The position numbers were made by a program, and so were the translations under genes. This document shows positions 1-64,000 of a stretch of 64,000 bases of DNA, one piece after another. The DNA comes from Ignavibacteriota bacterium. Its GTDB lineage: Bacteria; Bacteroidota; Ignavibacteria; Palsa-1295. How positions within the stretch are numbered: the first letter of the stretch is position 1; each line of letters begins with the position of its first letter. Where the stretch lies: the NCBI GenBank assembly GCA_963787835.1, contig CAWBEI010000004.1, forward strand, positions 288,001 to 352,000, given 5' to 3'. Below the pieces are notes generated by a model, which saw only the letters and a list, made by a program, of their open reading frames with translations, had not been told where the DNA came from and did no database searches.

Positions 1-535
1 TATTCGTTCCATCCTTGAACGTGCAATTCAGAACCTGAAAATTCTCGGTTCCATCAATTTTAAGACAGGCTCCCGTATTTTCTTTCCCGGTATTGTTTAG
101 ATCGGTAAAATTACAATTCTCGATGATAATATCGTGATTCGAAGTAAAGCACGCATACTGATAATCGAAGAACAGCAGATGATAGACCTCAGCGCTATCG
201 GCCCGGTCGTTGCCATATAAATTCAGTCCGGATATTTTCAGATATTGCGCCGCCTGGAAGGTATATTGCACATGGATCGAAACCGAATCTTGTTCGTAGG
301 GCATAATGACTATCCACTTATCCGGCGTACCGATCAGGCTGTCGATCAAGGTATTGGCATCCGAATACGTGCCGGCATGGACGAAAATGGTATCGCCGGG
401 ATGCACCACTTTGGCATTCGCCGCTGCGCCGATATTCGGATACGCCTGCCCCGGCCCAACTTGGATCTGCGCCCATCCGGAGATCGGAAGAAGCAGGGCA
501 AATAAAAGCACGAAAGAGATTCGAAAAGTACTCAT
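1..535 (-). CDS. Secreted right-handed parallel beta-helix (pectin-lyase-like) protein, runs off the left edge of the window
   Basis: Hand translation from ATG at 535: MSTFRISFVLLFALLLPISGWAQIQVGPGQAYPNIGAAA...HPGDTIFVHAGTY...HDIIIENCNFTD...LKIDGTENFQVLNCTFKD. Signal peptide, PGDTIxVxxGxY motif and beta-helix repeats. Open to base 1, so missing from the ORF track. Confidence 0.8.
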   Translation of the reverse strand, partial: MSTFRISFVLLFALLLPISGWAQIQVGPGQAYPNIGAAANAKVVHPGDTIFVHAGTYSDANTLIDSLIGTPDKWIVIMPYEQDSVSIHVQYTFQAAQYLKISGLNLYGNDRADSAEVYHLLFFDYQYACFTSNHDIIIENCNFTDLNNTGKENTGACLKIDGTENFQVLNCTFKDGTN

Positions 536-646
536 GGTTAATCAAACTAACAATATTTCACAAACAATGCCGTCATAAGATACTGCAATGGAAACAGGGC
601 CAACATCTGTTTTTCTCACGGATCAAATTTTTAAGATTATACTATT

Positions 647-1639
<993 letters not shown>

Positions 1640-1655
1640 ACGATTTTCGCCCGGA

Positions 1656-2507
1656 CTATTTTATCCCTTCTGTCTGAAGTGGACTTATTCTCACTGGTTC
1701 TAACACAACTACTTCTTTTGGTTTCAGTGCTCGATAGATCAGAGCCATATAAAACGGCTCATATTTGATGGTGAATACCAATGTGAGTAGGGCGAGGAAT
1801 AGCTGCATTGCTCCAAGGATTGATTTTGAGATTGGCAATGCGCTGACCAGTGTGCTCAACAAATGGGTCGGTATCCATGCTACGAATGCACATTGGAATA
1901 CGAAGAGCATATCCTTCCGCGCAAGCCGCCAGCTTTCACCGATGGCATCCATGGCAAGGCCGCTTTCCATGACGGCTGGGAGCGATAAATAGAGGAACAA
2001 AAAGGGTAGCGGACTTAGTATCTGTACATCGAATGGTTCCAATCCGGCATACTTGAGAATGGCTTCGAGGATACCAAGCGGTGCGGCCAGCAAAATTCCC
2101 ATGCGGAAGATCGCCCATGCGCGTTTGACAAATACCGGCTCCCGATCATCTACTGTTGCAAGTGCGATCTCCATAGCTCTTGCCAAGATCTTTGTGGAGG
2201 AATGGCCAAGCCAGATAAGATAGGTGCTCAGGAGTGCGAGTATAAAAAGGGCGAGTGCTCCAATCTTTAGAATGTTCCCAATGTCAGGGGTTGCATGTTT
2301 GGGTGTAGTATGTTGCGGAACGGGATTTCCAGAACGAAGAGCGAGGTACACAACCAAAAGAATGACGAACAGTATTATCAGGGGGCTGAACCCGAGGATC
2401 GACTGCCTCAACAGACGCGATGTTTCCCTTCTCTTTTCTCGCGCAAGCCGCAGCGCCTCTTTCAGAAGCTCCGGAATGGTGGGAAGGGAAGTGGGGTCGG
2501 GAATCAT
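1656..2507 (-). CDS. Hypothetical multi-pass membrane protein
   Basis: 283-aa ORF with about 6 hydrophobic segments and an 'AMDAIGESWRL' motif common in DUF975/DUF7847-like membrane proteins. Confidence 0.7.
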   Translation of the reverse strand: MIPDPTSLPTIPELLKEALRLAREKRRETSRLLRQSILGFSPLIILFVILLVVYLALRSGNPVPQHTTPKHATPDIGNILKIGALALFILALLSTYLIWLGHSSTKILARAMEIALATVDDREPVFVKRAWAIFRMGILLAAPLGILEAILKYAGLEPFDVQILSPLPFLFLYLSLPAVMESGLAMDAIGESWRLARKDMLFVFQCAFVAWIPTHLLSTLVSALPISKSILGAMQLFLALLTLVFTIKYEPFYMALIYRALKPKEVVVLEPVRISPLQTEGIK

Positions 2508-2657
2508 AAATGTTCTGCCATTGATTCAGATTATAACGACGTAAATTATTGATGCGACGATCTTTATAAATGTTGGATTTTCATATTTAGTGCCGAAGGA
2601 CAAACCGGGACTTAATCATGAGGCGCAATGTTTTAGGATAAGCAGTATCAATCGTCT

Positions 2658-3167
2658 ATGAAATCAACTATTTTTCTATTTGCTGTAGCGTTTAGTATGA
2701 GCGGGAATGCATTTGCCCAAAAGGTTGAGGATAGAATGACGCCAGCTCAGCTTAAGACCCTGTTTCCTCAGTATTCAAAGATGTTCGATGATTCGGGTAT
2801 TGTCGCGATGGATTCATCAGATCATTTCTACTTTCACGGTGTGAAGGGTGAGGCGGACTTCATGTTCCAATTTGGCCATCTCAAGTGGTTTCGATGGGTT
2901 TATTCGAATGGGAAAAAACCATTTACACTTTTGACAAAAAAGGATCGGAAAAAATTATCTAAAGTATTCAAAGGATTAATTGCCGATTATGGGCCTTTTC
3001 AAGTACAAACTACTTTTGGTGATTTCTATTGGCGAATGCCACGTGCTAACGTTGCCTGTAATTATTCCGCTCGAGATTTTAGGTTTGGGGTTTTTGACAG
3101 CGCATTTGTAAAAATGATGTTCGCCCCCACCCCGAATCAGCATGACTCAATCGCTGTAAAACGTTAG
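2658..3167 (+). CDS. Hypothetical secreted protein
   Basis: Sec signal peptide MKSTIFLFAVAFSMSGNAFA-Q; fills the gap between neighbouring genes. Confidence 0.7.
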   Translation: MKSTIFLFAVAFSMSGNAFAQKVEDRMTPAQLKTLFPQYSKMFDDSGIVAMDSSDHFYFHGVKGEADFMFQFGHLKWFRWVYSNGKKPFTLLTKKDRKKLSKVFKGLIADYGPFQVQTTFGDFYWRMPRANVACNYSARDFRFGVFDSAFVKMMFAPTPNQHDSIAVKR

Positions 3168-3184
3168 CGTATCGCAGGTCACTC

Positions 3185-4414
3185 TCAATGCTTCCCATTC
3201 TGATGCATCCCTTCATGCATCCCTGTCAAAATATGGCCCAGCTTTTTGCGCTTGGTTTCTAAGTAACCGGCGTTCCGTGCGTTCGCGGGAATTTCTATGG
3301 GAACTCGCTCGACGATTTCGAGGCCATAGCTTGAAAGTCCCACCACTTTTTTCGGGTTGTTCGTCATGAGGCGCATTTTGCGGACACCGAGATCGGCCAG
3401 CAGTTGCGCGCCCAATCCGTAATCGCGCAGGTCGGCTTTGAATCCCAGCGCCTCGTTCGCTTCGACGGTATCCGCGCCTTCTTCCTGCAATTTGTAGGCG
3501 CGCAGCTTGTTCGCCAACCCGATTCCGCGACCCTCCTGACGCATATACACCACCACTCCGCGCCCCGCTGCTTCGACCATCATCATCGCGGCGTGAAGCT
3601 GATCCTGGCAATCGCAGCGCAGGGAACCCAACGTATCGCCGGTGAAGCACTCGGAGTGAACGCGCACCAGCACCGGCTCGCCGTTTGCAATATCGCCTTT
3701 CGTGAGCGCAATATGCTCTTTGCCATCTACTTTATTTTCGTACAGATGCAAACGGAAATCGCTGTATTCCGTGGGAAGGTTCACTTCGACGATCTTGTGC
3801 ATCAGCTTCTCCCGCGTCATGCGGTACGCGATGAGATCCTGCACGGAGATAAGCTTGAGATCGAATTCCTCGGCAAACTTCACAAGCTCCGGCATCCGCG
3901 ACATGGAACCATCCTCGTTCATCACTTCACACAGCAGCGCGATGGGTTGGAAGCCCGCCATGCGCGCCAGATCGACTGCAGCCTCAGTATGTCCCGCGCG
4001 GCGCAGCACGCCTTCATCCACAGCGCGAAGTGGGAAGATATGTCCCGGTCGTGCAAAATCATGTCCGACGGTCTTTGGATTTGTCAGCGCGAGAACCGTT
4101 TTTGCGCGATCGCTGGCAGAAACGCCTGTCGAAGTTCCATACAGATAATCGATGCTGACGGTGAATGGAGTTCCATGCCGCGCCGTGTTCACATCCACCA
4201 TCATCGGAAGATCAAGCTCAGCAGCGCGCGCTTCGGTGATCGGCGCGCAAATAATTCCACTCGTGCGGCGCAGCATGAACGCGATCATCTCCGGCGTAAC
4301 CATTTCTGCCGCCGCGATGAGGTCGCCTTCGTTCTCGCGGTCTTCGTCATCGACAACGATGACCATCCGCCCGCGCCGGATGTCTTCAAGGGCTTCGTTG
4401 ATGGTGTTTAGCAT
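3185..4414 (-). CDS. ribBA: Bifunctional DHBP synthase / GTP cyclohydrolase II
   Basis: [62 protein letters not shown]. Confidence 0.98.
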
Positions 4415-4439
4415 GGATGAGAATGGAAAAAATTAAATG

Positions 4440-4567
4440 GTCATTGCGAGAAGGGAATTGCGAAGCGGAGCGCAGCAATTCCCGACGAAGCAATCTCACT
4501 CTGAAGAGCAAGGGATTTCTTCGTCGAGCATTCTCCGCTCCGCTACGAATGCTCTCCTCGCAATGAC
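4440..4567. repeat. GTCA...TGAC-bounded palindromic element (REP/RPE-like)
   Basis: Termini GTCATTGCGAG / CTCGCAATGAC with nested hairpins GGGAATTGC...GCAATTCCC and GAGCATTC...GAATGCTC. Confidence 0.85.
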
Positions 4568-4590
4568 GTGATAGTCGATAATGACATGGG

Positions 4591-4956
4591 TTACGCTGCA
4601 GGTTTATCCGCGTTCTTTGGTACCACAGTTCCCAGCGCATTCTTTTCGATACGGATCTTTGTGTTATCTGAAACCTGCAGCAGCACGGTAGTGTCTTCAA
4701 CTTGCGCGACCGTACCATGAATACCATGCGAAGTGATCACTTTATCACCCTTTTCAACGGCCTTGACGAGTTCTTCACGCGCTTTCTGGCGTTTTTTCTG
4801 AGGGCGATAGATAAGAAAATAGAAAATAAAACCAATGAGGATGATGGGGAGGAATTGCATTATTGGATCGGTTTGCGGTCCGCCGGAAGCGCCGCCGCTT
4901 GGCGGGGACATCAATAGTTGCCAGTGTTGGAGTGTGAAAAGGGAGGAGAACGTCAT
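4591..4956 (-). CDS. yajC: Preprotein translocase subunit YajC
   Basis: IFYFLIYRPQKKRQK...VEKGDKVITSHGIHGTV. Confidence 0.95.
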   Translation of the reverse strand: MTFSSLFTLQHWQLLMSPPSGGASGGPQTDPIMQFLPIILIGFIFYFLIYRPQKKRQKAREELVKAVEKGDKVITSHGIHGTVAQVEDTTVLLQVSDNTKIRIEKNALGTVVPKNADKPAA

Positions 4957-5199
4957 GTGAATACGGAATATGGTTAAGAAAACGGCTAAATTATTTGTAT
5001 AATGCTATTTTTCTATGATAGCTTAACGAAAACAGAAAAAAGGGGCGAATCATTCTATGATGAATGCACTGTTTTGGTCATCGTGTACCAAGGGGAACTG
5101 CTATTTGTTATATCGTTTCGTCCATGAATGACAGGACGGATTCATTCACAGGAACGTACTCAAAATCACTCGATTTTTACGATTGTTTCGACTACCACA

Positions 5200-5667
5200 T
5201 TGAAACTCACCGATTATCTCAAACCTGATTCGATCGAGATCGGCATCGCCGCCGATTCGAAAGAGGCGTTGCTTGACGCCATTCTCAAATTAGCGGATAA
5301 GAATCCGCATGTTCTCGACGCCAAAAAGGTGCATGCCGCCGTATTTGAGCGCGAAAAGATCATGTCCACTGGCGTCGGGAAGAACTTCGCGATCCCGCAC
5401 GGTAAGACGGATGCGGTCGATGATATTGTCCTTGCCTTTGCAACAACGGCCCAGCCCGTCAATTATGGTTCGATGGATAACGAACCAGTGCGGCTTGTAC
5501 TGTTGCTTGTGAGCAAGGAGAGCCTCGTGAGCCAGCGGCTGAGCCTACTCAGCCGCGCCTCCAAAGTGATGAACTCCGATGCCGCCCGTACCGCGCTCAT
5601 GAATGCCAAAACGCCCGAAGAAGTGATCTCCATTTTCAATCAGGAAGAAGCGCGCATTGGAGAATAA
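5200..5667 (+). CDS. PTS EIIA (fructose/nitrogen type) domain protein
   Basis: REKIMSTGVGKNFAIPHGK phospho-His motif. Start placed at TTG 5200 (MKLTDYL); the ORF track starts at 5128. Confidence 0.9.
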   Translation: MKLTDYLKPDSIEIGIAADSKEALLDAILKLADKNPHVLDAKKVHAAVFEREKIMSTGVGKNFAIPHGKTDAVDDIVLAFATTAQPVNYGSMDNEPVRLVLLLVSKESLVSQRLSLLSRASKVMNSDAARTALMNAKTPEEVISIFNQEEARIGE

Positions 5668-6985
5668 GTTGTCCAAAGCTGAACAGCTCCAGGCTCCTCG
5701 TGGGACGAAGGATATTCTGCCTGCCGAAGCCGCAAAATGGCGCGAGATCGAACGGGCCGTCGATGATGTGGCTGCGCTCTTCGGCTATGGGGAGATCCGC
5801 ACGCCTGCGTTCGAACAACTTCGCCTTTTTAAGCGAGCCGTTGGTGAAGAAACGGATATTGTTTCGAAAGAGATGTTCCTCCTGCAATCGAAATCGGAGG
5901 ATGAAGAATTTGCTTTGCGTCCGGAGTTGACGGCCCCCGTTGTTCGCGCAGCCATCGAACATGGAATACTCACAGGACAATCAGATTGCTTACGACTTTA
6001 TTATAATCGAGCCGCAAATTTTCGATACGAGAAACCGCAGAAGGGAAGATTCCGCCAATTTCACCAGTTCGGTACAGAATTGCTTGGGCCGGATAGTCCG
6101 CTTGCCGATGCAGAGACGATCTCCTTCGCCATTGCAGTCTATCGAAGGCTTGGACTTTCAAATTTTAAGGTAAGACTTAATTCCCTCGCATCGCCATCGG
6201 CACGAGAAGAGTGGAAGCGAATTCTCGTTGATTATCTGCGCCTGAATCTCGACTTACTCTCGGATGAGAGTAATCGCCGCACCGAGACGAACCCCATGCG
6301 CGTGCTCGATTCAAAAGACGAACGCGATCAGGGCGTGATAAGCGGTGCGCCGTTGCTTTCGGAATATCTTTCAACCGATGACCGCTCACATTTCGAGAGT
6401 CTGCAAAATTTGCTTCGAACAGTAGGTATCGAGTTTAACGTCGATCCACTCCTCGTGCGCGGCATTGATTATTATACTCGCACCGTATTCGAAATAACTT
6501 CCAGCGATCTCGGTTCGCAGGATGCGCTGTGTGGCGGCGGACGATACGATAATCTTGTCGAGCAATTGGGAGGTCACGCCACGCCGGCCATTGGCTTCGG
6601 CGGGGGGATGGAACGGTTGCTCATCGCGCTTGAAAATCCTGTGGAACGAAAGCGATCGGCCCGTTCGAACACTTCCATTTTCGTTGTCGCGCTTAGCGCA
6701 TCTGACGCGCTCGCGCCGTATCGCATAACGCCGGTTCAATTGCAAGCGTTTGCCACGACGAGCGAACTTCGCGCATCCGGATTCATTGCGATGATGGACT
6801 TAAATGGCCGCTCGATGAAGGCCCAAATGCGCGAGGCCAACCGCGTGGAAGCATCGTTCACATACATTATCGGAGAGAACGAGCTTTCCGAAGGCGCAGG
6901 GATCCTGAAGGACATGCAAACTGGAGATCAGGAAAATGTGGCGTTCGATGCCGTTGTTGCCCGCATATTAGCACACACTTCTTAA
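5657..6985 (+). CDS. hisS: Histidine--tRNA ligase
   Basis: PRGTKDILP, LRPELTAPVVRA, FRYEKPQKGRFRQFHQFG, LVRGIDYYTRTVFE, GGGRYDNL. Confidence 0.98.
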   Translation: MENKLSKAEQLQAPRGTKDILPAEAAKWREIERAVDDVAALFGYGEIRTPAFEQLRLFKRAVGEETDIVSKEMFLLQSKSEDEEFALRPELTAPVVRAAIEHGILTGQSDCLRLYYNRAANFRYEKPQKGRFRQFHQFGTELLGPDSPLADAETISFAIAVYRRLGLSNFKVRLNSLASPSAREEWKRILVDYLRLNLDLLSDESNRRTETNPMRVLDSKDERDQGVISGAPLLSEYLSTDDRSHFESLQNLLRTVGIEFNVDPLLVRGIDYYTRTVFEITSSDLGSQDALCGGGRYDNLVEQLGGHATPAIGFGGGMERLLIALENPVERKRSARSNTSIFVVALSASDALAPYRITPVQLQAFATTSELRASGFIAMMDLNGRSMKAQMREANRVEASFTYIIGENELSEGAGILKDMQTGDQENVAFDAVVARILAHTS

Positions 6986-7006
6986 TTTTTCATTCTTAAT
7001 TCTTAA
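6979..7006. repeat. Heptamer tandem repeat (TTCTTAA-like, 4 units)
   Basis: TTCTTAA TTTTTCA TTCTTAA TTCTTAA; related runs at 16730-16757, 36475-36495 and 45631-45644. Confidence 0.7.
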
Positions 7007-7011
7007 TTGAC

Positions 7012-7938
7012 ATGGAGCCATTACCACCAGTAAAAGAGGTCGAATATCGCTGTTATATCGGCAAAGTGTTCGAGGAACTTTCGGGAACCGAGTTCATGAC
7101 CTTCGCCTTCGAGACTGCGAAGGAATTCTCGAGCTTTCGCTACGAGATCGCCGTGCGATACCGCATTCAGCCGGGGCTGCTCGAGTTCAAAGTGCTTGGC
7201 ATGACGGCCACGCGCACGATGATGCCGGCCTTCGGTACGGCTCGCTCCGTGCTTAAGGTGCCGTTGCTGCCATTGGGGGTCTATACGGTGAAGCTCATCA
7301 AGAGCGACGACACCGAGAATATTTTCACTATAGAGGTCTCGAAGAAGGGATTTCAGATATTACTTCCCATTCCGCGCAAGCGATTTATCGATCTAGTCAT
7401 CGAGGATAAGGCTGCGGCACCGAACGCGCGTCATGTCTCGACGGTTTCGAAAGCGCCGCCTACACCGCTGGTGCCGCGCACGATCCAGAAGCGCGCGCCC
7501 GGCATGTTAGATGGCGAATCTGCGGAATATAACGATGCGCCGGAAGAACAGGAGGTCGATGAGGAGGAGGCATTATTTGGAGAGAGCACGAAACCGAAGA
7601 GCGGCGCAAAGCATGTGATCGATGAGATCCAGGAAGTTCCGGAAACCGTGAAACCTGCCCCGAAGGCAGAGCCAAAGCCTGAAGCAAAAGCTGAACCGAA
7701 GGCCGAGGCAAAGGCAGTGAAAACAACTGTTACGAAAGCTAAGGCCGATAAACCGAAAAAGGCTGAGACAAAACCAGCTAAGGTTGCACACGTTGCAGCC
7801 AAAGCTGCTAAGAAACCGGCGGCAAAAGCGAAGCCAAGCGCTCCCGCGAAAAAAGCTGCACCCAAAAAGAAACCCGCGCCAAAACCAAAGGCTTCACCTA
7901 AAGCAAAACCTGCAAAAAAGAGCGGAAAGAAAAAGTGA
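7012..7938 (+). CDS. Hypothetical protein with globular N-domain, acidic linker and histone-H1-like Lys/Ala/Pro tail
   Basis: EEQEVDEEE linker; C-terminal AAKAAKKPAAKAKPSAPAKKAAPKKKPAPKPK...KKSGKKK. Confidence 0.8.
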   Translation: MEPLPPVKEVEYRCYIGKVFEELSGTEFMTFAFETAKEFSSFRYEIAVRYRIQPGLLEFKVLGMTATRTMMPAFGTARSVLKVPLLPLGVYTVKLIKSDDTENIFTIEVSKKGFQILLPIPRKRFIDLVIEDKAAAPNARHVSTVSKAPPTPLVPRTIQKRAPGMLDGESAEYNDAPEEQEVDEEEALFGESTKPKSGAKHVIDEIQEVPETVKPAPKAEPKPEAKAEPKAEAKAVKTTVTKAKADKPKKAETKPAKVAHVAAKAAKKPAAKAKPSAPAKKAAPKKKPAPKPKASPKAKPAKKSGKKK

Positions 7939-7981
7939 AATTAGTGCAACGTCACTAACAAGCCGTTATACATTCGGACCA

Positions 7982-8061
7982 TGTCATTCCCGCGAAAGCG
8001 GGAATCCAGATTGCTTCGTTATGCTAACACCGAATGGATTCCCGCTTTCGCGGGAATGACA
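7982..8061. repeat. Palindromic element, copy 1 (TGTCATTCCCGCGAAAGCGGGAATCC type)
   Basis: Perfect terminal inverted repeats TGTCATTCCCGCGAAAGCGGGAATCCA / TGGATTCCCGCTTTCGCGGGAATGACA. Confidence 0.95.
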
Positions 8062-8092
8062 GTTCTTGGATGTTTACATTCTTAGAATGTGA

Positions 8093-8494
8093 TTACTTCC
8101 AACGGAACCGGAACGTCACGCTGGTGCCATCGTGGGAGGATTCGATGGAGGAGTCGCTGGTAAGGGCTTTCAGGAGATACACGCCGCGTCCGCCGGGGCG
8201 ATGAAGATAGGGGCCGTTGGTTGGGTCGGGCACCAGTTCGGGCACAAAGCCCGCGCCACGGTCGCGAACGGTAAAAGCTATCTCGTGGTCTTCGGTTTTA
8301 CACTCGAGCTTCACCTTGCTGGTTCGGCATTCTTTGCATCCGTGGCGGATGGCATTCGTTACACACTCGGAAAGCGCAAGCAACACGTTATGGCGAAGCT
8401 CGTTGGGCACGCTGGCGCGGTCGAGCTGACGCCGAGTCCACTCGTGAACTTGTTCCAGTTCATCTAATCTGCCCGGTATGAGCAAATGATCCAT
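8093..8494 (-). CDS. RsbW-like anti-sigma factor / HATPase_c Ser kinase
   Basis: LALSECVTNAIRHG (N box), VRDRGAGF (G1), VPDPT, GGRGVYLL (G2). Confidence 0.9.
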   Translation of the reverse strand: MDHLLIPGRLDELEQVHEWTRRQLDRASVPNELRHNVLLALSECVTNAIRHGCKECRTSKVKLECKTEDHEIAFTVRDRGAGFVPELVPDPTNGPYLHRPGGRGVYLLKALTSDSSIESSHDGTSVTFRFRWK

Positions 8495-8529
8495 GAGAGA
8501 TAGCGATGAGTTCTTACAACGGTGAGTGG

Positions 8530-8856
8530 TTACTGCGTGCTTTGCTTTATTCGCGCCAATTCCTGCATCAGATCCATCAGCTTTGCCATTCCTGAGGGTG
8601 AAATCTCGAGAAGGTCCGCTGCACCGGAAAAGCCCTGTTCGCCAGCCTTTTGCAAAATTGTACGCACCTTATCTACGGCGTCCTTAAAAGATTGTTGCAG
8701 TCTGGAAAACCCTTCGGCCTTTGGCCCCTCGCGCTGCATGAGCTGAAACGTCTTATGGGCGAATGTCGCATAGAAAGCTAGCTCATGCTGTAAGCCTGGC
8801 TCACTCGAGAGGGAATCGAGCAGATCTTGAGCGACTTTGGGATTTTCGAGAGGCAT
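8530..8856 (-). CDS. Hypothetical helical protein
   Basis: 108-aa ATG ORF, co-oriented with its neighbours. Confidence 0.7.
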   Translation of the reverse strand: MPLENPKVAQDLLDSLSSEPGLQHELAFYATFAHKTFQLMQREGPKAEGFSRLQQSFKDAVDKVRTILQKAGEQGFSGAADLLEISPSGMAKLMDLMQELARIKQSTQ

Positions 8857-8872
8857 AATGTGACCATTTTCA

Positions 8873-8953
8873 TGTCATTCCCGCGAAAGCGGGAATCCAT
8901 TCGGTGTTGGCTATAACGGAGGAATCTGGATTCCCGCTTTCGCGGGAATGACA
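8873..8953. repeat. Palindromic element, copy 2 (inverted relative to copy 1)
   Basis: Same terminal repeats; the core CCATTCGGTGTTGGCTATAACGGAGGAATCTGG is a near reverse complement of the copy-1 core. Confidence 0.95.
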
Positions 8954-8962
8954 GCCAGATCT

Positions 8963-9676
8963 TTAAGCCACAGTCTCCGCTGGTGCAGGTTCCGCCACCG
9001 GAGTTGCCTCTGCAGCGGCGGAACTACCGCTTGCTCCCCGTGCGGTTTCTACGAACGCAAGAAGCTCATTATTGTATTTGTCCCAGATGGCGGGCTCCAT
9101 ATCTGCAACAATGGTGCGGAGGGCCTCCGAGGTGTTCGGTTTTGCCGTCACAAGTTCTTCAAGCTGGCGGTTATTGAAAAAGCTGTATGGCTTAACACGC
9201 GCTTCACGTGCGCGGGTATTGCGCCACTTACGGACGGCATCGAACAGAGGGAAATCCGCATCGGCGATCTGCGGCTTGTAATCCTCGGCGACGGCTTTCT
9301 CCACTTTGGCGGCGGGAGCAACAGAAATGGAGCGCTGATTTCCATTCGACCCAGATGATCGTTCAGAACCCGACGATCGCTCCGAAAACTTCCGTGGCTG
9401 GCCTCCGGCTGCAAATGTGCGATTATGCTCCATGGATTGTGCTGGACGGCTTTCCACTGCCGGACGCTGTTCGTAGGCAACGAATACATTCCACACACCA
9501 AGGATGATCGGGGAGCCATCGGCGGAGGGAAGTGCTGTCGATGGAGTGAAATTCGCAGACCAATGCCGGACCGTTTTGCCTGCGAGGAATTCGTTCATCG
9601 CATGTTCGTCGGTATCGTTGTGAATCTGAAAGGTCTTGATCTGAATATCGGACGATGAAAAATTAGTGTGCGCCAT
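8963..9676 (-). CDS. Stand-alone HRDC domain protein
   Basis: LFDAVRKWRNTRAREARVKPYSFFNNRQLEELVTAKPNTSEAL is HRDC-like. Start placed at ATG 9676. Confidence 0.85.
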   Translation of the reverse strand: MAHTNFSSSDIQIKTFQIHNDTDEHAMNEFLAGKTVRHWSANFTPSTALPSADGSPIILGVWNVFVAYEQRPAVESRPAQSMEHNRTFAAGGQPRKFSERSSGSERSSGSNGNQRSISVAPAAKVEKAVAEDYKPQIADADFPLFDAVRKWRNTRAREARVKPYSFFNNRQLEELVTAKPNTSEALRTIVADMEPAIWDKYNNELLAFVETARGASGSSAAAEATPVAEPAPAETVA

Positions 9677-9806
9677 GAAGAGGATGTTGAATATTTGAGA
9701 TTGGAATGGAAACTGGTAAATTCGGGCAATCACTCCCCGGTATGCCGCTATTTTGAACCGATTGCTATATCCACAAAAAAAATCTTGCCCAAATCAAAGA
9801 TTTTTT

Positions 9807-9831
9807 TGTAACCCGAGCGACCCTGTGCGTT
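9807..9831 (+). promoter_or_regulatory. Putative ECF-sigma promoter
   Basis: TGTAAC-N15-CGTT about 35 nt upstream of the gene at 9865; matches the AAC/CGT ECF consensus. Confidence 0.4.
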
Positions 9832-9864
9832 TTAACTATAGGGGATGTTTCCTCTGTTGGTTAA

Positions 9865-11985
9865 ATGGCTATGAAACGGTTATTTTTTCTTGTTGCGGTG
9901 GTTACGCTTGCTTTTGGTGGATTGCCGGCTGCGAAGGCACAATGGCAGCCAATGAATGGTAACGGCGGATGCGTGGTCACAAGCTTCGCCGTGAACGGAA
10001 CTAACCTTTTTGCTGGAACGAATGATGGCATTATCCTCTCAACAGATTTAGGCCACAGTTGGACGGTCGTCGATTCCGGTGTGGCGGATAGTAGCGTGAC
10101 CGCACTCGCAATAATCGATTCAACACTTTTTGTTGGAACAGAAGGTGGTGGTTCTCGATCAAATGATACCGGGAACAGCGGGGTAAAGATCGATTTTATT
10201 GGTTTTACTTCGTACGCAGTCATGGGTTCGAACATCTTTGGTGCCGTGGGAAACAGTGTTTGTCGATCGACGGATAAGGGAAAGACATGGACCACCTGTG
10301 GCATAACACAGTTCCCTTACACGGTCTTCGACGGCCATACTGTTTATTCGCTTGCCGCCAGTGGTAATCGACTTTTCGCTGGAACCGAAGCTGGTGTTTT
10401 TCTTTCTTTCGATACTGGAAAAACTTGGGGGACACCTGATGCGCGGCTTCCGGATTCATGCATGCTTCTGAGCATGGTGGTAAAAGGAGGTGTTCTTTAT
10501 GTAGGAACTGATACCAGCGGTATTTGGACTACGCCTGCTGCCTCGACCTTTTGGAACCGCATCGATAACAACCGGGCACCACTTCGCTGGGTAACTGCGC
10601 TCGTTTGGAACGGAAATGAGTTCTGGGCTGGAACGGATAACGGGGTTTTCGTTTCTACCGATATTGGTACAAGCTGGACGTCCCGAAACTCTGGATTGGG
10701 TAATTTACATGTCCAATGCCTGACTTTTGTCGGCTCAACACTTTTTGCCGGAACAAGAGGAAATGGGATATTTAGCTCCATCGATAGCGGCACTACTTGG
10801 GTCTCATGCAATACTGGGGTAACGGGTCTTTACGTCCGTAGTCTTTTTTTTAGCCAGAATACGCTTTTTGCGGGCATGGTCCCAGGAAATAACTATGATC
10901 AAGGAGGGCCTGTACGTTCGACAGATGAGGGAATGAGTTGGACCTGCGTTAGCCCTGGTACTCGGTCGGATAATGTCACAGCTTTCGACACGATTGGCAA
11001 TCATCTCTTGATGGCAACGGTCTTTTCCGGGGTATATTTATCCCAGAACGAAGGCGAATCCTGGTTCTCGGCGGATAGCGGATTGGAAAATAACACTATT
11101 TTCAGCTTTGCGACGATGGGAACATTTGTATTTGCTTCAAGTCTTGAAGGAACGTTCTTGTCTATGGATTCGGGGGCAAGCTGGACTCTTCTCGACTCAG
11201 AGATAAGATATCCCGAGAATTTGGCTGCTATGGCGAGTATTATATTTTTGGGAACCGAGGAGGATGGGGTGTTCCGCTCGATGGATAGCGGCAAACATTG
11301 GTCGCATGTAAATAATGGTTTATCAGATACACTTGTTTTATCCCTAACTACAATCGGCCAAGATTTATTCGCAGGAACAGAAAACGGGGTTTTTCTTTCC
11401 ACCGACAGCGCTAGAACTTGGGAGTCCGTCAGTAATGGTTTACCGGATGGAGTTTATGTCTACCACTTTGCATCGTTTGGAACAAATCTTTTTGCCAGCG
11501 TAGATGGCGGGGTATATTACACAAGTGACTTTGGAGCAAATTGGATATCGGTTAGTGATGGATTACCATCCGAATTGACCTATGAAGGAGGTGTCCAGTA
11601 TTTCGCGATTGATAGCACCTACCTCTTTGCTGGGTATGCTACAGAATATGGCGCTGCTAGCGGTATTTATCGTCGCCCTCTTTCCGAAATGGTAAATACC
11701 AACGCTGTCGTTGCCGAATCAGAAGTCCATTCTTCCTTCTCCACCTACCCAAACCCATTCACTCAATCCACAACGATCACTATTTCGCCAACCGAAAGTG
11801 GTATAACGGGAATATCAGTTGTGAACCTTTTAGGCCAGGAAGTTGCGCGGATTTATGATGGCGAGTTAAGTGTCGGCGAGCACACCTTCACGTGGAATGC
11901 AAGCAACATGCCGCCGGGAATGTACGAATGTATCGTGCGAATGAATGGGCGAATGGAGCAGCAACCAATAGTTGTGATGCGATAA
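9865..11985 (+). CDS. Secreted BNR/Asp-box beta-propeller protein with T9SS type A C-terminal domain
   Basis: Signal peptide; many LFAGT..GV..SxDxGxxW repeats; C-terminal YPNPFTQSTTI...VVNLLGQEV...PGMYEC. Confidence 0.9.
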   Translation: MAMKRLFFLVAVVTLAFGGLPAAKAQWQPMNGNGGCVVTSFAVNGTNLFAGTNDGIILSTDLGHSWTVVDSGVADSSVTALAIIDSTLFVGTEGGGSRSNDTGNSGVKIDFIGFTSYAVMGSNIFGAVGNSVCRSTDKGKTWTTCGITQFPYTVFDGHTVYSLAASGNRLFAGTEAGVFLSFDTGKTWGTPDARLPDSCMLLSMVVKGGVLYVGTDTSGIWTTPAASTFWNRIDNNRAPLRWVTALVWNGNEFWAGTDNGVFVSTDIGTSWTSRNSGLGNLHVQCLTFVGSTLFAGTRGNGIFSSIDSGTTWVSCNTGVTGLYVRSLFFSQNTLFAGMVPGNNYDQGGPVRSTDEGMSWTCVSPGTRSDNVTAFDTIGNHLLMATVFSGVYLSQNEGESWFSADSGLENNTIFSFATMGTFVFASSLEGTFLSMDSGASWTLLDSEIRYPENLAAMASIIFLGTEEDGVFRSMDSGKHWSHVNNGLSDTLVLSLTTIGQDLFAGTENGVFLSTDSARTWESVSNGLPDGVYVYHFASFGTNLFASVDGGVYYTSDFGANWISVSDGLPSELTYEGGVQYFAIDSTYLFAGYATEYGAASGIYRRPLSEMVNTNAVVAESEVHSSFSTYPNPFTQSTTITISPTESGITGISVVNLLGQEVARIYDGELSVGEHTFTWNASNMPPGMYECIVRMNGRMEQQPIVVMR

Positions 11986-11986
11986 C

Positions 11987-12214
11987 TTACCGTTCCCGAA
12001 AGGAAGCCATGTATTTGGGGAGATCATAGATGGAATCCTCTTCGGCATACCCTTTCATAAAGGCTTCGTACTCTCCTCGGCGGACTTCACTATCGTCTTC
12101 GTGAACAGGGGGCAGAATGATCACCTTCACCTTTTCGCCCGTATGAAACGGCAGGTGATCGAGATGAAGCTCGCCCTCTCGGCGAATGATGGTTTCGGTA
12201 CTGAATGTCTGCAT
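11987..12214 (-). CDS. Small AbrB/antitoxin-like protein
   Basis: MQTFSTETIIRREGELHLDHLPFHTGEKVKVIIL with an acidic tail (EEDSIYD). Confidence 0.6.
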   Translation of the reverse strand: MQTFSTETIIRREGELHLDHLPFHTGEKVKVIILPPVHEDDSEVRRGEYEAFMKGYAEEDSIYDLPKYMASFRER

Positions 12215-12260
12215 GATTTTACTAACAAGAAACGCCGGATGCCGTTCCATAACGAGAACC

Positions 12261-12947
12261 TTACGTCAGCCGCCGCAGTCCCAGCCGGTGCATGGTTCCC
12301 TGCTTGGCGTCGTGGCGGCGGAAGAGAAAGGTGAGTACCACGCCGGTAAAAAATCCCCCGATGTGGGCCATGTACGCGATGCCGCCTCCGGTAGTGCCGG
12401 CATTTTCATACTGCGACGTCCAGCCGGAGAGGAGTTGTGTAACGATCCACAATCCCAGCACGAACTCCGCCTGCATATTGACGATGAATGGAAAAAAGAT
12501 GAGCACGCGAACCCGGTTGTGCGGGAACAGAATCAGATATGCTGCCAGCACACCCGCAATAGCTCCGGAAGCGCCGAGGTTCGGTATGTGGGAATCCGGC
12601 ATGGCATACGTTTGCGCCAGCATCGCAGCAATGCCGCATGTGAAATAAAAGATGATGTATTTAAATTTCCCGAGATTATCCTCGACATTATCGCCAAAGA
12701 CGTATAGATACAGCATGTTCCCAAAGATATGCGCCACGCCGCCATGCAGGAACATCGAGGTGATGACCGTATAAAATGGCTGACGTCCCGCGATGAAATC
12801 CGCCGGGATCAGTGAATACTGATGGACGAAATCATTCCCGCCGGACAGTTCCAGCAGATACACCAGAACATTGATGGCGATGAGAGCCGTCGTTACGACG
12901 GGATAGGAAACTCGCTGGCTGTTGTCGTCACCAAGAGGGAGCAGCAT
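12261..12947 (-). CDS. Rhomboid family intramembrane serine protease
   Basis: TSMFLHGGVAHIFGNM, FGDNVED, GASGAIAG, AYMAHIGGF. Confidence 0.95.
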   Translation of the reverse strand: MLLPLGDDNSQRVSYPVVTTALIAINVLVYLLELSGGNDFVHQYSLIPADFIAGRQPFYTVITSMFLHGGVAHIFGNMLYLYVFGDNVEDNLGKFKYIIFYFTCGIAAMLAQTYAMPDSHIPNLGASGAIAGVLAAYLILFPHNRVRVLIFFPFIVNMQAEFVLGLWIVTQLLSGWTSQYENAGTTGGGIAYMAHIGGFFTGVVLTFLFRRHDAKQGTMHRLGLRRLT

Positions 12948-12996
12948 AAACTACGATTTACAGGATTTTGCGGATGTTCAGGATGGATTTGGGGGA

Positions 12997-13911
12997 TTAG
13001 TGAGCAGTGGAATCGATGGAGATGAGCGTGAGGGTGCGTTTATCAAACGAATTATCGAGATTTCTGCCAGCGATACGGCGACCGGTTGAAGTTCGTGAAA
13101 TTATGAGTCCGTCTGAGGAACGAATATCCTGCAACTCGTCAGACTGACCCTTGGAGATAAGTTCTCCATCACCGACTTGATAATTCGTTATTTCCGTTTC
13201 AAGTTTGTATTGTCCCGCCTTGCGGTCAGCGGCATCTTGATGAATAGAATAATCGTTGTGGTATGAATTGTAATTTTGGCCAGCAGGTTTCTGGTTCGGA
13301 GAGCTTGCAGTGTGGGTTAAGTAAAAAGTATGAGGATGGGAGATCTTAGTTGAACTATCCTGCCATTTCACTCCTGCTCGAACCTCTGATTTGATTGGTC
13401 TCGTGCTAAGTAATTGCGACATCCCAGAAATGATTGCTACGCTGTCCGGTGGTGCTTTAGCCAAATTTTTGGGATCCTTCCACCCTATTTGGTTCAAACT
13501 GTCCTGTGGAGAGCGGTGCAATATCTCGCCGCTCAGGTACCTTCCATACCGATCCACTTTTACTCGATATAGGGGAATTTGCAAAGTAAGCCCACCCTGA
13601 GTTACTCCTTCGCCACCATCTCCGCCTTTAAAATCGTGCGTTTCTTCATTTTGGATGACAAGCGTTGCGTTGTCAAGTGAATCAACGTTCTCGACCGTAA
13701 TATGAATATCCTCTATCCGATCCCAATTGTGTTCCATTAGACCGGGCGGATTATCCGGATTGCGGAATTCATCGATCTTCTTGTAATGCAAAACTTCCCC
13801 CGCCTTAAAATGATACGCAAGATCAACCGGTGCCGGTGAAGTGGCCTGCCCGAACGCCACCGAAGCAGGGAATCCCAGTACCACGATTATCAGGATGTTG
13901 CGGATGTTCAT
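12997..13911 (-). CDS. Secreted tandem-array paralog, type A, intact (DUF6263-like start)
   Basis: Signal peptide, then TSPAPVDLAYHFKAG...; ends KRTLTLISIDSTAH. Confidence 0.85.
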   Translation of the reverse strand: MNIRNILIIVVLGFPASVAFGQATSPAPVDLAYHFKAGEVLHYKKIDEFRNPDNPPGLMEHNWDRIEDIHITVENVDSLDNATLVIQNEETHDFKGGDGGEGVTQGGLTLQIPLYRVKVDRYGRYLSGEILHRSPQDSLNQIGWKDPKNLAKAPPDSVAIISGMSQLLSTRPIKSEVRAGVKWQDSSTKISHPHTFYLTHTASSPNQKPAGQNYNSYHNDYSIHQDAADRKAGQYKLETEITNYQVGDGELISKGQSDELQDIRSSDGLIISRTSTGRRIAGRNLDNSFDKRTLTLISIDSTAH

Positions 13912-13926
13912 GATGGATTTTTTGGA

Positions 13927-14848
13927 TTAATGAGCGGTGGAATCGATGGAGATGAGCGTGAGGGTGCGTTTCAAATATAACTTACCAACATCACCCATTC
14001 CTCCAATTGGCCGATCCATTTGAGTACGGGCAGGTCGTGAGTCCGTCAGATGAGCGAATGTGTTCATCTTCATCGTTAAGTCCTTTAGAAAGAAGCATCC
14101 CATCTGACACTTGGTAGTGGGTACATTGTGTCGCCAGATCAAATGTTCCTGCATTTCGATCTTTCCCATTTTGCTTAACGACATAGTCATAACGGTCTGC
14201 ATTGTAGCTTGGTTTGGGAGCGGGTTGATCCTCTGCGGGGCTTGCGGAATGATCCAACGCGTAGTGTATTGTATGGGAATGTTGACTGGAACTATCTATC
14301 CATTTCGCACCTATCTGCACTCCATTTCTTGCGGGCCTCGGACAAAGCACTTCTTGAAAATCGAGTTTGATCCTTGAGCTGTCTGGCATTGCCCATCCAT
14401 TATAGTTTGGATCTTTCATCTGTTCGTGAAAGAGACTATCCTAAGGCGAGCGTCGCAACATCTCACCTCTAAGATATTTTCCAAAACGATTAATCGTTAC
14501 GCGATAAAGAGGAATGTCCTGAGCAAGTCCGCCCTGGGTTACACCAGTAGGATCATCTCCACCCTTGAAATCGTACGATTCCGTGTTCTGTATAACAAGA
14601 GTTGCGTCGCCGATAGAATCAACTTTTTCAACAGAAATGTCAACATTCTCCTTTACGTCAAAATTTTCTTCCTGATAACCTCCTGGATTATCCGGGTTCC
14701 GCATCTCATCCAGGCGCTGATAATGCAAAACTTCCCCCGCCTTAAAATGATATGCAAGATCAACCGGCGCCGGTGAAGTGGACTGCCCGAACGCCAGTGA
14801 GGCGGGGAATACCAGAACCACGATTATCAGGATGATGCGGATTTTCAT
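13927..14848 (-). pseudogene. Tandem-array paralog, type B, disrupted
   Basis: In-frame TAG at 14443-14441 where the paralogs have Gln (S-P/S-Q-D-S), plus one extra base near 14035; same N- and C-terminal motifs as the other copies. Confidence 0.8.
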
Positions 14849-14863
14849 GATGGATTTTTTGGA

Positions 14864-15793
14864 TTAATGAGCGGTGGAATCAATGGAGATCAGCGTAAGG
14901 GTGCGTTTATCAGAGATATTTTCACGATCTTTGTTGATTTTAATTCCGGGCACCGCTTTTTCCAATTGAGTACGCTTTAAGGTAATTCCATCGCTTGACC
15001 GAATTTCCTGATCTTCATCTGTAGTAAACTGCGATAATAATTGCCCTTGCGAAACTTGATAGTTCATCGTTTTCGTAACAAAGTGGTATTTGCCAGCAGT
15101 GCGATCTTCCGCATCCTGAGCGGTCTTATAATCATAATGATGAGAAAAGTAACTTGGAAGTGGTGGAGGCTCCTCTTTCGCAGGTGCGGCCGTGTGATTG
15201 AAATAAACGACATGGTTATGTGAAATCTGGGCCACACTATCCTGCCAGGTTGTACCAATTTGAACTCCTGTTCGAGCAGGTCTCGTCGAAAAGGCCTCGC
15301 CTATAAAAAGATTTATTATGGAACTATCAGTACGCGGTGTAATATTCCATCGTGGGTCTTTCATGTGCTCATGTTCTAAGCTATCTTGCGATGAGTAACG
15401 CAATATTTTCCCGCTAAGATATTTTCCATACCGATCTACGGTGACTCGGTAGAGAGGAATATCTTGTGCGATAATACCCACAGCTTGTTGGAATCCGTTA
15501 TCACCATTTTTGAAATCGTAAGATTCCTCATTCTGGATAACGAGGGTTGCATCCCCAACTGAATCTACTTTTTCAACCGTGATATGAATGTCATCTTTTG
15601 TATCATAATTCCCTTCCATGTAGCCGGGTGGATTATCCGGATTCCGACATTCATCCAGCCGTTGATAATGCAACACGGTTCCCGCCTTGAAATGATACGC
15701 AAGGTCAACCGGCGCCGGTGAAGTGGACTGCCCGAACGCAAGTGAAGCAGGGAACACCAGAACCACGATTATCAGGATGTTGCGGATTTTCAT
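14864..15793 (-). CDS. Secreted tandem-array paralog, type B, intact
   Basis: MKIRNILIIVVLVFPASLAFGQSTSPAPVDLAYHFKAG...KRTLTLISIDSTAH. Confidence 0.85.
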   Translation of the reverse strand: MKIRNILIIVVLVFPASLAFGQSTSPAPVDLAYHFKAGTVLHYQRLDECRNPDNPPGYMEGNYDTKDDIHITVEKVDSVGDATLVIQNEESYDFKNGDNGFQQAVGIIAQDIPLYRVTVDRYGKYLSGKILRYSSQDSLEHEHMKDPRWNITPRTDSSIINLFIGEAFSTRPARTGVQIGTTWQDSVAQISHNHVVYFNHTAAPAKEEPPPLPSYFSHHYDYKTAQDAEDRTAGKYHFVTKTMNYQVSQGQLLSQFTTDEDQEIRSSDGITLKRTQLEKAVPGIKINKDRENISDKRTLTLISIDSTAH

Positions 15794-15808
15794 GATGGAT
15801 TTCTGGGA

Positions 15809-16726
15809 TTAATTAGCAGTGGAATCGATGGAGATGAGCGTGAGGGTGCGTTTCAAGAAGGAATTATCGAGATTTCTGCCAGCGATACGGCGACCGGTTG
15901 AAGTTCGTGAAATTATGAGTCCGTCTGAAGATCGAACGTCTTGCACTTCGTCATCTGTGCCTTTCGAAATAAGTTCTCCTTCAACGACTTGATAATTTGT
16001 TGTTTCCGTTTCAAGTTTGTATTGTCCCGCCTTGCGGTCAGCTGCATCTTGCTCGATAGTGTAATCGTTGTGATATGCTTTATAATTCGGGCCGGCAGGT
16101 TTCTGGTTCGGTGAGCTCGCAGTGTGGTTAAAATAAAATGTAGTTGGATGGGTTATCTTGGTTGAACTATCCTGCCATTTCACTCCTGCACGAACCTCTC
16201 CTTTGGTTGGTCTCGTGCTAAGTAATTGCGTCATTCAGGAGATGATCGATACGCTGTCCGGTGGCGCCTTGGCCAAATTTTTGGGATCCTTATACCCTAT
16301 TTGCCACATGCTGTCCTGTGGAGAGCGGTGCAATATCTCGCCGCTCAGGTACTTTCCATATTTATCCACTTTTACTCGATACAGCGGAATTTCCAAAGTA
16401 AGCCCTCCCTGAGTTACTCCCTCGCCACCATCTCCGCCTTTAAAATCGTGCGTTTCTTCATTATGGATGACAAGCGTTGCATTGTCGAGTGAATCGACGT
16501 TCTCGACGGTAATATGAATATCTTCTATCCGATCCCAATTGTGTTCCATAAGACCGGGCGAATTATCCGGATTGCGGAATTCATCGATCTTCTTGTAATG
16601 CAGCACGGTTCCCGCCTTGAAATGATACGCAAGGTCAACCGGCGCCGGTGAAGTATTCTGTGCAAACACAGTGGAAAATGAAGCAAGCACGATCACACAA
16701 CAAATGCCGATTATTTTCATAGCCAC
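15809..16726 (-). pseudogene. Tandem-array paralog, type A, single nonsense codon
   Basis: In-frame TGA at 16237-16235 where the 12997..13911 copy has Gly (IISGM); otherwise very similar to that copy, but with a different signal peptide. Confidence 0.8.
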
Positions 16727-16766
16727 AAATTCTTAATTCTCAATTCTTAATTGATAATTGAAACAG

Positions 16767-16841
16767 TGGGCATTACAGGGTTCGAACCTGTGACCTTTCG
16801 CGTGTGAGGCGAATGCTCTGGACCAGCTGAGCTAAATGCCC
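16767..16841 (-). tRNA. tRNA-Val(CAC)
   Basis: Reverse complement GGGCATTTAGCTCAGCTGGTCCAGAGCATTCGCCTCACACGCGAAAGGTCACAGGTTCGAACCCTGTAATGCCCA; cloverleaf, anticodon CAC, CCA not encoded. Confidence 0.97.
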
Positions 16842-16953
16842 GGACGTGCCGTATAGCTCGGCTCCTAACTTCTATGCGTTTGGGGTGGTTCCGAACCGAG
16901 CAACGAACTGTAATAGAAATAATTGGTTTATAGAGTCTATAATGATAGGGAAC

Positions 16954-17220
16954 ATGCTTGCTATCGTAGAAGCACATCCACTGCAGGATTTCAAGCTTGC
17001 TCTTACCTTCAATAATGGCAAGAGCGGGACGGTGGATCTTGCCAAAATTTCCCGAACCGGCGTGTTCGAAGCCTGGAACGACCCATCCTTTTTTCGGAAA
17101 GTGTTCGTTCATCCCGAATTCAGAACCGTCACCTGGCCCGGCGATCTGGATCTCGATCCTTATGTGCTCTATGCCCAAATGACAGGAAGTTCCATTGAGG
17201 AAGTGTTGGCGAGTGTCTAA
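16954..17220 (+). CDS. DUF2442 family putative antitoxin
   Basis: LALTFNNGKSGTVDL...GVFEAWNDPSFFRKV...TVTWPGDLDLDPYVLY; start 16942 or 16954. Confidence 0.88.
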   Translation: MLAIVEAHPLQDFKLALTFNNGKSGTVDLAKISRTGVFEAWNDPSFFRKVFVHPEFRTVTWPGDLDLDPYVLYAQMTGSSIEEVLASV

Positions 17221-17222
17221 CG

Positions 17223-17483
17223 ATGCCTGAAATTTCTCGATTCTTTGGCATCGTCGTTCTCCTAAATTACAACGATCATACTCCTCCGCATTTTCATGCG
17301 CTGTCCGGCGATGAAGAAATTTTGGTTGGCATTAACGATCTTCAAATAATTCGTGGCAGCATGTCCGCGCGCAATACACGTCTTGTGATGAAGTGGGCTG
17401 CGCTCCATAAGGAGGAATTAGTGCATGCCTGGAATGAGGCACAAGCGCATCATGTGCCCGGTCGAATTGAGCCGTTGCATTGA
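17223..17483 (+). CDS. DUF4160 family putative toxin
   Basis: MPEISRFFGIVV..YNDHTPPHFHA...WAALHKEEL..AW...IEPL. Confidence 0.92.
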   Translation: MPEISRFFGIVVLLNYNDHTPPHFHALSGDEEILVGINDLQIIRGSMSARNTRLVMKWAALHKEELVHAWNEAQAHHVPGRIEPLH

Positions 17484-17742
17484 TTACATGAAACCGAATT
17501 AACTACAAATTCGGAAATTCCCGTGTGACATTGCGGCGGGTCGGGCGTTATACCACTGAGGCCGATGATACGGCAGGTTCGAATAGGGAATGGTCATCCA
17601 CACTATTCTGATCCGCCGGATCATCCACCACAGGTCATGGGTCGGTTTGCGATAAGCCTGATCTAACAACGCGGGGTACGCACTTGCTTTAATAAGTGCG
17701 CATCTGAATCACATTCACTTTATTATTAGTACGAGGTCTGCA

Positions 17743-18531
17743 ATGAAAAGACTACTCGGAGCGCCCCTTCTCGCTCTTTTTGTAACATTACCGCTCGCGT
17801 TGGCGAGCTGCTCCAACCCAAGTTCCGCGCCCGGAACTTATGGAACTACGATCACTGCGTCGGATTATTCCGCGACGGTGTTCTTTAACACGCAATCGCT
17901 CGGGGATACGTCGAGCATTCCATTCCCGTTCTGTTTTCCAGTGCAATATCTGCAGCTAAAACTTGGGCTGACAGATACACAGGTTCTGGCGATACAGAAT
18001 TTACAGGATTCTCTGCGGCTTGCGCTTCAAAACCAGATCGCAGCATTGGAAGCTTCGGGGAAGCTTACACGGGATTCCGTGAGGTCGTTGCGGTTAGAAT
18101 ACCAAACGGATCTTTATACCGGCATCGCGGGGATTCTGACGCCCGCTCAGCTTACGGCGCTTCAGTCGCTCCAGCCACCGCTTGGCCCGCCGGATCAATT
18201 TGGCCGAGGTCCGATTCCCGGTTTTCGCGGAAGGGGCGGACACGATCCATACGATACCGCGCAGGTGAATCTAACTCCAGCACAGCTCGATAGCCTTGCG
18301 CTTGCTCATCTGGAAACCAAACTTGCCGCCGCCGGCGACACATTGACGGCCAGCCAGATCACCCTGATCCAGAATTTGCAGGCGACGCTACTGGCCGATA
18401 CTACACTCACCCCGCAAGGTCGGGCGGCAGAATTCCAGACTCAAATTCAAACGATCCTTACGGCGAAGCAGCTTGCGGTACTGCAACGGCTTGCGGGTGG
18501 GTTCGATCCCTGGCGCCGCAGACACCGGTAG
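17743..18531 (+). CDS. Lipoprotein with two Spy/CpxP-like helical repeats
   Basis: Lipobox LAS-C; LGLTDTQV..I, ILTPAQL, LTASQI and ILTAKQL (LTxxQ) motifs. Confidence 0.75.
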   Translation: MKRLLGAPLLALFVTLPLALASCSNPSSAPGTYGTTITASDYSATVFFNTQSLGDTSSIPFPFCFPVQYLQLKLGLTDTQVLAIQNLQDSLRLALQNQIAALEASGKLTRDSVRSLRLEYQTDLYTGIAGILTPAQLTALQSLQPPLGPPDQFGRGPIPGFRGRGGHDPYDTAQVNLTPAQLDSLALAHLETKLAAAGDTLTASQITLIQNLQATLLADTTLTPQGRAAEFQTQIQTILTAKQLAVLQRLAGGFDPWRRRHR

Positions 18532-18608
18532 AGCCGGGAATTCTTAGAAAGTGTTTCATAAGAGGAAAGGGAGATGAGTTCCTGAGCGGGAATTCTCTCA
18601 GAAGAAAG

Positions 18609-18643
18609 AATGGGGACGCTACGATAGCGATCCCCATTTTTTT
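18609..18643 (+). terminator. Rho-independent terminator
   Basis: AATGGGGA-CGCTA CGA TAGCG-A-TCCCCATT hairpin followed by a T tract. Confidence 0.8.
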
Positions 18644-18701
18644 ACATTTTTCGCCATTTGTCTGTATTCTTCAACATTTATATAATTTATTGTTCGTTTT
18701 C

Positions 18702-18732
18702 TTGCTTCTGGGATTTTTCTGTTGTATCTTTG
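18702..18732 (+). promoter_or_regulatory. Bacteroidota-type housekeeping promoter (-33 TTG / -7 TAnnTTTG)
   Basis: TTG at 18702, 20-nt spacer, TATCTTTG at 18725-18732, upstream of the giant fibre gene. Confidence 0.55.
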
Positions 18733-18889
18733 TAGAAGTTTAGTGGATTCAGGTAAGCCCGATGGATCATTTTGTCTATTTGTCTATGCCCGAATCCGGC
18801 ATTTAAGTTTAGTTAGCGGAGGGGTTTTATTAGTTTGCTTCTATCAGAATCCCCTTGGTGTACTTTTTAACGCTTCACATTCTATTACT

Positions 18890-25303
<6,414 letters not shown>

Positions 25304-25337
25304 TATTTTTTAATCACATCTCGAGAGAGAGTTCACT

Positions 25338-25370
25338 GGCGCGAGTTCAAAAGAACTCGCGCCTTTTTTT
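25338..25370 (+). terminator. Rho-independent terminator
   Basis: GGCGCGAGTTC AAAA GAACTCGCGCC TTTTTTT. Confidence 0.92.
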
Positions 25371-25424
25371 ATGTATCAAAAATGCAGATCGTTGCTTGTT
25401 TGTGGCTTACCGCAATTATTGACG

Positions 25425-25432
25425 TAAATTTG
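25425..25432 (+). promoter_or_regulatory. -7 box TAnnTTTG
   Basis: TAAATTTG 30 nt upstream of the aminopeptidase ATG, with TTTG 22 nt further upstream. Confidence 0.5.
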
Positions 25433-25461
25433 CAGAACATTATTTCAATTCCAAGAACACC

Positions 25462-27942
25462 ATGCATCCATTCCGCCTTTTTTTGATCGCAATCGCCATC
25501 TTCACGTTTCCGTTAAGCTCATTCGCGCAGGGTCTCGGCTGGGATTACCAGGAGCAAGCCCGCTCCCATACTACCGATCTTCAGCATGTCGAAATGCACA
25601 TCTCGTTCGATGAGCCTGCGAAAAAGATCATGGGGACCGTGCTGGAGACCATGGCGATCCTGCCGCAAAAGGACACGGTGAAGGAAATTGTCTTAGACGC
25701 GGTAAATCTGAATATTCAGAATGTGTGGATCGAGGAAGGAAAAGGGAAAAAGCTCCCACTTGTGTTCAGCACCAAGGATTCTGCGAAGCTTCACATCACG
25801 CTCGACAAGATTCATCCGTATAATGTACCATTTACGGTTGGAATTCAGTATTGGGCACAGCATCCGAAAAAAGGATTGTATTTTATGGAGCCCGATACCT
25901 TCAACACCGTGCGGCCCCAACAGATCTGGACGCAGGGCGAAGGCGAAGACAACCGAAACTGGCTGCCGATCTACGATTATCCGAACGATAAAGCAACGAC
26001 CGATATGTTCGTCACCGTTCGTGCCGATCAGCAGGCTCTTTCCAACGGGAAGCTTATTGGGAAGCAAAAGAATAGTGGTGGTACCGTAACATGGCACTGG
26101 AACGAATCGCATCCGTACTCGACCTATCTCATCATGCTCGGCATCGGGCATTACGATGTCGTCAAGGATAAATGGCGTGGGAAGGATGTTGATTATTGGA
26201 TGTATCCGGGATGGGGTCCGGAGGCGGATCGCATTTTCGGGCTGACGCCCGACATGATCGAGTTCTATTCCTCGCGCACCGGCTATCCGTATGCGTGGGA
26301 GAAGTATGACCAGATCCCGATCGCCGATTTCACGTTCGGCGGCATGGAAAATGTAACAGCCACGACGCTAAACGATTACGTGATGTTCGATAAACGTTCC
26401 GGCGTCGATTTCAGCAGCGAGGGACTCATTGCGCATGAATTAGCGCACCAATGGTTCGGGGATCTCGTGACGTGCCGCTCGTGGATACAGATCTGGCTTA
26501 ACGAATCCTTTGCGACCTATTTCGAAGCGATGTACCGGCAATACCACGATGGCGAGGATGAATTCGAAGAGGAAATACAGGGCGCGCAGAACGCCGGCAT
26601 CGATGCGGAGAAATCCTTAGGGAAAAAGGCGATCATCGCGCCTAATAATTATACCGCCAACGATTATCCTCGCGGCGCAGCCACGCTAAATATGCTGCGC
26701 CATATCCTCGGTGATTCCGGCTGGTGGCATTCGATCCATCATTATCTCGACGTTCATCAATTTCAGCCAGTGGTCACCGAAGATTTTAAGATGGCGATCG
26801 AGGAGGCAACCGGGCAAAATCTGGCGTGGTTTTTCGACGAGTGGCTGTACAAGAGCGGTCATCCTGTGTTCGATGTTACATATCATTATGACGATGCTGC
26901 GGCCATGCTGCACCTGTCCGTCGCACAGATACAGGGTCGGGATACGCTGACCGGCACGTTCAAATTGCCCGTCGATGTCGAGCTAACGTTCTCAGACGGT
27001 TCCACGAGACTACAGACACTGAAGATCGAGGATTCGTCGCAAGATTTCGATATTCCTGCTCGCGCAAAGCCCGTGATGGTCATTTTCGACAAAGGCAATA
27101 CCATTATTAAGGAACTGAACATCCAAAATACTCCGGACGCATGGATCTATCAATTATCAAATGCGAAACCAGCGATCGAACGGTCGCATGCTGCGCTGGC
27201 CATGCAGCCCGATGCCGTTGGACACGACCAGCATGCGTTCGAGGCGCTTAAAACCGCTGCGATGCGTGATCCTTTCTGGGCAGTACGGTTGCACGCGCTT
27301 ACCACACTCGGCAATTGGGCAAGTCCCACCTACTCGATTCTCGATCTTCTGCTTGATCGCTCAAAAAACGATCCGCGTGCCGATGTTCGCTCGGAAGCGA
27401 TCAAGCGGTTGGCACAGGTTTCTTACCCGAAGGAGCAGGTTGTGCCTGATTTGTCGAGCATCATCGCAACGGACTCCAGTTATAATGTGGTCGGCAATGC
27501 ACTTCAGGTGCTGCATTTGTACGATCAGGAACTTGCGTATCGGGATGCGCTGCCGTTCCTGACCACCAAATCCCCGCGCGACCACATCCGCCACGAAGCC
27601 ATCGGAGTGCTCGAGCACACAAAGACCCATGCTTCACTCGAAAAGCTCATCACACTAATCGATACTCATAACATTCCCAACGATTCGCATCAGACGACTC
27701 GTAACGACATTGTCGATGCCATCAGCAAGTGCGCATCGGTCGATTCTGGCTTAGTCTATCGCGCGTTATGGAATCTTACGATGAACGGCGATAACGGCGT
27801 TCGTACCACCGCGATCAACCGGCTTGCTGACATTGGTGACTCCACCACACTACGCGAGCTTGAAGATCAGGCCAGTCAGCGCCCGGAAATGAAATCGACG
27901 TATGACGCTGCATTAAATAAAATGCGGAGACGTTTGGAGTAG
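25462..27942 (+). CDS. Secreted M1 family aminopeptidase with C-terminal HEAT repeats
   Basis: GGMEN, HELAHQWFG...WLNESFATY, YPRGA; HEAT-like DPFWAVR and DPRADVR. Confidence 0.95.
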   Translation: MHPFRLFLIAIAIFTFPLSSFAQGLGWDYQEQARSHTTDLQHVEMHISFDEPAKKIMGTVLETMAILPQKDTVKEIVLDAVNLNIQNVWIEEGKGKKLPLVFSTKDSAKLHITLDKIHPYNVPFTVGIQYWAQHPKKGLYFMEPDTFNTVRPQQIWTQGEGEDNRNWLPIYDYPNDKATTDMFVTVRADQQALSNGKLIGKQKNSGGTVTWHWNESHPYSTYLIMLGIGHYDVVKDKWRGKDVDYWMYPGWGPEADRIFGLTPDMIEFYSSRTGYPYAWEKYDQIPIADFTFGGMENVTATTLNDYVMFDKRSGVDFSSEGLIAHELAHQWFGDLVTCRSWIQIWLNESFATYFEAMYRQYHDGEDEFEEEIQGAQNAGIDAEKSLGKKAIIAPNNYTANDYPRGAATLNMLRHILGDSGWWHSIHHYLDVHQFQPVVTEDFKMAIEEATGQNLAWFFDEWLYKSGHPVFDVTYHYDDAAAMLHLSVAQIQGRDTLTGTFKLPVDVELTFSDGSTRLQTLKIEDSSQDFDIPARAKPVMVIFDKGNTIIKELNIQNTPDAWIYQLSNAKPAIERSHAALAMQPDAVGHDQHAFEALKTAAMRDPFWAVRLHALTTLGNWASPTYSILDLLLDRSKNDPRADVRSEAIKRLAQVSYPKEQVVPDLSSIIATDSSYNVVGNALQVLHLYDQELAYRDALPFLTTKSPRDHIRHEAIGVLEHTKTHASLEKLITLIDTHNIPNDSHQTTRNDIVDAISKCASVDSGLVYRALWNLTMNGDNGVRTTAINRLADIGDSTTLRELEDQASQRPEMKSTYDAALNKMRRRLE

Positions 27943-27950
27943 TAAATTTG

Positions 27951-28051
27951 TGTAGAACAGGCTTTCAGCCTGTCCTCGGGCTTCCAAGCCCGAGGGGCTG
28001 ATGTTTTTGACGGGCTGAAAGCCCAGGCGCAGACTAAAAGTCTGCACTACA
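27951..28051. repeat. GTAG...CTAC-bounded multi-hairpin REP element
   Basis: TGTAG...CTACA ends enclosing ACAGGCTTTCAGCCTGT, CTCGGGCTTCCAAGCCCGAG, GGGCTGAAAGCCC and GCAGACTAAAAGTCTGC; overlaps the lptB stop codon. Confidence 0.85.
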
Positions 28052-28796
28052 CCGTAGGTGCCTGTTGCCATCGCTCTAACTTGAACGTCTCACCTAAATA
28101 AAGCCGGCGAATTTCCTCATCACTCGCCAGTTCTTCGGCAGAGCCGGCGCGGTAGATGGTTCCATCAATGAGAATATAGGCGCGGTCGGTGATGGAGAGC
28201 GTCTCATGGACATTGTGGTCGGTTATGAGAATGCCGATGCCGCGCTGTTTCAATCGGATCACGATCTGCATGATCTCTTCGACGGTAATCGGATCGATCC
28301 CCGCAAATGGCTCATCGAGCAGCATGTACGCAGGGTTTGTAGCAAGCGATCTCGCGATCTCACAGCGCCGCCGTTCACCGCCGGAGAGCATATAGCCATA
28401 GGATTTTCGGATATGCGCGATGTTTAGTTCCACGAGCAATTGCTCGGTTCGCTCCTTGCGCTGTTTGGATGTCATGGAAAGCATTTCGAGGATGGCCATC
28501 AGGTTTTCCTCGACGGTCATCTTGCGAAAGATCGAGGCTTCCTGCGGAAGGTAGCCGATCCCTTTTCGCGCGCGGGCATACATGGGAAGTCCAGTAACAT
28601 CCTCGCCATCGAGCAGCACGCGGCCTTCATCGGGCTTGATGAGGCCCGTGATCATATAGAACGTCGTTGTTTTTCCAGCGCCATTCGGGCCGAGCAATCC
28701 TACGATCTCGCCCGGCTGGACGGATACGCTGGAATCCTTTACGACCGTCCGTTTGCCGTAGATCTTCTTGAGATGTTCCGATTTAAGTTCTTGCAT
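28047..28796 (-). CDS. lptB: LPS export ABC transporter ATP-binding protein
   Basis: [65 protein letters not shown]; start ATG 28796. Confidence 0.97.
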
Positions 28797-28812
28797 GAAA
28801 TATGGATGTAGA

Positions 28813-30522
28813 TCAACCCACCGATTTCCGTTTAGGTTTTTCAGATTTATTCGGCTGAGGGGTTGTCGAAGGCTGAGTTGAGTCCGGTGTTGTTTGTGGA
28901 CTTGGCTGAGCAAGCGGTGGCAGTTCCCACGGCATTACGAATTCCTTGCGGTGCGGGCGAAGGTTATCGTGGCGTTCATAAGCCGTTAATCGAAATGCAG
29001 ATGCTCGGCCCTTTACAAAACGCTCCGGAAAAAACTCGCCCTCTGTACCGGAGATAGCTGCTATCCGAACCACTTTTTTGTTCTTGAAATCCATTCGGAT
29101 CGTATCCCCGGACTCGCGATTCAGGCCATCGGGTTTGTCATCGCTAAGTATAAAATAAATAGCGAGCGCGTTCGACATGTCGTAAAGCTCGCGAGCGGTG
29201 TCCTGCCGCACGATAAGCAGCATGGTTTCTCCCTCCAACTGGTCGATCCGTCCGGAATTCGGGAATTCATCCTGCGGGCTGGTTGCGAACGCGTGACCGA
29301 GTCCATAGATCTTGGTGATGTGATGCTCCTTCATCAGCATGGCCACGCTATCGGCATCGATCTCGGTGGAATCATTCCAGATATGCTGTCGCTTCGCTTG
29401 ATTGACATTCATCACGTCATGAACCTGATCATAGACGAGTTTTCCGCCCGTTAAGCTGAAATTTGACCGGTACAATCGCACACTATCGATGGCAAGGAAT
29501 CTGGCAGAATCCCCCTGGTATAACCTCATCGTGTCAGCACGGACGAACATCGTATCGAATACGGTGTTCACTTTGCCGGTGGTGTCGCGGACTTGAGAGC
29601 TATCGATATAGAGCAAGAGCGGTCGCTTGGGCACTAAAAGATAATTCCCTACCGTGAAACGTGCCAGCGTATCGCCATAGATCGTCGTATTGTTCTGGAT
29701 ATCCTCCACACCAACGTGACCCCTGGCATGCAATTCCCTATGCAGTTGGGACTCGAAGAGCCAGTCCGATGCAAGCCGAAGCGAATCGTTTGCGAGATGC
29801 ACGTCGCCTTTGGCGGTGGTTTCTCCGAGCGCGCGAACGTTCGTGATCGTATCGGCGGCAAGTGCGCCAGAATCACTCGTGACCGAGGCATGTCCATAGA
29901 GGATCGCGGTTTCGGTTGAACGGTAATAGGTCATCGAATCCGAAAGGCTCGTGTTTTTGCCCTGCGTCATCGTGACATGATGAAAAAAATGCGCGACTTG
30001 ATTATTCTCATCGTAATCGCCTTCATGCGCGGTCAACTCCTGATCGCGGTCGAACATTCGCACACCGCCATCAGCGTAGCCAATGCCGGTGGCTTCATTA
30101 AACAATACGTGCGGGGCATAGAGGGAGAGCGTATCCTGGTGGATCGCCACATTGCCGAACAACTCAGTGCGGTTTCCAGAAGTGTATCGGTAGGCCTTAT
30201 CCGAGGAGCCATAGAGTGCACCTTGCACGAACCGCACATTGCCAAATAATTGTTCGACAGGTTGACCATCAATCGTGGTTGCGGCCAAGCTATCCGCATT
30301 GATATTAAGAGGCGGATTCGAGGGCGTTTGGGCGGAAGCGTAACCACCACAAAGGAGCAACGTTATTAGCATTGTCATCCTGAGCGGAGTTCGTCTTCGC
30401 GACAGCGGAGACGAACGGAGTCGAAGGATCTCTCGCTTAACTCGCAAGAGATTCTTCGACTCCGCATTTCGACTTTCTGTCGAAATGCTCCGCTCAGAAT
30501 GACAGTTAGAATTAAATATCAA
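28813..30522 (-). CDS. OstA/LptA-like beta-jellyroll protein (Bacteroidota/Chlorobi type); start uncertain (30522, 30378 or 30372)
   Basis: [39 protein letters not shown]; directly upstream of lptB. Confidence 0.85.
30373..30504. repeat. TGTCA...TGACA palindromic element overlapping the 5' end of the ostA-like gene
   Basis: TGTCATCCTGAGCGGAG...GTCGAAGGATCT...AGATTCTTCGACTCCG...CTCCGCTCAGAATGACA; 132 bp. Confidence 0.9.
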
Positions 30523-30546
30523 ATTTTCTAAATCAACGCCTGACGT

Positions 30547-31866
30547 ATGGCAATCAATCCAAGTAAACTAACAGTTAAATCGCAGGAGGCGCTTCAAGCG
30601 GCCTCGGAGATCGCGGCGAATTATGGTAATAATCAGGTCGAGCCAGAGCATTTGCTGGCTGCGCTCATTCAGGATCCTGAAGGTGTGGCGACCTCCGTGC
30701 TCCGAAAACTTGGGGTCAATATCGACCAGCTTCGCATTCGCGTGACCGGCGCGCTGGAATCGCTCCCAAAAGTGACCGGAGCGCAGGGTGCGAATCAATT
30801 TGCGTCGAATAATCTGAATAAGCTCTTCGATGTTGCCCGCAAGGAAGCCGAGGCGCTGAAAGATGAATACGTCTCCACCGAGCATTTGTTGCTCGCCCTG
30901 ATCGATGGCAATACTCCATCCTCGAAGCTCCTGAAAGAGCATGGGGTGACGAAGAACAGCGTGCTAACAGCACTCCAATCCGTGCGTGGCACACAGCGCG
31001 TAACAGATGCCAATGCGGAGGACCGTTACCAATCTCTCGAAAAATACGGACGCGATCTCACCGAAGCTGCGCGCAAGGGTAAGCTCGATCCCGTGATTGG
31101 ACGCGAGGAGGAAATTCGCCGCGTGATGCAGGTGCTTTCGCGGCGCACGAAAAACAATCCCGTGCTCATCGGCGATCCGGGAGTGGGAAAGACGGCGATC
31201 GTAGAAGGCATTGCGAATCGGATCGCGTCCGGCGATGTGCCAGAGGGACTCAAAAGTAAACGCATCGTTGCGCTCGATATGGGAACGCTTGTCGCCGGAA
31301 CCAGTTTTCGTGGGCAGTTCGAGGAACGATTAAAGGCGATCGTAAAAGAAGTTGCGGAGTCCGCTGGAGAAATAATTCTCTTTATCGATGAACTCCATAC
31401 GCTCATCGGCGCGGGCGCTACGCAAGGCGCAATGGATGCCGCAAATATCTTAAAGCCAGCGCTAGCACGCGGAGAACTGCACACCATCGGTGCAACCACG
31501 CTGGATGAATACCATAAGCACATCGAAAAAGATGCCGCACTCGAACGCCGGTTCCAGCCCGTCTTTGTTGGCGAGCCAAGCGTGGAGGATACCATCTCCA
31601 TTCTGCGTGGATTGCAGGAAAAATACGAAGTGCATCACGGTGTTCGCATCCGGGACGCCGCGCTTATTGCCGCCGCGCAGCTTTCGGATCGCTATATTGC
31701 CGACCGTTTCCTTCCCGATAAAGCGATCGATCTCATCGACGAAGCCGCCAGCAAGCTCCGCATCGAAATAGATTCCATGCCCGCCGAACTCGATCAGATC
31801 GAACGTCGCATCCGCCAATTAGAGATCGAACGCGAAGCATTGAAACGGGAGCAGGCGGCAGTTTAA
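30547..31866 (+). CDS. clpB: ClpB N-terminal half (N domain + NBD1 + start of M domain), 439 aa
   Basis: [64 protein letters not shown]; stops at [15 protein letters not shown]. Confidence 0.93.
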
Positions 31867-32699
31867 TGAAAAATATGCAAGAAATTTTGGGTGGTGAAAA
31901 ACCTTATGTATTTGGTACCCACTCCGCCGAGCTTGAACGGCTCGGACTTCAGCATCGCGTCTGGCGTCCGGATGTAACCGATGCTTGGCGGCGCGCGGGA
32001 TTCACCACGGGCCAAACGATTCTCGATCTTGGATCGGGGCCGGGTTTTCTCAGCATGGATCTGGCTGAGATCGTTGGTCCATCCGGGGGTGTCATTGCAT
32101 TGGATCGCTCTTCCGATTTTCTGAATTATCTCAATGCCGAAGCCACAAAGAACGGACAGCAAAATATCTCCACGCATTGTGTGAATCTCGATGAAGATGA
32201 GATCCCCACCGTTGCACTCGATGGCGCGTATGCCCGGTGGCTCTTCGCATTTCTTCAGAACCCGAAAAAACTGTTGGAGCAGGTTGTAAAAAATTTGCGC
32301 AAAGGCGGCACGATCGTTCTTCACGAGTATTTCCATTATCATACATTCGGTTTTACATCACCTTCACCGGCGTTCGATGTGTTTATCGCAGCAGTGCTGA
32401 AGGGGTGGTATGCTGAGGGAGGCAAACCCGATATTGCGCCGGAACTTCTCACGTGGTGCAAGGAATTTGGCCTCACCATTGAATCGGTCAAGCCGATTGT
32501 GCATGTGGTAACGCCCGAAAGTTACATCTGGCAATGGCCGAAATCGTTTGTGGAAGTATCGGCCTGGCGTTTGGCCGATCTTGGATATATGACGAAGAGT
32601 GAAGTAGAAGTCTTGCAGCGGGAGTTTGCAGCATTCGAATCGGATGGTCATACAAGAGTAATCACGCCAGCCGTTTTGGAGATTATTGCCAGGAAATAA
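31866..32699 (+). CDS. Class I SAM-dependent methyltransferase
   Basis: ILDLGSGPG motif I; YVFG...ELERLGLQH. Confidence 0.9.
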   Translation: MKNMQEILGGEKPYVFGTHSAELERLGLQHRVWRPDVTDAWRRAGFTTGQTILDLGSGPGFLSMDLAEIVGPSGGVIALDRSSDFLNYLNAEATKNGQQNISTHCVNLDEDEIPTVALDGAYARWLFAFLQNPKKLLEQVVKNLRKGGTIVLHEYFHYHTFGFTSPSPAFDVFIAAVLKGWYAEGGKPDIAPELLTWCKEFGLTIESVKPIVHVVTPESYIWQWPKSFVEVSAWRLADLGYMTKSEVEVLQREFAAFESDGHTRVITPAVLEIIARK

Positions 32700-32703
32700 T
32701 TTC

Positions 32704-33411
32704 ATGTACAAGGTCTATTGCGATTTCGATGAGACAGTGACGGTTCGTGATGTCGGTTCGCAGATCCTCGCACAATTCGGAACCCAGATCGCATTCGAAG
32801 TTTGGAGCGATTTCGATAGCGGAACAAAATCAGCCGCCGAATGCTTGCAAATCGCTTGCGATAGCGTAAGTGGGATGAATGCCGAAGGTTTCAACAGAAT
32901 TGTCGAAGCCCAACAGCTTAAACCTGGCTTCATCGAATTTGCGGATTACTGTCGAACCAATGGGATCGATTTCCACATCGATAGCGACGGTTTCTCCTGC
33001 TACATTCGTGAAATATTAGCGATGAATGGACTGGCGCATATCCCTTTCTGGACCAACACCATCGAGCTAAGAGACGATGGAACTCTCTCTCATCATTTCC
33101 CGAATCAGCGCGAAGGATGCGACCGCTGTGCTTCCTGCAAGTGTGCGTTGTTACTCACAACGAGCGATGACTCAGACACCGTTGTCTATATTGGTGATGG
33201 ATATTCCGATTGGTGTCCTGCAACGATGGCGGATGTGGTGTTCGCGTGCCGGGATCTTCCACGGCAATGCAGCGAGCGCGGGATTCCGCACCATCCCTTC
33301 AATGATTTTTATGAAGTGCAGGCGATTCTTGCAAATTACCTGAAAGAACGCCCGAAATACCGCCGCGAGCAAGCGCATCGGAGAAGAAAAGAATTGATAA
33401 TTATTGAATAG
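32704..33411 (+). CDS. MtnX-like HAD-IB phosphatase
   Basis: CDFDETVT, SDGF, CDRCASCK, YIGDGYSDWCPA; ATG 32704. Confidence 0.88.
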   Translation: MYKVYCDFDETVTVRDVGSQILAQFGTQIAFEVWSDFDSGTKSAAECLQIACDSVSGMNAEGFNRIVEAQQLKPGFIEFADYCRTNGIDFHIDSDGFSCYIREILAMNGLAHIPFWTNTIELRDDGTLSHHFPNQREGCDRCASCKCALLLTTSDDSDTVVYIGDGYSDWCPATMADVVFACRDLPRQCSERGIPHHPFNDFYEVQAILANYLKERPKYRREQAHRRRKELIIIE

Positions 33412-34145
33412 TGATTATTATCCCACAAATCTTTTCGCAATTCCCCGAGATCATCGCCGCGCAATCAACGCGCATTGGCGGAGTTTCGCCGGAACCATTC
33501 GGAATGAATCTCAGCAGCCATGTTGGGGATGAACAGGCTAATGTCGATGAGAACAGGAGATTATTTTTTGAAGCGATCGGCATTCCACGAGGAACGAAAG
33601 CTGTTTATCAGAGCCAAGTCCACTCTGCAAACGTCCACATCGTCCACGGAGATGAGGGAGTTGTAAGAGAATCAGATGCCCTTATAACGCGAGCGGCGAA
33701 TGTGCTGTTAGGCGTAACTATCGCCGATTGCACGCCCATTTTGCTTTACGAACCGAATGCAAAACTAATCGCTGCCGTTCATGCAGGCTGGCGCGGAACG
33801 GAGCAAATGATCGCGCTTGCGGCAATTAGGAAAATGGTGGAGTTAGGTGCAAATGCTAAAAACATCTTTGCATTTATCGGAGCATCGGCATCGGGAGAGA
33901 AATATGAAGTCGGCCTTGAAGTGGCTACGCTCTTCGAGGAGAAGCATTTAGTCGATCTTCACAATGGGAAGTTTCTGCTCGATGTTAAAGCTGCAAATCT
34001 CGATCAAATGCTATTTGCAGGAATTCCCGCAAATCAGGTAGAAATCTCGCCGCTCTGCACGATTTCGGATGAGCGTCTGCATTCCTATCGCAGAGATGGC
34101 AAACGGTCGGGAAGAATGCTGGCGGTTATTGAAAGAACGAATTAA
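33411..34145 (+). CDS. pgeF: YfiH/PgeF family protein
   Basis: STRIGGVS, QVHS, ADCTPILL, AVHAGWRG, CT...SYRRDG..SGRM. Confidence 0.93.
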   Translation: MIIIPQIFSQFPEIIAAQSTRIGGVSPEPFGMNLSSHVGDEQANVDENRRLFFEAIGIPRGTKAVYQSQVHSANVHIVHGDEGVVRESDALITRAANVLLGVTIADCTPILLYEPNAKLIAAVHAGWRGTEQMIALAAIRKMVELGANAKNIFAFIGASASGEKYEVGLEVATLFEEKHLVDLHNGKFLLDVKAANLDQMLFAGIPANQVEISPLCTISDERLHSYRRDGKRSGRMLAVIERTN

Positions 34146-34187
34146 GAAGCCGGTATAAATTCTTAAGATCGAGTCTAAGAATTACGA

Positions 34188-34544
34188 TCACTTCGAAAGA
34201 CCCGGTGATGGAGTAATTTTGGGTACTTCGAGCAAGGGCGTCTGAAACTTCTTGAAAATGTGAGATGCTGGTAAAACAGGGATTTCCTTCCATTCGCCGT
34301 CTGGGGTCAAATTCCGAAAAGTTGGCAAGGTCTGGTGCGCAGGAGTTAAAGAATGTTGATTAGGCGATCTTAATTTCGCTTCTTCAGCGGGGGACATATA
34401 AGGAGCCCATGAACACGCCGCACCGGTGGTGGACCAGCGGCTTAATGGGCAATCCTTACCGTCGCTCGGTTTTCCAGAGCTTTGCTGAGACATTGCTGCT
34501 ACTGGCAGCGCCACCAAAAACAGAATTACGATACAAACTCTCAT
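34188..34544 (-). CDS. Hypothetical secreted protein
   Basis: Signal peptide MRVCIVILFLVALPVAAMS-Q. Confidence 0.6.
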   Translation of the reverse strand: MRVCIVILFLVALPVAAMSQQSSGKPSDGKDCPLSRWSTTGAACSWAPYMSPAEEAKLRSPNQHSLTPAHQTLPTFRNLTPDGEWKEIPVLPASHIFKKFQTPLLEVPKITPSPGLSK

Positions 34545-34571
34545 TTTCTGCTCCTTTTGTAAGTTGAACAG

Positions 34572-36461
34572 CTATTCAACGGTAACCGACTTCGCTAAAT
34601 TCCTCGGCTGATCGACATTCGCTCCGCGTGCAGTTGCAATGTAATAGCTAAGCAATTGCAAGGGAACTACCGATAGAATTGGTGTGAAGAGCGGCAGGGT
34701 TTGAGGGATAAAGATCACCTGTTCTGCCAGGGACTTGATCTTTTCATCGCCCTCTGTCGCAATCGCGATAACGTGCCCCTTGCGGGCGCGGACTTCCTGA
34801 ATGTTCGAGAGAACTTTTTCATAAACGTCGTCCTGCGGCGCGACAACGACGACAGGCATGTTCTCATCGATCAGGGCAATAGGCCCATGCTTCATTTCCG
34901 CAGCTGGGTAGCCTTCGGCATGGATGTAGGAGATCTCTTTTAGTTTGAGGGCGCCCTCGAGCGCAACGGGATAGTTGTATCCGCGTCCAAGATACAGGAA
35001 ATTAGCAGCATTTTTGAATAGCTGCGCCATTTCTTCTATTTTGGATTCGGTATCATCCAAAATGCTCTGTACTTTCTCTGGGATCTGGAGCAGTTCCCTA
35101 ATCATCGAGCGGCCATCGACGACCGAAAGGTGCCGCATTCTGCCCAGCATGATGGTAAGGAGCGAAAGCACTGTAAGCTGACTCGTAAATGCTTTTGTCG
35201 AGGCCACGCCGATCTCCGGGCCTGCGTGAATATAAACTCCGCCATCTGATTCCCGCGCGATCGTTGAGCCAACTACATTCACTATTCCAAGCGCCAGTGC
35301 GCCTTTGCGCTTGCTTTCGCGCATAGCTGCGAGCGTATCAGCGGTTTCGCCGGATTGGCTGATGCCGAACATGACATCATCATCCTCAATGATGGGATTC
35401 CGGTAACGGAACTCGCTTGCGTACTCGATATCCACAGGCACGCGAGCATATTGTTCGATCATGTATTTGCCGATGAGCCCGGCATGGAAGCTTGTGCCAC
35501 ACGCCGTGATAAGCAGCCGCTTCGCGCGGCGAAGTTCCCGCAAATGGTTCTGTAAGCCGCCGAGGACCACATTGCCTTCTTCTTCGATCACCCGCCCGCG
35601 CATGGCATCGGTAATGGTTTGCGGCTGCTCGTGAATTTCTTTGAGCATGAAATGGTCGAATCCGCCTTTTTCGATGGCTTCCAGTTCCATTTCGACAACT
35701 TCCACCTGTTTCGTGATCTCGATATTGGAAATAGTCCGAGTCTTAATTCCAGAGCGTGAGACCGTCGCCATTTCATTGTCGGAAAGATAGATCACTTGCC
35801 GCGTGTGCGCGATGATCGCAGCCGCATCGCTGGCAATAAAATAATCATTATCATTCCCGACGCCAATAACGAGTGGAGAGCCTTTTCGCGCACAAACGAT
35901 CTCATCAGGAGAATCTGCCGCGACAACGGCAATTCCATAGGCACCAACTACTTCATTGAGAGCAAGACGCACGGCTTCCGTTACGTTCTGAGTTTCTGCA
36001 TAAAATTCCCCGATCAGATGTGCGAGCACTTCTGTGTCGGTTTCGCTGCGGAAGGTGTGCCCACGCGCAATGAGCCGGTCTTTGATATGCGAATAATTTT
36101 CGATAATGCCATTGTGGATGATGGCGAGCCGTTCATTCTGATCCGTTTGTGGATGGCTGTTGGCATCGCTCGGGATGCCGTGGGTTGCCCAGCGTGTGTG
36201 CCCGATGCCGACCGTGGAAAAGTGAGGATTCCGCGCGGAGAGCGCTTCCAGATCCGTAACTTTTCCCTTGCATTTTTCGATCACCAAACGTGTAGAATGA
36301 ACAAGGGCGGGGGAATGCCCATTCGTTGAAACTGCCCGAGGCAGATCTTCGAGCAGAGCGAGACCCGCCGAATCATATCCCCGGTATTCCAGCCTCTTGA
36401 GGCCCGAAAGCAGGATGGGAGTTGCTTCACGACTGCCGATGTATCCGACTATTCCACACAT
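34572..36461 (-). CDS. glmS: Glutamine--fructose-6-phosphate aminotransferase
   Basis: MCGIVGY, RLEYRGYDSAG, GHTRWATHG, SQSGETADT, EIGVASTKAF, PRNLAKSVTVE. Confidence 0.99.
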   Translation of the reverse strand: MCGIVGYIGSREATPILLSGLKRLEYRGYDSAGLALLEDLPRAVSTNGHSPALVHSTRLVIEKCKGKVTDLEALSARNPHFSTVGIGHTRWATHGIPSDANSHPQTDQNERLAIIHNGIIENYSHIKDRLIARGHTFRSETDTEVLAHLIGEFYAETQNVTEAVRLALNEVVGAYGIAVVAADSPDEIVCARKGSPLVIGVGNDNDYFIASDAAAIIAHTRQVIYLSDNEMATVSRSGIKTRTISNIEITKQVEVVEMELEAIEKGGFDHFMLKEIHEQPQTITDAMRGRVIEEEGNVVLGGLQNHLRELRRAKRLLITACGTSFHAGLIGKYMIEQYARVPVDIEYASEFRYRNPIIEDDDVMFGISQSGETADTLAAMRESKRKGALALGIVNVVGSTIARESDGGVYIHAGPEIGVASTKAFTSQLTVLSLLTIMLGRMRHLSVVDGRSMIRELLQIPEKVQSILDDTESKIEEMAQLFKNAANFLYLGRGYNYPVALEGALKLKEISYIHAEGYPAAEMKHGPIALIDENMPVVVVAPQDDVYEKVLSNIQEVRARKGHVIAIATEGDEKIKSLAEQVIFIPQTLPLFTPILSVVPLQLLSYYIATARGANVDQPRNLAKSVTVE

Positions 36462-36516
36462 ACGCTTCGCTTAATTAAGAAATGAAAATTAGGAAGTTAA
36501 GATGATTAAGTTAGCA

Positions 36517-36641
36517 TGTCATTCTGGGCGTAGCAAAATCGAAGCGGAGATTTTGCGAAGTGAAGAATCTCATAGAATGCCAGAGATCCTTCGACTCCGT
36601 TCTCCTCTCCTTCGTCGAGGAGAACTCCGCTCAGGTTGACA
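36517..36641. repeat. TGTCA...TGACA palindromic element (same family as 30373-30504)
   Basis: TGTCATTCTGGGCG...GAAGAATCT...AGATCCTTCGACTCCG...CTCCGCTCAGGTTGACA with nested hairpins. Confidence 0.88.
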
Positions 36642-36788
36642 TTAAAACTTAACGTAGTTATGACGAACAATAAAGCAGATTGTTCCGATTGCACGAAAAG
36701 CATCAAATTTGGGCGAATTCGGGCTGGCTAAACGGGATTTCTTACCCATCCGAATTGGTTTAATTTATTCTATATTTCGTTCCAAATT

Positions 36789-38519
36789 ATGTACATTCAG
36801 CGATCATTTCGATTTGTCCTTTTGGTGTCGTTTGCCATAACAATTGCCATTTTCAGCCCGAAGGTGTCATTTTCCCAAAATTCAGAGCAACCAGATCCAG
36901 GATCAGGGATGGTAAAGGTGCATCCTGTGGCTCCTCCGGCGGTTATTTCTCAGGCGCCTTCCGTCATTCAGCGTACTAATGGTTCGTCCGAAAAGCCGCT
37001 TCTCATCGTCCCGTTCAACTGTGGAAATCCGACGAACGAGGAGCAATATCAACTTGAGCTTATCAATCGCGCGCGGGCCAATCCGGACTCCGAAGGAATT
37101 CGGATCGCTACGGATACCACGGCTCAGGTCGTGTTCGATTTCAGTTATTTTGCGATGCAGCCCGGTTATTATGCACCAAGCCCGAGCGAGGTTGATTCTG
37201 CCTTTGCAACCTATCCTGCCCGCCCACCGATGGCATTTAATGCCGATCTTTGCAGAGCTGCTCGTGGTCACGATACGGTCATGCTCTCAATCAATGCCCA
37301 ATATCATTATATCGATACCAGCATGTATGGTCAGATCGATGGCGGTGCCGGTGGGCCACAGACTCGCATCGATTCTGCGGGTTATGCCAACTGGACGAAC
37401 TGGGGCGAGAATGTGTATGACTATGGAAACGGCATGGATGATATTCTTGCGGCATTTCTCGTCGATTGGGGAAATCCCGATCTTGGGCACCGTCACAATA
37501 TCATGAATTTCGATACCACCGATGCGATCTATAATGAAATCGGTATTGCCATTCTTCACGGAAGCGACCCCGGTGGGGTGGGGCCCATTCTCATCACGGA
37601 GGATTTCGGCCGGCGAGCGACCGATCCAACGCTGCAGACGCCCTATACTTATGTGCTCGGTGTCGTTTATACCGATTCGAATAAGAACGGATTCTATGAC
37701 ATCGGCGAAGGGGATTCCGGTGTTACGATCACTCTTGCACACAGCTCCAATTATTATGCGATAACCACAGCTTCCGGTGGTTATGCGATTCCCTATACCG
37801 CAGGAAAAACCTCTGACACCTGCACGGTCACTGCGTCCGGGGGGCCATTCAAGACTCCGGTTTCTAAGGTCGTGGTGCTTGAAGGCGAGAATTTAAAAGT
37901 AGATTTTATCGTTCCTATTACCGTTCCGCAGATGCCGCCGAGCAAAGTGACGCTTCTAACTCCTGCTAATGGAACTACGGTGAAAGATACGGTGACCTTT
38001 ACCTGGGGTGCTTCTGCACCAGCCGTTACGAATTATATTCTGTTAGTTTATAATAGCGCGAGTTTAACGAAGCCTTATGTGATCAATGATACCATTGGCG
38101 GCACTTTCACGAGTGACACTGCTTCCCAGTTCAGGCTTGCCCCGAATACCACCTATTATTGGGGTGTGCAGGCTCAAAACGATGGCGGAATGAGCGCTAT
38201 TAGTACCATTTGGAAGTTTACTACACCTGCCACGGCTTCTGTTGCTCAGCCGGTTTCCGCGCAGAGTGCGACGTTCATTTCCCCAAATCCTTCCTCTGGT
38301 TCTGTTCATATTCAGTTCACGCTTGCATCATCCGAGGATGTTTCTCTGCGTGTGTTTAACGCATTGGGAGAGCAAGTGCGATCGGTAGATCTGGGGCATC
38401 TTTCCGAAGGCCCGAATGAATATATTTTGGATGGTTCAGCGCTCCTGGCGGCAAGCTATGTGTGCCAGCTGCGCATGGGAGATCAGATCGAAAACACGAG
38501 AATGGTGATCCTCAAGTAG
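36789..38519 (+). CDS. Secreted CAP/SCP-domain protein with Ig/Fn3-like domains and T9SS C-terminal domain
   Basis: EQYQLELINRARANP, AARGH, WGENV, GHRHNIM, EIGI, TEDFG; C-terminal SPNPSSG...VFNALGEQV. Confidence 0.88.
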   Translation: MYIQRSFRFVLLVSFAITIAIFSPKVSFSQNSEQPDPGSGMVKVHPVAPPAVISQAPSVIQRTNGSSEKPLLIVPFNCGNPTNEEQYQLELINRARANPDSEGIRIATDTTAQVVFDFSYFAMQPGYYAPSPSEVDSAFATYPARPPMAFNADLCRAARGHDTVMLSINAQYHYIDTSMYGQIDGGAGGPQTRIDSAGYANWTNWGENVYDYGNGMDDILAAFLVDWGNPDLGHRHNIMNFDTTDAIYNEIGIAILHGSDPGGVGPILITEDFGRRATDPTLQTPYTYVLGVVYTDSNKNGFYDIGEGDSGVTITLAHSSNYYAITTASGGYAIPYTAGKTSDTCTVTASGGPFKTPVSKVVVLEGENLKVDFIVPITVPQMPPSKVTLLTPANGTTVKDTVTFTWGASAPAVTNYILLVYNSASLTKPYVINDTIGGTFTSDTASQFRLAPNTTYYWGVQAQNDGGMSAISTIWKFTTPATASVAQPVSAQSATFISPNPSSGSVHIQFTLASSEDVSLRVFNALGEQVRSVDLGHLSEGPNEYILDGSALLAASYVCQLRMGDQIENTRMVILK

Positions 38520-38588
38520 CGTCGCAACAATCATCGCCAGTGCGCGATGGTAACAAAAGCTGCGGAATGGAGTTATTATTATAAAGCA

Positions 38589-39206
38589 ATGATGAACAGC
38601 AGACCCATTCCAATTCTTTTGAGTGCTTATGCGCTTGTTTGCGTATATCTGCTGGCTATGAGCGGGTGTGCAACGGCACCGGACTCCCTTGGACCGCTTG
38701 TCTATACTCAACAATATTCCGGGAATATTTCCACGATCCCCTGGCCGGTTGGCGCGGCGCGGGCAAGCCTGACGGATACGTACGCCCCAGATTTTCGCTG
38801 GCATCGAAGCGATGGCACGCTGGATAGTATTCGAGGGCACCTCGGTCAGGTGGTTCTCGTCAACTTTTGGGCTACGTGGTGCGGGCCATGCAAATCGGAG
38901 ATGCCTGCTATTCAATCGGCTGTGACAGAAATGGGGGACAGCATTTTCGTGATTGGTGTATCGGTCGATGATCCGGGCAATCCTTTTACAACGGTGCAGA
39001 GCTATGTGAAAGGAAATGGATACTCCTATCAATTCGCTATTGATTCTGATTGGACTCTGTACGAACAATATTTCCCAAACGAGAGCGGAGCGATCCCCCA
39101 AACATGCTTCATCGATAAAAATGGGAAGCTTCCCTTTACGGTAACCGGCGCTATGGGCGATGAGCCGACCGTCCTCTACTATGCCCGGAAAGCCTTGCAG
39201 GAATAA
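38589..39206 (+). CDS. TlpA-family thiol-disulfide oxidoreductase lipoprotein
   Basis: Lipobox MSG-C; VNFWATWCGPCKSEMP; cis-Pro IPQT. Confidence 0.92.
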   Translation: MMNSRPIPILLSAYALVCVYLLAMSGCATAPDSLGPLVYTQQYSGNISTIPWPVGAARASLTDTYAPDFRWHRSDGTLDSIRGHLGQVVLVNFWATWCGPCKSEMPAIQSAVTEMGDSIFVIGVSVDDPGNPFTTVQSYVKGNGYSYQFAIDSDWTLYEQYFPNESGAIPQTCFIDKNGKLPFTVTGAMGDEPTVLYYARKALQE

Positions 39207-39221
39207 GGCCCACAACTCCTG

Positions 39222-42200
39222 CTACCGAATGATAACAAAACTTCCCGTCGAGACGCCCGTTCCACCATCGATCGGATACAGGCGATAGTTATATGCTCCA
39301 CTCGCAGCCTCTAAGTCTGTGATCGTGTAGGTTACTGCGCCAGCCTGAGAAACGCTATTCGTTCCAGAATAGACCACGGAGCCAGTTTCATTCATGATCT
39401 CGATCTTCACGGTAACAGCTCTCAATGCCGTGAACGGTATTGTGACAGGAGATCCCGCTGAAACGGGATTCGGATAGACGTTCCCGCCGGTTGGGACGAT
39501 GCCTTCACCAATGGACCAGTTCGCGCCATACCGAAGGAAATTATAGAGATCCGTATCGCCGCACACGAACTGCAAACCGATGGTTCCGGTATCGACGGTG
39601 GCACCAAGCAGGCATTTATTGAAATTGCTATTGCCGTCGTTGAGCACTACACTTGCAACATGGAAATCGGTGCTGAGAGAATCCGATAGCATGATCTCGA
39701 ACTGTAGGTTCAGAATTGGCGTAGCCGAATCGAAGGTCATGTTCGTTCCATTGATCGTGATGGGCAAATTGCGGAGCTTCGGAGTGATGCTCAATTCCTG
39801 GCCCACGCTGGGCGGCAACGCGCCAGACATTGCCGACGTGGCGCCCATAGTGTTGAATGGAACCATGATGTCTCCATTATAGGAAAGAACGATCTGTATG
39901 GTGCTCAGTCCTTTGCCGTCGTATTTCGAGCTTGGGATTACGGTAAGCGTAGTCGTATCGCCGGGAACTACTTTCAAGTTGGATGCGATGGCACTCAATT
40001 TTATCGTATCGGTAGGCGTGGCATAGCCGGCAAGGGGTATCTGGCGGCTACGCGCAGAATCCGCATCGGTCACGACGGTCAGGGTGTCGGCTGCCCGCCC
40101 GCTTGTTACAGGCAGATACCGAACGGTGACGTAAAACGTGTCATGCGGATTGATAATGAACGGCGTTTTCGGTGGATCAACGATCACGAAATCTGAACCG
40201 GCGATCGAGATCGCAGAATCATGAATGGTATCGCATCCCAAATTCACAATGGGCAAAAGGGAATCCTTTTGATCGCAGAAGAGAATGGTGTCGTAATTCT
40301 GCACGAGATCGGAGATGGAAAGAGTACGAGTTCCCGGCTCTACAAAGACCGTAAAGGGAATAAGGCTAACGAGCGTACCATTGCTGCCCTTCACGCTATC
40401 GCGGATGCGCAGATAGCCGGTATAACTTCCTGCGATGGCCGGCAGTGCTTCGATCCCTTGAACGATGGGAGTATCCGTTTGAGTCACCCATTGGAACAGA
40501 TCCTTTTTCCAGATGAATTGATTCGCTGGCGGCGAACTCTTCATGGTAGAATCGAGCCATTCGACGGACACGAACAGGGAATCACAGCCTTGCTCCTGAA
40601 TCGTGAACGTGAAGGAAGAATCCTGGCAGCGCGTGATGGTATCGAAATTGATCTCGCTCGGCAGAGGGTTGCCAAAGCGATCGGCAAGGATTAACTTCGG
40701 ATCGTTCGGTTTTCCTATTCCAGTGATCGGGTAACTCACCCTCACTGACTTTCCGAGCACAAGGAGGTTAAGCACCAGAGAATCGACGACCGTTCCAACT
40801 TGTGTTGGCTGGAAATGGATGGGAAAAGTTTTCGACGAAAATGCGGGAATGGAATCATTCTTATACGTAGTATCCAGTGTAAAACTGGTGCCGTATTTCA
40901 ATTGTGAGCTGACGAGCTGCACGCTAAAGCAGCTATCGTTAGCTATTTCGAGCGTGCTGTTGGCGCTGGAGCAAAGCGATGTCGAGTCGTAGATCGCACT
41001 GGCTGCCACACGCAGCGGATCATAAAAGCGCAAGGCTGAGAGGATCGTAACAGTATCATAAGTTAGGAATCCCGCCCGTTCCACTTCCAGAAATAGTTTT
41101 GTTTGATACGGGCCCGTTACCGAGGAATTGAGTTCCAGTTTGAGACCGCCGCTATCGCCAGGTGGAATGACAATCGGAAAGACGGGAGGTAACCCTGTAG
41201 AGGAATCGAGAATCTCCAGCGAGGGAACTGCCGGAGCGCTGGCGCTCGTGATGAGAATGGTATCGCACCCAAGATCCTTGATATATACTGTGGTGTCGCG
41301 CGGGCTGCACACATCAATGGAATCCACATTCAGCACAGAGGCTTGTAACTTAAACTGCGGCAGGGAGCCATCGCCGCCATCGGTGGTTTTCCAGACATTA
41401 CCGTAATCATCGAATACATACATCACTTCCCCTCTGCATCCGGTAACGACAAAACGGGTGTCTTCGACATTACTCGGCCCTCCGATAGCTTCCCACGTCT
41501 TTCCGCTGTCTTTGGAGCGCCAAATTCCCGAATCCGGCCAGGCATGTTCAAGCCCTACCTGTGCAAAGAGTGTAAATCCGAATCCGGCGATGTGACCGGT
41601 CGTGCGAAAAGGAAGAAAAGTTCCATTGGTCCATGTTGCTCCCAAATCGGAAGAATGGCGAATGGGTGAAGGAATGTTTTCCGGATATTGTTCGCTTGCG
41701 GTAAAGAACCATGACGTGCCCTTTACTCCATACACAGTCCAGCTTTCATAATCATTTGTGGGCGCGAGGCTGCTCCACGTCATTCCACCATCGACGGATC
41801 GTGACCATACTTGCTCTTTATATCCGGTCGCAACGCCATGCAGATCATCGACAAAATCGATCCCATTCGTGATTGGTATCGCCGGCGAAAATGTAGCACC
41901 ATTATTAAGAGAGACATAACCGGAAGCGTTGGGCCAAAAATCGTTCCGGCATGATATAATAAGCGCATGTGAGGTCTGATAGACATCACTAAATTGTTCA
42001 TTGAGATTGACTGGGTTCCATGATGCACCTCCGTCGGTAGTTCGGTATAGCCCCGGATAAACTGCAGGATTTGGGCGCGGAGGTTCGCACGTCAGCCAGC
42101 CGTTGAGTGGATCCGTCATCAGGATTTGGGTGATGCCGCATGCGCCATTATAGGGATAGAACGGGTTGGGATGAAGTGGTAGCGGAGTATTCACCCAGGT

Positions 42201-42437
42201 TTTTCCACCATCGGTGGTCTTAAAAACTCCATCCGTTATCGGGCCTGCGACAAATCCTACGGATTCGTTGAAAAAAAAGCAGGCCGTGAATGGATTGCCA
42301 TTTGGCATTGTGAAAATGATCTGCCAGGTTGCGCGGACGGGTGAAATGTTAAGGAAAAAAGCACACCACACCACCAGCCCAACAGATAGTATCTGTGGGC
42401 AAAAAAATCGATCTCTGAATCGGTACAGGGCCCTCAT
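39222..42437 (-). CDS. Large secreted YCF48/BNR propeller + tandem Ig-like (ASH) + cohesin-like + T9SS C-terminal domain protein
   Basis: KTTDGGKTW repeats; repeated NLGCDTI/DLGCDTI Ig-like units; YPNPVS...SGAYNY C-terminus. Confidence 0.85.
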   Translation of the reverse strand: MRALYRFRDRFFCPQILSVGLVVWCAFFLNISPVRATWQIIFTMPNGNPFTACFFFNESVGFVAGPITDGVFKTTDGGKTWVNTPLPLHPNPFYPYNGACGITQILMTDPLNGWLTCEPPRPNPAVYPGLYRTTDGGASWNPVNLNEQFSDVYQTSHALIISCRNDFWPNASGYVSLNNGATFSPAIPITNGIDFVDDLHGVATGYKEQVWSRSVDGGMTWSSLAPTNDYESWTVYGVKGTSWFFTASEQYPENIPSPIRHSSDLGATWTNGTFLPFRTTGHIAGFGFTLFAQVGLEHAWPDSGIWRSKDSGKTWEAIGGPSNVEDTRFVVTGCRGEVMYVFDDYGNVWKTTDGGDGSLPQFKLQASVLNVDSIDVCSPRDTTVYIKDLGCDTILITSASAPAVPSLEILDSSTGLPPVFPIVIPPGDSGGLKLELNSSVTGPYQTKLFLEVERAGFLTYDTVTILSALRFYDPLRVAASAIYDSTSLCSSANSTLEIANDSCFSVQLVSSQLKYGTSFTLDTTYKNDSIPAFSSKTFPIHFQPTQVGTVVDSLVLNLLVLGKSVRVSYPITGIGKPNDPKLILADRFGNPLPSEINFDTITRCQDSSFTFTIQEQGCDSLFVSVEWLDSTMKSSPPANQFIWKKDLFQWVTQTDTPIVQGIEALPAIAGSYTGYLRIRDSVKGSNGTLVSLIPFTVFVEPGTRTLSISDLVQNYDTILFCDQKDSLLPIVNLGCDTIHDSAISIAGSDFVIVDPPKTPFIINPHDTFYVTVRYLPVTSGRAADTLTVVTDADSARSRQIPLAGYATPTDTIKLSAIASNLKVVPGDTTTLTVIPSSKYDGKGLSTIQIVLSYNGDIMVPFNTMGATSAMSGALPPSVGQELSITPKLRNLPITINGTNMTFDSATPILNLQFEIMLSDSLSTDFHVASVVLNDGNSNFNKCLLGATVDTGTIGLQFVCGDTDLYNFLRYGANWSIGEGIVPTGGNVYPNPVSAGSPVTIPFTALRAVTVKIEIMNETGSVVYSGTNSVSQAGAVTYTITDLEAASGAYNYRLYPIDGGTGVSTGSFVIIR

Positions 42438-42524
42438 TTCTTCCTGGATGCCACTATGGAATATAACTCCCGAGGAGGAATAAGCTCACAAGAAAAACTT
42501 ATACGTGGGTTTACAAGTGTGAAT

Positions 42525-42617
42525 GAAGTATGGTTCGGCTTGAGTATAGAAGTATGGTTCGGCATGAGCGTAATTGAATCTTCCAAAGGCATGTGATTGA
42601 ATCTTCTCAGGAGGCAT
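42525..42617. repeat. Two adjacent pairs of direct repeats
   Basis: GAAGTATGGTTCGGC(T/A)TGAG at 42525 and 42549; ATTGAATCTTC...AGGCAT at 42573 and 42596. Confidence 0.75.
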
Positions 42618-42656
42618 TGGGTTTAGGTGCCCCAATTATAAAACACATTCCGCAGC

Positions 42657-43809
42657 ATGAGCGAAATTACTACGACCCAAATTGCCGATCTACGAGGGCG
42701 CCTTGCAGAGCTTGGCGACTCTCTTTGACCTCGCTCTAAAAGAGCGCCGGATCGAGCAGCTCGAAAACGAATCTGGCCAGCCCGAATTCTGGAACGACCC
42801 CAAAAAAGCCCAGCAATCCATGCAAGTCCTCTCCCGCTTAAAAAAGGAGCGGGATGATTTCCAAAAGCTTCGCTCACGCTTGGACGATGCCGAAGAACTC
42901 TTCGAGATCGCCCGTGAGGATGAATCCCTTGCAGGACAAGTTGCCGAAGAATTTCAGCGCCTTACCGATGAACTTACCGCGCAGGAAGTGGCCGTCATGC
43001 TCAGCAAGCCGGACGATCACAAGGATGCGATCTTGACCATCAATGCGGGTCAGGGCGGCACGGAAGCATGCGATTGGGCGGAAATGCTCGAACGCATGTA
43101 CACCCGCTGGGGCGAACGCAATGGATATAAAGTCCGGATGCTGGATGAACAGCCGGGAGATAGCGCAGGTATTAAATCCGCTACTCTGGAATTCAATGGC
43201 GAGAATGCCTTTGGCTATTTGAAGACCGAAAATGGTGTGCATCGCCTTGTGCGCATTTCGCCGTACGATGCGAACGCTCGCCGCCACACAAGCTTTGCGA
43301 GCGTCTATGCCTATCCGGTGATCGAGGAGGATAACACCGAGATCGTGCTCAATCCGGCTCTGTTGCAGCGCGATACGTACCGTTCCGGCGGTAAAGGCGG
43401 ACAGAATGTCAACAAAGTGGAAACAGCCGTTCGCCTTACCTATAAATATACGGATGCTCAGGGTGGCGAGCACACCGTGATCGCGGCATGTCAGGAGGAA
43501 CGCTCGCAATTCCAAAATGGCGAGCGTGCTATGAAGATGCTAAAATCCCGCATTGCTGCCATCGACCGGGAAATGGAAGAAGCGCGATTGAACGCCATCG
43601 AAGGATCGAAGAAAAAGATCACCTGGGGTTCCCAAATTCGGTCGTATGTGTTCCAGCCTTACACGATGGTAAAGGATCACCGCACCAAGGTTGGAAAAAC
43701 CGATGTGCAAGCCGTGATGGATGGCGACATCACCGATTTCATGAAGGCCTACCTGCTCTACGAAGGCGGCAAGCTGAAAGTCAGCGACGCAGCGGAAGAG
43801 GAGTTGTAG
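42657..43809 (+). CDS. prfB: Peptide chain release factor 2 (programmed +1 frameshift)
   Basis: ATG 42657 gives MSEITTTQIADLRGRLAELGDSL, then CTT TGA C at 42723-42729; the +1 frame continues DLALKERRI...GGTEACDWA, VHRLVRISPYD, SGGKGGQNVNK, WGSQIRSYV. Confidence 0.97.
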
Positions 43810-43811
43810 CT

Positions 43812-43856
43812 CCCCCTCCTATGAGCTTGCGAATAGGATGGGGCTGGGGGGTGGTC
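43812..43856. repeat. CCCCTCCT...AGGA(T)GGGG-GGGGGTGGTC palindromic element
   Basis: Hairpin plus G-rich tail immediately after the prfB stop; related copy at 61756-61790. Confidence 0.65.
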
Positions 43857-43899
43857 GATGAGGAACTGCTGCAGTATGTCCAGTCGTTAATTTCAATAT

Positions 43900-44124
43900 A
43901 TGCCACCAAATTTGACCGCTGTTTTTCAGAAAGTCCCGGAGGGCTACATCGGCTTCGTCGAGGAACTTCCTGGAGCGAATACCCAGGGTGCGACACTCGA
44001 AGAAGTACGCCGAAACTTGCGCGAGGCTATTGGGCTTGTGCTTCAGGCGAATAAAGAGCTTGCAGAGGAATCTATCCTTGGGTTCGACGTAATTCGTGAG
44101 CCAATTGCCGCTTCATTCGCTTGA
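43900..44124 (+). CDS. hicB: HicB-family antitoxin (short form)
   Basis: GYIGFVEELPGANTQGATLEEVRRNLREAI. Confidence 0.92.
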   Translation: MPPNLTAVFQKVPEGYIGFVEELPGANTQGATLEEVRRNLREAIGLVLQANKELAEESILGFDVIREPIAASFA

Positions 44125-44315
44125 AGAGGAAAGAGCTTCTCCGTCATCTTGACGCGAACGGTTGCCAGTTTCTGCGGGAGGGCGGTAACCATTCGGTGTA
44201 TGTCAATCGAGAAGCTCGCGCATCGTCTTCGATCCCTCGTCATACGGAAATAAATGATTTGTTGGTCCGCAAAATTTGCAAAGATCTTAACGTTCCGCCA
44301 CCTCGAAAAACATAG
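44121..44315 (+). CDS. hicA: HicA-family toxin
   Basis: MKRKELLRHL..GC..LREGGNHSVY...IPRHTEI..L..KICKDL; TTGA overlap with hicB. Confidence 0.93.
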   Translation: MKRKELLRHLDANGCQFLREGGNHSVYVNREARASSSIPRHTEINDLLVRKICKDLNVPPPRKT

Positions 44316-44350
44316 CGAAGAATATCCCACCCCCCGGAGAGATGAGTGAA

Positions 44351-45397
44351 TCATTCCTTCACCAATTTCACGGTTTGGGCTTCACCGTAGGTGGTTTGGA
44401 TACGAGCGAAGTAGGTGCCCGAGGGCAGACCTACAAGGGACATTGGAACCGATAGATTACCCGGCTCCGCTACGCCACCAAAACCTGCCGACGATACCTG
44501 ATGACCCAATACATCATACAGATTCACTGTGACATACGCCTCGCGAGTAATGCCAAACGAAATGACCGTTCCCTCCCCTGTGGGGTTGGGATATGCGCTT
44601 GCGTTTGAAATAATGCTTGGTGTATTGCTGCTAACGCCAAGCAAGCCGGCATATTTTAGCACACTATCTAATCCAAGCTGGTGCATGGTGTAGATGGTGG
44701 TGTCGAGTGGGTTTGTTGCAGTATCCTGCGTATCCAGCCACGCGCGTATTTGCGAGCCGCGACCGTTAGCATAGAATTCGGAATCATACGAACTATAGCA
44801 CAACGGATTGTGCTGTAGCCAATATAGAACAGACATAGCTTCATTCGTTGCGGTATTTTCTGCAGTCCAAGAAGTGTCGGTTGTGCCGAACGTTTGCATT
44901 ATTGCAAACACGTCTGAGCAGAAGTAGTCCGGACTATTTGTGTTCCAAGCAAGGGCGGAAATGAGCCATTGCCGAAAAGGCAGTAAGGCAGCAGGTAATG
45001 GACCCGCGCCTCCGTACGCCGCATCGCCCGCCAGATCACCAAATGCAAATGGTGCATGTGGGTCGGTTGGACACCGTTCCACGAAAGCCATCGAGGTATC
45101 AAAGGCTGATGTGTATTGACCAGAAGCCTGTAAAAGAGAGCTAACATTATAAGAATGTTGACATGAAGTATCCATTGGCACAGATAGAGTCTTCACTCCC
45201 TTAGGAACATTCACAGCAACCGAGACACTGCAATCAATTCCAGTTGGCTCGTCCTCTGTTGCCCGCGTATGGGTTGGAGAGGGACTGAATGTAATTCCCG
45301 GTACATTTATCTGGGAAGTCCCATTGTTCGATTGCGTTTGCAGAGATGCTGCAGTGCATAGCAACATCGTCAAGAAACCAACAGCAATTTTTTTCAT
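44351..45397 (-). CDS. Secreted protein with T9SS type A C-terminal domain
   Basis: Signal peptide; AYPNPTGEG...LYDVLGHQV...LPSGTYFARI...KLVKE. Confidence 0.85.
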   Translation of the reverse strand: MKKIAVGFLTMLLCTAASLQTQSNNGTSQINVPGITFSPSPTHTRATEDEPTGIDCSVSVAVNVPKGVKTLSVPMDTSCQHSYNVSSLLQASGQYTSAFDTSMAFVERCPTDPHAPFAFGDLAGDAAYGGAGPLPAALLPFRQWLISALAWNTNSPDYFCSDVFAIMQTFGTTDTSWTAENTATNEAMSVLYWLQHNPLCYSSYDSEFYANGRGSQIRAWLDTQDTATNPLDTTIYTMHQLGLDSVLKYAGLLGVSSNTPSIISNASAYPNPTGEGTVISFGITREAYVTVNLYDVLGHQVSSAGFGGVAEPGNLSVPMSLVGLPSGTYFARIQTTYGEAQTVKLVKE

Positions 45398-45526
45398 ACC
45401 CTAACAATTTATGATAATTCCCGGACCGGGGAACGCATGGCGGTAGGCTCGTAGGTGCGTCCGTCCCCGTTGGCGGTCATCCCCGTTTGAATATACATCT
45501 TAATAGCGATCCTAATTCCCCGGGAC

Positions 45527-45549
45527 GGACGTGCGCAGCACGTCCCTAC
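45527..45549 (-). repeat. GTAG-type REP hairpin
   Basis: Reverse complement GTAG-GGACGTGC-TGC-GCACGTCC. Confidence 0.7.
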
Positions 45550-45917
45550 GTTAGGAGAAATTCCGAATTTGGTGGCGTCTCGGAAAAGTGTCGTATATTA
45601 GGTGGTGAGATGATGGGCACCCTGTATCAATTAAGAAGTAAGAATTAGACCACGATTTACAGGATTCTCGGGATTAGGGAAGGATGGGGGAGTTCATTGA
45701 AAATTGATTTTGGCAATAGGTTTCGTTATGAACGAGTTCTCTGTGAAGGGACTTTTATGAATACTCGTTGGAACAAATGGCGAAATTGGCCCAGAAACGA
45801 GGGAGGAGCAAGGAATATCGGGAACTCAGCAAGAAAAAGAAATGGCACCTATTTCTTGGTGACAGCATGTTTGCCCTTTCTGAACCAATCTCACCCTCCG
45901 CTTTGTAAGCATAAGAG

Positions 45918-46826
45918 GTGGTAGATTATTTTCAGGTGTTTGGCGTGCAGCGGAATGCCTCCGATCGGGAGATCAAGGAGGCATATCGCGCGCTGGCCAA
46001 GAAATATCATCCGGATTCACACGCGAGCGATCCCGGAGCCGAACGCCAGATGCAGCAGATCAACGAGGCGAAAGCCGTCCTGTTCGATCCTGTTCGACGG
46101 GAGGAGCATCGCGCGGCGCTTCGTATGCGGGAGACGTTCTCTGCCGAGCATATCGAGGAACTTCGCAGAAATTCCCGATTTCAAGGCACGACGACCTACA
46201 AGCCTGCACCCGAACCCCGCCGCCCCAAAAGCAAGTGGGATAAACGGTGGAAGCAATATACAATAGGAATTATTGCGGGGATGGTCTTTTGCGCAATAGG
46301 CATTATTGCTTACGGGATCGTTTCTGCGCCACGCGCTTTCGAGGCCGATCCGATCAAGGATATGATCGAACGGTACCGAGCGCATCCGCCGAAGCCGGCG
46401 GCGGATAGCCTCGACGATATTCAGGACGCATTTGCGTTCCCGGTGGATAGCGTTCCGAAGCTTCGCCAACTGGGCGATGTGATGCTCGGAGCAGGGGAGT
46501 TCCGCTCGGCGTCGAGATTATATGAAGCATATCTGAAACAGGCGCCGCCGAACGACACAGTAGTCGGGGAACTTGCGCTGGCGCTGTTCCGGCAAGGGAA
46601 GTATATCGAGACGATGGAAACGGTCTCGGGCAAAATGCGCGTCGATTCCAATCGCGTTGCGGCGTATTACAAGATCGGGAAGCTTTTTCTCAACGAGGAT
46701 AAGCCTTTCGATGCGCGGGATGCCTTCCAGGCATCGGTTCACATTGCCGATAGCATGACACATGCCGGTCGGCGTCCTCCCGAGGACGCTAGCCGAGCGA
46801 GAGATGAACTCTCGCGGATCAATTAA
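45918..46826 (+). CDS. DnaJ-domain membrane protein with C-terminal TPRs
   Basis: DYFQVFGV...IKEAYRALAKKYHPD...INEAKAVLFDP; one TM helix; TPR-like helices. Confidence 0.88.
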   Translation: MVDYFQVFGVQRNASDREIKEAYRALAKKYHPDSHASDPGAERQMQQINEAKAVLFDPVRREEHRAALRMRETFSAEHIEELRRNSRFQGTTTYKPAPEPRRPKSKWDKRWKQYTIGIIAGMVFCAIGIIAYGIVSAPRAFEADPIKDMIERYRAHPPKPAADSLDDIQDAFAFPVDSVPKLRQLGDVMLGAGEFRSASRLYEAYLKQAPPNDTVVGELALALFRQGKYIETMETVSGKMRVDSNRVAAYYKIGKLFLNEDKPFDARDAFQASVHIADSMTHAGRRPPEDASRARDELSRIN

Positions 46827-46839
46827 TGTCTAAATCGGT

Positions 46840-47031
46840 ATGAATAAAATTATTCTCGTTCTTTCAATCTTAATTGCACTCGTCGGAATGGTATGGTTCG
46901 GTCAGGGCATCGGCCTGATCCACGGCAGCGTAATGACCGACGACAGCAAATGGGCTGTCATCGGCGGCATAATGATCGTGGTGGGCGTGGCAGGCTTCTG
47001 GTTTTCGAGAAGGAAAAATAGAAAAAATTGA
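46840..47031 (+). CDS. Small two-TM membrane protein
   Basis: GMVWFGQGIGLIHGSVMT...WAVIG. Confidence 0.8.
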   Translation: MNKIILVLSILIALVGMVWFGQGIGLIHGSVMTDDSKWAVIGGIMIVVGVAGFWFSRRKNRKN

Positions 47032-47033
47032 TT

Positions 47034-47747
47034 CTATCTTTTTCCACCGCCTCTTACGGCGCTGCCAGATTTCACTGCTGGACCGGATGGCCGAGTGTAT
47101 CCGCCGCCATAATTCAGCTTTCTGCTGGCGGCCGGCATCGAGGGTGAGATCGATTTCATGGGCACTTGATGGACTACGCGATGGTACGTTGAGGGACCAG
47201 GCGCAGCATTTGGTTTGGCAACCGGCCGTTGCATGAATGTTACACGATTTGTATTTTCATTGAACGCACGAGGTACGAGTTCATGACCCGGCGCGGTATT
47301 CGTGATGATTCGGTTGTGGACTACGATGTCCCGATACTGATCGTACCCATGCGCAGGATAATTAGCACGGTAATAACCCTCGTTCAGCCACGGGCGAGAT
47401 ATAGTATGGTCGATGAGCACAATAAATGCGCCGCTGAGATCGATACCGGCATACTGCGGTGGTGGGCCTTGGCTGGATACCCAGACACCATCCGGGCCAA
47501 GATACCAGAACAGGCCATCCCAGACATCGTAGTACATGTCGTAATCGGGAAGGTAGTAATATCGGACAGTGCTGACGTTATCGTAGGGTGGCGCCCACGG
47601 GGGTGGCACGTAGGTAGGAATATCAACACCAATGCCAACGCGAATCTGAGCCATGCTCGGGCTTCCGACGCAGGCGACCCCAGCGATGAGAGCAAGAACG
47701 AACACAATGTGACGTAAAGTAATCAGCAGGTTAAAATGTTGTTTCAT
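47034..47747 (-). CDS. Hypothetical secreted Pro/Tyr-rich protein
   Basis: Signal peptide, then IRVGIGV...PPPWAP...VRYYYLPDYDMYYDV; start ATG 47747. Confidence 0.75.
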   Translation of the reverse strand: MKQHFNLLITLRHIVFVLALIAGVACVGSPSMAQIRVGIGVDIPTYVPPPWAPPYDNVSTVRYYYLPDYDMYYDVWDGLFWYLGPDGVWVSSQGPPPQYAGIDLSGAFIVLIDHTISRPWLNEGYYRANYPAHGYDQYRDIVVHNRIITNTAPGHELVPRAFNENTNRVTFMQRPVAKPNAAPGPSTYHRVVHQVPMKSISPSMPAASRKLNYGGGYTRPSGPAVKSGSAVRGGGKR

Positions 47748-47861
47748 AATGATACAAATAATGAATATTCCTCTACATATAAGCAAAATTCGTACCGATT
47801 CTTTGTGTGGACACTTGGTCTCAGGCAATGAGATTCCCTTAGCCATTGTTATCTCTTACCG

Positions 47862-48977
47862 ATGAGACCTACTCGCGCCGAAATTCAAACAGATTCTTTT
47901 CTCGCTAATCTCCGCCTTGTTCGTAAGCAGATCGGTGAGCGGGCACGTATCATGCCGATCGTGAAAGCGAATGCCTATGGACATGGCCTCGATATTATCG
48001 CAAAAGCAGCTATCCAAAGCGAAGAGATCGACTTCTTCGGTGTAGCGACCGAAGAAGAGGGAATGCGCCTGCGCAGGCTGACTACCCTCCCAATTCTCGT
48101 TCTCACAGGTGCCACGATAGATGACGTCGATACTTTTCTGAATCACCAGCTTGATTTTACGCTTTCGGATTGGGAGACGCTTGCATGTATTGCTGCCCGT
48201 GCTTCTGCAACGGGCATCCGTGCGCGAGTTCATTTGAAAGTCGATACCGGAATGCGGCGTATGGGCGTCGAACCATCAGAAGCGCTCCCATTTCTGCGCG
48301 AGATCGAACAACATTCTGCGAACGTCGAACTTGTCGGACTTTCAACACACTTTGCCACAAGCGATGAACTCGATCAGACTTTTTTTTGCAAACAGATAGC
48401 GGGGTTTGAATCTGTGGTGCGTGAGGCTCGCGGCGCAGGTATTCATATTCCTCTTGTTCATGCTGCAAATAGCGGGGCCATTTTGCAGGCGCCGAAGGAA
48501 TCAGCATTCGACATGGTGCGTCCGGGAATTATGTTGTATGGATATGCCCCGAACATGGAATTGCAAGAGCTTTTTGGAGAAGAACTTCACGCTTGTTTAA
48601 CGCTCGTGAGCACGGTGGTTTTGGTGAAGCAGATCAACGAAGGCGAGGGTGTAAGCTACAATCTTCGCTGGCGTGCCCCGCACCCGACGCGCATCGCGAC
48701 CGTCCCGATCGGTTATGGCGATGGCTATCCGCGCTTGCTCACAGGAAGAGCCTTGGCGATGATTAACGGGAGGATCTATCCTGTCGTTGGCGCGATATGT
48801 ATGGACCAAGTGATGATCGATGTGGGGAATGATGATGTGAAGATCGGTGACCGCGTTGAATTCATCTCAGCGACGAACAGCGAACTGAATGCGTGGTCGC
48901 TTGCGAACATTATCGGAACGATCCCATACGAAATTCTGACTGGTATTGCAGCACGGGTTCCAAGGGTTGCCATATAA
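47862..48977 (+). CDS. alr: Alanine racemase
   Basis: VKANAYGHG, HLKVDTGMRRMG, HAANSG, VRPGIMLYG, IGYGDGYPR, ICMDQ, TIPYEI. Confidence 0.98.
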   Translation: MRPTRAEIQTDSFLANLRLVRKQIGERARIMPIVKANAYGHGLDIIAKAAIQSEEIDFFGVATEEEGMRLRRLTTLPILVLTGATIDDVDTFLNHQLDFTLSDWETLACIAARASATGIRARVHLKVDTGMRRMGVEPSEALPFLREIEQHSANVELVGLSTHFATSDELDQTFFCKQIAGFESVVREARGAGIHIPLVHAANSGAILQAPKESAFDMVRPGIMLYGYAPNMELQELFGEELHACLTLVSTVVLVKQINEGEGVSYNLRWRAPHPTRIATVPIGYGDGYPRLLTGRALAMINGRIYPVVGAICMDQVMIDVGNDDVKIGDRVEFISATNSELNAWSLANIIGTIPYEILTGIAARVPRVAI

Positions 48978-48980
48978 TAC

Positions 48981-49433
48981 ATGGTTCACACTATGAAATG
49001 GATCAGCCGTTCCGAACAACAAACCGTATCCTTTGGCGAGGAATTTGGCAGGCAATACATTCGCGATGGGGTGGTCGTATGTGTGCATGGCGAACTTGGT
49101 GCTGGCAAAACACATTTTATCAAGGGGATCGCAGGTTCGCTTGGGATCGACGAGCGGGAGTTAACCTCGCCCACATTCGCGCTGGCTAATGAATATGAGT
49201 GTTTTAATATCGGTGTACCATTCACGCTGTATCATCTCGATTGCTACCGGTTCGAGAAGCCGGAAGAGTTACTCGAATTAGGAGTGGAGGATTATCTTTA
49301 TCCGCAGCACGCAGCAACGATCATCGAATGGCCGGAGCGGATCATTGGGCTGATTCCGGAGAATGCAATTCATGTGGTCATCGATGTTATTTCCGAAACT
49401 GAGCGGGTTATTGAGGTAAGGGTTAAGAAGTAA
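48981..49433 (+). CDS. tsaE: tRNA t6A ATPase TsaE
   Basis: GELGAGKT, SPTFAL, YHLDCYR, IEWPE. Confidence 0.96.
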   Translation: MVHTMKWISRSEQQTVSFGEEFGRQYIRDGVVVCVHGELGAGKTHFIKGIAGSLGIDERELTSPTFALANEYECFNIGVPFTLYHLDCYRFEKPEELLELGVEDYLYPQHAATIIEWPERIIGLIPENAIHVVIDVISETERVIEVRVKK

Positions 49434-49442
49434 AAATTATCT

Positions 49443-50099
49443 GTGATTTTAGTCCTCGATACATCTAGTTCCCAACTTTCTATCGGCCTATCTACTGCCG
49501 ATGGTACACTATTACGGGAGTTTCACGCGGAGCCAGATGCCGGTGCAGGCGAGCGGACAATTCACGATGCGCGTCTTGCGATCGAGACGTCAAAACTACT
49601 CCAAGCCGAATCTATGCCTGCGGACTCGATCACTCGCATTGGGCTGATCATTGGTCCGGGAAGTTTTACGGGACTCAGGATCGGACTTTCGTTCGCCAAA
49701 GGGTTGGCGTTCGCTACCGGAGCCGGGATAGCGCCACTGACGCTTCACGAAGTGTTACAGGCTGAAGCCAGTGGATTCGATGGGCTGATTGTTACTCCTG
49801 CCTACCGACAGGAGTTGTGCTATGTTTCGGAATCTATTCTTCCAAACGCGATCCAGCTGGTTACCGAGGAGGAGTTTTTGAAGCAATTACCTCGGGAGAT
49901 ACTTGCGCACGATTCCTTTCTGCTTCACGATCAGTCATTTATCCCCCCAACGTCGTCATTTGTATCGCTATCGTTGGCGGCCACGTCCCGTCTGACTGCG
50001 AGATCGTTAGAGGTTACCTTTGGTCCAGCCCTTGATGCGCTGGAGCCTCTTTATCTGACGGAATTTAGTGTTGGAATGCCCACCAAGGCCATAAATTAA
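49443..50099 (+). CDS. tsaB: tRNA t6A subunit TsaB
   Basis: ILVLDTSS, GPGSFTGLRIG, LEPLYL. Confidence 0.92.
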   Translation: MILVLDTSSSQLSIGLSTADGTLLREFHAEPDAGAGERTIHDARLAIETSKLLQAESMPADSITRIGLIIGPGSFTGLRIGLSFAKGLAFATGAGIAPLTLHEVLQAEASGFDGLIVTPAYRQELCYVSESILPNAIQLVTEEEFLKQLPREILAHDSFLLHDQSFIPPTSSFVSLSLAATSRLTARSLEVTFGPALDALEPLYLTEFSVGMPTKAIN

Positions 50100-50148
50100 A
50101 TTTTAGATTAATGGAGTTCCAGACATCGTGATCGGTGTTACTACACTA

Positions 50149-51081
50149 ATGCCTCGAAAGCTTAAGGAAGTATTAAAACCGCGGTCTGCCGCTGAATTGG
50201 TGCAGAGTGCATGCGAGGAGTCCCTTGTATCACTGAAGCGGTATCACGCTGGTGCACTGCGGTCTCAAGCGGAGCCGGTGCATCAGATGCGGATTGGCAC
50301 AAGGCGGCTGCGAGCAATGCTGCGTATCGTTGCCGATGTCATGGATAGTCAATGGGCGGTTGAACTCGACTCCGAATTGCGCTGGCTTGCGCATTTGCTG
50401 GGAGCAGTTCGTGATCTGGATGTGCTCCGCTCGCGCCTGTATGATTCTCTAAAAGCCGGGAATCCCGAGGAACGAGTAACCTTTCGGAATGTTGAACACG
50501 TGCTTATTTCCCGGCATCGCGATGCGAAGGCTGTGATGCTGGAAGGGCTTAAAAGCAAGCGGTATCAAGTATTATTGGAGCGCCTGAGTGCCGGAGCACT
50601 TGCTCCGCAGCTAACGCTGGAAGCGGGTGCATCGGCGCAGGCAGTATTTTTACCGAGGCTCGATCGAGCGTGGAAAAAGCTTTCCCGGGCTGCGGAAAAG
50701 TTGAAGCGATCCGATCCAGCGCCGGAATATCATCGCGTTCGAAAGATGGGAAAACGCATTCGGTATGTCGCCGAGTTACTCTGTTCTGATCTTTCACCGA
50801 AGAACCGCCAGCGAGCTCTGAAATTCATCAATGCGATGAAAAAGATGCAAGATACGCTCGGTGAGTTACAGGACGCGGATGTTGCATCGAAAACACTCAG
50901 GCTTATGTCCGAATTAGAAACAAAGCATCCTGAAGGCCTTCGCGAGCTCATACGAACTCAGGGAAAACTCGAAGAAAAGGCCCGACGCAAGTTTCCAAAA
51001 GTCTGGCAAGCCGCACATGAACTCGGAAACAATAAATGGATGTCGCCGCCAATTAATACCACACAAACACCCTCAACTTAA
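50149..51081 (+). CDS. CHAD domain protein (polyphosphate-binding)
   Basis: VHQMRIGTRRLRA, LGAVRDLDV, YHRVRKMGKRIRY, MQDTLGELQDADV. Confidence 0.93.
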   Translation: MPRKLKEVLKPRSAAELVQSACEESLVSLKRYHAGALRSQAEPVHQMRIGTRRLRAMLRIVADVMDSQWAVELDSELRWLAHLLGAVRDLDVLRSRLYDSLKAGNPEERVTFRNVEHVLISRHRDAKAVMLEGLKSKRYQVLLERLSAGALAPQLTLEAGASAQAVFLPRLDRAWKKLSRAAEKLKRSDPAPEYHRVRKMGKRIRYVAELLCSDLSPKNRQRALKFINAMKKMQDTLGELQDADVASKTLRLMSELETKHPEGLRELIRTQGKLEEKARRKFPKVWQAAHELGNNKWMSPPINTTQTPST

Positions 51082-51168
51082 TCTGATAATGATAATTTAA
51101 CACCCATTCCTACTACATTTGATGTTACAACAAAATATTTTTGCCCAAAGAGGGCTTTTTAGAAGAAC

Positions 51169-51840
51169 ATGATCTCATACGGTGACCATAAATTTCCAGG
51201 GCGGCTCTTTGTCGTTGAAGGTACGGATGGCAGTGGTAAATCCACGCAACTTGCTTTGCTTTATCAGTGGCTGAAGAGTGAAGGCTATCCCGTCATTTTT
51301 TCCGAATGGAATTCCTCACCGCTAGTCATGCAAACGACGAAGCGGGCGAAGAAGAAGACCCTCTTTACTCCAGCAACGTTTTCATTGCTACATGCAACAG
51401 ACTTTGCAGACCGCACAGAACGCGATATTATTCCACCGCTCAAAGCGGGAGCGATCGTGCTGGCGGATCGTTATATTTATACGGCCTTTGCACGCGATGT
51501 CACCCGAGGATGCGACCCCAAATGGGTGCGGCAGATCTATCGCTTTGCAGTCGAGCCAACGGTTCGGTTCTTCTTTCGCGCTCCGCTCGAAGTGGCCTTG
51601 GAACGTATTCTTTCGGGACGACCGGAATTAAAATACTATGAAGCCGGAATGGATCGCGGATTTGCCGATAATGAAGAGGATAGCTTTCGTATCTTTCAAG
51701 GAAAGATCCTCGATGAATACGATAAGATGGTGAGTGAATTCGGGCTTACCGTCATTGATGCAACTCGTTCGATCTTACAGCAGCAGCAAGAAATGCGCAA
51801 GATCATCACTCCACAATTAAAAGGACTCCAGAGGTTTTAA
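51169..51840 (+). CDS. Thymidylate-kinase-like P-loop protein 1
   Basis: VEGTDGSGKST, HATDFADR, ADRYIYTAFARD, LKYYEAGMD. Confidence 0.9.
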   Translation: MISYGDHKFPGRLFVVEGTDGSGKSTQLALLYQWLKSEGYPVIFSEWNSSPLVMQTTKRAKKKTLFTPATFSLLHATDFADRTERDIIPPLKAGAIVLADRYIYTAFARDVTRGCDPKWVRQIYRFAVEPTVRFFFRAPLEVALERILSGRPELKYYEAGMDRGFADNEEDSFRIFQGKILDEYDKMVSEFGLTVIDATRSILQQQQEMRKIITPQLKGLQRF

Positions 51841-52634
51841 ATGACTCCCATGCGATTTTACGGAACCCCTTTACCGGATGTCGATCTCAAGCCGTATCCT
51901 GGTAAACTTATCGTCATTGAAGGCACCGATGGCGTCGGACGCTCCACGCACATCGCGGAACTTCGGACGTGGCTGGAAGCCCAGGGATATGCCGTTGCCG
52001 ATACCGGTATGACTCGTTCTCAACTTGCCGGACAAGGCATCAAGGAGGCGAAAATGGGGCATACGCTTGGAAAGCTGACCATGCAGCTTTTCTATGCAAC
52101 CGACTTTGCCGACCGGCTTGATAACGAGATTATTCCGCCCTCAAAGCGGGTTTTATCGTGCTTACGGATCGCTATGTGTATTCTGCTATTGCACGCGCTG
52201 TCGCGCGGGGTATGGATCCTGAGTGGGTGCGCGACATTTATCGTATATCCGTTGTGCCGGACGCCATTTTTTATCTTCGCATCGATAGTATTTCTGATCT
52301 CGTGCTTCGATTGCTCGAAACCGGCAAAGGCTTCGATTACTGGGAATCTGGAATGGATGTTGGCTTGGGTGAGGATTTTTACGACAGTTTCGTTGCGTAT
52401 CAATCCAAACTATTGAAGGAGTTCGATCGAATGACATCGGAATACGATTTCAAAGTTATTCGTGCCTCTCGTTCAATCGCCCGCGTTTCGGCGGATCTGC
52501 GGCGAGCTGTGACAGCCGTGATCGATGCACCTTCGCTCGAACCGGAAGTCGTCCCGTCACCAAGGCAGATGGCGTCTGCTAACGTGGTAAGAAACAAGCA
52601 GCATGATAATGCTGAATTTCGGGCCGGTGTTTAG
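51841..52634 (+). CDS. Thymidylate-kinase-like P-loop protein 2 (1-nt frameshift near 52138, probably a sequence error)
   Basis: IEGTDGVGRST, YATDFADR; CCG CCC TC AAA GCG lacks one base before LKAGFIVLTDRYVYS; FDYWESGMD. Confidence 0.85.
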
Positions 52635-52649
52635 CGTTGGTTCTATCCA

Positions 52650-54217
52650 ATGAGAGTCGCCGCTGTAGATATTGGTTCGAATTCGATCAAGTTGCTCGTT
52701 GCGGAGACGGCTGCGAACGGTGCTCTATTGCCGCTCCGCAGAGAAAAATCTATGGTTCGTCTCGGTCATGAAACGCTGCTTAAAGGACATCTTTCGAGCG
52801 AGGCGATTGTCCAGGCCATTCGGACACTGAGTGTCTTTAAGACGCTCGCTCAAAATCTCGGAGCCGAGCAGATCATTGCCGTTGCGACGGCTTCCGTGCG
52901 TGAAGCAGACAATGCGCAAGCCTTTATTCGGGAAGTGGAGAGCCGCACAGGCATTCGTATTGAGGTGCTTTCTGGAATTGAGGAGGCAAGATTGATCGGG
53001 GTAGCGGCCGCTCGTGCAAGCGCCGTCAAGCCTCAATCACAAGGAAAAAGTCTTTTAAATATCGATGTTGGTGGTGGCTCGACCGAATTATCGTTGATGC
53101 GAGGCTCTAAGGCCATTAAGCTCGAATCGATGAAGATCGGGGCGGTACGGTTGTCAGAACAGTTTCTCAGTTCCGATCCACCGAAGCCGAAGGAACTTCT
53201 CGCAATGCAACGGGAGATCGAGGGTGCGCTCGAACGCCCCATGCGGGAAATGAAAGGTGAAAAATGGGGCATGGTCACCGGGACTTCTGGAACTATCCTT
53301 TCGATCGGAGCGGCCTTTCAATCCCTGGCGTACCCGGATAATGAATCGATCCCGGATGCGCGTGCCTCGCGCCAACTGCCAACCGTTACGATGACCCGAA
53401 GTGCTCTTTCCGAATTCAATCAGCATTTGGCCTCGCTTTCGCTTGCGGAGCGCAAGAAAATTCGTGGTATTTCGGAGCAGCGTGCCGAGATCATCGTGGC
53501 CGGCGGCAGATCATCGAACAGATCATGCATGCTTTCAAGATCGCTCGGATCACCACCTGCGATTGGGGCCTTCGCGAAGGAGTATTGCTCGATCGGCTTT
53601 CCGAGTGGAACGGAGTTCGCGCCACACGATCCAAGGAACTGGATGCGCGTCTTGCAGGGGCTGAGGCGTTAGGTGAGCGATTTGGCTACGAGGCTACGCA
53701 TGGAAAGCATGTCTCGAAGTTAGCGACAGAGCTCTTCGATCAAATACGATCCTTACATGGCCTGAAGCTCCATGACCGCACCTTGTTGGCCGCTGCTTCG
53801 ATCCTTCATGATATTGGTTATGCCATCTCGCCGGAATCGCATCACAAGCACTCACTGTACCTTATCCAGAACTCCGAATTGACGGGGTTCACAGATCTTG
53901 AACGGCAGGTCATTGCGAATATTGCGCGCTATCATCGTCGTGCCTTTCCAAAGCCAACGCATGACTCATTCAATAGTCTGAGCTTAGAAGATCAGAGCCG
54001 GGTCTGGATGTTGGGAGGTATTCTTCGTTTGGCGGACGCGATGGACCGTAGCCATGAATCGCGCATCAAAAATTTTAAGGCTGTGCTCCGCGCCGGTAAT
54101 ATCCGTCTCGCACTTCATAGTTCCAGACGGTGCGATCATGAAATATGGGCCATCGAACATAAGAAGGATATGTTCGAGGAAGCCTTCGGAGTAACTGTTC
54201 AATTGGTTACCGACTAA
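52650..54217 (+). CDS. ppx: Ppx/GppA exopolyphosphatase with HD domain (1-nt frameshift near 53505)
   Basis: AAVDIGSNS, VATASVREA, EEARL, IDVGGGSTE, RAEIIVAG / WGLREGVL, LHDIG, HHKHS, RLADAMDRSH. Confidence 0.9.
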
Positions 54218-54567
54218 GTATGTGTTCTCGCCTTCTTTTGTGCTACCACCCAGAGCCAAACCCCCGAACCTGCAAAAACGAATGACATCAGGCCGATACC
54301 AAGGAATCCAATAAGAGTATAGATCACATTTTGGAGTCCTGTAACATGGCTGCCACCTGACATATTGGAGAACGGTAGCAGCCCCGGAGAAAAATCATCC
54401 ACCCACTTCTGGGTTGTCACCGTAGTGCCGAACAGCTCGTCAGTAGTTTTTACCTCTACCATGGTTTGAGTTGTGGTCCAAAAATGATGGCCGATCGCAA
54501 ACCACCAAATGAGCAGAGCCGCAGCGATCGCAATGAAGAGAAAAGAGAGGTAGTGTCTGGATGTCAT
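54214..54567 (-). CDS. Small two-TM membrane protein
   Basis: Two hydrophobic segments flanking TDELFGTT...WVDDFSPGL. Confidence 0.7.
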   Translation of the reverse strand: MTSRHYLSFLFIAIAAALLIWWFAIGHHFWTTTQTMVEVKTTDELFGTTVTTQKWVDDFSPGLLPFSNMSGGSHVTGLQNVIYTLIGFLGIGLMSFVFAGSGVWLWVVAQKKARTHT

Positions 54568-54609
54568 CTGGTAGTTGGGGTTCAGGAGTAGAAATAAAGA
54601 AAAATGAGG

Positions 54610-55290
54610 TCACTGGGAACCCTTTGGAAGTGCATTCCCAAAGAGTTGAGCGGTGATCTTAATCGTCTCACCAACTTTGCTTCCGATCGTCCCTTCCTGG
54701 CCGGCGATCTTGAAATCTTTCAGTGAGATATTAAAATCGGCGGATATCATAACAAGGTCTCCGGGCGCTCGTTCGCGCGTTTTTTCACTCTCTGGTAAAT
54801 AGGTCATTTTAAAAGGGATAGACATCTGTTTTGAAACGCCGTGCATCGTAAAATTTCCAGCCACAGTGGCAGTCGCCGTGTTTCCACTGACCGAGATATT
54901 GGACACCGAGGAAATAGTAAAAGAGATTGCCGGATAACGATTGGCATCAAGCCATTCCGGGCTTTTAAGATGATGATCGCGGGTTTCATTGCCCGTCTTC
55001 ATCGTTGAGACTTGCGTCGAGATAGTGCCACGGATGGTGGAGAGATCGCGTGGATCCATCGTGAGGGTACCCGATACCCCTTCACTGGAGCCTTTGGTAT
55101 TTTCGAGTGGGGCCTCGCTTACCCATATAAATTGATTTTTATTGACTTTGTCATTCATCGTAACCAATTTCAGGCCGTTGGTGGATGAAAAACCTTGAGC
55201 GTAGAGAGTTCCTGCGGTAAGAGCAAATAGAACCGCAAGGAGGGAAACGGTCTGAAGTGTGGTTGATTTTAAGAATCGCATTGTTTTCAT
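54610..55290 (-). CDS. YceI family protein
   Basis: MKTGNETRDHHLKSPEWLDANRYPAISF, GNFTMHGVSK; start ATG 55290. Confidence 0.92.
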   Translation of the reverse strand: MKTMRFLKSTTLQTVSLLAVLFALTAGTLYAQGFSSTNGLKLVTMNDKVNKNQFIWVSEAPLENTKGSSEGVSGTLTMDPRDLSTIRGTISTQVSTMKTGNETRDHHLKSPEWLDANRYPAISFTISSVSNISVSGNTATATVAGNFTMHGVSKQMSIPFKMTYLPESEKTRERAPGDLVMISADFNISLKDFKIAGQEGTIGSKVGETIKITAQLFGNALPKGSQ

Positions 55291-55539
55291 TGTAGTTAGT
55301 GTCTCGAACATTAATAAAGACGCTAAATGCATCGTAGCAATTACAAACCGGGTCGATTTTTCGAACTTTTGACCGGTGAGGTCAAAAATACCCGTTGCAA
55401 CATATATTATAACGCTCTTTGAGCGTCGTTGTAACAAAGAAATTAATTATTAGGGATTAATGAGGATCTTCCAAGTTTTTTCTTGACGCAACGACACTAA
55501 TTAAAAATTGTTATTGAAACCAACTTACTCAATTATTTA

Positions 55540-55926
55540 GTGGAATTCAAACATCTATTTACGCTCGAAGAAGCGCAGGCCGTTCTACCGGATGTCCGAC
55601 AGATGCTTTCGGAATTAGTCGAACTCAAGACCGAATGTGACCGAAAGGGCTACGACGTTCATCGTCATCAATACTTCGGTGGTATGGGTCCGAACGGCCA
55701 AAAGGCATTCCCGACGGAGATGGAAAAACTTGCCGGAATTGCAGAGCAATTGAACGAGATGGGTATCGAGATCAAGGATCTTGATAAAGGTCTGATCGAT
55801 TTTCCATATCGCAGAGCGAATGGCAAAGTTGTTTTCTTGTGCTATCTTCTTGGCGAGCCAGCCATTGTAGCGTGGCACACGGTCGAAGGAGGTTTCGCAG
55901 CGAGAAGAAGCTTAGATACACTTTAA
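55540..55926 (+). CDS. DUF2203 family protein
   Basis: FTLEEAQAVLP, GIEIKDLDKGLIDFP, LCYLLGEP.I.AWH...GGFAARR. Confidence 0.9.
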   Translation: MEFKHLFTLEEAQAVLPDVRQMLSELVELKTECDRKGYDVHRHQYFGGMGPNGQKAFPTEMEKLAGIAEQLNEMGIEIKDLDKGLIDFPYRRANGKVVFLCYLLGEPAIVAWHTVEGGFAARRSLDTL

Positions 55927-55962
55927 TTCATAGTCACTTTCATTCTTTAACCGAAAGAAATA

Positions 55963-56823
55963 ATGAGAACAAGAAACGTTGATGGTCGAAACGGGCGAGC
56001 GCTGGAATTTGCCATGTGTCTTATTACACTGAGTGTCTATTGTGGTTGCAGCAAGCCTGAGCTGGGTGCGCCGAATATTGATTCTGGTGCGAAAAACGCC
56101 GTTGTTGACTCTGCGAAGCAAGCCCCAGCTCAACCATCTACAAGCAGTATGAGTAACTTAGCACTTATTGGACAAAAGATATTTTATAGCACAACGTATG
56201 GGAAAATCAAAGATGCGTGTGCTTCTTGTCACGTTGACGGCGAGCCTGCTACGAAGGATGCTCGCTTGCGGCCGGGACATTCCCTCGTGGGCGTTACCAG
56301 CCGCACCACTACCTGGAATGGGGCATTTAAAGGCGAGGGACTCGTAAAAAATGCTTATGGCGCTACGATGTGTGCCGTGATGTATGAGCATAGGGGCGAT
56401 GATCTTGCCACGGTCATTCCCAAAAGTGATATTGAGGCATTGAATGCTTATTTCGATGCTATAAAGAACAATCCTGGACCTATCACCAGTGACCTGAAGA
56501 TCCTTTGGGTAACGAAACCTGCTATTCATGAAGAAGATAACATCGACGAGCAAGCGGCAACAGCGGCCGCTAAAAAGATCATGATGCTACCCGGCGACCC
56601 CGTTGTGGGCAAGAATGTGTTTATACGCTCCTGCCAATACTGCCACGAAATGAACGAGAAGAAAGTTGGGCCAGCTATGGCAAAAGAAATGGATGACCCG
56701 CGTGCGGCGGCTAAGTCGGTTCGCTGTGGTTCCGGAGCTATGCCGTTCTACACCAGCGACATTTTATCCGATCAACAGATCGCGGATGCCATTGCCTACG
56801 TTCAGCAGCAACTCGGGAAATAG
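55963..56823 (+). CDS. Diheme cytochrome c lipoprotein
   Basis: CASCH and CQYCH heme motifs; lipobox-like CG-C; AMPFY...LSDQQIADAIAYV. Confidence 0.88.
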   Translation: MRTRNVDGRNGRALEFAMCLITLSVYCGCSKPELGAPNIDSGAKNAVVDSAKQAPAQPSTSSMSNLALIGQKIFYSTTYGKIKDACASCHVDGEPATKDARLRPGHSLVGVTSRTTTWNGAFKGEGLVKNAYGATMCAVMYEHRGDDLATVIPKSDIEALNAYFDAIKNNPGPITSDLKILWVTKPAIHEEDNIDEQAATAAAKKIMMLPGDPVVGKNVFIRSCQYCHEMNEKKVGPAMAKEMDDPRAAAKSVRCGSGAMPFYTSDILSDQQIADAIAYVQQQLGK

Positions 56824-56844
56824 GTATCAGGATGGGATTTTAAT

Positions 56845-57576
56845 TTAATCGACAGTAAATTCCAGCCGAACAGTGATCGAGGCGGTCTTCGCCTTTGAGG
56901 AAGTATTGAATGCGCCACCGCCAGAGAATTCTTCATTTGAGTTCTGCCCAGTGATCTGGAAAATTCCCATTGTCGCGTTCTGAAGTTTTCCTAATTTAGC
57001 GCCGGAATTCTGTGCGATCTTTTCTGCGCGATTCCGGGCATCTGCCGTTGCGGCAGCAAGCATTCGGATCTTCAGGTCGGAAAGTTTGGTGTAATAATAG
57101 GAAGGCTGCATCGAATAGAGTTCAACATCCTGGTTGATCAACTCCGTAACTTCACGGGAGATCTGTTCGATCTTATCGACTTCGCTGGATTGTATCTTCA
57201 CCGTCTGGGTAAGTTCGTAGCCGTCAAATATCTCCTCGTGTGTTTTATTATCGGCGCTGAAAACCATCTTCATTTTTTTGTTGATACTCACCGAGCCAAA
57301 AACGATCTCCTCGGGTTTCACACCCTTAGAAAGGAGATATTGTCGAACGATCTCCGCATCTCGTTTTACCTTGGAGTATGCATCTTTCAATTCCATTTCC
57401 TTTTCTGTGAACCATCCGTCCCAGACGATCACGTCGGACGTGAAATTTTCATTCGCAAGACCGGTAACAGTGATCGACTCATGCGTGGGGTGGGATTTTT
57501 TCCAAGCCCCACTAAGAAACATCGCGGACAGCACGATAGCCAGCGAAAATATGATCGCATTACTATAGGATTTCAT
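56845..57576 (-). CDS. SIMPL (DUF541) domain protein
   Basis: SITVTGLA...SDVIVW, YYYTKLSDLK..ML..AT.DA..RAE.IA, GIFQITG, FNTSSK.K. Confidence 0.9.
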   Translation of the reverse strand: MKSYSNAIIFSLAIVLSAMFLSGAWKKSHPTHESITVTGLANENFTSDVIVWDGWFTEKEMELKDAYSKVKRDAEIVRQYLLSKGVKPEEIVFGSVSINKKMKMVFSADNKTHEEIFDGYELTQTVKIQSSEVDKIEQISREVTELINQDVELYSMQPSYYYTKLSDLKIRMLAAATADARNRAEKIAQNSGAKLGKLQNATMGIFQITGQNSNEEFSGGGAFNTSSKAKTASITVRLEFTVD

Positions 57577-57677
57577 GTTCACTCCAATGTTTTACGAATG
57601 AAATAGCTAAATTTGAAAACAGACTTTCACATATTTCCGTTTTAAAGGAGTTAGCACAATAGCCTCGTGCTCCGAAT

Positions 57678-59084
57678 CTAAAACTTTATTATCACATCTG
57701 CCCGTGGTGAGATGACGGTTTGCGTATGCAAATGTCCAGCGTTATCCACAGCGAAGGACCACTGGAAGTCTCCGATCAGCAGCAGCCATTTCCATGGTTT
57801 ATAAGTGATCTCGCCGATCATGATGGAGCGGTCATCGAGCGCGAAAAGATCTTCTACGCCATTGATCTCTTCGCGTGTGTAGATCAGGCGAAAATAGACG
57901 TTGTATGGAAGGTGCGGAAACACGACCTCGAGCTGCATCCAGTCCTGTCCCCTCAGATTATCGAGATGAAGGTAGCTTCCTTCAAATTGAAATTTGTCGT
58001 AGAGATTGACCATCGCTCCCGCTTTGAATCCATTTCCGTTTCCGCCTTCACTATCGTCGAGCGTCGTTAGTTTTGTAATATAATCGTATGGGCTGGCCTG
58101 GTCGTCGAATCGATCACGTTCGTAAAAGGTATTGTAATAGCTTGGCAAAAATTGACCTCGATACAGATCTCGTTCTGCCCTCAGATCGAGCAGGACGGAA
58201 TCCGTCAGCTCAAATGCCGTTCGTGCGCCGATCATGACTCCGTGGCTGAACTCTGGGAATGTAACATAATCCCCATAAACGCGACCCTCCGTTTTCTTTG
58301 ATTGCCAGAGCAGCGAAGAAATATCCGCGCCGAAGGTCTTTAGTGGTAACGGGAGGCGCGCGGAATCAGCATTCACTTGGTCGATGGTGTCCGTCGGATT
58401 TGCGGGATCAATGACACGCGTAACATACGGTGGATGATTCGGGATGATAAGTCCGGCACTGGTATCGAAATCGAATGCACCCGTAACCCCGATCTGGATA
58501 TTGCTTAGGAACCAATTGCTGGCAAGGATCGGAACGATTTGAAATGGCCGGGCGAATGGCCGTAAAGCAATGAGGCCGGGATGGAAGAAATCACTATTGA
58601 GAGCCTCCGCGCCTATAAAGCCGAGATCGAGACGTGCCTGACCACCAAAACGGCGATCGTCATACGAAGAATTATTCCAGTAATTACTGATGATCGTTCC
58701 ATTCCCTATGGAGGCAGATTCCAAGCCGCCCAGCCGCATATAAAAATCACCGTGCGGATGTCCATAGCTGATATAATTGAGCCAGCGGACATAATCATAG
58801 GTGTTATCCCAATCCTGTTTCCGAAATTGGCCATTCGTCCCGATAAGAATGTCGCCATCGATGCCAAGCTGCCAATCTTTATACTGCACTTGCGGCGCGA
58901 CGTGCAGCAGAAAATAGGGTGTCCCGTCGATAATGGTGGTTCCGGCACCAAGGGCAAGACCACGGTATGCCTCTGCGGGAGATTGATCCAAATGCAAACG
59001 ATCTTCGAGCGATTGGGCAAATACACTCGAAGCTGGAATCAACAGTAAGCCGAAAACAAATAGATTTTTTCGGTACGCAAACAT
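57678..59084 (-). CDS. Putative outer-membrane beta-barrel protein
   Basis: Signal peptide, amphipathic strands, C-terminal Phe; 'IGNGTII..Y.N' motif. Confidence 0.72.
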   Translation of the reverse strand: MFAYRKNLFVFGLLLIPASSVFAQSLEDRLHLDQSPAEAYRGLALGAGTTIIDGTPYFLLHVAPQVQYKDWQLGIDGDILIGTNGQFRKQDWDNTYDYVRWLNYISYGHPHGDFYMRLGGLESASIGNGTIISNYWNNSSYDDRRFGGQARLDLGFIGAEALNSDFFHPGLIALRPFARPFQIVPILASNWFLSNIQIGVTGAFDFDTSAGLIIPNHPPYVTRVIDPANPTDTIDQVNADSARLPLPLKTFGADISSLLWQSKKTEGRVYGDYVTFPEFSHGVMIGARTAFELTDSVLLDLRAERDLYRGQFLPSYYNTFYERDRFDDQASPYDYITKLTTLDDSEGGNGNGFKAGAMVNLYDKFQFEGSYLHLDNLRGQDWMQLEVVFPHLPYNVYFRLIYTREEINGVEDLFALDDRSIMIGEITYKPWKWLLLIGDFQWSFAVDNAGHLHTQTVISPRADVIIKF

Positions 59085-59099
59085 GAAACTAACCGGATG

Positions 59100-59645
59100 C
59101 TATGGAAAGAGCCATTTTACTAAGATCACACTCATAATAAGCGCAATAACGTCCGAAAAGATGCCCGCGAGGGGAGCATGCCGTGTACGGCGTATATTCA
59201 CGGAGCCAAAATACACGGCAAGCACGTAAAATGTCGTTTCATGGCTTCCCATCATCGCTCCGGAAAGCCGCCCCATAAAGCTATCGGGGCCGTGGGTCTT
59301 CATAATATCGGTCATCAGGCCAAGTGAGCCGGAACCGGATAAATTGCGGATGATGGCAAGTGGCATCAGTTCGCTCGGGAACCCCAACGCATTCGTTACC
59401 GGGCTGATCGCGGTTGTGAGAAGATCCATTGCGCCCGATGCGCGGAACATCCCGATGGCAACGAGCATCGCCACAAGATATGGGATAATGCGAACCGCCG
59501 TGGTAAATCCATCTTTCGCACCCTCTATAAATTCCTCATAGACCTTTACTTTACGAATGGCAGCAACGGCCACGACCGTAAATATAATAAGCGGTATTGC
59601 AGCGCTCGAAAGAATTTTGGTAATGATGATAAAGGGACTTTCCAT
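59100..59645 (-). CDS. spmB: SpmB family nucleoside-recognition (Gate) membrane protein
   Basis: VYEEFIEGAKDGF, IPYLVAMLVAIGMFRASGA, LSGSG, ETTFYVLAVYFGSV. Confidence 0.93.
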   Translation of the reverse strand: MESPFIIITKILSSAAIPLIIFTVVAVAAIRKVKVYEEFIEGAKDGFTTAVRIIPYLVAMLVAIGMFRASGAMDLLTTAISPVTNALGFPSELMPLAIIRNLSGSGSLGLMTDIMKTHGPDSFMGRLSGAMMGSHETTFYVLAVYFGSVNIRRTRHAPLAGIFSDVIALIMSVILVKWLFP

Positions 59646-60650
59646 TTAGGTCGTTGCCGTCCCTTCCATCCTTTTAATAGGAAAGAATCGTTGGATAAAT
59701 CTTGTAAATAAAACCCCAAGAATTAAACTGACGAACGTTGCCAAAAACGTTGGCATGATAATATCCGTTGGATTGGTAGAGCCAAGCGTAAGGCGAATAG
59801 CAATGACCGTTGCGGGCACAAGCGTAAGTGCCGTCGTATTGATCGTGAGGAACATGCACATCGAATTCGTTGCTGTTCCCGCTACGGGATTCAGCTTGTT
59901 TAATTCTTCCATCGCTTTCAATCCGAGCGGTGTGGCAGCATTGGAAAGCCCGAGGAAATTCGCTGCCATGTTCATCACCATCGCGCCCATCGCAGGATGA
60001 TCGGGCGGGACATCCGGGAACACTCGTATCATAATCGGCCTAACGATTCTCGCAAGCAAAAGGACAAGTCCAGCCGCTTCCGCGATCTTCATAATTCCCA
60101 GCCACAGCGCCATGATGCCGATAAGACCTATCGCAAGCGTAACCGCAGTGTCCGCCACTTTCAGGATACCATCGTTCGCTACTTTTGCAAGAACTCGAAA
60201 GTGAACGGTGGGCGGGGTAAAAAATAGCTCCCCCGCCTCTGTAAGAGCAGGGGGCTGGGGGGTAGTGTATTGCCCGATAATTTTCATCGCATCGCCACCG
60301 GCAGTGGCTGCATCCATCATCACTTGCGGAGCATTTGTAGGAAGTGTGATTGTGAGCGCACCCGATCTTACATTCGATTGCGATTGAAGCAGATCGGCAG
60401 TAAAGAAGACTGTATCGCCTTTAACGGACCTTGCTTCATCAGGGCCATAAAACCTAGCGATCTCAGATTTTGTGATAAAAGCCGTCCCAGTAAAGTGATT
60501 CGGCCCAGCAATCTTCAATCCTCCAGGGGCGATATGAAGCGCGATCGGTTCGTTATTTCGGAAACGATTGCTCGTCTCCTCGCTCACGTCACGCCCAACA
60601 GCTACGAAGATAGCAATAGTGATAAGTCCGAGCCAGATGTAATTCAGCAT
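59646..60650 (-). CDS. spmA: SpmA family membrane protein with an inserted soluble domain
   Basis: MLNYIW, LWLGIMKIAE, FPDVPPDHPA, ANFLGLSNAATPLGLKAM. Confidence 0.92.
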   Translation of the reverse strand: MLNYIWLGLITIAIFVAVGRDVSEETSNRFRNNEPIALHIAPGGLKIAGPNHFTGTAFITKSEIARFYGPDEARSVKGDTVFFTADLLQSQSNVRSGALTITLPTNAPQVMMDAATAGGDAMKIIGQYTTPQPPALTEAGELFFTPPTVHFRVLAKVANDGILKVADTAVTLAIGLIGIMALWLGIMKIAEAAGLVLLLARIVRPIMIRVFPDVPPDHPAMGAMVMNMAANFLGLSNAATPLGLKAMEELNKLNPVAGTATNSMCMFLTINTTALTLVPATVIAIRLTLGSTNPTDIIMPTFLATFVSLILGVLFTRFIQRFFPIKRMEGTATT

Positions 60651-60699
60651 ACTACGAAAATACGCACAATATGGAACGCCCACTTGTTAATGAGTAGAT

Positions 60700-61728
60700 A
60701 TGGCTTTCGATTCCTCAAAATACTCCATGGTAAAAGAAAACGTCGGATTATTCGACGCTTCGAATACTTATGGCCGACTTTTTGCAAAAGGCAAGGATGC
60801 GATCGACCTGCTGCACCGCATGTCCACAAACGATATGAAACCGCTTGAAGAGGCTATACCTCAAGCAGCGATTACGGTACTGACGAATGAAAAGGGGCGA
60901 TTCATCGATGTGCTAAAGGTGGTTCGTGATGGCAAGGGAGATGTTATACTTATCACGAGCAAGGGATTGGAAGAAACCGCCATTCGCTGGCTTGATAAGT
61001 TTACGATTATGGAGGACGCGCGATTTGAGCCTGCGACCGACAAGATCGTGCAATTCCTTATCTGTGGGCCTAATGCAACGGCAGTAGTTAGCCAATATGC
61101 TGGTCAGAATTTGAGAGAAGCCTCACGCGCCAGCGTTTTTGATCTGCAAATTGAGTCCATTCATGCTACGTTGGTAAAAGCTCCGAGCCTTGCTGGGAAT
61201 GGCTGGTTTATTCTAACGGCTTCCGATGCCGCTTCCAAAGTTTGGAGCAAACTTGAAACGGACGTTCTGGTCCATGATGGAGTGATTTTGGATTCCGAGC
61301 TTTTTGAAGTGTTACGAATCGAGAATGGAACCCCGATGGCCCCGAATGAAATAAATGACAAACATAATCCACTGGAACTCAAACTCGCTTCGGAAGCGGT
61401 AAGCTTCACGAAAGGCTGCTACATTGGCCAGGAAGTGATCGCTCGTCTCGACGCGCAAAATAAAGTTCAGCGGCAATTAGTAGGTTTGAAATTCGGAGAT
61501 CAGATGCCGCATGTTGGCGATAGGATCTCGGATGAATCGCTAATTGGAACTCCGCTTGGAGATGAAATTGGGGAAATTACAAGTCTTGCAAGTTCACCTG
61601 CGAACGGTAATATCGGATTGGGTTATGTGCGGGCTAAATATGCGAATCCCGGCACGATTGTTTCCGTAAAAGATAGCAAGGACAATACCGTGCCCGCAAC
61701 ACTCGTTCAATTGCCATTTCATGTCTGA
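60700..61728 (+). CDS. YgfZ/GcvT-like folate-binding protein
   Basis: SFTKGCYIGQEVIARL signature. Confidence 0.92.
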   Translation: MAFDSSKYSMVKENVGLFDASNTYGRLFAKGKDAIDLLHRMSTNDMKPLEEAIPQAAITVLTNEKGRFIDVLKVVRDGKGDVILITSKGLEETAIRWLDKFTIMEDARFEPATDKIVQFLICGPNATAVVSQYAGQNLREASRASVFDLQIESIHATLVKAPSLAGNGWFILTASDAASKVWSKLETDVLVHDGVILDSELFEVLRIENGTPMAPNEINDKHNPLELKLASEAVSFTKGCYIGQEVIARLDAQNKVQRQLVGLKFGDQMPHVGDRISDESLIGTPLGDEIGEITSLASSPANGNIGLGYVRAKYANPGTIVSVKDSKDNTVPATLVQLPFHV

Positions 61729-62876
61729 TATTCTGGAACTCGATGTAGTAGAAAACCCACTCCTTTTCAAGGAGGGGGAAGGGGGCGGTCTTGTTGCTGA
61801 AACAACTTCTGAAGAAGTGATACGCAGCATTCACTTGTTGAAAGATGAGTTGCGCGACAGGATCGTTATTCTCGGGCACCATTATCAGAGGGACGACATT
61901 ATCCAGTTCGCTGACCGGATGGGCGATTCCTTCGAGCTTTCCCGGTTTGCGTCGGAACTTCACGACCGGGAATTCATCATTTTCTGTGGCGTCCATTTTA
62001 TGGCTGAAACGGCGGACGTTTTGAGCGCGCCGCACCAGAAAGTAATCCTTCCCGACCTCAAAGCTGGTTGCTCGATGAGCGATATGGCCCGTGTGGAGCA
62101 GGTGCTCGATGTGTGGGATGAAATAGGGGGATATATCGATACGAAAAAAGTTTGCCCGATAACGTATATGAATTCCAGTGCCGCGATAAAAGCATTTTGC
62201 GGCGAGCATGGTGGCGCTGTTTCAACAGAGTTCCAACAATCGAGCGATCTTTCAGTGGGCGTTCGATCAGGGATTTGAAAAAGTATTCTTTTTCCCGGAC
62301 CAACATCTGGGGCGAAATACTGCATATTATCAGATGGGAATTCCGTTGGAGGAGATCAAGCTTTACGATCAAACCGCTCCGCTGGGAGGGCTAAGTCCAG
62401 CAGAATTAATAAATGCAAAGATTTTGCTTTGGCGCGGACATTGTTCTGTCCATCAGCATTTTCAGGCTTCGCATCCAAATATCATGCGTGCGCTGTATCC
62501 CGGCATTCAGGTGATGGTGCATCCCGAATGCAATTTCGAAGTGGTTCGGCAAGCCGATAAAGTCGGTTCGACGTCCTACATCATGAAGACGGTGGATACT
62601 GCTCCAGCGGGAAGTAAATGGGCCATTGGAACAGAGCATCATCTTGTTAATAGATTGAAGAAAGACCATCCGGAACAGTTCATTACCACGCTTGCGCCTT
62701 ATGCGTGCGAATGCGCAACTATGTATCGTATCTCGCCCGAATCCCTGCTGGATATTTTGGTGAATTTGAAGCAAGGTATTGTAATAAATCAGATCGTCGT
62801 TTCGGATTCGGAGAAAAAATGGGCGCATGTTGCGCTGGAGCGTATGTTGGAGATAACGAGTCGTGACCGAACATAA
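61721..62876 (+). CDS. nadA: Quinolinate synthase (frameshift near 62225, probably a sequence error)
   Basis: ILGHHYQR, FCGVHFMAETA, AGCSMSDMA, TYMNSSA / FPDQHLGRN, GHCSVH, HPEC, GSTSYI, GTEHHL, CECATM. Confidence 0.93.
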
Positions 62877-62991
62877 ACGAGTTTTCATCACCGGAGGCGT
62901 TCATCGCCTGGGTCTTCATATCGTATTCGGTTTTGCAGAGCATGGCGCAGTGCTCTGGCTTAACTATAATCATGCCACCGAGCGCAAATGA
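62863..62991 (+). pseudogene. Truncated SDR oxidoreductase (pteridine-reductase/FolM-like N-terminus)
   Basis: Hand translation from GTG 62863: MTEHKRVFITGGVHRLGLHIVFGFAEHGAVLWLNYNHATERK*; TGGxxRxG Rossmann start, stops after 42 aa. Confidence 0.7.
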
Positions 62992-63058
62992 ATTCTAAGT
63001 TTCGTTCGTTACAAAATACAGTATAACACTTTAGCACTCAGCACTTTAGTATTTCCTC

Positions 63059-64000
63059 ATGTCAGCAGTAAAACAACGCGCCGAGAAGGCCTATCTTAAC
63101 GAACAATTTCTCACGAGCCCTGAGGCGCGAGTGATCCGCTTACTTTCGGAATATATCGAACCACGTACGCGGCTTGCACACGCACGCGTGAAGGATACCA
63201 TTGTGTTCTTCGGTTCGGCGCGTATTTCAACGCCCGAAGAGGTTGATGCCGCACTGCACCAACTTGAGAATGCACGGACGCTCGCTAAACAAACCAACTC
63301 GCTCACTCCCGAAGTGGAAACGGAACTCGATGAAGCGGTCCGGCGCGCAACACGTCATAAGGAGCTAACGCGGTATTACGAAGAAGCGACCGAGCTTGCT
63401 CGTATCCTCACGGAATGGTCCATCACACAAGCGGCTGAGAGCTATGAAAAGGCACAGCTAACCAAGGGGATGGTTGCCGCCGCTCAGGTAAAAGAGCAAA
63501 TTCCCTACGTCGATGTCGAGATGATAAAGACGCACTCGTTCAAACAGCGTTACGTAATATGCTCCGGTGGGGGTCCCGGGATCATGGAAGCAGCCAACAG
63601 AGGCGCTATGCTCGCAGGCGGAAAAACGATCGGCTTTAACATCTCTCTCCCATTCGAACAAATGCCGAACAGCTTCATCACCGATGAACTGAACTTCGAG
63701 TTCCACTACTTCTTTATGCGCAAATTTTGGTTTGCGTACCTTGGGAAGGCACTTGTGGTGTTTCCCGGTGGGTTCGGAACTATGGATGAACTCTTCGAAT
63801 GCCTCACTCTTATTCAGACGGGTAAGATCAGGAAAAAGATGCCTGTCATCATGTATGGTAAGAGCTTTTGGGATGAAATCATTGACTTCGATAAACTTGC
63901 CTATTTTGGCATGATCTCCCGCAGCGATCTTAATCTTATCCATTTCTCCGACACACCTTTGGATGCATTTGAATACCTAAAGAGTGAACTTACCCGATTG
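63059..64000 (+). CDS. LOG (lysine-decarboxylase-like) family protein, runs off the right edge of the window
   Basis: Hand translation: TIVFFGSARI, CSGGGPGIMEAANRGA, LNISLPFEQ.PN, FHYFFMRKFWF, FPGGFGTMDELFE; open to 64000. Confidence 0.93.
   Translation, partial: MSAVKQRAEKAYLNEQFLTSPEARVIRLLSEYIEPRTRLAHARVKDTIVFFGSARISTPEEVDAALHQLENARTLAKQTNSLTPEVETELDEAVRRATRHKELTRYYEEATELARILTEWSITQAAESYEKAQLTKGMVAAAQVKEQIPYVDVEMIKTHSFKQRYVICSGGGPGIMEAANRGAMLAGGKTIGFNISLPFEQMPNSFITDELNFEFHYFFMRKFWFAYLGKALVVFPGGFGTMDELFECLTLIQTGKIRKKMPVIMYGKSFWDEIIDFDKLAYFGMISRSDLNLIHFSDTPLDAFEYLKSELTRL

Follow-up and report, generated by a model that had tools for sequence, protein, structure and literature searches.

Results and Discussion

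Organisation of the locus

The window, that is the whole 64,000-nucleotide stretch analysed here, comes from the genome (G000) of a bacterium found in soil samples and encodes a predicted exported protein in four adjacent copies. They form four minus-strand units arranged head-to-tail with a spacing of 937, 945 and 930 nt, beginning 40-46 nt after a tRNA-Val(CAC) gene, which confirms the original prediction of four units of ~930 bp next to tRNA-Val. In order of transcription, the locus comprises the following genes.

16766..16841, minus strand: tRNA-Val(CAC); the gene family lies directly behind this tRNA in every genome of the genus with a close member
15809..16726, minus strand: unit 1 (U1); A-type core behind an ordinary signal peptide (MKIIGICCVIVL...); frame interrupted by a TGA at 16235-16237, with an ATG directly after it
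14864..15793, minus strand: unit 2 (U2); intact, 309 aa, repeat-derived signal, B-type core
13927..14848, minus strand: unit 3 (U3); third type (C), TAG at 14441-14443, +1 frameshift at a CCC run near 14028-14030
12997..13911, minus strand: unit 4 (U4); intact, 304 aa, repeat-derived signal, A-type core
12261..12947, minus strand: rhomboid protease gene, the downstream flank of the array

U1 and U4 are an old pair (88 % identity, dS 0.39, dN/dS 0.19); the one lesion in this pair is that of U1, which is probably a recent pseudogene. The A-type core of U4 is furthermore 79 % identical to the homologous protein P0001, while the U2 core reaches 66 % identity to P0002 of another assembly. U2 and U3, previously regarded as one type (B and B'), share only 53 % core identity compared to 46-49 % with U1 and U4, their synonymous sites are saturated and they occupy separate positions in the tree. 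We therefore distinguish three old types in the order A, B, C, A', and the idea of one live copy per type fails.

The lesions in U1 and U3 and the intact state of U2 and U4 are present in the assembly as described before, and we checked the stop codons on short-read contigs. The U1 TGA is matched without any difference by a 219-nt contig (run X1, depth 3.7), whereas the only contig covering the U3 TAG (run X2, depth 2.1) reads CAG, its sole difference in 255 nt, and this TAG is not secure as a true stop. The U3 frameshift lies outside all short-read contigs; across this site, a separate but noisy copy (L013) is of equal length. L013 belongs to a Verrucomicrobiae MAG (95 % match) and was considered as a case of gene transfer, but the insert measures 527 bp, is rich in indels and lies close to the end of its contig, and a chimeric read is more likely. 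Most other short-read differences and joints proved to be U4 or U1 pieces placed on the wrong unit of a reference that had been cut, and only the one at 14443 was kept. Stop-codon recoding was dismissed as well, as there was no selA match, selB matches stayed below the cut-off and no Sec/Pyl tRNA was called at default settings; two SeC-like tRNA calls appear only at a lowered threshold.

A dispersed repeat behind the junctions

The stop-to-start spacers measure 15 nt as predicted, and the junctions are 79-87 % alike over 118 nt. Four near-identical junctions had been expected, which holds for their likeness, but the last one (12949-12990) is without a start, as it has CTG for ATG and keeps an in-frame TAA. 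Reading the junction as specific to the array missed that it is a genome-wide repeat now encoding signal peptides: it consists of a 42-bp dispersed repeat with 35 copies elsewhere in G000. An HMM built from 8 non-array copies and run on G000 and on its reversed genome gave 54 matches at E<=1 and 39 at E<0.01 in the former, all four junctions among them, and 0 in the latter. The array holds four copies, here called arms.

15761..15803, minus strand: repeat arm 1 (HMM E 9.4e-08), behind the U1 stop; gives the ATG and the n/h region of the U2 signal
14816..14857, minus strand: repeat arm 2 (HMM E 1.1e-05); start and n/h region of the U3 signal
13880..13920, minus strand: repeat arm 3 (HMM E 4.1e-05); start and n/h region of the U4 signal
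12949..12990, minus strand: repeat arm 4 (HMM E 4.3e-10); plain non-coding DNA with CTG and an in-frame TAA, located between the stop of U4 and the start of the rhomboid gene

Comparable repeat classes are REP/REPIN and MITE-like repeats as well as GxxExxY (TIGR04256) elements with inverted arms. Like the first two, the repeats are short and intergenic, occur singly or as inverted pairs (five pairs in G000 with members within 300 nt) and often abut stop codons. Unlike them, a single arm does not form a hairpin on its own (fold z 1.3), and the gene associated with it encodes neither a RAYT nor a DDE transposase. A gene-bearing form is found in relatives: in G014 the repeat brackets a TIGR04256 gene, with an inverted arm upstream (E 1.6e-7) and arms downstream (E 7.7e-11 and 5.2e-9), and in G006 such a gene is weakly bracketed (E 0.004 and 0.0067), giving one clear and one weak case among the 14 GxxExxY loci examined. 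Judged from this inverted bracketing at the sequence level, the junction repeat is an arm of a GxxExxY-nuclease element. None of the three GxxExxY genes of G000 has arms of this subfamily, and none of the papers listed by a full-text literature search on GxxExxY deals with such elements by title or abstract. Rfam gave no structured RNA at the junction, the tRNA being the only match, scans for promoters and terminators did no better than chance, and a search of viral contigs gave no repeat-type start.

Probable recruitment of the arm as a signal peptide

In U2-U4 the arm supplies the ATG together with the basic and hydrophobic part of the predicted signal. All five first-position copies with DNA context (G000, G002, G008, G010 and L012) have an ordinary signal peptide, and in single-copy relatives the arm is non-coding DNA just 3' of the stop. 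In G002, the arm follows the stop of a single gene whose signal is ordinary (E 3e-15), and G006 retains a deletion scar, in which the signal start is fused to STAH-stop, together with the arm (E 4e-16). The reading frame of the repeat points the same way: among 33 non-start rows, one of which duplicates its neighbour, the codon that is ATA in U2-U4 is a stop in 23, and the start Met is present in none.

Repeat-type starts also occur in five proteins from three other contigs, with K, Q or I at the ATA codon. A mis-called extension of P0009 (NAPSRSSPSI) corresponds to the +1 frame of the preceding unit's end, and P0009 is therefore a downstream copy too; apart from P0009, the gene order on the contigs of P0001/P0007/P0009 and P0002/P0012 was deduced. 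In P0001, P0004 and P0009 the repeat-type start is joined to an ASSSLAFAQ end, which is also found in P0003 with its ordinary signal. Over 22 codons, the recruited peptide shows dN of 0.02-0.09 compared to dS of 0.28. The U2-U4 signals have a net charge of +1 to +2, a best 8-residue hydropathy of 3.6-4.3 and an LAFG/Q or VAFG/Q end, that is A-x-G/Q, and contain no Cys. By simple rules based on charge and hydrophobicity, they would qualify as Sec signals with a basic n region, a hydrophobic h region and an A-x-A-type site.

The ancestral layout comprises tRNA-Val, one gene with an ordinary signal and one arm 5-6 nt behind its stop. This arm, matching the inverted arms around the GxxExxY gene of a relative, reads I-R-K-I-L-stop-I-V-V in one frame, basic and then hydrophobic. 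A tandem duplication may have joined the outer end of the arm to the middle of the old signal (ATCGTGGTT versus ATCGTGCTT), so the new copy would have lost its own start, and a new one could have arisen when CTG became ATG and the in-frame TAA disappeared. Sequence comparison thus suggests a repeat-to-signal-peptide recruitment that is well polarised within an ordinary birth-and-death tandem array.

This duplication junction is not recent, and chance could account for the short match with the signal of U1.

Protein family and predicted fold

No sequence match was obtained in Pfam, NCBIfam or the PDB. The first structure model (U4, pLDDT 72), which the Foldseek search of the PDB covered, and the second (U2, pLDDT 88) both rank lipovitellin (1LSH) first (Z 13.5, rmsd 3.8, 205 aligned residues; Z 13.0, rmsd 4.3, 207 aligned residues), followed by ApoB, vitellogenin, 9jg8_A and MTP at Z 10-12, porins at Z 9-9.8 and LolA-like chains at Z 8-9.6, all fold matches being at 8-12 % sequence identity. 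The models predict an open antiparallel sheet of ~11 strands with central helices, resembling an open barrel closed by helices, and the family as a whole conserves its first and last strands. The N-terminal barrel of the large lipid transfer proteins (lipovitellin 1LSH, ApoB 9BD1, vitellogenin 9ENR and MTP 8EOJ; Z 10-13.5) appears here as a stand-alone 280-residue domain, its likeness to them, to LolA and LolB and to DUF6263 being one of predicted fold.

An envelope protein, perhaps with a LolA- or DUF6263-like fold, had been proposed. This is a fair lead. None of 40 members reached the gathering cut-off of DUF6263 (PF19777; best E 0.039, 14 bits compared to 26.7); in one Atlas cluster at 0.91, DUF6263 is annotated on 17 % of the members. 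The product is predicted to be a Sec-exported periplasmic open barrel similar to the N-terminal barrel of lipovitellin and MTP or to LolA. Going by the models, it would most likely bind lipid, another hydrophobic ligand or a partner protein, which is the weak step of our interpretation. A shared fold by itself shows no function.

Probable exchange between units and copy number

The ends of the units do not follow their core type, in agreement with the original prediction: AGTVLH stands in U1 and U2, AGEVLH in U3 and U4, and L, D, L and D alternate before KRTL. Informative sites group the units as 14|23 at 94 of 126 sites, as 12|34 at alignment columns 113-143 and as 13|24 at columns 907-909, the permutation test on these site patterns being one that ignores protein constraint. 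Divergence is hence not uniform along the units. The junction blocks are homogenised with dS values of 0.1-0.9, short-block figures that rest on 13-22 codons, whereas the cores are saturated, and identical end runs of 20-51 nt connect units with cores 46-53 % alike. Two blocks are likely exchange tracts.

16604..16654 (U1) and 15674-15724 (U2), minus strand: 51-nt block identical in U1 and U2, coding for the start of the mature protein
15815..15853, minus strand: 3' block, 35-39 nt identical among U1, U3 and U4 (KRTLTLISIDSTA)

P0012 from another assembly furthermore carries a U1-type leader on a different core. Recombination between units is additionally supported by copy numbers of 0, 1, 2 and 4; a comparison across relatives found variation from 0 to 4 within the genus. 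Of 14 loci in the genus, four carry 4, 2, 1 and 1 copies, one carries the scar and nine none, and scans of JGI and GTDB contigs found one locus each. Six genomes of the genus without the family have the rhomboid gene directly after the tRNA. The two copies in G008 are without an arm, yet these genes, ~50 % alike, have 59 identical nt in common at the same N-terminal position of the mature protein; a TAA seemingly inside the G008 match is the boundary between two intact genes.

We consider it likely that the locus represents a tandem array of genes for a predicted exported beta-sheet protein, in which copies 2-4 obtained their start and signal core from the arm of a dispersed nuclease element, while their ends were probably reshuffled by ordinary homologous recombination. 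The near-identical blocks flanking each junction would permit unequal crossing-over or gene conversion, moving old core types and changing copy number, and redundant copies such as U1 beside its 88 % twin U4 may decay.

The original prediction favoured a recombination-driven variable-cassette locus comparable to immunity or surface-antigen arrays. In a dedicated locus of this kind, programmed exchange would switch antigens or immunity proteins, one copy per type being expressed and the pseudogenes acting as silent donors. The mosaic ends would suit such a locus, as would the first-position leader of U1, like that of P0012, on an A-type core, the CAG reading in U3 and one X3 contig joining a U1-type 3' patch to the U4 flank. 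This join was rejected as a proven recombinant, since it is indistinguishable from an assembly chimera across the 39-nt identity, and short-read pieces from four runs agree with the assembly almost everywhere. Change is slow, given the dS of 0.39 between U1 and U4 and the saturated dS between types, of which there are three, not two. The four units all point the same way and are probably transcribed together, and no single expression site stands out. G000 has three tyrosine recombinases, none of them in the window, which gives no match to PF00589. Antigenic variation of the vls/vmp type involves one expression site, silent promoterless donors and rapid segmental conversion, whereas here all units are full genes in one run with old divergence, and no silent copies were found elsewhere in the G000 genome. 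Integron arrays and tRNA islands have an adjacent tyrosine recombinase, attC hairpins or a duplicated tRNA 3' end and unrelated cargo; here all units are paralogs, the last junction does not fold and the tRNA 3' 12-mer is unique. A mobile island at the tRNA was discarded for want of an att duplicate and a local integrase, the GC content being only mildly low (45.7 % compared to 50.1 %). Judged from the sequences, we regard a dedicated switching locus as improbable.

We give similarly little credence to the view that protein constraint on the terminal strands and the signal explains the junctions without any exchange, the broken copies being assembly errors. Family-wide conservation of the first and last strands, the contradicted U3 TAG and the position of the U3 frameshift in a homopolymer speak for it. 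Synonymous sites are homogenised only at the ends, however, a three-codon patch at columns 137-140 and another at 907-909 cut across core type, the U1 TGA is confirmed in short reads and L013 has the same length across the U3 frameshift, which largely refutes this view for exchange and for U1.

It is more doubtful still that the arms remain active, with a GxxExxY-type nuclease cutting or binding them and driving expansion and shuffling of the array: an arm is present at all junctions and its outer end is largely intact, the known 3- and 4-copy arrays have repeat-type starts and a gene-bearing cognate element is present in the genus, but no GxxExxY gene of G000 has this arm subfamily, G008 was homogenised without an arm and the breakpoints that can be seen (columns 143-146 and 902-910) are 70-100 nt away from the arm. 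An equally long shot is the arm as a dual-use module, a site of nuclease-driven amplification and shuffling on the DNA and a ready-made export signal in the protein, with a bacterial, free-standing relative of the N-terminal barrel of animal lipid-transfer proteins as cargo; if true, any gene with an arm behind it could expand into an array of correctly exported variants.

Comparison with known systems and implications

The preferred reading, recruitment of a repeat within an ordinary tandem array, has partial precedents. Tsuru and Kobayashi (2008, PMC2568036) describe the S. aureus lpl cluster as head-to-tail paralogs of exported proteins of unknown function with pseudogenes and copy-number change, recombining homologously at a conserved block of ~80-90 % identity, so that the travelling unit is not the ORF. 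The present array likewise consists of head-to-tail exported-protein paralogs with pseudogenes and a copy number varying among relatives, and it has a conserved DNA block with incongruent histories on its two sides, as seen from site patterns, the dS contrast and P0012. The conserved block of lpl is central and the 3'-intergenic-5' stretch variable, whereas here the junction is conserved and the core variable, the proteins are without a lipobox, with no Cys in the U2-U4 signals, and the junction derives from a dispersed repeat. For Yersinia, a fusion of an RU-2/YPAL repeat in YPO1552 is described by Delihas (2007, PMC2759123; review PMC2229807). Compared with that account, the donor here is a single arm of a GxxExxY-nuclease element, the donor state as well as the ancestral one can still be seen, and recruitment most likely occurred by tandem duplication of the preceding gene and not by insertion, the recruited arm then being copied through the array. 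Literature searches listed no work on exaptation of repetitive extragenic palindromic sequences as signal peptides.

The array dynamics themselves are ordinary. What distinguishes the locus is the change of a non-coding repeat into a protein-targeting signal, for which the donor repeat, the single-gene ancestor, a deletion scar, the parent element and the coding state are all found in one genus. This change would need about two substitutions and suggests a general route, in which a tandem duplication starting inside a signal peptide is rescued by a repeat behind the stop. Owing to its predicted fold match with lipovitellin and MTP, the family may also be a candidate for studying the origin of their N-terminal barrel.

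Array layout and genome setting

A genome search found the protein family at a single locus of the 3.57 Mb, seven-contig genome to which the window belongs (G000; other G-numbers denote genus genomes). The array of four units there is real, and each stop, frameshift and terminal variant listed by the original prediction was recovered in it.

16726-15809, minus strand: U1, behind tRNA-Val(CAC)
15793-14864, minus strand: U2
14848-13927, minus strand: U3
13911-12997, minus strand: U4, with a rhomboid gene next after it

The adjacency of the rhomboid protease gene may be mere neighbourhood. One neighbour gene encodes a C-terminal type IX secretion sorting domain, which would suggest an organism of Bacteroidota type. 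Four runs from a single soil metagenome study contain DNA near-identical to the window. Immediately upstream of the tRNA lies a DUF2442 and DUF4160 gene pair (16942-17483, plus strand), presumably toxin-antitoxin-like, which is probably a recent arrival, as the other 13 genus loci showed no such pair in this position. A short 7-base array (AATTAAG/AATTGAG, 16727-16765) between tRNA and U1, with similar arrays at the same place in the locus L012 and in G001, G006 and G014, may be the arm of another repeat family. The window further encodes a probable surface adhesin of ~2190 aa with 11 collagen stretches and 17 YadA-head repeats (18722-25303, plus strand), which has a homolog at the matching place in G002, and an 87-aa ORF behind the rhomboid gene (11987-12250, minus strand) with a weak RelN-family antitoxin match under the cut-off (E 0.0023). 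Near a contig start, two GTPase matches of equal score and opposite orientation (G000:C2:3467-4279 and 10943-11755) are a possible assembly duplication.

Unit types and interrupted copies

Core identity over U4 residues 45-291 is 88 % for U1/U4 and 53 % for U2/U3, with 46-49 % for the remaining pairs, and synonymous sites are saturated in all pairs but U1/U4 (dS 0.39, dN/dS 0.19). In a 21-row tree of homologous proteins, U1 and U4 join P0001 (support 100/100), U2 pairs with P0002 (support 100/99) and U3 stands on its own. Because of these identities, the saturated dS and the tree placement, the array holds three unit types, two of them also present in other assemblies, and the proposal of one live copy per type fails. 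U1 was probably under purifying selection during most of its past, and its single lesion would fit a recent loss next to a redundant twin.

Short-read contigs bear out one of the two predicted stops: the region of the U1 TGA is matched by a 219-nt contig of run X1 with 0 differences, whereas in run X2 a contig of 255 nt (depth 2.1) has one difference in all, at 14443 in the U3 TAG, giving CAG. As homologs also have Gln at this codon, this leaves a segregating allele or an assembly error as the source of the TAG. No short-read contig spans the U3 frameshift; a noisy 97 % copy within another MAG has the same length as the array across it. Stop-codon recoding is unlikely, since selA was not found in the search and all selB matches were under the cut-off.

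Exchange between units and copy number

While 94 of 126 informative sites group U1 with U4, seven consecutive ones in alignment columns 113-143 set U1 and U2 against U3 and U4, and three in columns 907-909 set U1 and U3 against U2 and U4. The longest common runs of polymorphic sites exceed shuffles, which ignore protein constraint, in five of six pairs (p 0.0002-0.003; U1/U3 p 0.14). The contrast in dS is more telling: it lies at 0.2-0.9 over the 22 codons that open the mature part and at 0.1-0.7 over the final 13 codons, versus a saturated core. The leader of P0012 is almost letter-identical to that of U1, on a core just 43 % like the U1 core. The predicted exchange between units is thus upheld by mosaic sites, low-dS ends and a shared leader on a different core.

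Copy number also differs between relatives, as anticipated. Among the 14 tRNA loci recovered from 15 genus genomes, G000 has four copies, G008 two, G002 and G010 one each, and G006 a deletion scar; the family is absent from the other nine, in six of which the rhomboid gene follows the tRNA. A scan of 60 relatives recovered the close family from G002, G008 and G010 only. A distant subfamily forms a tandem pair behind a CTP-synthase-like gene in G010 (L057:1486-3250, on G010:C11) and occurs as single copies in G008 and G011. End-shuffling is real yet slow and we found no sign of a programmed switch in the array; the proposed variable-cassette locus is not supported. The exchange pattern fits the recombination model published for the S. 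aureus lpl cluster (PMC2568036); unlike there, the conserved block here is the junction.

Protein family and predicted fold

The unit protein has no sequence match in Pfam, NCBIfam or PDB. Of 1.84 billion representatives searched by profile, 35 matched at E<=0.001, ten of them at 1e-30. Models of U4 (pLDDT 72) and mature U2 (pLDDT 88, pTM 0.83) have ~11 antiparallel strands with helices in the centre. Their top structural match is the lipovitellin N-terminal barrel (Z 13.5 and 13.0 for U4 and U2), alongside the N-terminal barrels of ApoB (12.2, 11.3), vitellogenin (11.3, 10.8) and MTP (10.8, 10.1), a type VI cargo-complex chain (10.9, 10.7), LolA-like chains (8-9.6) and porins (up to 9.8). Foldseek returned the same top group (E 1e-5 to 2e-4) at low TM-scores of 0.32-0.40. 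In an Atlas cluster at 0.91, DUF6263 is annotated on 17 % of the members. The suggested LolA- or DUF6263-like fold finds some backing, with lipovitellin-type barrels ranking above the LolA-like chains. Our best guess, as easily wrong as right, is that the protein is soluble in the periplasm and binds lipid or a partner protein. Differences between types are strongest at residues of helices and loops, which would fit differing ligands.

The junction as a dispersed repeat arm

BLAST of the array found short matching stretches on five other G000 contigs. An HMM of this 42-bp arm, trained on eight copies from outside the array, detected 39 copies in G000 at E<0.01, the four junctions included, and none in the reversed genome. 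Copies outside the array are mostly intergenic, often adjoin a stop codon and include five inverted pairs; the strict pattern is present in 4 of 15 genus genomes (control hits 0). The three GxxExxY (TIGR04256) genes of G000 have inverted arms on both sides, similar in build and of other sequence than the junction arm. Arms of the junction subfamily itself flank a GxxExxY gene on both sides in G014 and weakly bracket one in G006 (2 of 14 loci examined). From this bracketing, the junction is a single arm from a nuclease-associated mini-element, probably an orphan in G000. In a Verrucomicrobiae MAG, one contig carries near its end (L013:7912-8438) a copy of the U3/U4 junction that spans 527 bp, is 97 % identical and is rich in indels; it is likely a chimeric read, and yields the spurious database protein P0021.

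That the arm drives exchange in the array is improbable: the two copies of arm-less G008 agree in all 59 nt of a block at the corresponding mature N-terminal position, with ~50 % identity elsewhere, visible breakpoints fall within coding blocks distant from the arm ends, and searches turned up neither a cognate nuclease nor a nearby integrase or att site.

Recruitment of the arm as start and predicted signal peptide

Translated in one frame, the arm gives I-R-K-I-L-stop-I-V-V. Its stop is retained in 23 of 33 non-start rows, and none of the 33 has Met at the start position; in the arms of U2-U4, CTG has become ATG and TAA ATA. The copy behind U4 is still non-coding. The arm lies 6 nt past the stop both in G002, which has one gene with an ordinary signal, and at the G006 scar, so it was in place before the array expanded. 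Past the G002 arm, rhomboid-like first codons run on into a BNR-repeat gene fragment (L009:9750-9900); the rhomboid gene has apparently been lost by a deletion that also reversed part of its surroundings.

All five first-position copies with DNA context have an ordinary signal. The arm-type start is also seen in five proteins from three other contigs. In three of these proteins ASSSLAFAQ follows, the same end as in ordinary-signal P0003, so the join falls mid-signal; the extension of P0009 is a +1 reading of the preceding unit's end, hence P0009 is a downstream copy as well. In the simplest history, a duplication would have fused the end of the arm with the mid-part of the old signal where the two match briefly (8 of 9 bases versus U1), and the two point changes would have come after. 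A second instance of an arm giving a start codon overlaps the GTG of a 128-aa ORF (VVKKTPEEWQ..., G000:C2:1842621-1842664, plus strand), which we take to be MsrB-like.

The new leaders of U2-U4 look like Sec signals in charge and hydropathy, with predicted export, and their dN is low relative to dS (22 codons). A precedent for a repeat inside a predicted signal peptide is Yersinia RU-2, part of that of YPO1552 (PMC2759123, PMC2229807). As read from sequence, the step by which an arm of a nuclease element came to serve as start and predicted signal peptide is well polarised, and is the noteworthy aspect of this locus.

Follow-up and report, generated by a model that had tools for sequence, protein, structure and literature searches.

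The window analysed here, a stretch of 64,000 nucleotides, corresponds to positions 288001-352000 of contig C4 of the source genome (G000; 3.57 Mb in 7 contigs). It harbors four tandem paralogues, designated g1 to g4, on the minus strand between a tRNA-Val gene and a gene for a rhomboid protease (Table 1). Each of them ends with ...TLISIDSTA(H/N) and the stop codon, which is followed by a common stretch of about 54 nt. As assembled, g2 and g4 are the sole intact copies. The gene g1 is interrupted by a TGA at 16235-16237, where the homologue P0010 has a Trp at the matching place, and this TGA is confirmed with 0 differences by a contig from a soil run (X1). The assembled g3 contains a TAG at 14441-14443, whose position reads CAG in one low-depth soil-run contig (X2), and, around 14028-14033, what appears to be a +1 frameshift. 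Given these two broken copies, the array may be decaying.

The site behind tRNA-Val holds an array-type gene also in G002, G008, G010 and at the metagenome locus L009, and the rhomboid gene is present in 11 of the 14 other genomes of the genus; the gap between the two flanking genes is a hot spot for repeats and insertions. A protein neighbouring the array carries a type IX secretion sorting domain. Beside the tRNA, two short plus-strand ORFs of 124 and 86 aa (16846-17483) may form a toxin-antitoxin-like pair of the DUF2442/DUF4160 type, and an ORF of 2193 aa at 18722-25303 combines long collagen-like G-X-Y repeats with adhesin-like head repeats.

Table 1. Array genes, flanking genes and copies of the repeat element (positions are those of the window)
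Feature	Position	Strand	Remarks
tRNA-Val(CAC)	16766..16841	-	directly upstream of the array
Array gene 1 (g1)	15809..16720	-	ordinary (ancestral-type) signal peptide MKIIGICCVIVLASFSTVFA, then Q; TGA-broken; body closest to g4
Element at g1/g2 junction	15758..15811	-	g1 stop, 15-nt spacer, g2 codons 1-12 (MKIRNILIIVVL); 40.6 bits
g2 signal peptide remainder and +1 Gln	15728..15757	-	VFPASLAFG, then Q; would stem from the old c-region
Array gene 2 (g2)	14864..15793	-	intact, 309 aa
Element at g2/g3 junction	14813..14866	-	codes MKIRIILIIVVL; 40.2 bits; exact match to the ATG pattern
Array gene 3 (g3)	13927..14848	-	TAG and apparent +1 frameshift as assembled
Element at g3/g4 junction	13876..13929	-	codes MNIRNILIIVVL; 32.3 bits; contains 13883-13920
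Array gene 4 (g4)	12997..13911	-	intact, 304 aa
Post-array non-coding element	12948..12999	-	spans the g4 stop up to the last base ahead of the rhomboid ATG; 39.5 bits
Rhomboid protease gene	12261..12947	-	PF01694; after the array
Distant non-coding family copy	45648..45677	-	embedded in heptamer repeats

The initial annotation of this DNA had reported that the non-coding sequence at 12953-12990 matches the gene-start sequence at 13883-13920, and 34 of the 38 positions are indeed identical. On the plus strand the match goes on, with the offset staying at 930, across the final ~15 codons of the gene upstream. After g1, g2 and g3 the ATG of the next gene sits 15 nt behind the stop, inside the 54-nt stretch, and after g4 the stretch has CTG in that place, a TAA seven codons further on and its end one base ahead of the rhomboid ATG. 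The two deviating codons of the non-coding copy are located as had been described, with CTG at 12979-12981 and the early TAA at 12958-12960, and its minus strand reads TAA TCC CCC AAA TCC ATC CTG AAC ATC CGC AAA ATC CTG TAA ATC GTA GTT. The proposed start M-N/K-IRNILIIVV of the three genes holds overall, but g3 begins with MKIRIILIIVV and thus has I instead of N at residue 5; likewise, the match itself stands, but its repeat-like part reaches codon 12 (CTG) and hence slightly farther than first delimited. Over the 54 nt from the upstream stop to codon 12, the junctions agree with non-coding copies at 41-45 positions and with ordinary starts at 20-25 at best. The g1/g2 stretch agrees with the post-array copy at 43/54 positions, with the copy behind the gene of G002 at 45/54 and with ordinary starts at no more than 24/54. 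Past codon 12 the likeness to the element stops.

The g1/g2 and g3/g4 junctions are found, with 0 differences, in contigs from public soil runs (5 records from 4 runs of one study, possibly including the source sample), and the g3/g4 junction is contained in contigs of X2, X3 and X4. An assembly artefact is accordingly unlikely, two of the three junctions being covered without differences (the g2/g3 junction and the g3 frameshift lie outside these contigs).

A genome-wide search for the repeat, as the initial annotation had proposed, retrieved a dispersed family with a 9-nt period. The family profile, which was seeded on 14 non-array copies that are themselves counted among the matches, found 143 matches at E<=1, 85 of them at E<0.01, and 0 in the reversed genome. 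This model built without array sequences scores the three gene starts with 32-41 bits and the post-array copy with 39.5 bits. The start of g1 is absent from its matches, and the signal peptide of this first gene is unrelated, as had been claimed. When the 38-mer was used as query, 21 further matches of at least 25/38 were obtained outside the array (best 32, 32, 31, 29), compared with 0-5 matches for each of 10 shuffled 38-mers (best 27), so that the likeness is not due to chance. The units of the family read (A)ATCC-NNNN with the 9-nt period and end in GGTT or GGTC, often in GGTTC(A/T)G. Translated in the signal frame, the element yields I-L-x-I-R-K-I-L-x-I-V-V-L, with a basic front and an aliphatic rear. 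The copy noticed around 45649 is real (C4:333677-333648, E 3.6e-4), but it is a member of a subfamily that is more distant and interspersed with heptamer repeats. Heptamer repeats resembling TTAAGAA are also located just before g1 (window 16728-16760), and heptamer runs precede the rhomboid gene in several relatives (L019, L022, L026), while 9-mer elements occupy the pre-rhomboid place in G000, G007 and G013.

The letters found at the decisive sites of non-coding copies document the ordinary state of the family. CATCCTG occurs in 15 of 140 non-start copies and CATCATG in none. In the closest subfamily, whose 37 non-start copies were tallied and vary in spacing, ATG is absent from the start site (0/37), and the codon-8 site reads TAA in 20, TGA in 6, AAA in 5, ATA in 1 and other triplets in 5 copies, so that a stop is present in 26 of 37. 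CTG and the stop are thus the normal letters of the family, and the post-array copy is not a decayed one. Since AAA and ATA exist in non-coding copies, and AAA in the copy of G002, only the exchange of CTG for ATG need be new. Among the 301 genomes of the class, the ATG-form pattern has exact matches only at the three array starts, so that the strict pattern retrieved no repeat-derived start in the 300 other genomes. With one mismatch allowed, 15 matches in five other members of the genus were found (14 with CTG, 1 with TTG), none of which opens a frame of more than 70 codons. A scan of 185,579 species genomes, a set that may omit close relatives, returned one exact match (L017), which opens just 29 codons. 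Within G000, 76 frames leaving elements were judged by eye and gave no clear case of a second repeat-derived gene start; most of these frames have their own ATG further on. Judged from the sequences, codons 1-12 of g2, g3 and g4 almost certainly derive from this dispersed non-coding repeat.

The genomic surroundings of the element indicate what kind of unit it may belong to. G000 contains 25 pairs of opposite-strand elements within 600 nt, 23 of which point outward, and many inverted pairs are empty. One pair brackets a GxxExxY (TIGR04256) gene at C2:1180041-1180622 (L030/L071). In a survey across the genus, for which 25 of 37 listed GxxExxY loci were fetched (L054-L078), 16 of the 25 are flanked by the element, 12 of these on both sides, and its orientation is always inverted; the count in control windows was 0 of 23. 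Inverted terminal repeats around a gene or an empty core, as in MITEs and insertion sequences, are thus found for the element. This arrangement leads us to infer a small mobile unit that has the element as its end, with the post-array copy being a lone end, and the GxxExxY-carrying unit is possibly an undescribed mobile element. Literature linking GxxExY with such a repeat was not found in a search that extended to few subscription journals, and the papers retrieved for GxxExxY deal, by their titles, with different topics. Two further inverted pairs enclose other contents: a small acetyltransferase-like ORF, read by eye, at C2:202184-202747 (L031) and a GC-rich palindromic repeat at C2:1320984-1321266 (L032). 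In both pairs, it looks as if the element ends marked insertion hot spots.

Array-type genes occur in 3 of the 14 other genomes of the genus, and none was detected in 20 other genomes of the family that were searched. The initial annotation had named the N-termini of single-copy orthologues as a check, and the single-copy genes of G002 and G010 as well as the first-slot gene of L009 all start with ordinary signal peptides instead of MxIRNILII. G002 has one copy with an ordinary signal and an element that begins with its stop codon, is of the CTG form and scores 45.4 bits; its position relative to the gene is the same as that of the post-array copy. The single copy of G010 has an ordinary signal, with neither element nor repeat-type start, and G008 has two tandem copies, each with its own ordinary signal and without a repeat-type start. 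Near-identical non-coding copies of the element exist in G006 and G014, where the array-type gene was not found. In G002 (L035, C1:1746000-1763000), about 11 kb separate the element from the rhomboid gene. This interval comprises a short beta-propeller/T9SS-like ORF, oxidoreductase-like genes and a transporter, and the ORF right after the element shares its first 8 nt with the rhomboid gene.

Outside the window, 6 of 49 database homologues (five of the 49 lack the N-terminus) possess a repeat-type start. P0002 and P0027 start with MxIRNILIIAVL..FP, and P0006, P0007, P0008 and P0010 with MKIRIIL[K/Q]IVVLVCA; the K at position 8 and the A at position 10 are variants that are found also in non-coding copies. 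Their mature domains are 55-71% identical to g2 (P0027 is a fragment, g4-like and frameshifted). The annotated extension SRSSPSIQPLI of P0008 equals, at 10 of 11 residues, an off-frame reading of the 3' end of a paralogue in the window, thus indicating that P0008 also follows an upstream copy. None of the 24 most distant homologues has a repeat-type start. A search for the DNA of repeat-type homologues at related loci yielded one metagenome locus (L009, with the first-slot gene cut) and no genome contig, and for the three repeat-type proteins encoded on a contig of 129,366 bp no partner with an ordinary signal was found among proteins from contigs of this length, which speaks against a coupling of signal type and array position.

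The signal peptides of P0007 and P0010 end in ASSSLAFAQ, identical to that of the ordinary-type P0009. It is therefore likely that the new signal peptide is a chimera, in which the join falls inside the old signal peptide and the cleavage region is ancestral. The initial annotation had assumed a tandem duplication that fused the repeat to the mature-protein coding region; the duplication is supported, but the joining probably took place inside the old signal peptide and not at the mature region. Codons 13-22 of g2, g3 and g4 resemble ordinary starts weakly (12-14/30 ungapped, better with one 6-nt gap). The codons for V-F-P agree with rhomboid codons 2-4 at 7/9 positions in g2 (rough p 0.007, five offsets) and at 5/9 in g3 and g4, and the duplicated unit may have extended a few codons into the rhomboid gene. 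As a direct repeat at the join, ATCGTGGTT of the element and ATCGTGCTT of the g1 signal are a candidate with 8/9 identity, but crossing-over at this point would have given a signal shorter than the observed one; a second candidate join, after the first codons of the rhomboid gene, shows a weak match.

A tree was calculated for 20 mature domains, without P0013, P0017 and the more remote homologues, and recovered three sister pairs: g1 with its ordinary signal and g4 of the repeat type, P0005 and P0008, and P0009 and P0007 (90/93, not starred). The signal labels are no more clustered on this tree than after shuffling, and the repeat types need 3 and 4 changes. A mosaic structure is seen in g1, whose first ~45 residues are P0015-like and whose remainder is g4-like (88% DNA identity over 908 nt). 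Its identity to P0015 amounts to 17 of 21 residues in the signal and 23 of the 24 that follow; past residue 45, g1 agrees with P0015 at 9-15 and with g4 at 22-29 positions per 30. This distribution fits recombination that swapped bodies between slots while the junctions persisted, such that the signal type follows the array position. Body swapping would have two consequences, namely that the mature-domain tree cannot count the origins of the repeat-type start and that G002 might be a collapsed array instead of the pre-duplication state.

The repeat-type N-termini have the typical make-up of signal peptides. Their net charge over residues 1-8 is +1 to +3, providing a positive n-region, and the best Kyte-Doolittle mean over 8 residues amounts to 3.2-4.25 (3.64-4.25 in g2, g3 and g4) versus 2.5-3.5 for the ordinary type, in agreement with an h-region. 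The small residues at -3/-1 are given by A-F-G before Q in g2, g3 and g4, where the site was derived from the alignment, and the Gln at +1 is invariant in 16/16 aligned homologues. A Q-rule, i.e. Gln at +1 after cleavage by signal peptidase I, has been described for Bacteroidetes in a study whose available part does not cover Kapabacteria (PMC5837995). When the signal-coding regions of g2, g3 and g4 were compared, 10 changes were counted, six of which are synonymous (p ~0.03); this excess is mostly located in codons 13-21, and of the changes in the repeat-derived codons 2-12 one is synonymous and two are replacements. The spacer at the junction is rich in A and folds weakly, and RNA structure at the starts exhibits nothing beyond shuffles (z 0.25 to 1.48). 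Among 982 roughly called starts of the genome, Shine-Dalgarno-like words are slightly enriched (12% vs 7.5%) and A/T dominates; the anti-SD of the 16S rRNA is present. The N-terminus of g2, g3 and g4 is thus predicted, and very probably so, to be a working export signal, most of which is supplied by the repeat. Given that g1, the sole copy with the old signal, is broken, the intact array products depend on the new start.

The body of about 285 residues belongs to an old family (36 representatives at E<=0.001). A de novo gene was also considered and dismissed: just 12 codons are of non-genic origin, and the body comes from this family. The array protein lacks a Pfam match at E<=1 and an NCBIfam family. 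Its structural model (pLDDT 74) is a curved beta-sheet, whose closest folds are the N-terminal beta-barrels of lipovitellin and ApoB, both large lipid transfer proteins of animals, and of MTP (Z 13.5-10.4; lipovitellin 1lsh with Z 13.5, rmsd 4.0 and 206 aligned residues; ApoB 12.1), followed by bacterial LolA-like proteins (Z 8-9). In the Atlas cluster, 17% are assigned to DUF6263 at score 0.90, a low recognition, and most of the look-alike proteins stem from Bacteroidota. From the modelled fold we would guess at a role in lipid binding after export.

The following course of events may be reconstructed. The ancestral state would have been a single-copy gene with an ordinary signal and with the element at the same nucleotide after its stop, as seen in the single-copy relative. 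The unit then duplicated would have begun within the codons of the signal peptide and reached as far as the element's 3' end. The second copy would thereby have lost its own start, its n-region and most of its h-region and would have kept the cleavage site. The exchange of CTG for ATG, 15 nt past the stop and behind an A/T-rich, weakly folded spacer, would have permitted translation in an organism that seems to use Shine-Dalgarno sequences seldom. Of the point changes postulated by the initial annotation, CTG to ATG is retained, but the removal of the stop is not necessarily a later adaptive change, as AAA and ATA are found in non-coding copies. Later unequal crossing-over would have copied the junction, giving rise to copies 3 and 4, and mature domains would have been swapped between slots. 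The products are predicted to be exported by Sec and cleaved by signal peptidase I at AFG/Q. A duplication junction is quite probably the route by which the element was joined, and the whole account, i.e. a post-stop repeat that a short-junction tandem duplication attached to the rear part of the old signal, started by CTG to ATG and serving as a predicted export signal, is in our view likely.

An alternative with the same repeat origin assumes that the whole gene was duplicated and that a later deletion or element insertion fused the element to the remainder of the signal. The tandem pair of G008, in which both genes have their own ordinary signal, lends some credit to this order of events: a two-gene array without the repeat-type start means that duplication at this locus does not need the element. 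The element family is moreover mobile-like and often located beside gene starts (19 of 140 non-start copies are within 40 nt of the ATG of a long ORF, an uncontrolled count). Separate insertions are, however, hard to reconcile with the fact that the element begins at the stop codon, at the same nucleotide, in all four junctions and in G002; a duplication followed by a deletion would leave a junction like that of a single step. On the whole, we regard this scenario as unlikely. It is even less probable that the repeat origin is real and the N-terminus non-working, with copies 2 to 4 weakly translated or exported, or not at all, and the array a decaying by-product. The stops and the frameshift in g1 and g3 as assembled, the frameshifted P0027 and the lack of measurable constraint on the repeat-derived codons alone are compatible with such a by-product, but the ATG and the stop-free state are common to the three copies and six database proteins, the synonymous excess extends over the whole signal region and the frames of 304-330 aa are intact.

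The post-array sequence at 12953-12990 might also be the decayed start of a fifth gene, its likeness to other repeats then being coincidental. AAC at codon 2 is common to the post-array copy and g4, and some exchange between the two is possible, but CTG and TAA of the post-array copy are the usual states of the family, and near-identical non-coding copies exist in G006 and G014, in which no such gene was found. Furthermore, the sequence is not followed by a remnant of a mature domain, the rhomboid ATG being reached one base later, and the signals of outgroup homologues are unrelated. The family states and the restriction of the ATG form to three starts rule out a decayed fifth gene, and we give this reading practically no credence.

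Considering the preferred duplication-junction origin, partial precedents are known. In Yersinia pestis YPO1552, enterobacterial RU-2 repeat DNA is found inside a predicted signal peptide (Delihas 2007, PMC2759123). RU-2 is, according to the available part of that study, a MITE-like unit of 168 bp that was fused at single loci, whereas the array element has about 50 bp and a 9-nt period, is located 3' of the gene and likely reached the 5' end by tandem duplication. In contrast to RU-2, its start required one substitution and was copied to several paralogues, and the non-coding ancestral copy is still present at the array end. A parallel in mechanism is sigH of Staphylococcus aureus, where short-junction tandem duplications give chimeric genes new N-termini (PMC3486894). 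As in sigH, DNA lying downstream became attached to the front of the duplicated copy, the 5' end of the original was kept and a new translation start was provided: g1 retains its ordinary 5' end, and g2, g3 and g4 begin with a homologue of the post-array element. The sigH N-termini, as far as the accessible text describes them, come from coding nusG and rplK, arise at direct repeats of 7-8 bp and are quickly lost, whereas the array source is a non-coding repeat, the product is fixed and diverged, and the junction lacks a clean direct repeat.

In Enterobacterales, signal peptides can be gained either through point changes or through the acquisition of an entire N-terminal block; this survey found no insertion sequences near such N-termini and considers prepended random residues unlikely to form a signal (PMC5952966). 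In contrast to that survey, the source DNA is identified in the array, and a signal was replaced and not gained for the first time. Small bacterial repeats fused to ORF 5' ends, some of them in frame, have been reviewed (PMC3184786), and intergenic TAACTGA heptamer repeats adjoin start codons (PMC4679880); judged from the portions available, the array element differs from both in unit length and sequence. The terms "nonamer" and "9-mer" do not appear in the available text of the heptamer study, and the array element, unlike these heptamers, forms inverted ends around GxxExxY genes. In the literature searched, which included few subscription journals, no bacterial signal peptide was encountered that had arisen from non-coding DNA where a duplication was joined.

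A more far-reaching reading connects both parts of our analysis. The element would be the terminal repeat of an undescribed GxxExxY mobile unit, whose period leaves it one base away from a ready-made export signal; a duplication junction would have captured it, perhaps on two independent occasions (MKIRNILIIVVLVFP and MKIRIILKIVVLVCA types), and it now serves as a fixed start-plus-signal slot for shuffled lipid-binding-like domains. We advance it as a tentative proposal that is rather doubtful at present. Apart from this proposal, the association of the repeat family with GxxExxY genes offers a lead of its own, pointing to a mobile element that is possibly undescribed.

The evolution of signal peptides is rapid, and to our knowledge their source can almost never be traced. 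In the present case it is possible to read the sequence of the non-coding ancestor, the state with a single copy, the derived copies and the decisive base change. The general importance is limited, as the effect is local and concerns a gene family without known function. The array also indicates that a tandem duplication which cuts off the 5' end of a gene can be rescued by the DNA behind that gene.

Follow-up and report, generated by a model that had tools for sequence, protein, structure and literature searches.

A probable bacterial polyphosphate operon with a PPK3-type kinase pair in an Ignavibacteriota genome

Four co-oriented genes in the window, the stretch of 64,000 nucleotides analysed here, are interpreted as a bacterial polyphosphate (polyP) operon, CHAD-A-B-ppx, in which genes A and B would encode a PPK3 with A as the catalytic subunit and B as a non-catalytic, activating partner. 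The probability of this reading, which builds on analogy to a characterized archaeal enzyme, is put at roughly 0.72. PPK3 is the heteromeric polyP kinase of Sulfolobus acidocaldarius described by Hofmann et al. (J Biol Chem 2026, PMC12995831; preprint 10.1101/2024.08.28.610084). Its subunits Saci_2019 (cPPK3) and Saci_2020 (rPPK3) form a polyP kinase without dTMP-kinase activity and are encoded in an operon of the order sixA-ppx-TMK-TMK-CHAD. Judged by sequence, the pair of the window is most likely a bacterial copy of this known archaeal system and not a new one. The earlier note on this DNA had proposed a heterodimeric polyP:nucleotide phosphotransferase instead of a dTMP kinase, which is supported by the biochemistry of Saci_2019/Saci_2020 (PMC12995831). 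The two-subunit arrangement stands, but not the simple dimer, as the archaeal complex is α2-β2 (PMC12995831), and the statement that no biochemical function was known for such a pair is superseded by the published function as PPK3 (PMC12995831).

The layout described in that note, a CHAD gene, two abutting paralogs of thymidylate kinase (TMK) fold and ppx, all on the + strand, was borne out by Pfam profiles and coordinates (Table 1). The same applies to the motifs ATDFADR in A and B, YYEAGMD in A and YWESGMD in B, and to the Walker A difference between GSGKST in A and GVGRST in B. The A/B junction has a 0-nt gap, with ...TTTTAA of A followed directly by the ATG of B at 51841. The CHAD start (ATG, 50149) agrees in alignment with the starts in same-genus relatives. 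Near position 51045 of CHAD, a site spanned by none of the short-read contigs listed, an extra base is possible, which would alter the last ~12 residues only. The stop codon of B (52604-52606) was derived by hand from the sequence and the frame corrections. The ppx product matched TIGR03706 with an E-value of 1.2e-69 and a score under the family cut-off. Scanning of positions 49900-54400 for promoters and terminators returned six promoter-like (4.3 expected by chance) and five terminator-like signals (5.3 expected); these counts are near chance and uninformative on transcription. In metatranscriptome X6 (share 0.09, 85-99% alike), contigs of a relative extend across the operon, and such contigs cannot show transcription. 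A sixA-like gene of the window's genome sits on a different contig.

Table 1. Features of the cluster and putative single-base drops in the assembly (positions refer to the window).
Feature	Position	Strand	Remarks
CHAD-domain protein, ~310 aa	50149..51081	+	Pfam PF05235, E 1.7e-46; polyP-binding family
Gene A, most likely catalytic-type PPK3 subunit (cPPK3-like), 223 aa	51169..51840	+	PF02223, E 2.4e-20
Gene B, predicted partner subunit in rPPK3-like position, ~255 aa read through	51841..52606	+	PF02223 on both pieces
Single-base drop breaking gene B	52136..52137	.	likely sequencing error
Single-base drop in gene B tail	52582..52583	.	likely sequencing error
ppx/gppA exopolyphosphatase with C-terminal HD domain	52650..54217	+	PF02541, E 1.9e-53; PF21447, E 1.8e-32
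Single-base drop breaking ppx	53506..53507	.	likely sequencing error

Relatives of the pair are encoded in at least 593 candidate stretches of the species-representative genome set; hence, the family looks commoner in soil bacteria than the phrase "a few bacteria" suggests. Of 80 related loci, 77 have B directly after A in the same orientation, so this adjacency is not due to chance. Two of the three exceptions stop at a contig edge, and in the third (L079) no B lies next to A. A ppx or CHAD gene lies within 5 kb in 48 of the 80 loci, many of which are short contigs. One natural A+B fusion (P0001) was found, and PPK3-type proteins fused to Ppx-HD, NUDIX, pyrophosphatase or SPX domains were also seen. 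The MFS-PPK3-DUF2252 fusions were first taken for eukaryotic SPX-MFS proteins, a guess that is wrong or unsupported, since SPX was not found in eight such proteins (E 0.1); two named fusion proteins of this type belong to Elusimicrobiota. A metagenome scan with the protein pattern P0138 gave no match and an atlas search with P0031 no usable one. The metagenome DNA pattern returned three loci, namely one chance match (L132) and two Sulfolobales-type loci, both with the same five-gene operon as S. acidocaldarius.

For gene A, sequence comparison indicates the catalytic subunit type of PPK3 as the most likely identity. The best PDB match was 2plr/5h70 (S. tokodaii ST1543 = STK_15430, E 4.8e-55), followed by a canonical TMK with an E-value 40 orders of magnitude weaker (4.4e-15). 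Identity was 46% to the Sulfolobales cPPK3 of locus L131, 42-46% to the archaeal catalytic subunit and 26% to the tmk of the same genome. Motifs were compared in an alignment of 90 A, 82 B and 7 tmk rows together with two Sulfolobales cPPK3 and two Sulfolobales rPPK3 sequences. GSGKS-Q, EWNSS, AKKK, HATD, DRY, RD and the lid K/E are common to gene A and cPPK3. The REP motif of dTMP kinases is present in 7/7 tmk rows, and its place is taken by EWN in 90/90 A rows and by a GMT-type motif in B. The dTMP-binding residues including the EP motif, as far as they are given in the available part of the source, were not conserved in A and B when aligned with tmk. Lys61, His75, Arg82, Arg101, Arg109, Asp110 and Lys155 were invariant in the 90 A rows and in both cPPK3s. 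The intact P-loop lysine (K24), DRX arginine (R101) and basic residues K61, R82, R109, R113 and K155 occurred in 90/90 A rows and are shared with the two Sulfolobales cPPK3.

Gene B is predicted, by analogy, to be the regulatory, non-catalytic partner. An unlikely variant of this, in which the pair is still a PPK3, holds that B is not dead and has a working second site (e.g., for a different nucleotide or for AMP), which would give two unlike active sites. The Walker A lysine is replaced by arginine in 82/82 B rows, and a Lys to Arg change at this position usually lowers phosphoryl transfer. Furthermore, B has lost the Lys155, Asp110 and His75 that are invariant in A as well as most of the basic run, and one archaeal rPPK3 (locus L130) carries the same Walker arginine; all this argues against a second site. 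The absence of Asp110 and the broken basic run (Gly63, 82/82) are found in archaeal rPPK3 as well, and B departs from A in the way archaeal rPPK3 does at Tyr75 (82/82), Asp155 (76/82), Gly46 (71/82) and His27 (51/82). Of the putative basic cleft residues of A, B lacks K62, K63 and K155 but has R82, R109 and R113.

The inactivity of rPPK3 was ascribed to a lost DRX arginine (PMC12995831). The definition of rPPK3 by a replaced DRX arginine does not describe gene B: the residue is kept as DRY in the window's B and in 82/82 B rows, and the two Sulfolobales rPPK3 have DGY. Thus, B is labelled rPPK3-like in role, not by the archaeal motif definition. Arg82, the DRY arginine and Arg109 are present in 82/82 B rows, whereas archaeal rPPK3 has Gln, Gly and Trp at those positions. 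Of the two archaeal subunit types, cPPK3 is the one more similar to B in simple sequence comparison (35%, E 1e-36; rPPK3: 27%, E 4e-32). B is 42.5% identical to A; for the archaeal c-r pair this value is 28%. For the predicted model of a 94.5%-identical B relative, the top fold match was the S. tokodaii protein (TM 0.80-0.82). The kept DRX arginine and the high A-B identity would suit a second site, as would the invariant B elements GVGR(S/T)T, TRS, D-R-Y, Arg82, Arg109, Arg113, Arg146 and WE-G-D; however, such conservation could also serve ligand binding or the subunit interface.

Only quick trees were calculated, and their 4-7 tmk rows all came from relatives of the window's genome. A, B and the archaeal rows (two c, two r) grouped together against canonical tmk (SH-aLRT 100), and the window's A and B clustered with Pyrinomonadaceae (Blastocatellia; SH-aLRT 97-99). 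In one tree B was nested with archaeal rPPK3 (support 96, on a branch 3.8 long). A second tree gave no resolution for this placement; none of the groupings B+r (AU p 0.71), A+B (0.50) and c+r (0.36) was rejected. A tentative joint proposal, doubtful as a whole, would be a two-site PPK3 whose B, with invariant GVGR and intact DRY, is catalytic or ligand-sensing; this enzyme would serve as the principal polyP synthase in many PPK1-less soil Kapabacteria, Acidobacteriota and Chloroflexota, and the genus of the window would share its copy with Pyrinomonadaceae through horizontal transfer.

In a search of the window's genome (97.9% complete), PPK1 was not found. The sole PPK2 match (PF03976) is a separate 288-aa gene on contig C2, and neither A nor the pieces of B gave a PF03976 match at E 0.01. 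For the replacement of ppk that the earlier note had suggested, the lack of a PPK1 match is favourable, but the PPK2 is not. The anticorrelation it had proposed was recovered: among 41 related genomes, the pair occurs in 17 and PPK1 in 18, but both together in none. As these genomes are kin, the exclusion represents few independent events. PPK2 is encoded in 15 of the 17 pair-carrying genomes. Since pair and PPK1 exclude each other, a PPK1-like job is suggested for the pair; likewise, since these genomes lack PPK1 and mostly have PPK2, PPK3 may stand in for PPK1. The "ppk slot" holds in a functional, not in a positional sense. In five same-family relatives, visual inspection of ORF starts placed ppk1 in the vicinity of clpP/trigger-factor-like or acyl-CoA-ligase-like genes, and no CHAD- or ppx-like ORF was noticed there. 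An in-place replacement of ppk1 is unsupported, given these other surroundings.

By analogy with SaPPK3, phosphate would be moved reversibly between ATP/ADP and the polyP chain end, with ATP/ADP held at the P-loop and lid of A, the chain lying in a basic cleft in place of the former dTMP pocket, and B activating A through complex formation. CHAD would bind and Ppx degrade polyP, and PPK3 would be the polyP-making, energy-buffering kinase of the cell in place of PPK1. We infer, by the same analogy, that archaeal activity, complex and roles carry over to the bacterial pair, together with inactivity of B, co-transcription and the physiological direction. SaPPK3 is reversible with ADP/ATP, prefers ATP formation 50-fold in vitro and accepts GDP weakly (PMC12995831); this preference disfavours a role in polyP synthesis. 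Most PPK3 genomes are said to have neither PPK1 nor PPK2, and the available part of Data S1 also includes genomes with PPK1, PPK2 and PPK3 (PMC12995831); the frequent PPK2 of the pair-carrying genomes is unlike this majority pattern. It is quite improbable that the pair is a polyP-linked kinase that differs from SaPPK3 in its acceptor, which would then be AMP, GDP or another nucleotide and not ADP. The identity of just 42-46% to the archaeal catalytic subunit, the weak use of GDP by SaPPK3 and the PPK2 already present in most of these genomes would fit such an enzyme, but the motifs shared with cPPK3 span the P-loop, DRX and lid regions, and the mutual exclusion with PPK1 also speaks against it.

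A point not mentioned in the earlier note is that the assembly splits gene B into two ORFs (51841-52416 and 52158-52634), and likewise ppx (52650-53672 and 53525-54217). Each frame correction relies on one near-identical short-read contig, with a depth below 5 at two of three sites. At 52136, the X2 contig 52067-52216 (depth 3.1) differs from the window by one extra base and no other letter; this base recurs in the X5 and X6 contigs, which are more distant, and in all relatives whose alignment spans the site. At 52582, the X2 contig 52525-52881 (depth 5.8) likewise shows a single gap as its sole difference. The same holds at 53506 for the X1 contig 53148-53602 (depth 3.8), and there the base is also present in X5 and in relatives. 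Because otherwise difference-free contigs and close relatives carry the extra base, the frame breaks are likely assembly errors. The ppx relatives in loci L117-L124 have a single open frame of 519-581 aa. A decaying operon with gene B and ppx as true pseudogenes, to which two frameshifted genes and a same-genus genome without the pair (G003, 99% complete, with an unrelated gene after its tsaB) could point, is very improbable: the missing base is present at all three sites in contigs without other differences, gene B is an uninterrupted frame of 267-313 aa in all but one of 14 same-genus genomes, and in G001, likewise assembled into few contigs, it is A and CHAD that carry single-base breaks.

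The chance that A and/or B are extra ATP-dependent thymidylate kinases, as in automatic annotation, is close to negligible: PF02223 is above cut-off, TIGR00041 gives E 2.9e-22 and the S. tokodaii homologue was deposited as "dTMP kinase", but the TIGR00041 score is 79.3 against a cut-off of 83.25, the REP motif is missing, the S. tokodaii assay tracked ADP formation only (preprint 10.1101/2024.08.28.610084), no dTDP was formed by Saci_2019/2020 (PMC12995831), and the separate canonical tmk that the earlier note had advised looking for is located at G000:C2:562212-562781 (PF02223, E 1.1e-50) with its REP motif kept. A fifth PF02223 match in the genome, C3:24303, was rejected as PPK3 since on visual inspection it resembles a deoxynucleoside kinase next to folK. 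With the PPK3 reading, the annotation "thymidylate kinase" would be corrected twice to a PPK3 pair, and the lineage gains a likely polyP route without PPK1. The bacterial form departs from the 2026 archaeal description in two respects, the kept DRX arginine of the partner and the usual co-occurrence of PPK2.

The closest known system is SaPPK3, which also has adjacent TMK-fold paralogues with the catalytic type first, accompanied by ppx and CHAD, a canonical tmk elsewhere, no PPK1, lost dTMP-site residues and the common catalytic-subunit motifs. The window differs in its bacterial host, the order CHAD-A-B-ppx instead of sixA-ppx-c-r-CHAD, the HD domain of Ppx, the PPK2 encoded in the genome, and a B with kept DRX arginine and invariant Walker A arginine. 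S. tokodaii ST1543/STK_15430 (PDB 2plr, 4nzy, 4rzx, 5h70), entered in the PDB as dTMP kinase but since reassigned to cPPK3, gives the best match to gene A in sequence and to the B model in fold, but is archaeal and, judging by entry titles, was crystallised without a partner subunit. Among predicted bacterial PPK3s, for which a literature search found no assayed member, the available part of Data S1 scores 10/10 Blastocatellia (Chloracidobacterium) and 2/3 Ktedonobacteria rows as positive (PMC12995831); Pyrinomonadaceae, with which the window's A and B group, belong to the Blastocatellia. Two Kapabacteria genomes score PPK3 = 0 there (PMC12995831), so within that part the window's lineage is unflagged. 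PPK2 resembles the pair in P-loop fold and polyP-nucleotide phosphotransfer, and its two-domain class II enzymes combine an active and an inactive module, likened to PPK3 (PMC12995831), but PPK2 is set apart by its own profile and its separate gene in this genome. Canonical thymidylate kinase (TIGR00041) shares fold, P-loop and DRX motif with A and B, which differ from it in lacking REP and the dTMP-pocket residues and are 24-26% identical to the tmk of their own genome.

The cluster described in the earlier note (CHAD, two abutting thymidylate-kinase-fold (TMK-fold) paralogues A and B, and ppx, in that order on one strand) was found as described, and all motifs quoted for the paralogues are present in the sequence. 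The splits of B and ppx, on which that note was silent, were compared with short-read contigs of two sequencing data sets (X1 and X2). These contigs carry one extra base after positions 52136, 52582 and 53506 and are otherwise identical to the window; each site is covered by one contig, with a depth of 3.1, 5.8 and 3.8, respectively. The extra base at 52136 and 53506 is present in every relative aligned across these sites. In 13 of 14 genomes of the same genus, B is read as one open frame (267-313 AA), and ppx is a single frame in the related loci L117-L124. Assembly error is the likely cause of the frame breaks. X1 and X2 come from the same study and possibly represent the source sample, hence, they were used as evidence on the assembly and not on distribution.

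Features of the polyphosphate cluster in the window
Feature	Position	Strand	Remark
CHAD	50149-51081	+	first gene of the cluster
gene A	51169-51840	+	TMK-fold; stop touches start of B
gene B	from 51841	+	two frames in the assembly
ppx	52650-54217	+	two frames in the assembly

At 61721-62278, an ORF which we take to be nadA-like stops early and has an odd tail, probably due to another single-base assembly error. Upstream of CHAD on the same strand (47862-50099), an alanine racemase gene (named by inspection), tsaE and tsaB are located; the gap to CHAD is 49 bases, and read-through from these housekeeping genes into the polyphosphate (polyP) operon may occur.

The earlier note knew of no biochemical function for such a pair, but one has been published: Hofmann et al. 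(J Biol Chem 2026, PMC12995831) describe two S. acidocaldarius ‘thymidylate kinases’ as the heteromeric polyP kinase PPK3 (polyphosphate kinase family 3). In this operon, ordered sixA-ppx-TMK-TMK-CHAD, Saci_2019 is the catalytic subunit (cPPK3) and Saci_2020 (rPPK3), inactive alone, boosts activity ~6-10-fold; the complex is α2β2, the reaction is reversible with ADP + polyP -> ATP as preferred direction, and the real dTMP kinase is a third gene (PMC12995831). The best PDB match of A is S. tokodaii 2plr/5h70 (E 4.8e-55, next match 4.4e-15), a protein named as cPPK3 homologue (PMC12995831). Archaeal c and r sequences for comparison were taken from two Sulfolobales-type metagenome operons (L130 and L131); identity with A is 46% for c and, over 160 residues, 30% for r. 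The motif alignment comprised 90 A and 82 B rows, including the window's own, drawn from 93 loci; two duplicates were removed, as were ORFs that were short or split and four rows that did not fit the P-loop pattern. A and archaeal c have the P-loop Lys and Gln, the KK run, HATD, DRY, RD and the lid Lys in common, and in both EWNSS occupies the position of the REP motif, i.e. the dTMP-site motif of canonical thymidylate kinase (tmk). In the trees, all PPK3-type rows are separate from canonical tmk (support 100). Judged by its PDB match and motifs, A is of the catalytic PPK3 type. The A-B pair is a putative PPK3-type polyP kinase with a probability of about 0.9; the full mechanism proposed for the operon, by analogy with the archaeal enzyme, is probable to a lesser degree.

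The PPK3 system is thus already published and bacterial members were predicted before: Blastocatellia and Ktedonobacteria are recorded as carriers, and two Kapabacteria genomes among the Data S1 rows listed have a PPK3 score of 0 (PMC12995831, Data S1). The bacterial motif states may already be visible in the alignment of Fig. S14 and the trees of Figs 5 and S19 of that paper. No assay of a bacterial PPK3 was found in the literature on PPK3 or thymidylate kinase with CHAD or exopolyphosphatase, with subscription journals mostly outside the scope of the search.

The check for a separate tmk proposed in the earlier note was positive: a canonical copy is present elsewhere in this genome (3.57 Mb in 7 contigs, completeness 97.9%). 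PPK1, the usual polyP maker, was searched for in this genome and not found, but a PPK2 of 288 AA is present. The anticorrelation with ppk proposed there was seen for PPK1 among 41 genomes (own, 14 of the same genus, 10 of the same family, 16 of the same class): 17 genomes have the pair and 18 have PPK1, with no genome in common. These counts are descriptive, since the genomes are related to one another and several of them are incomplete. Within the family, 17 genomes with the pair stand against 7 with PPK1, and one has neither; of the 17 pair-carrying genomes, 15 also have PPK2. The mutual exclusion suggests that PPK3 substitutes for PPK1 in these genomes; an argument to the contrary is that polyP was made by the archaeal enzyme solely under ATP recycling (PMC12995831). 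Of the presumed ‘ppk slot’, a PPK1-like role is suggested by the exclusion, but ppk1 of the relatives is not at this locus. The only genome of the genus without the pair (G003, locus L144; 99% complete) has an unrelated gene after tsaE-tsaB and gave neither a PPK1 nor a PPK2 match. The window's genome further contains, away from the operon, a second ppx/gppA-like gene (G000:C2:403786-404664, 29% identity) and a sixA-like gene (G000:C2:1501107-1501586).

Scanning one genome per species, we found at least 593 stretches that encode relatives and retained the best 80 for locus counts; within these 80, B directly follows A in 77, and ppx or CHAD is at most 5 kb away in 48. Among the matches listed, the closest named are Candidatus Kapaibacterium and a Bacteroidetes MAG (87-88%), next Pyrinomonadaceae (~80%), then Chloroflexota and deltaproteobacteria (65-70%). 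An A-type gene on a Melainabacteria contig (L079:707-1450) has no adjoining B despite ~3.5 kb of downstream sequence. A and B of this genus both group with Pyrinomonadaceae (support 97-99) rather than with the pairs carried by three further genera of the family. We infer horizontal transfer of the pair between this genus and Pyrinomonadaceae, in either direction. A constraint uniting all family rows was rejected (AU p 0.009, the group being picked after viewing a tree), which suggests that the same family likely acquired PPK3 twice. The more distant pairs of the three other genera (L125, L126 and L127 in genomes G021, G018 and G017; 57-58% to A) have no ppx or CHAD within the retrieved stretch.

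PPK3-like domains were also observed in fusion proteins. In P0031, a protein of 794 AA found in EukProt transcriptome data for the protist Ancoracysta twista, an SPX domain (E 2.1e-10) is joined to a PPK3-like domain of the catalytic type (with GSGKSTQ, RWNSS, DRY and RD) and to a kinase-like DUF2252/APH domain. This protein, a single sequence and possibly a contaminant, would be a candidate for a phosphate-regulated PPK3 of eukaryotes. The term ‘SPX’ is absent from the main text of PMC12995831, and no related paper was found in the literature on SPX, thymidylate kinase and polyphosphate. A PPK3-like domain is fused to a second TMK-like and a Ppx HD domain in P0005, P0018 (Ignavibacteria), P0020 and P0109, to NUDIX in P0115, P0135 and P0136, and to DUF2252/APH in P0045, P0049, P0073, P0077, P0087, P0092, P0095 and P0140; six of these eight additionally contain an MFS transporter, the two named being from Elusimicrobiota. 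Very large proteins with inorganic-pyrophosphatase domains (P0034, P0099, P0132) also include PPK3-like domains, and one of them carries ART-PolyVal, which is typical of polyvalent proteins of mobile elements.

B has the r-type states Tyr75, Asp155, Gly46 and His27 and no Asp110. The Walker-A position is Arg in 82 of 82 B rows, where the row-selection pattern admitted only K or R; two of the four rows dropped by this pattern (L016 and L076) are visibly B-type with Arg at this position. One of the two archaeal r subunits has a Walker-A Arg too. The predicted structure of a relative's B (pLDDT 92) has the S. tokodaii structure as first match, and the trees are compatible with B and archaeal r being orthologues or not. 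We infer that B is a regulatory subunit, silenced through P-loop and cleft changes. That B carries a second active site is improbable: Arg82, the DRY arginine and Arg109 are kept in all 82 B rows, which speaks in its favour, but the invariant Walker-A Arg and the partly lost basic run argue against it. For the regulatory subunit, binding to A is predicted from the archaeal analogy, the fact that the two genes abut, and a natural fusion of A and B (460 AA) from Alicyclobacillus (P0001, with P0165 and P0166). Its second domain has a degenerate P-loop and keeps DRY; as a putative single-chain PPK3, this fusion would be handy for assays.

To the known system, the window locus adds a new lineage, a partner with intact DRY, and exclusion with PPK1 but not PPK2. 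The inactivity of rPPK3 was ascribed to loss of the DRX arginine (PMC12995831). In archaeal r, the three conserved arginines are replaced by Gln, Gly and Trp, whereas bacterial B retains the DRX arginine, so that the lost-arginine explanation is not applicable to bacterial B.
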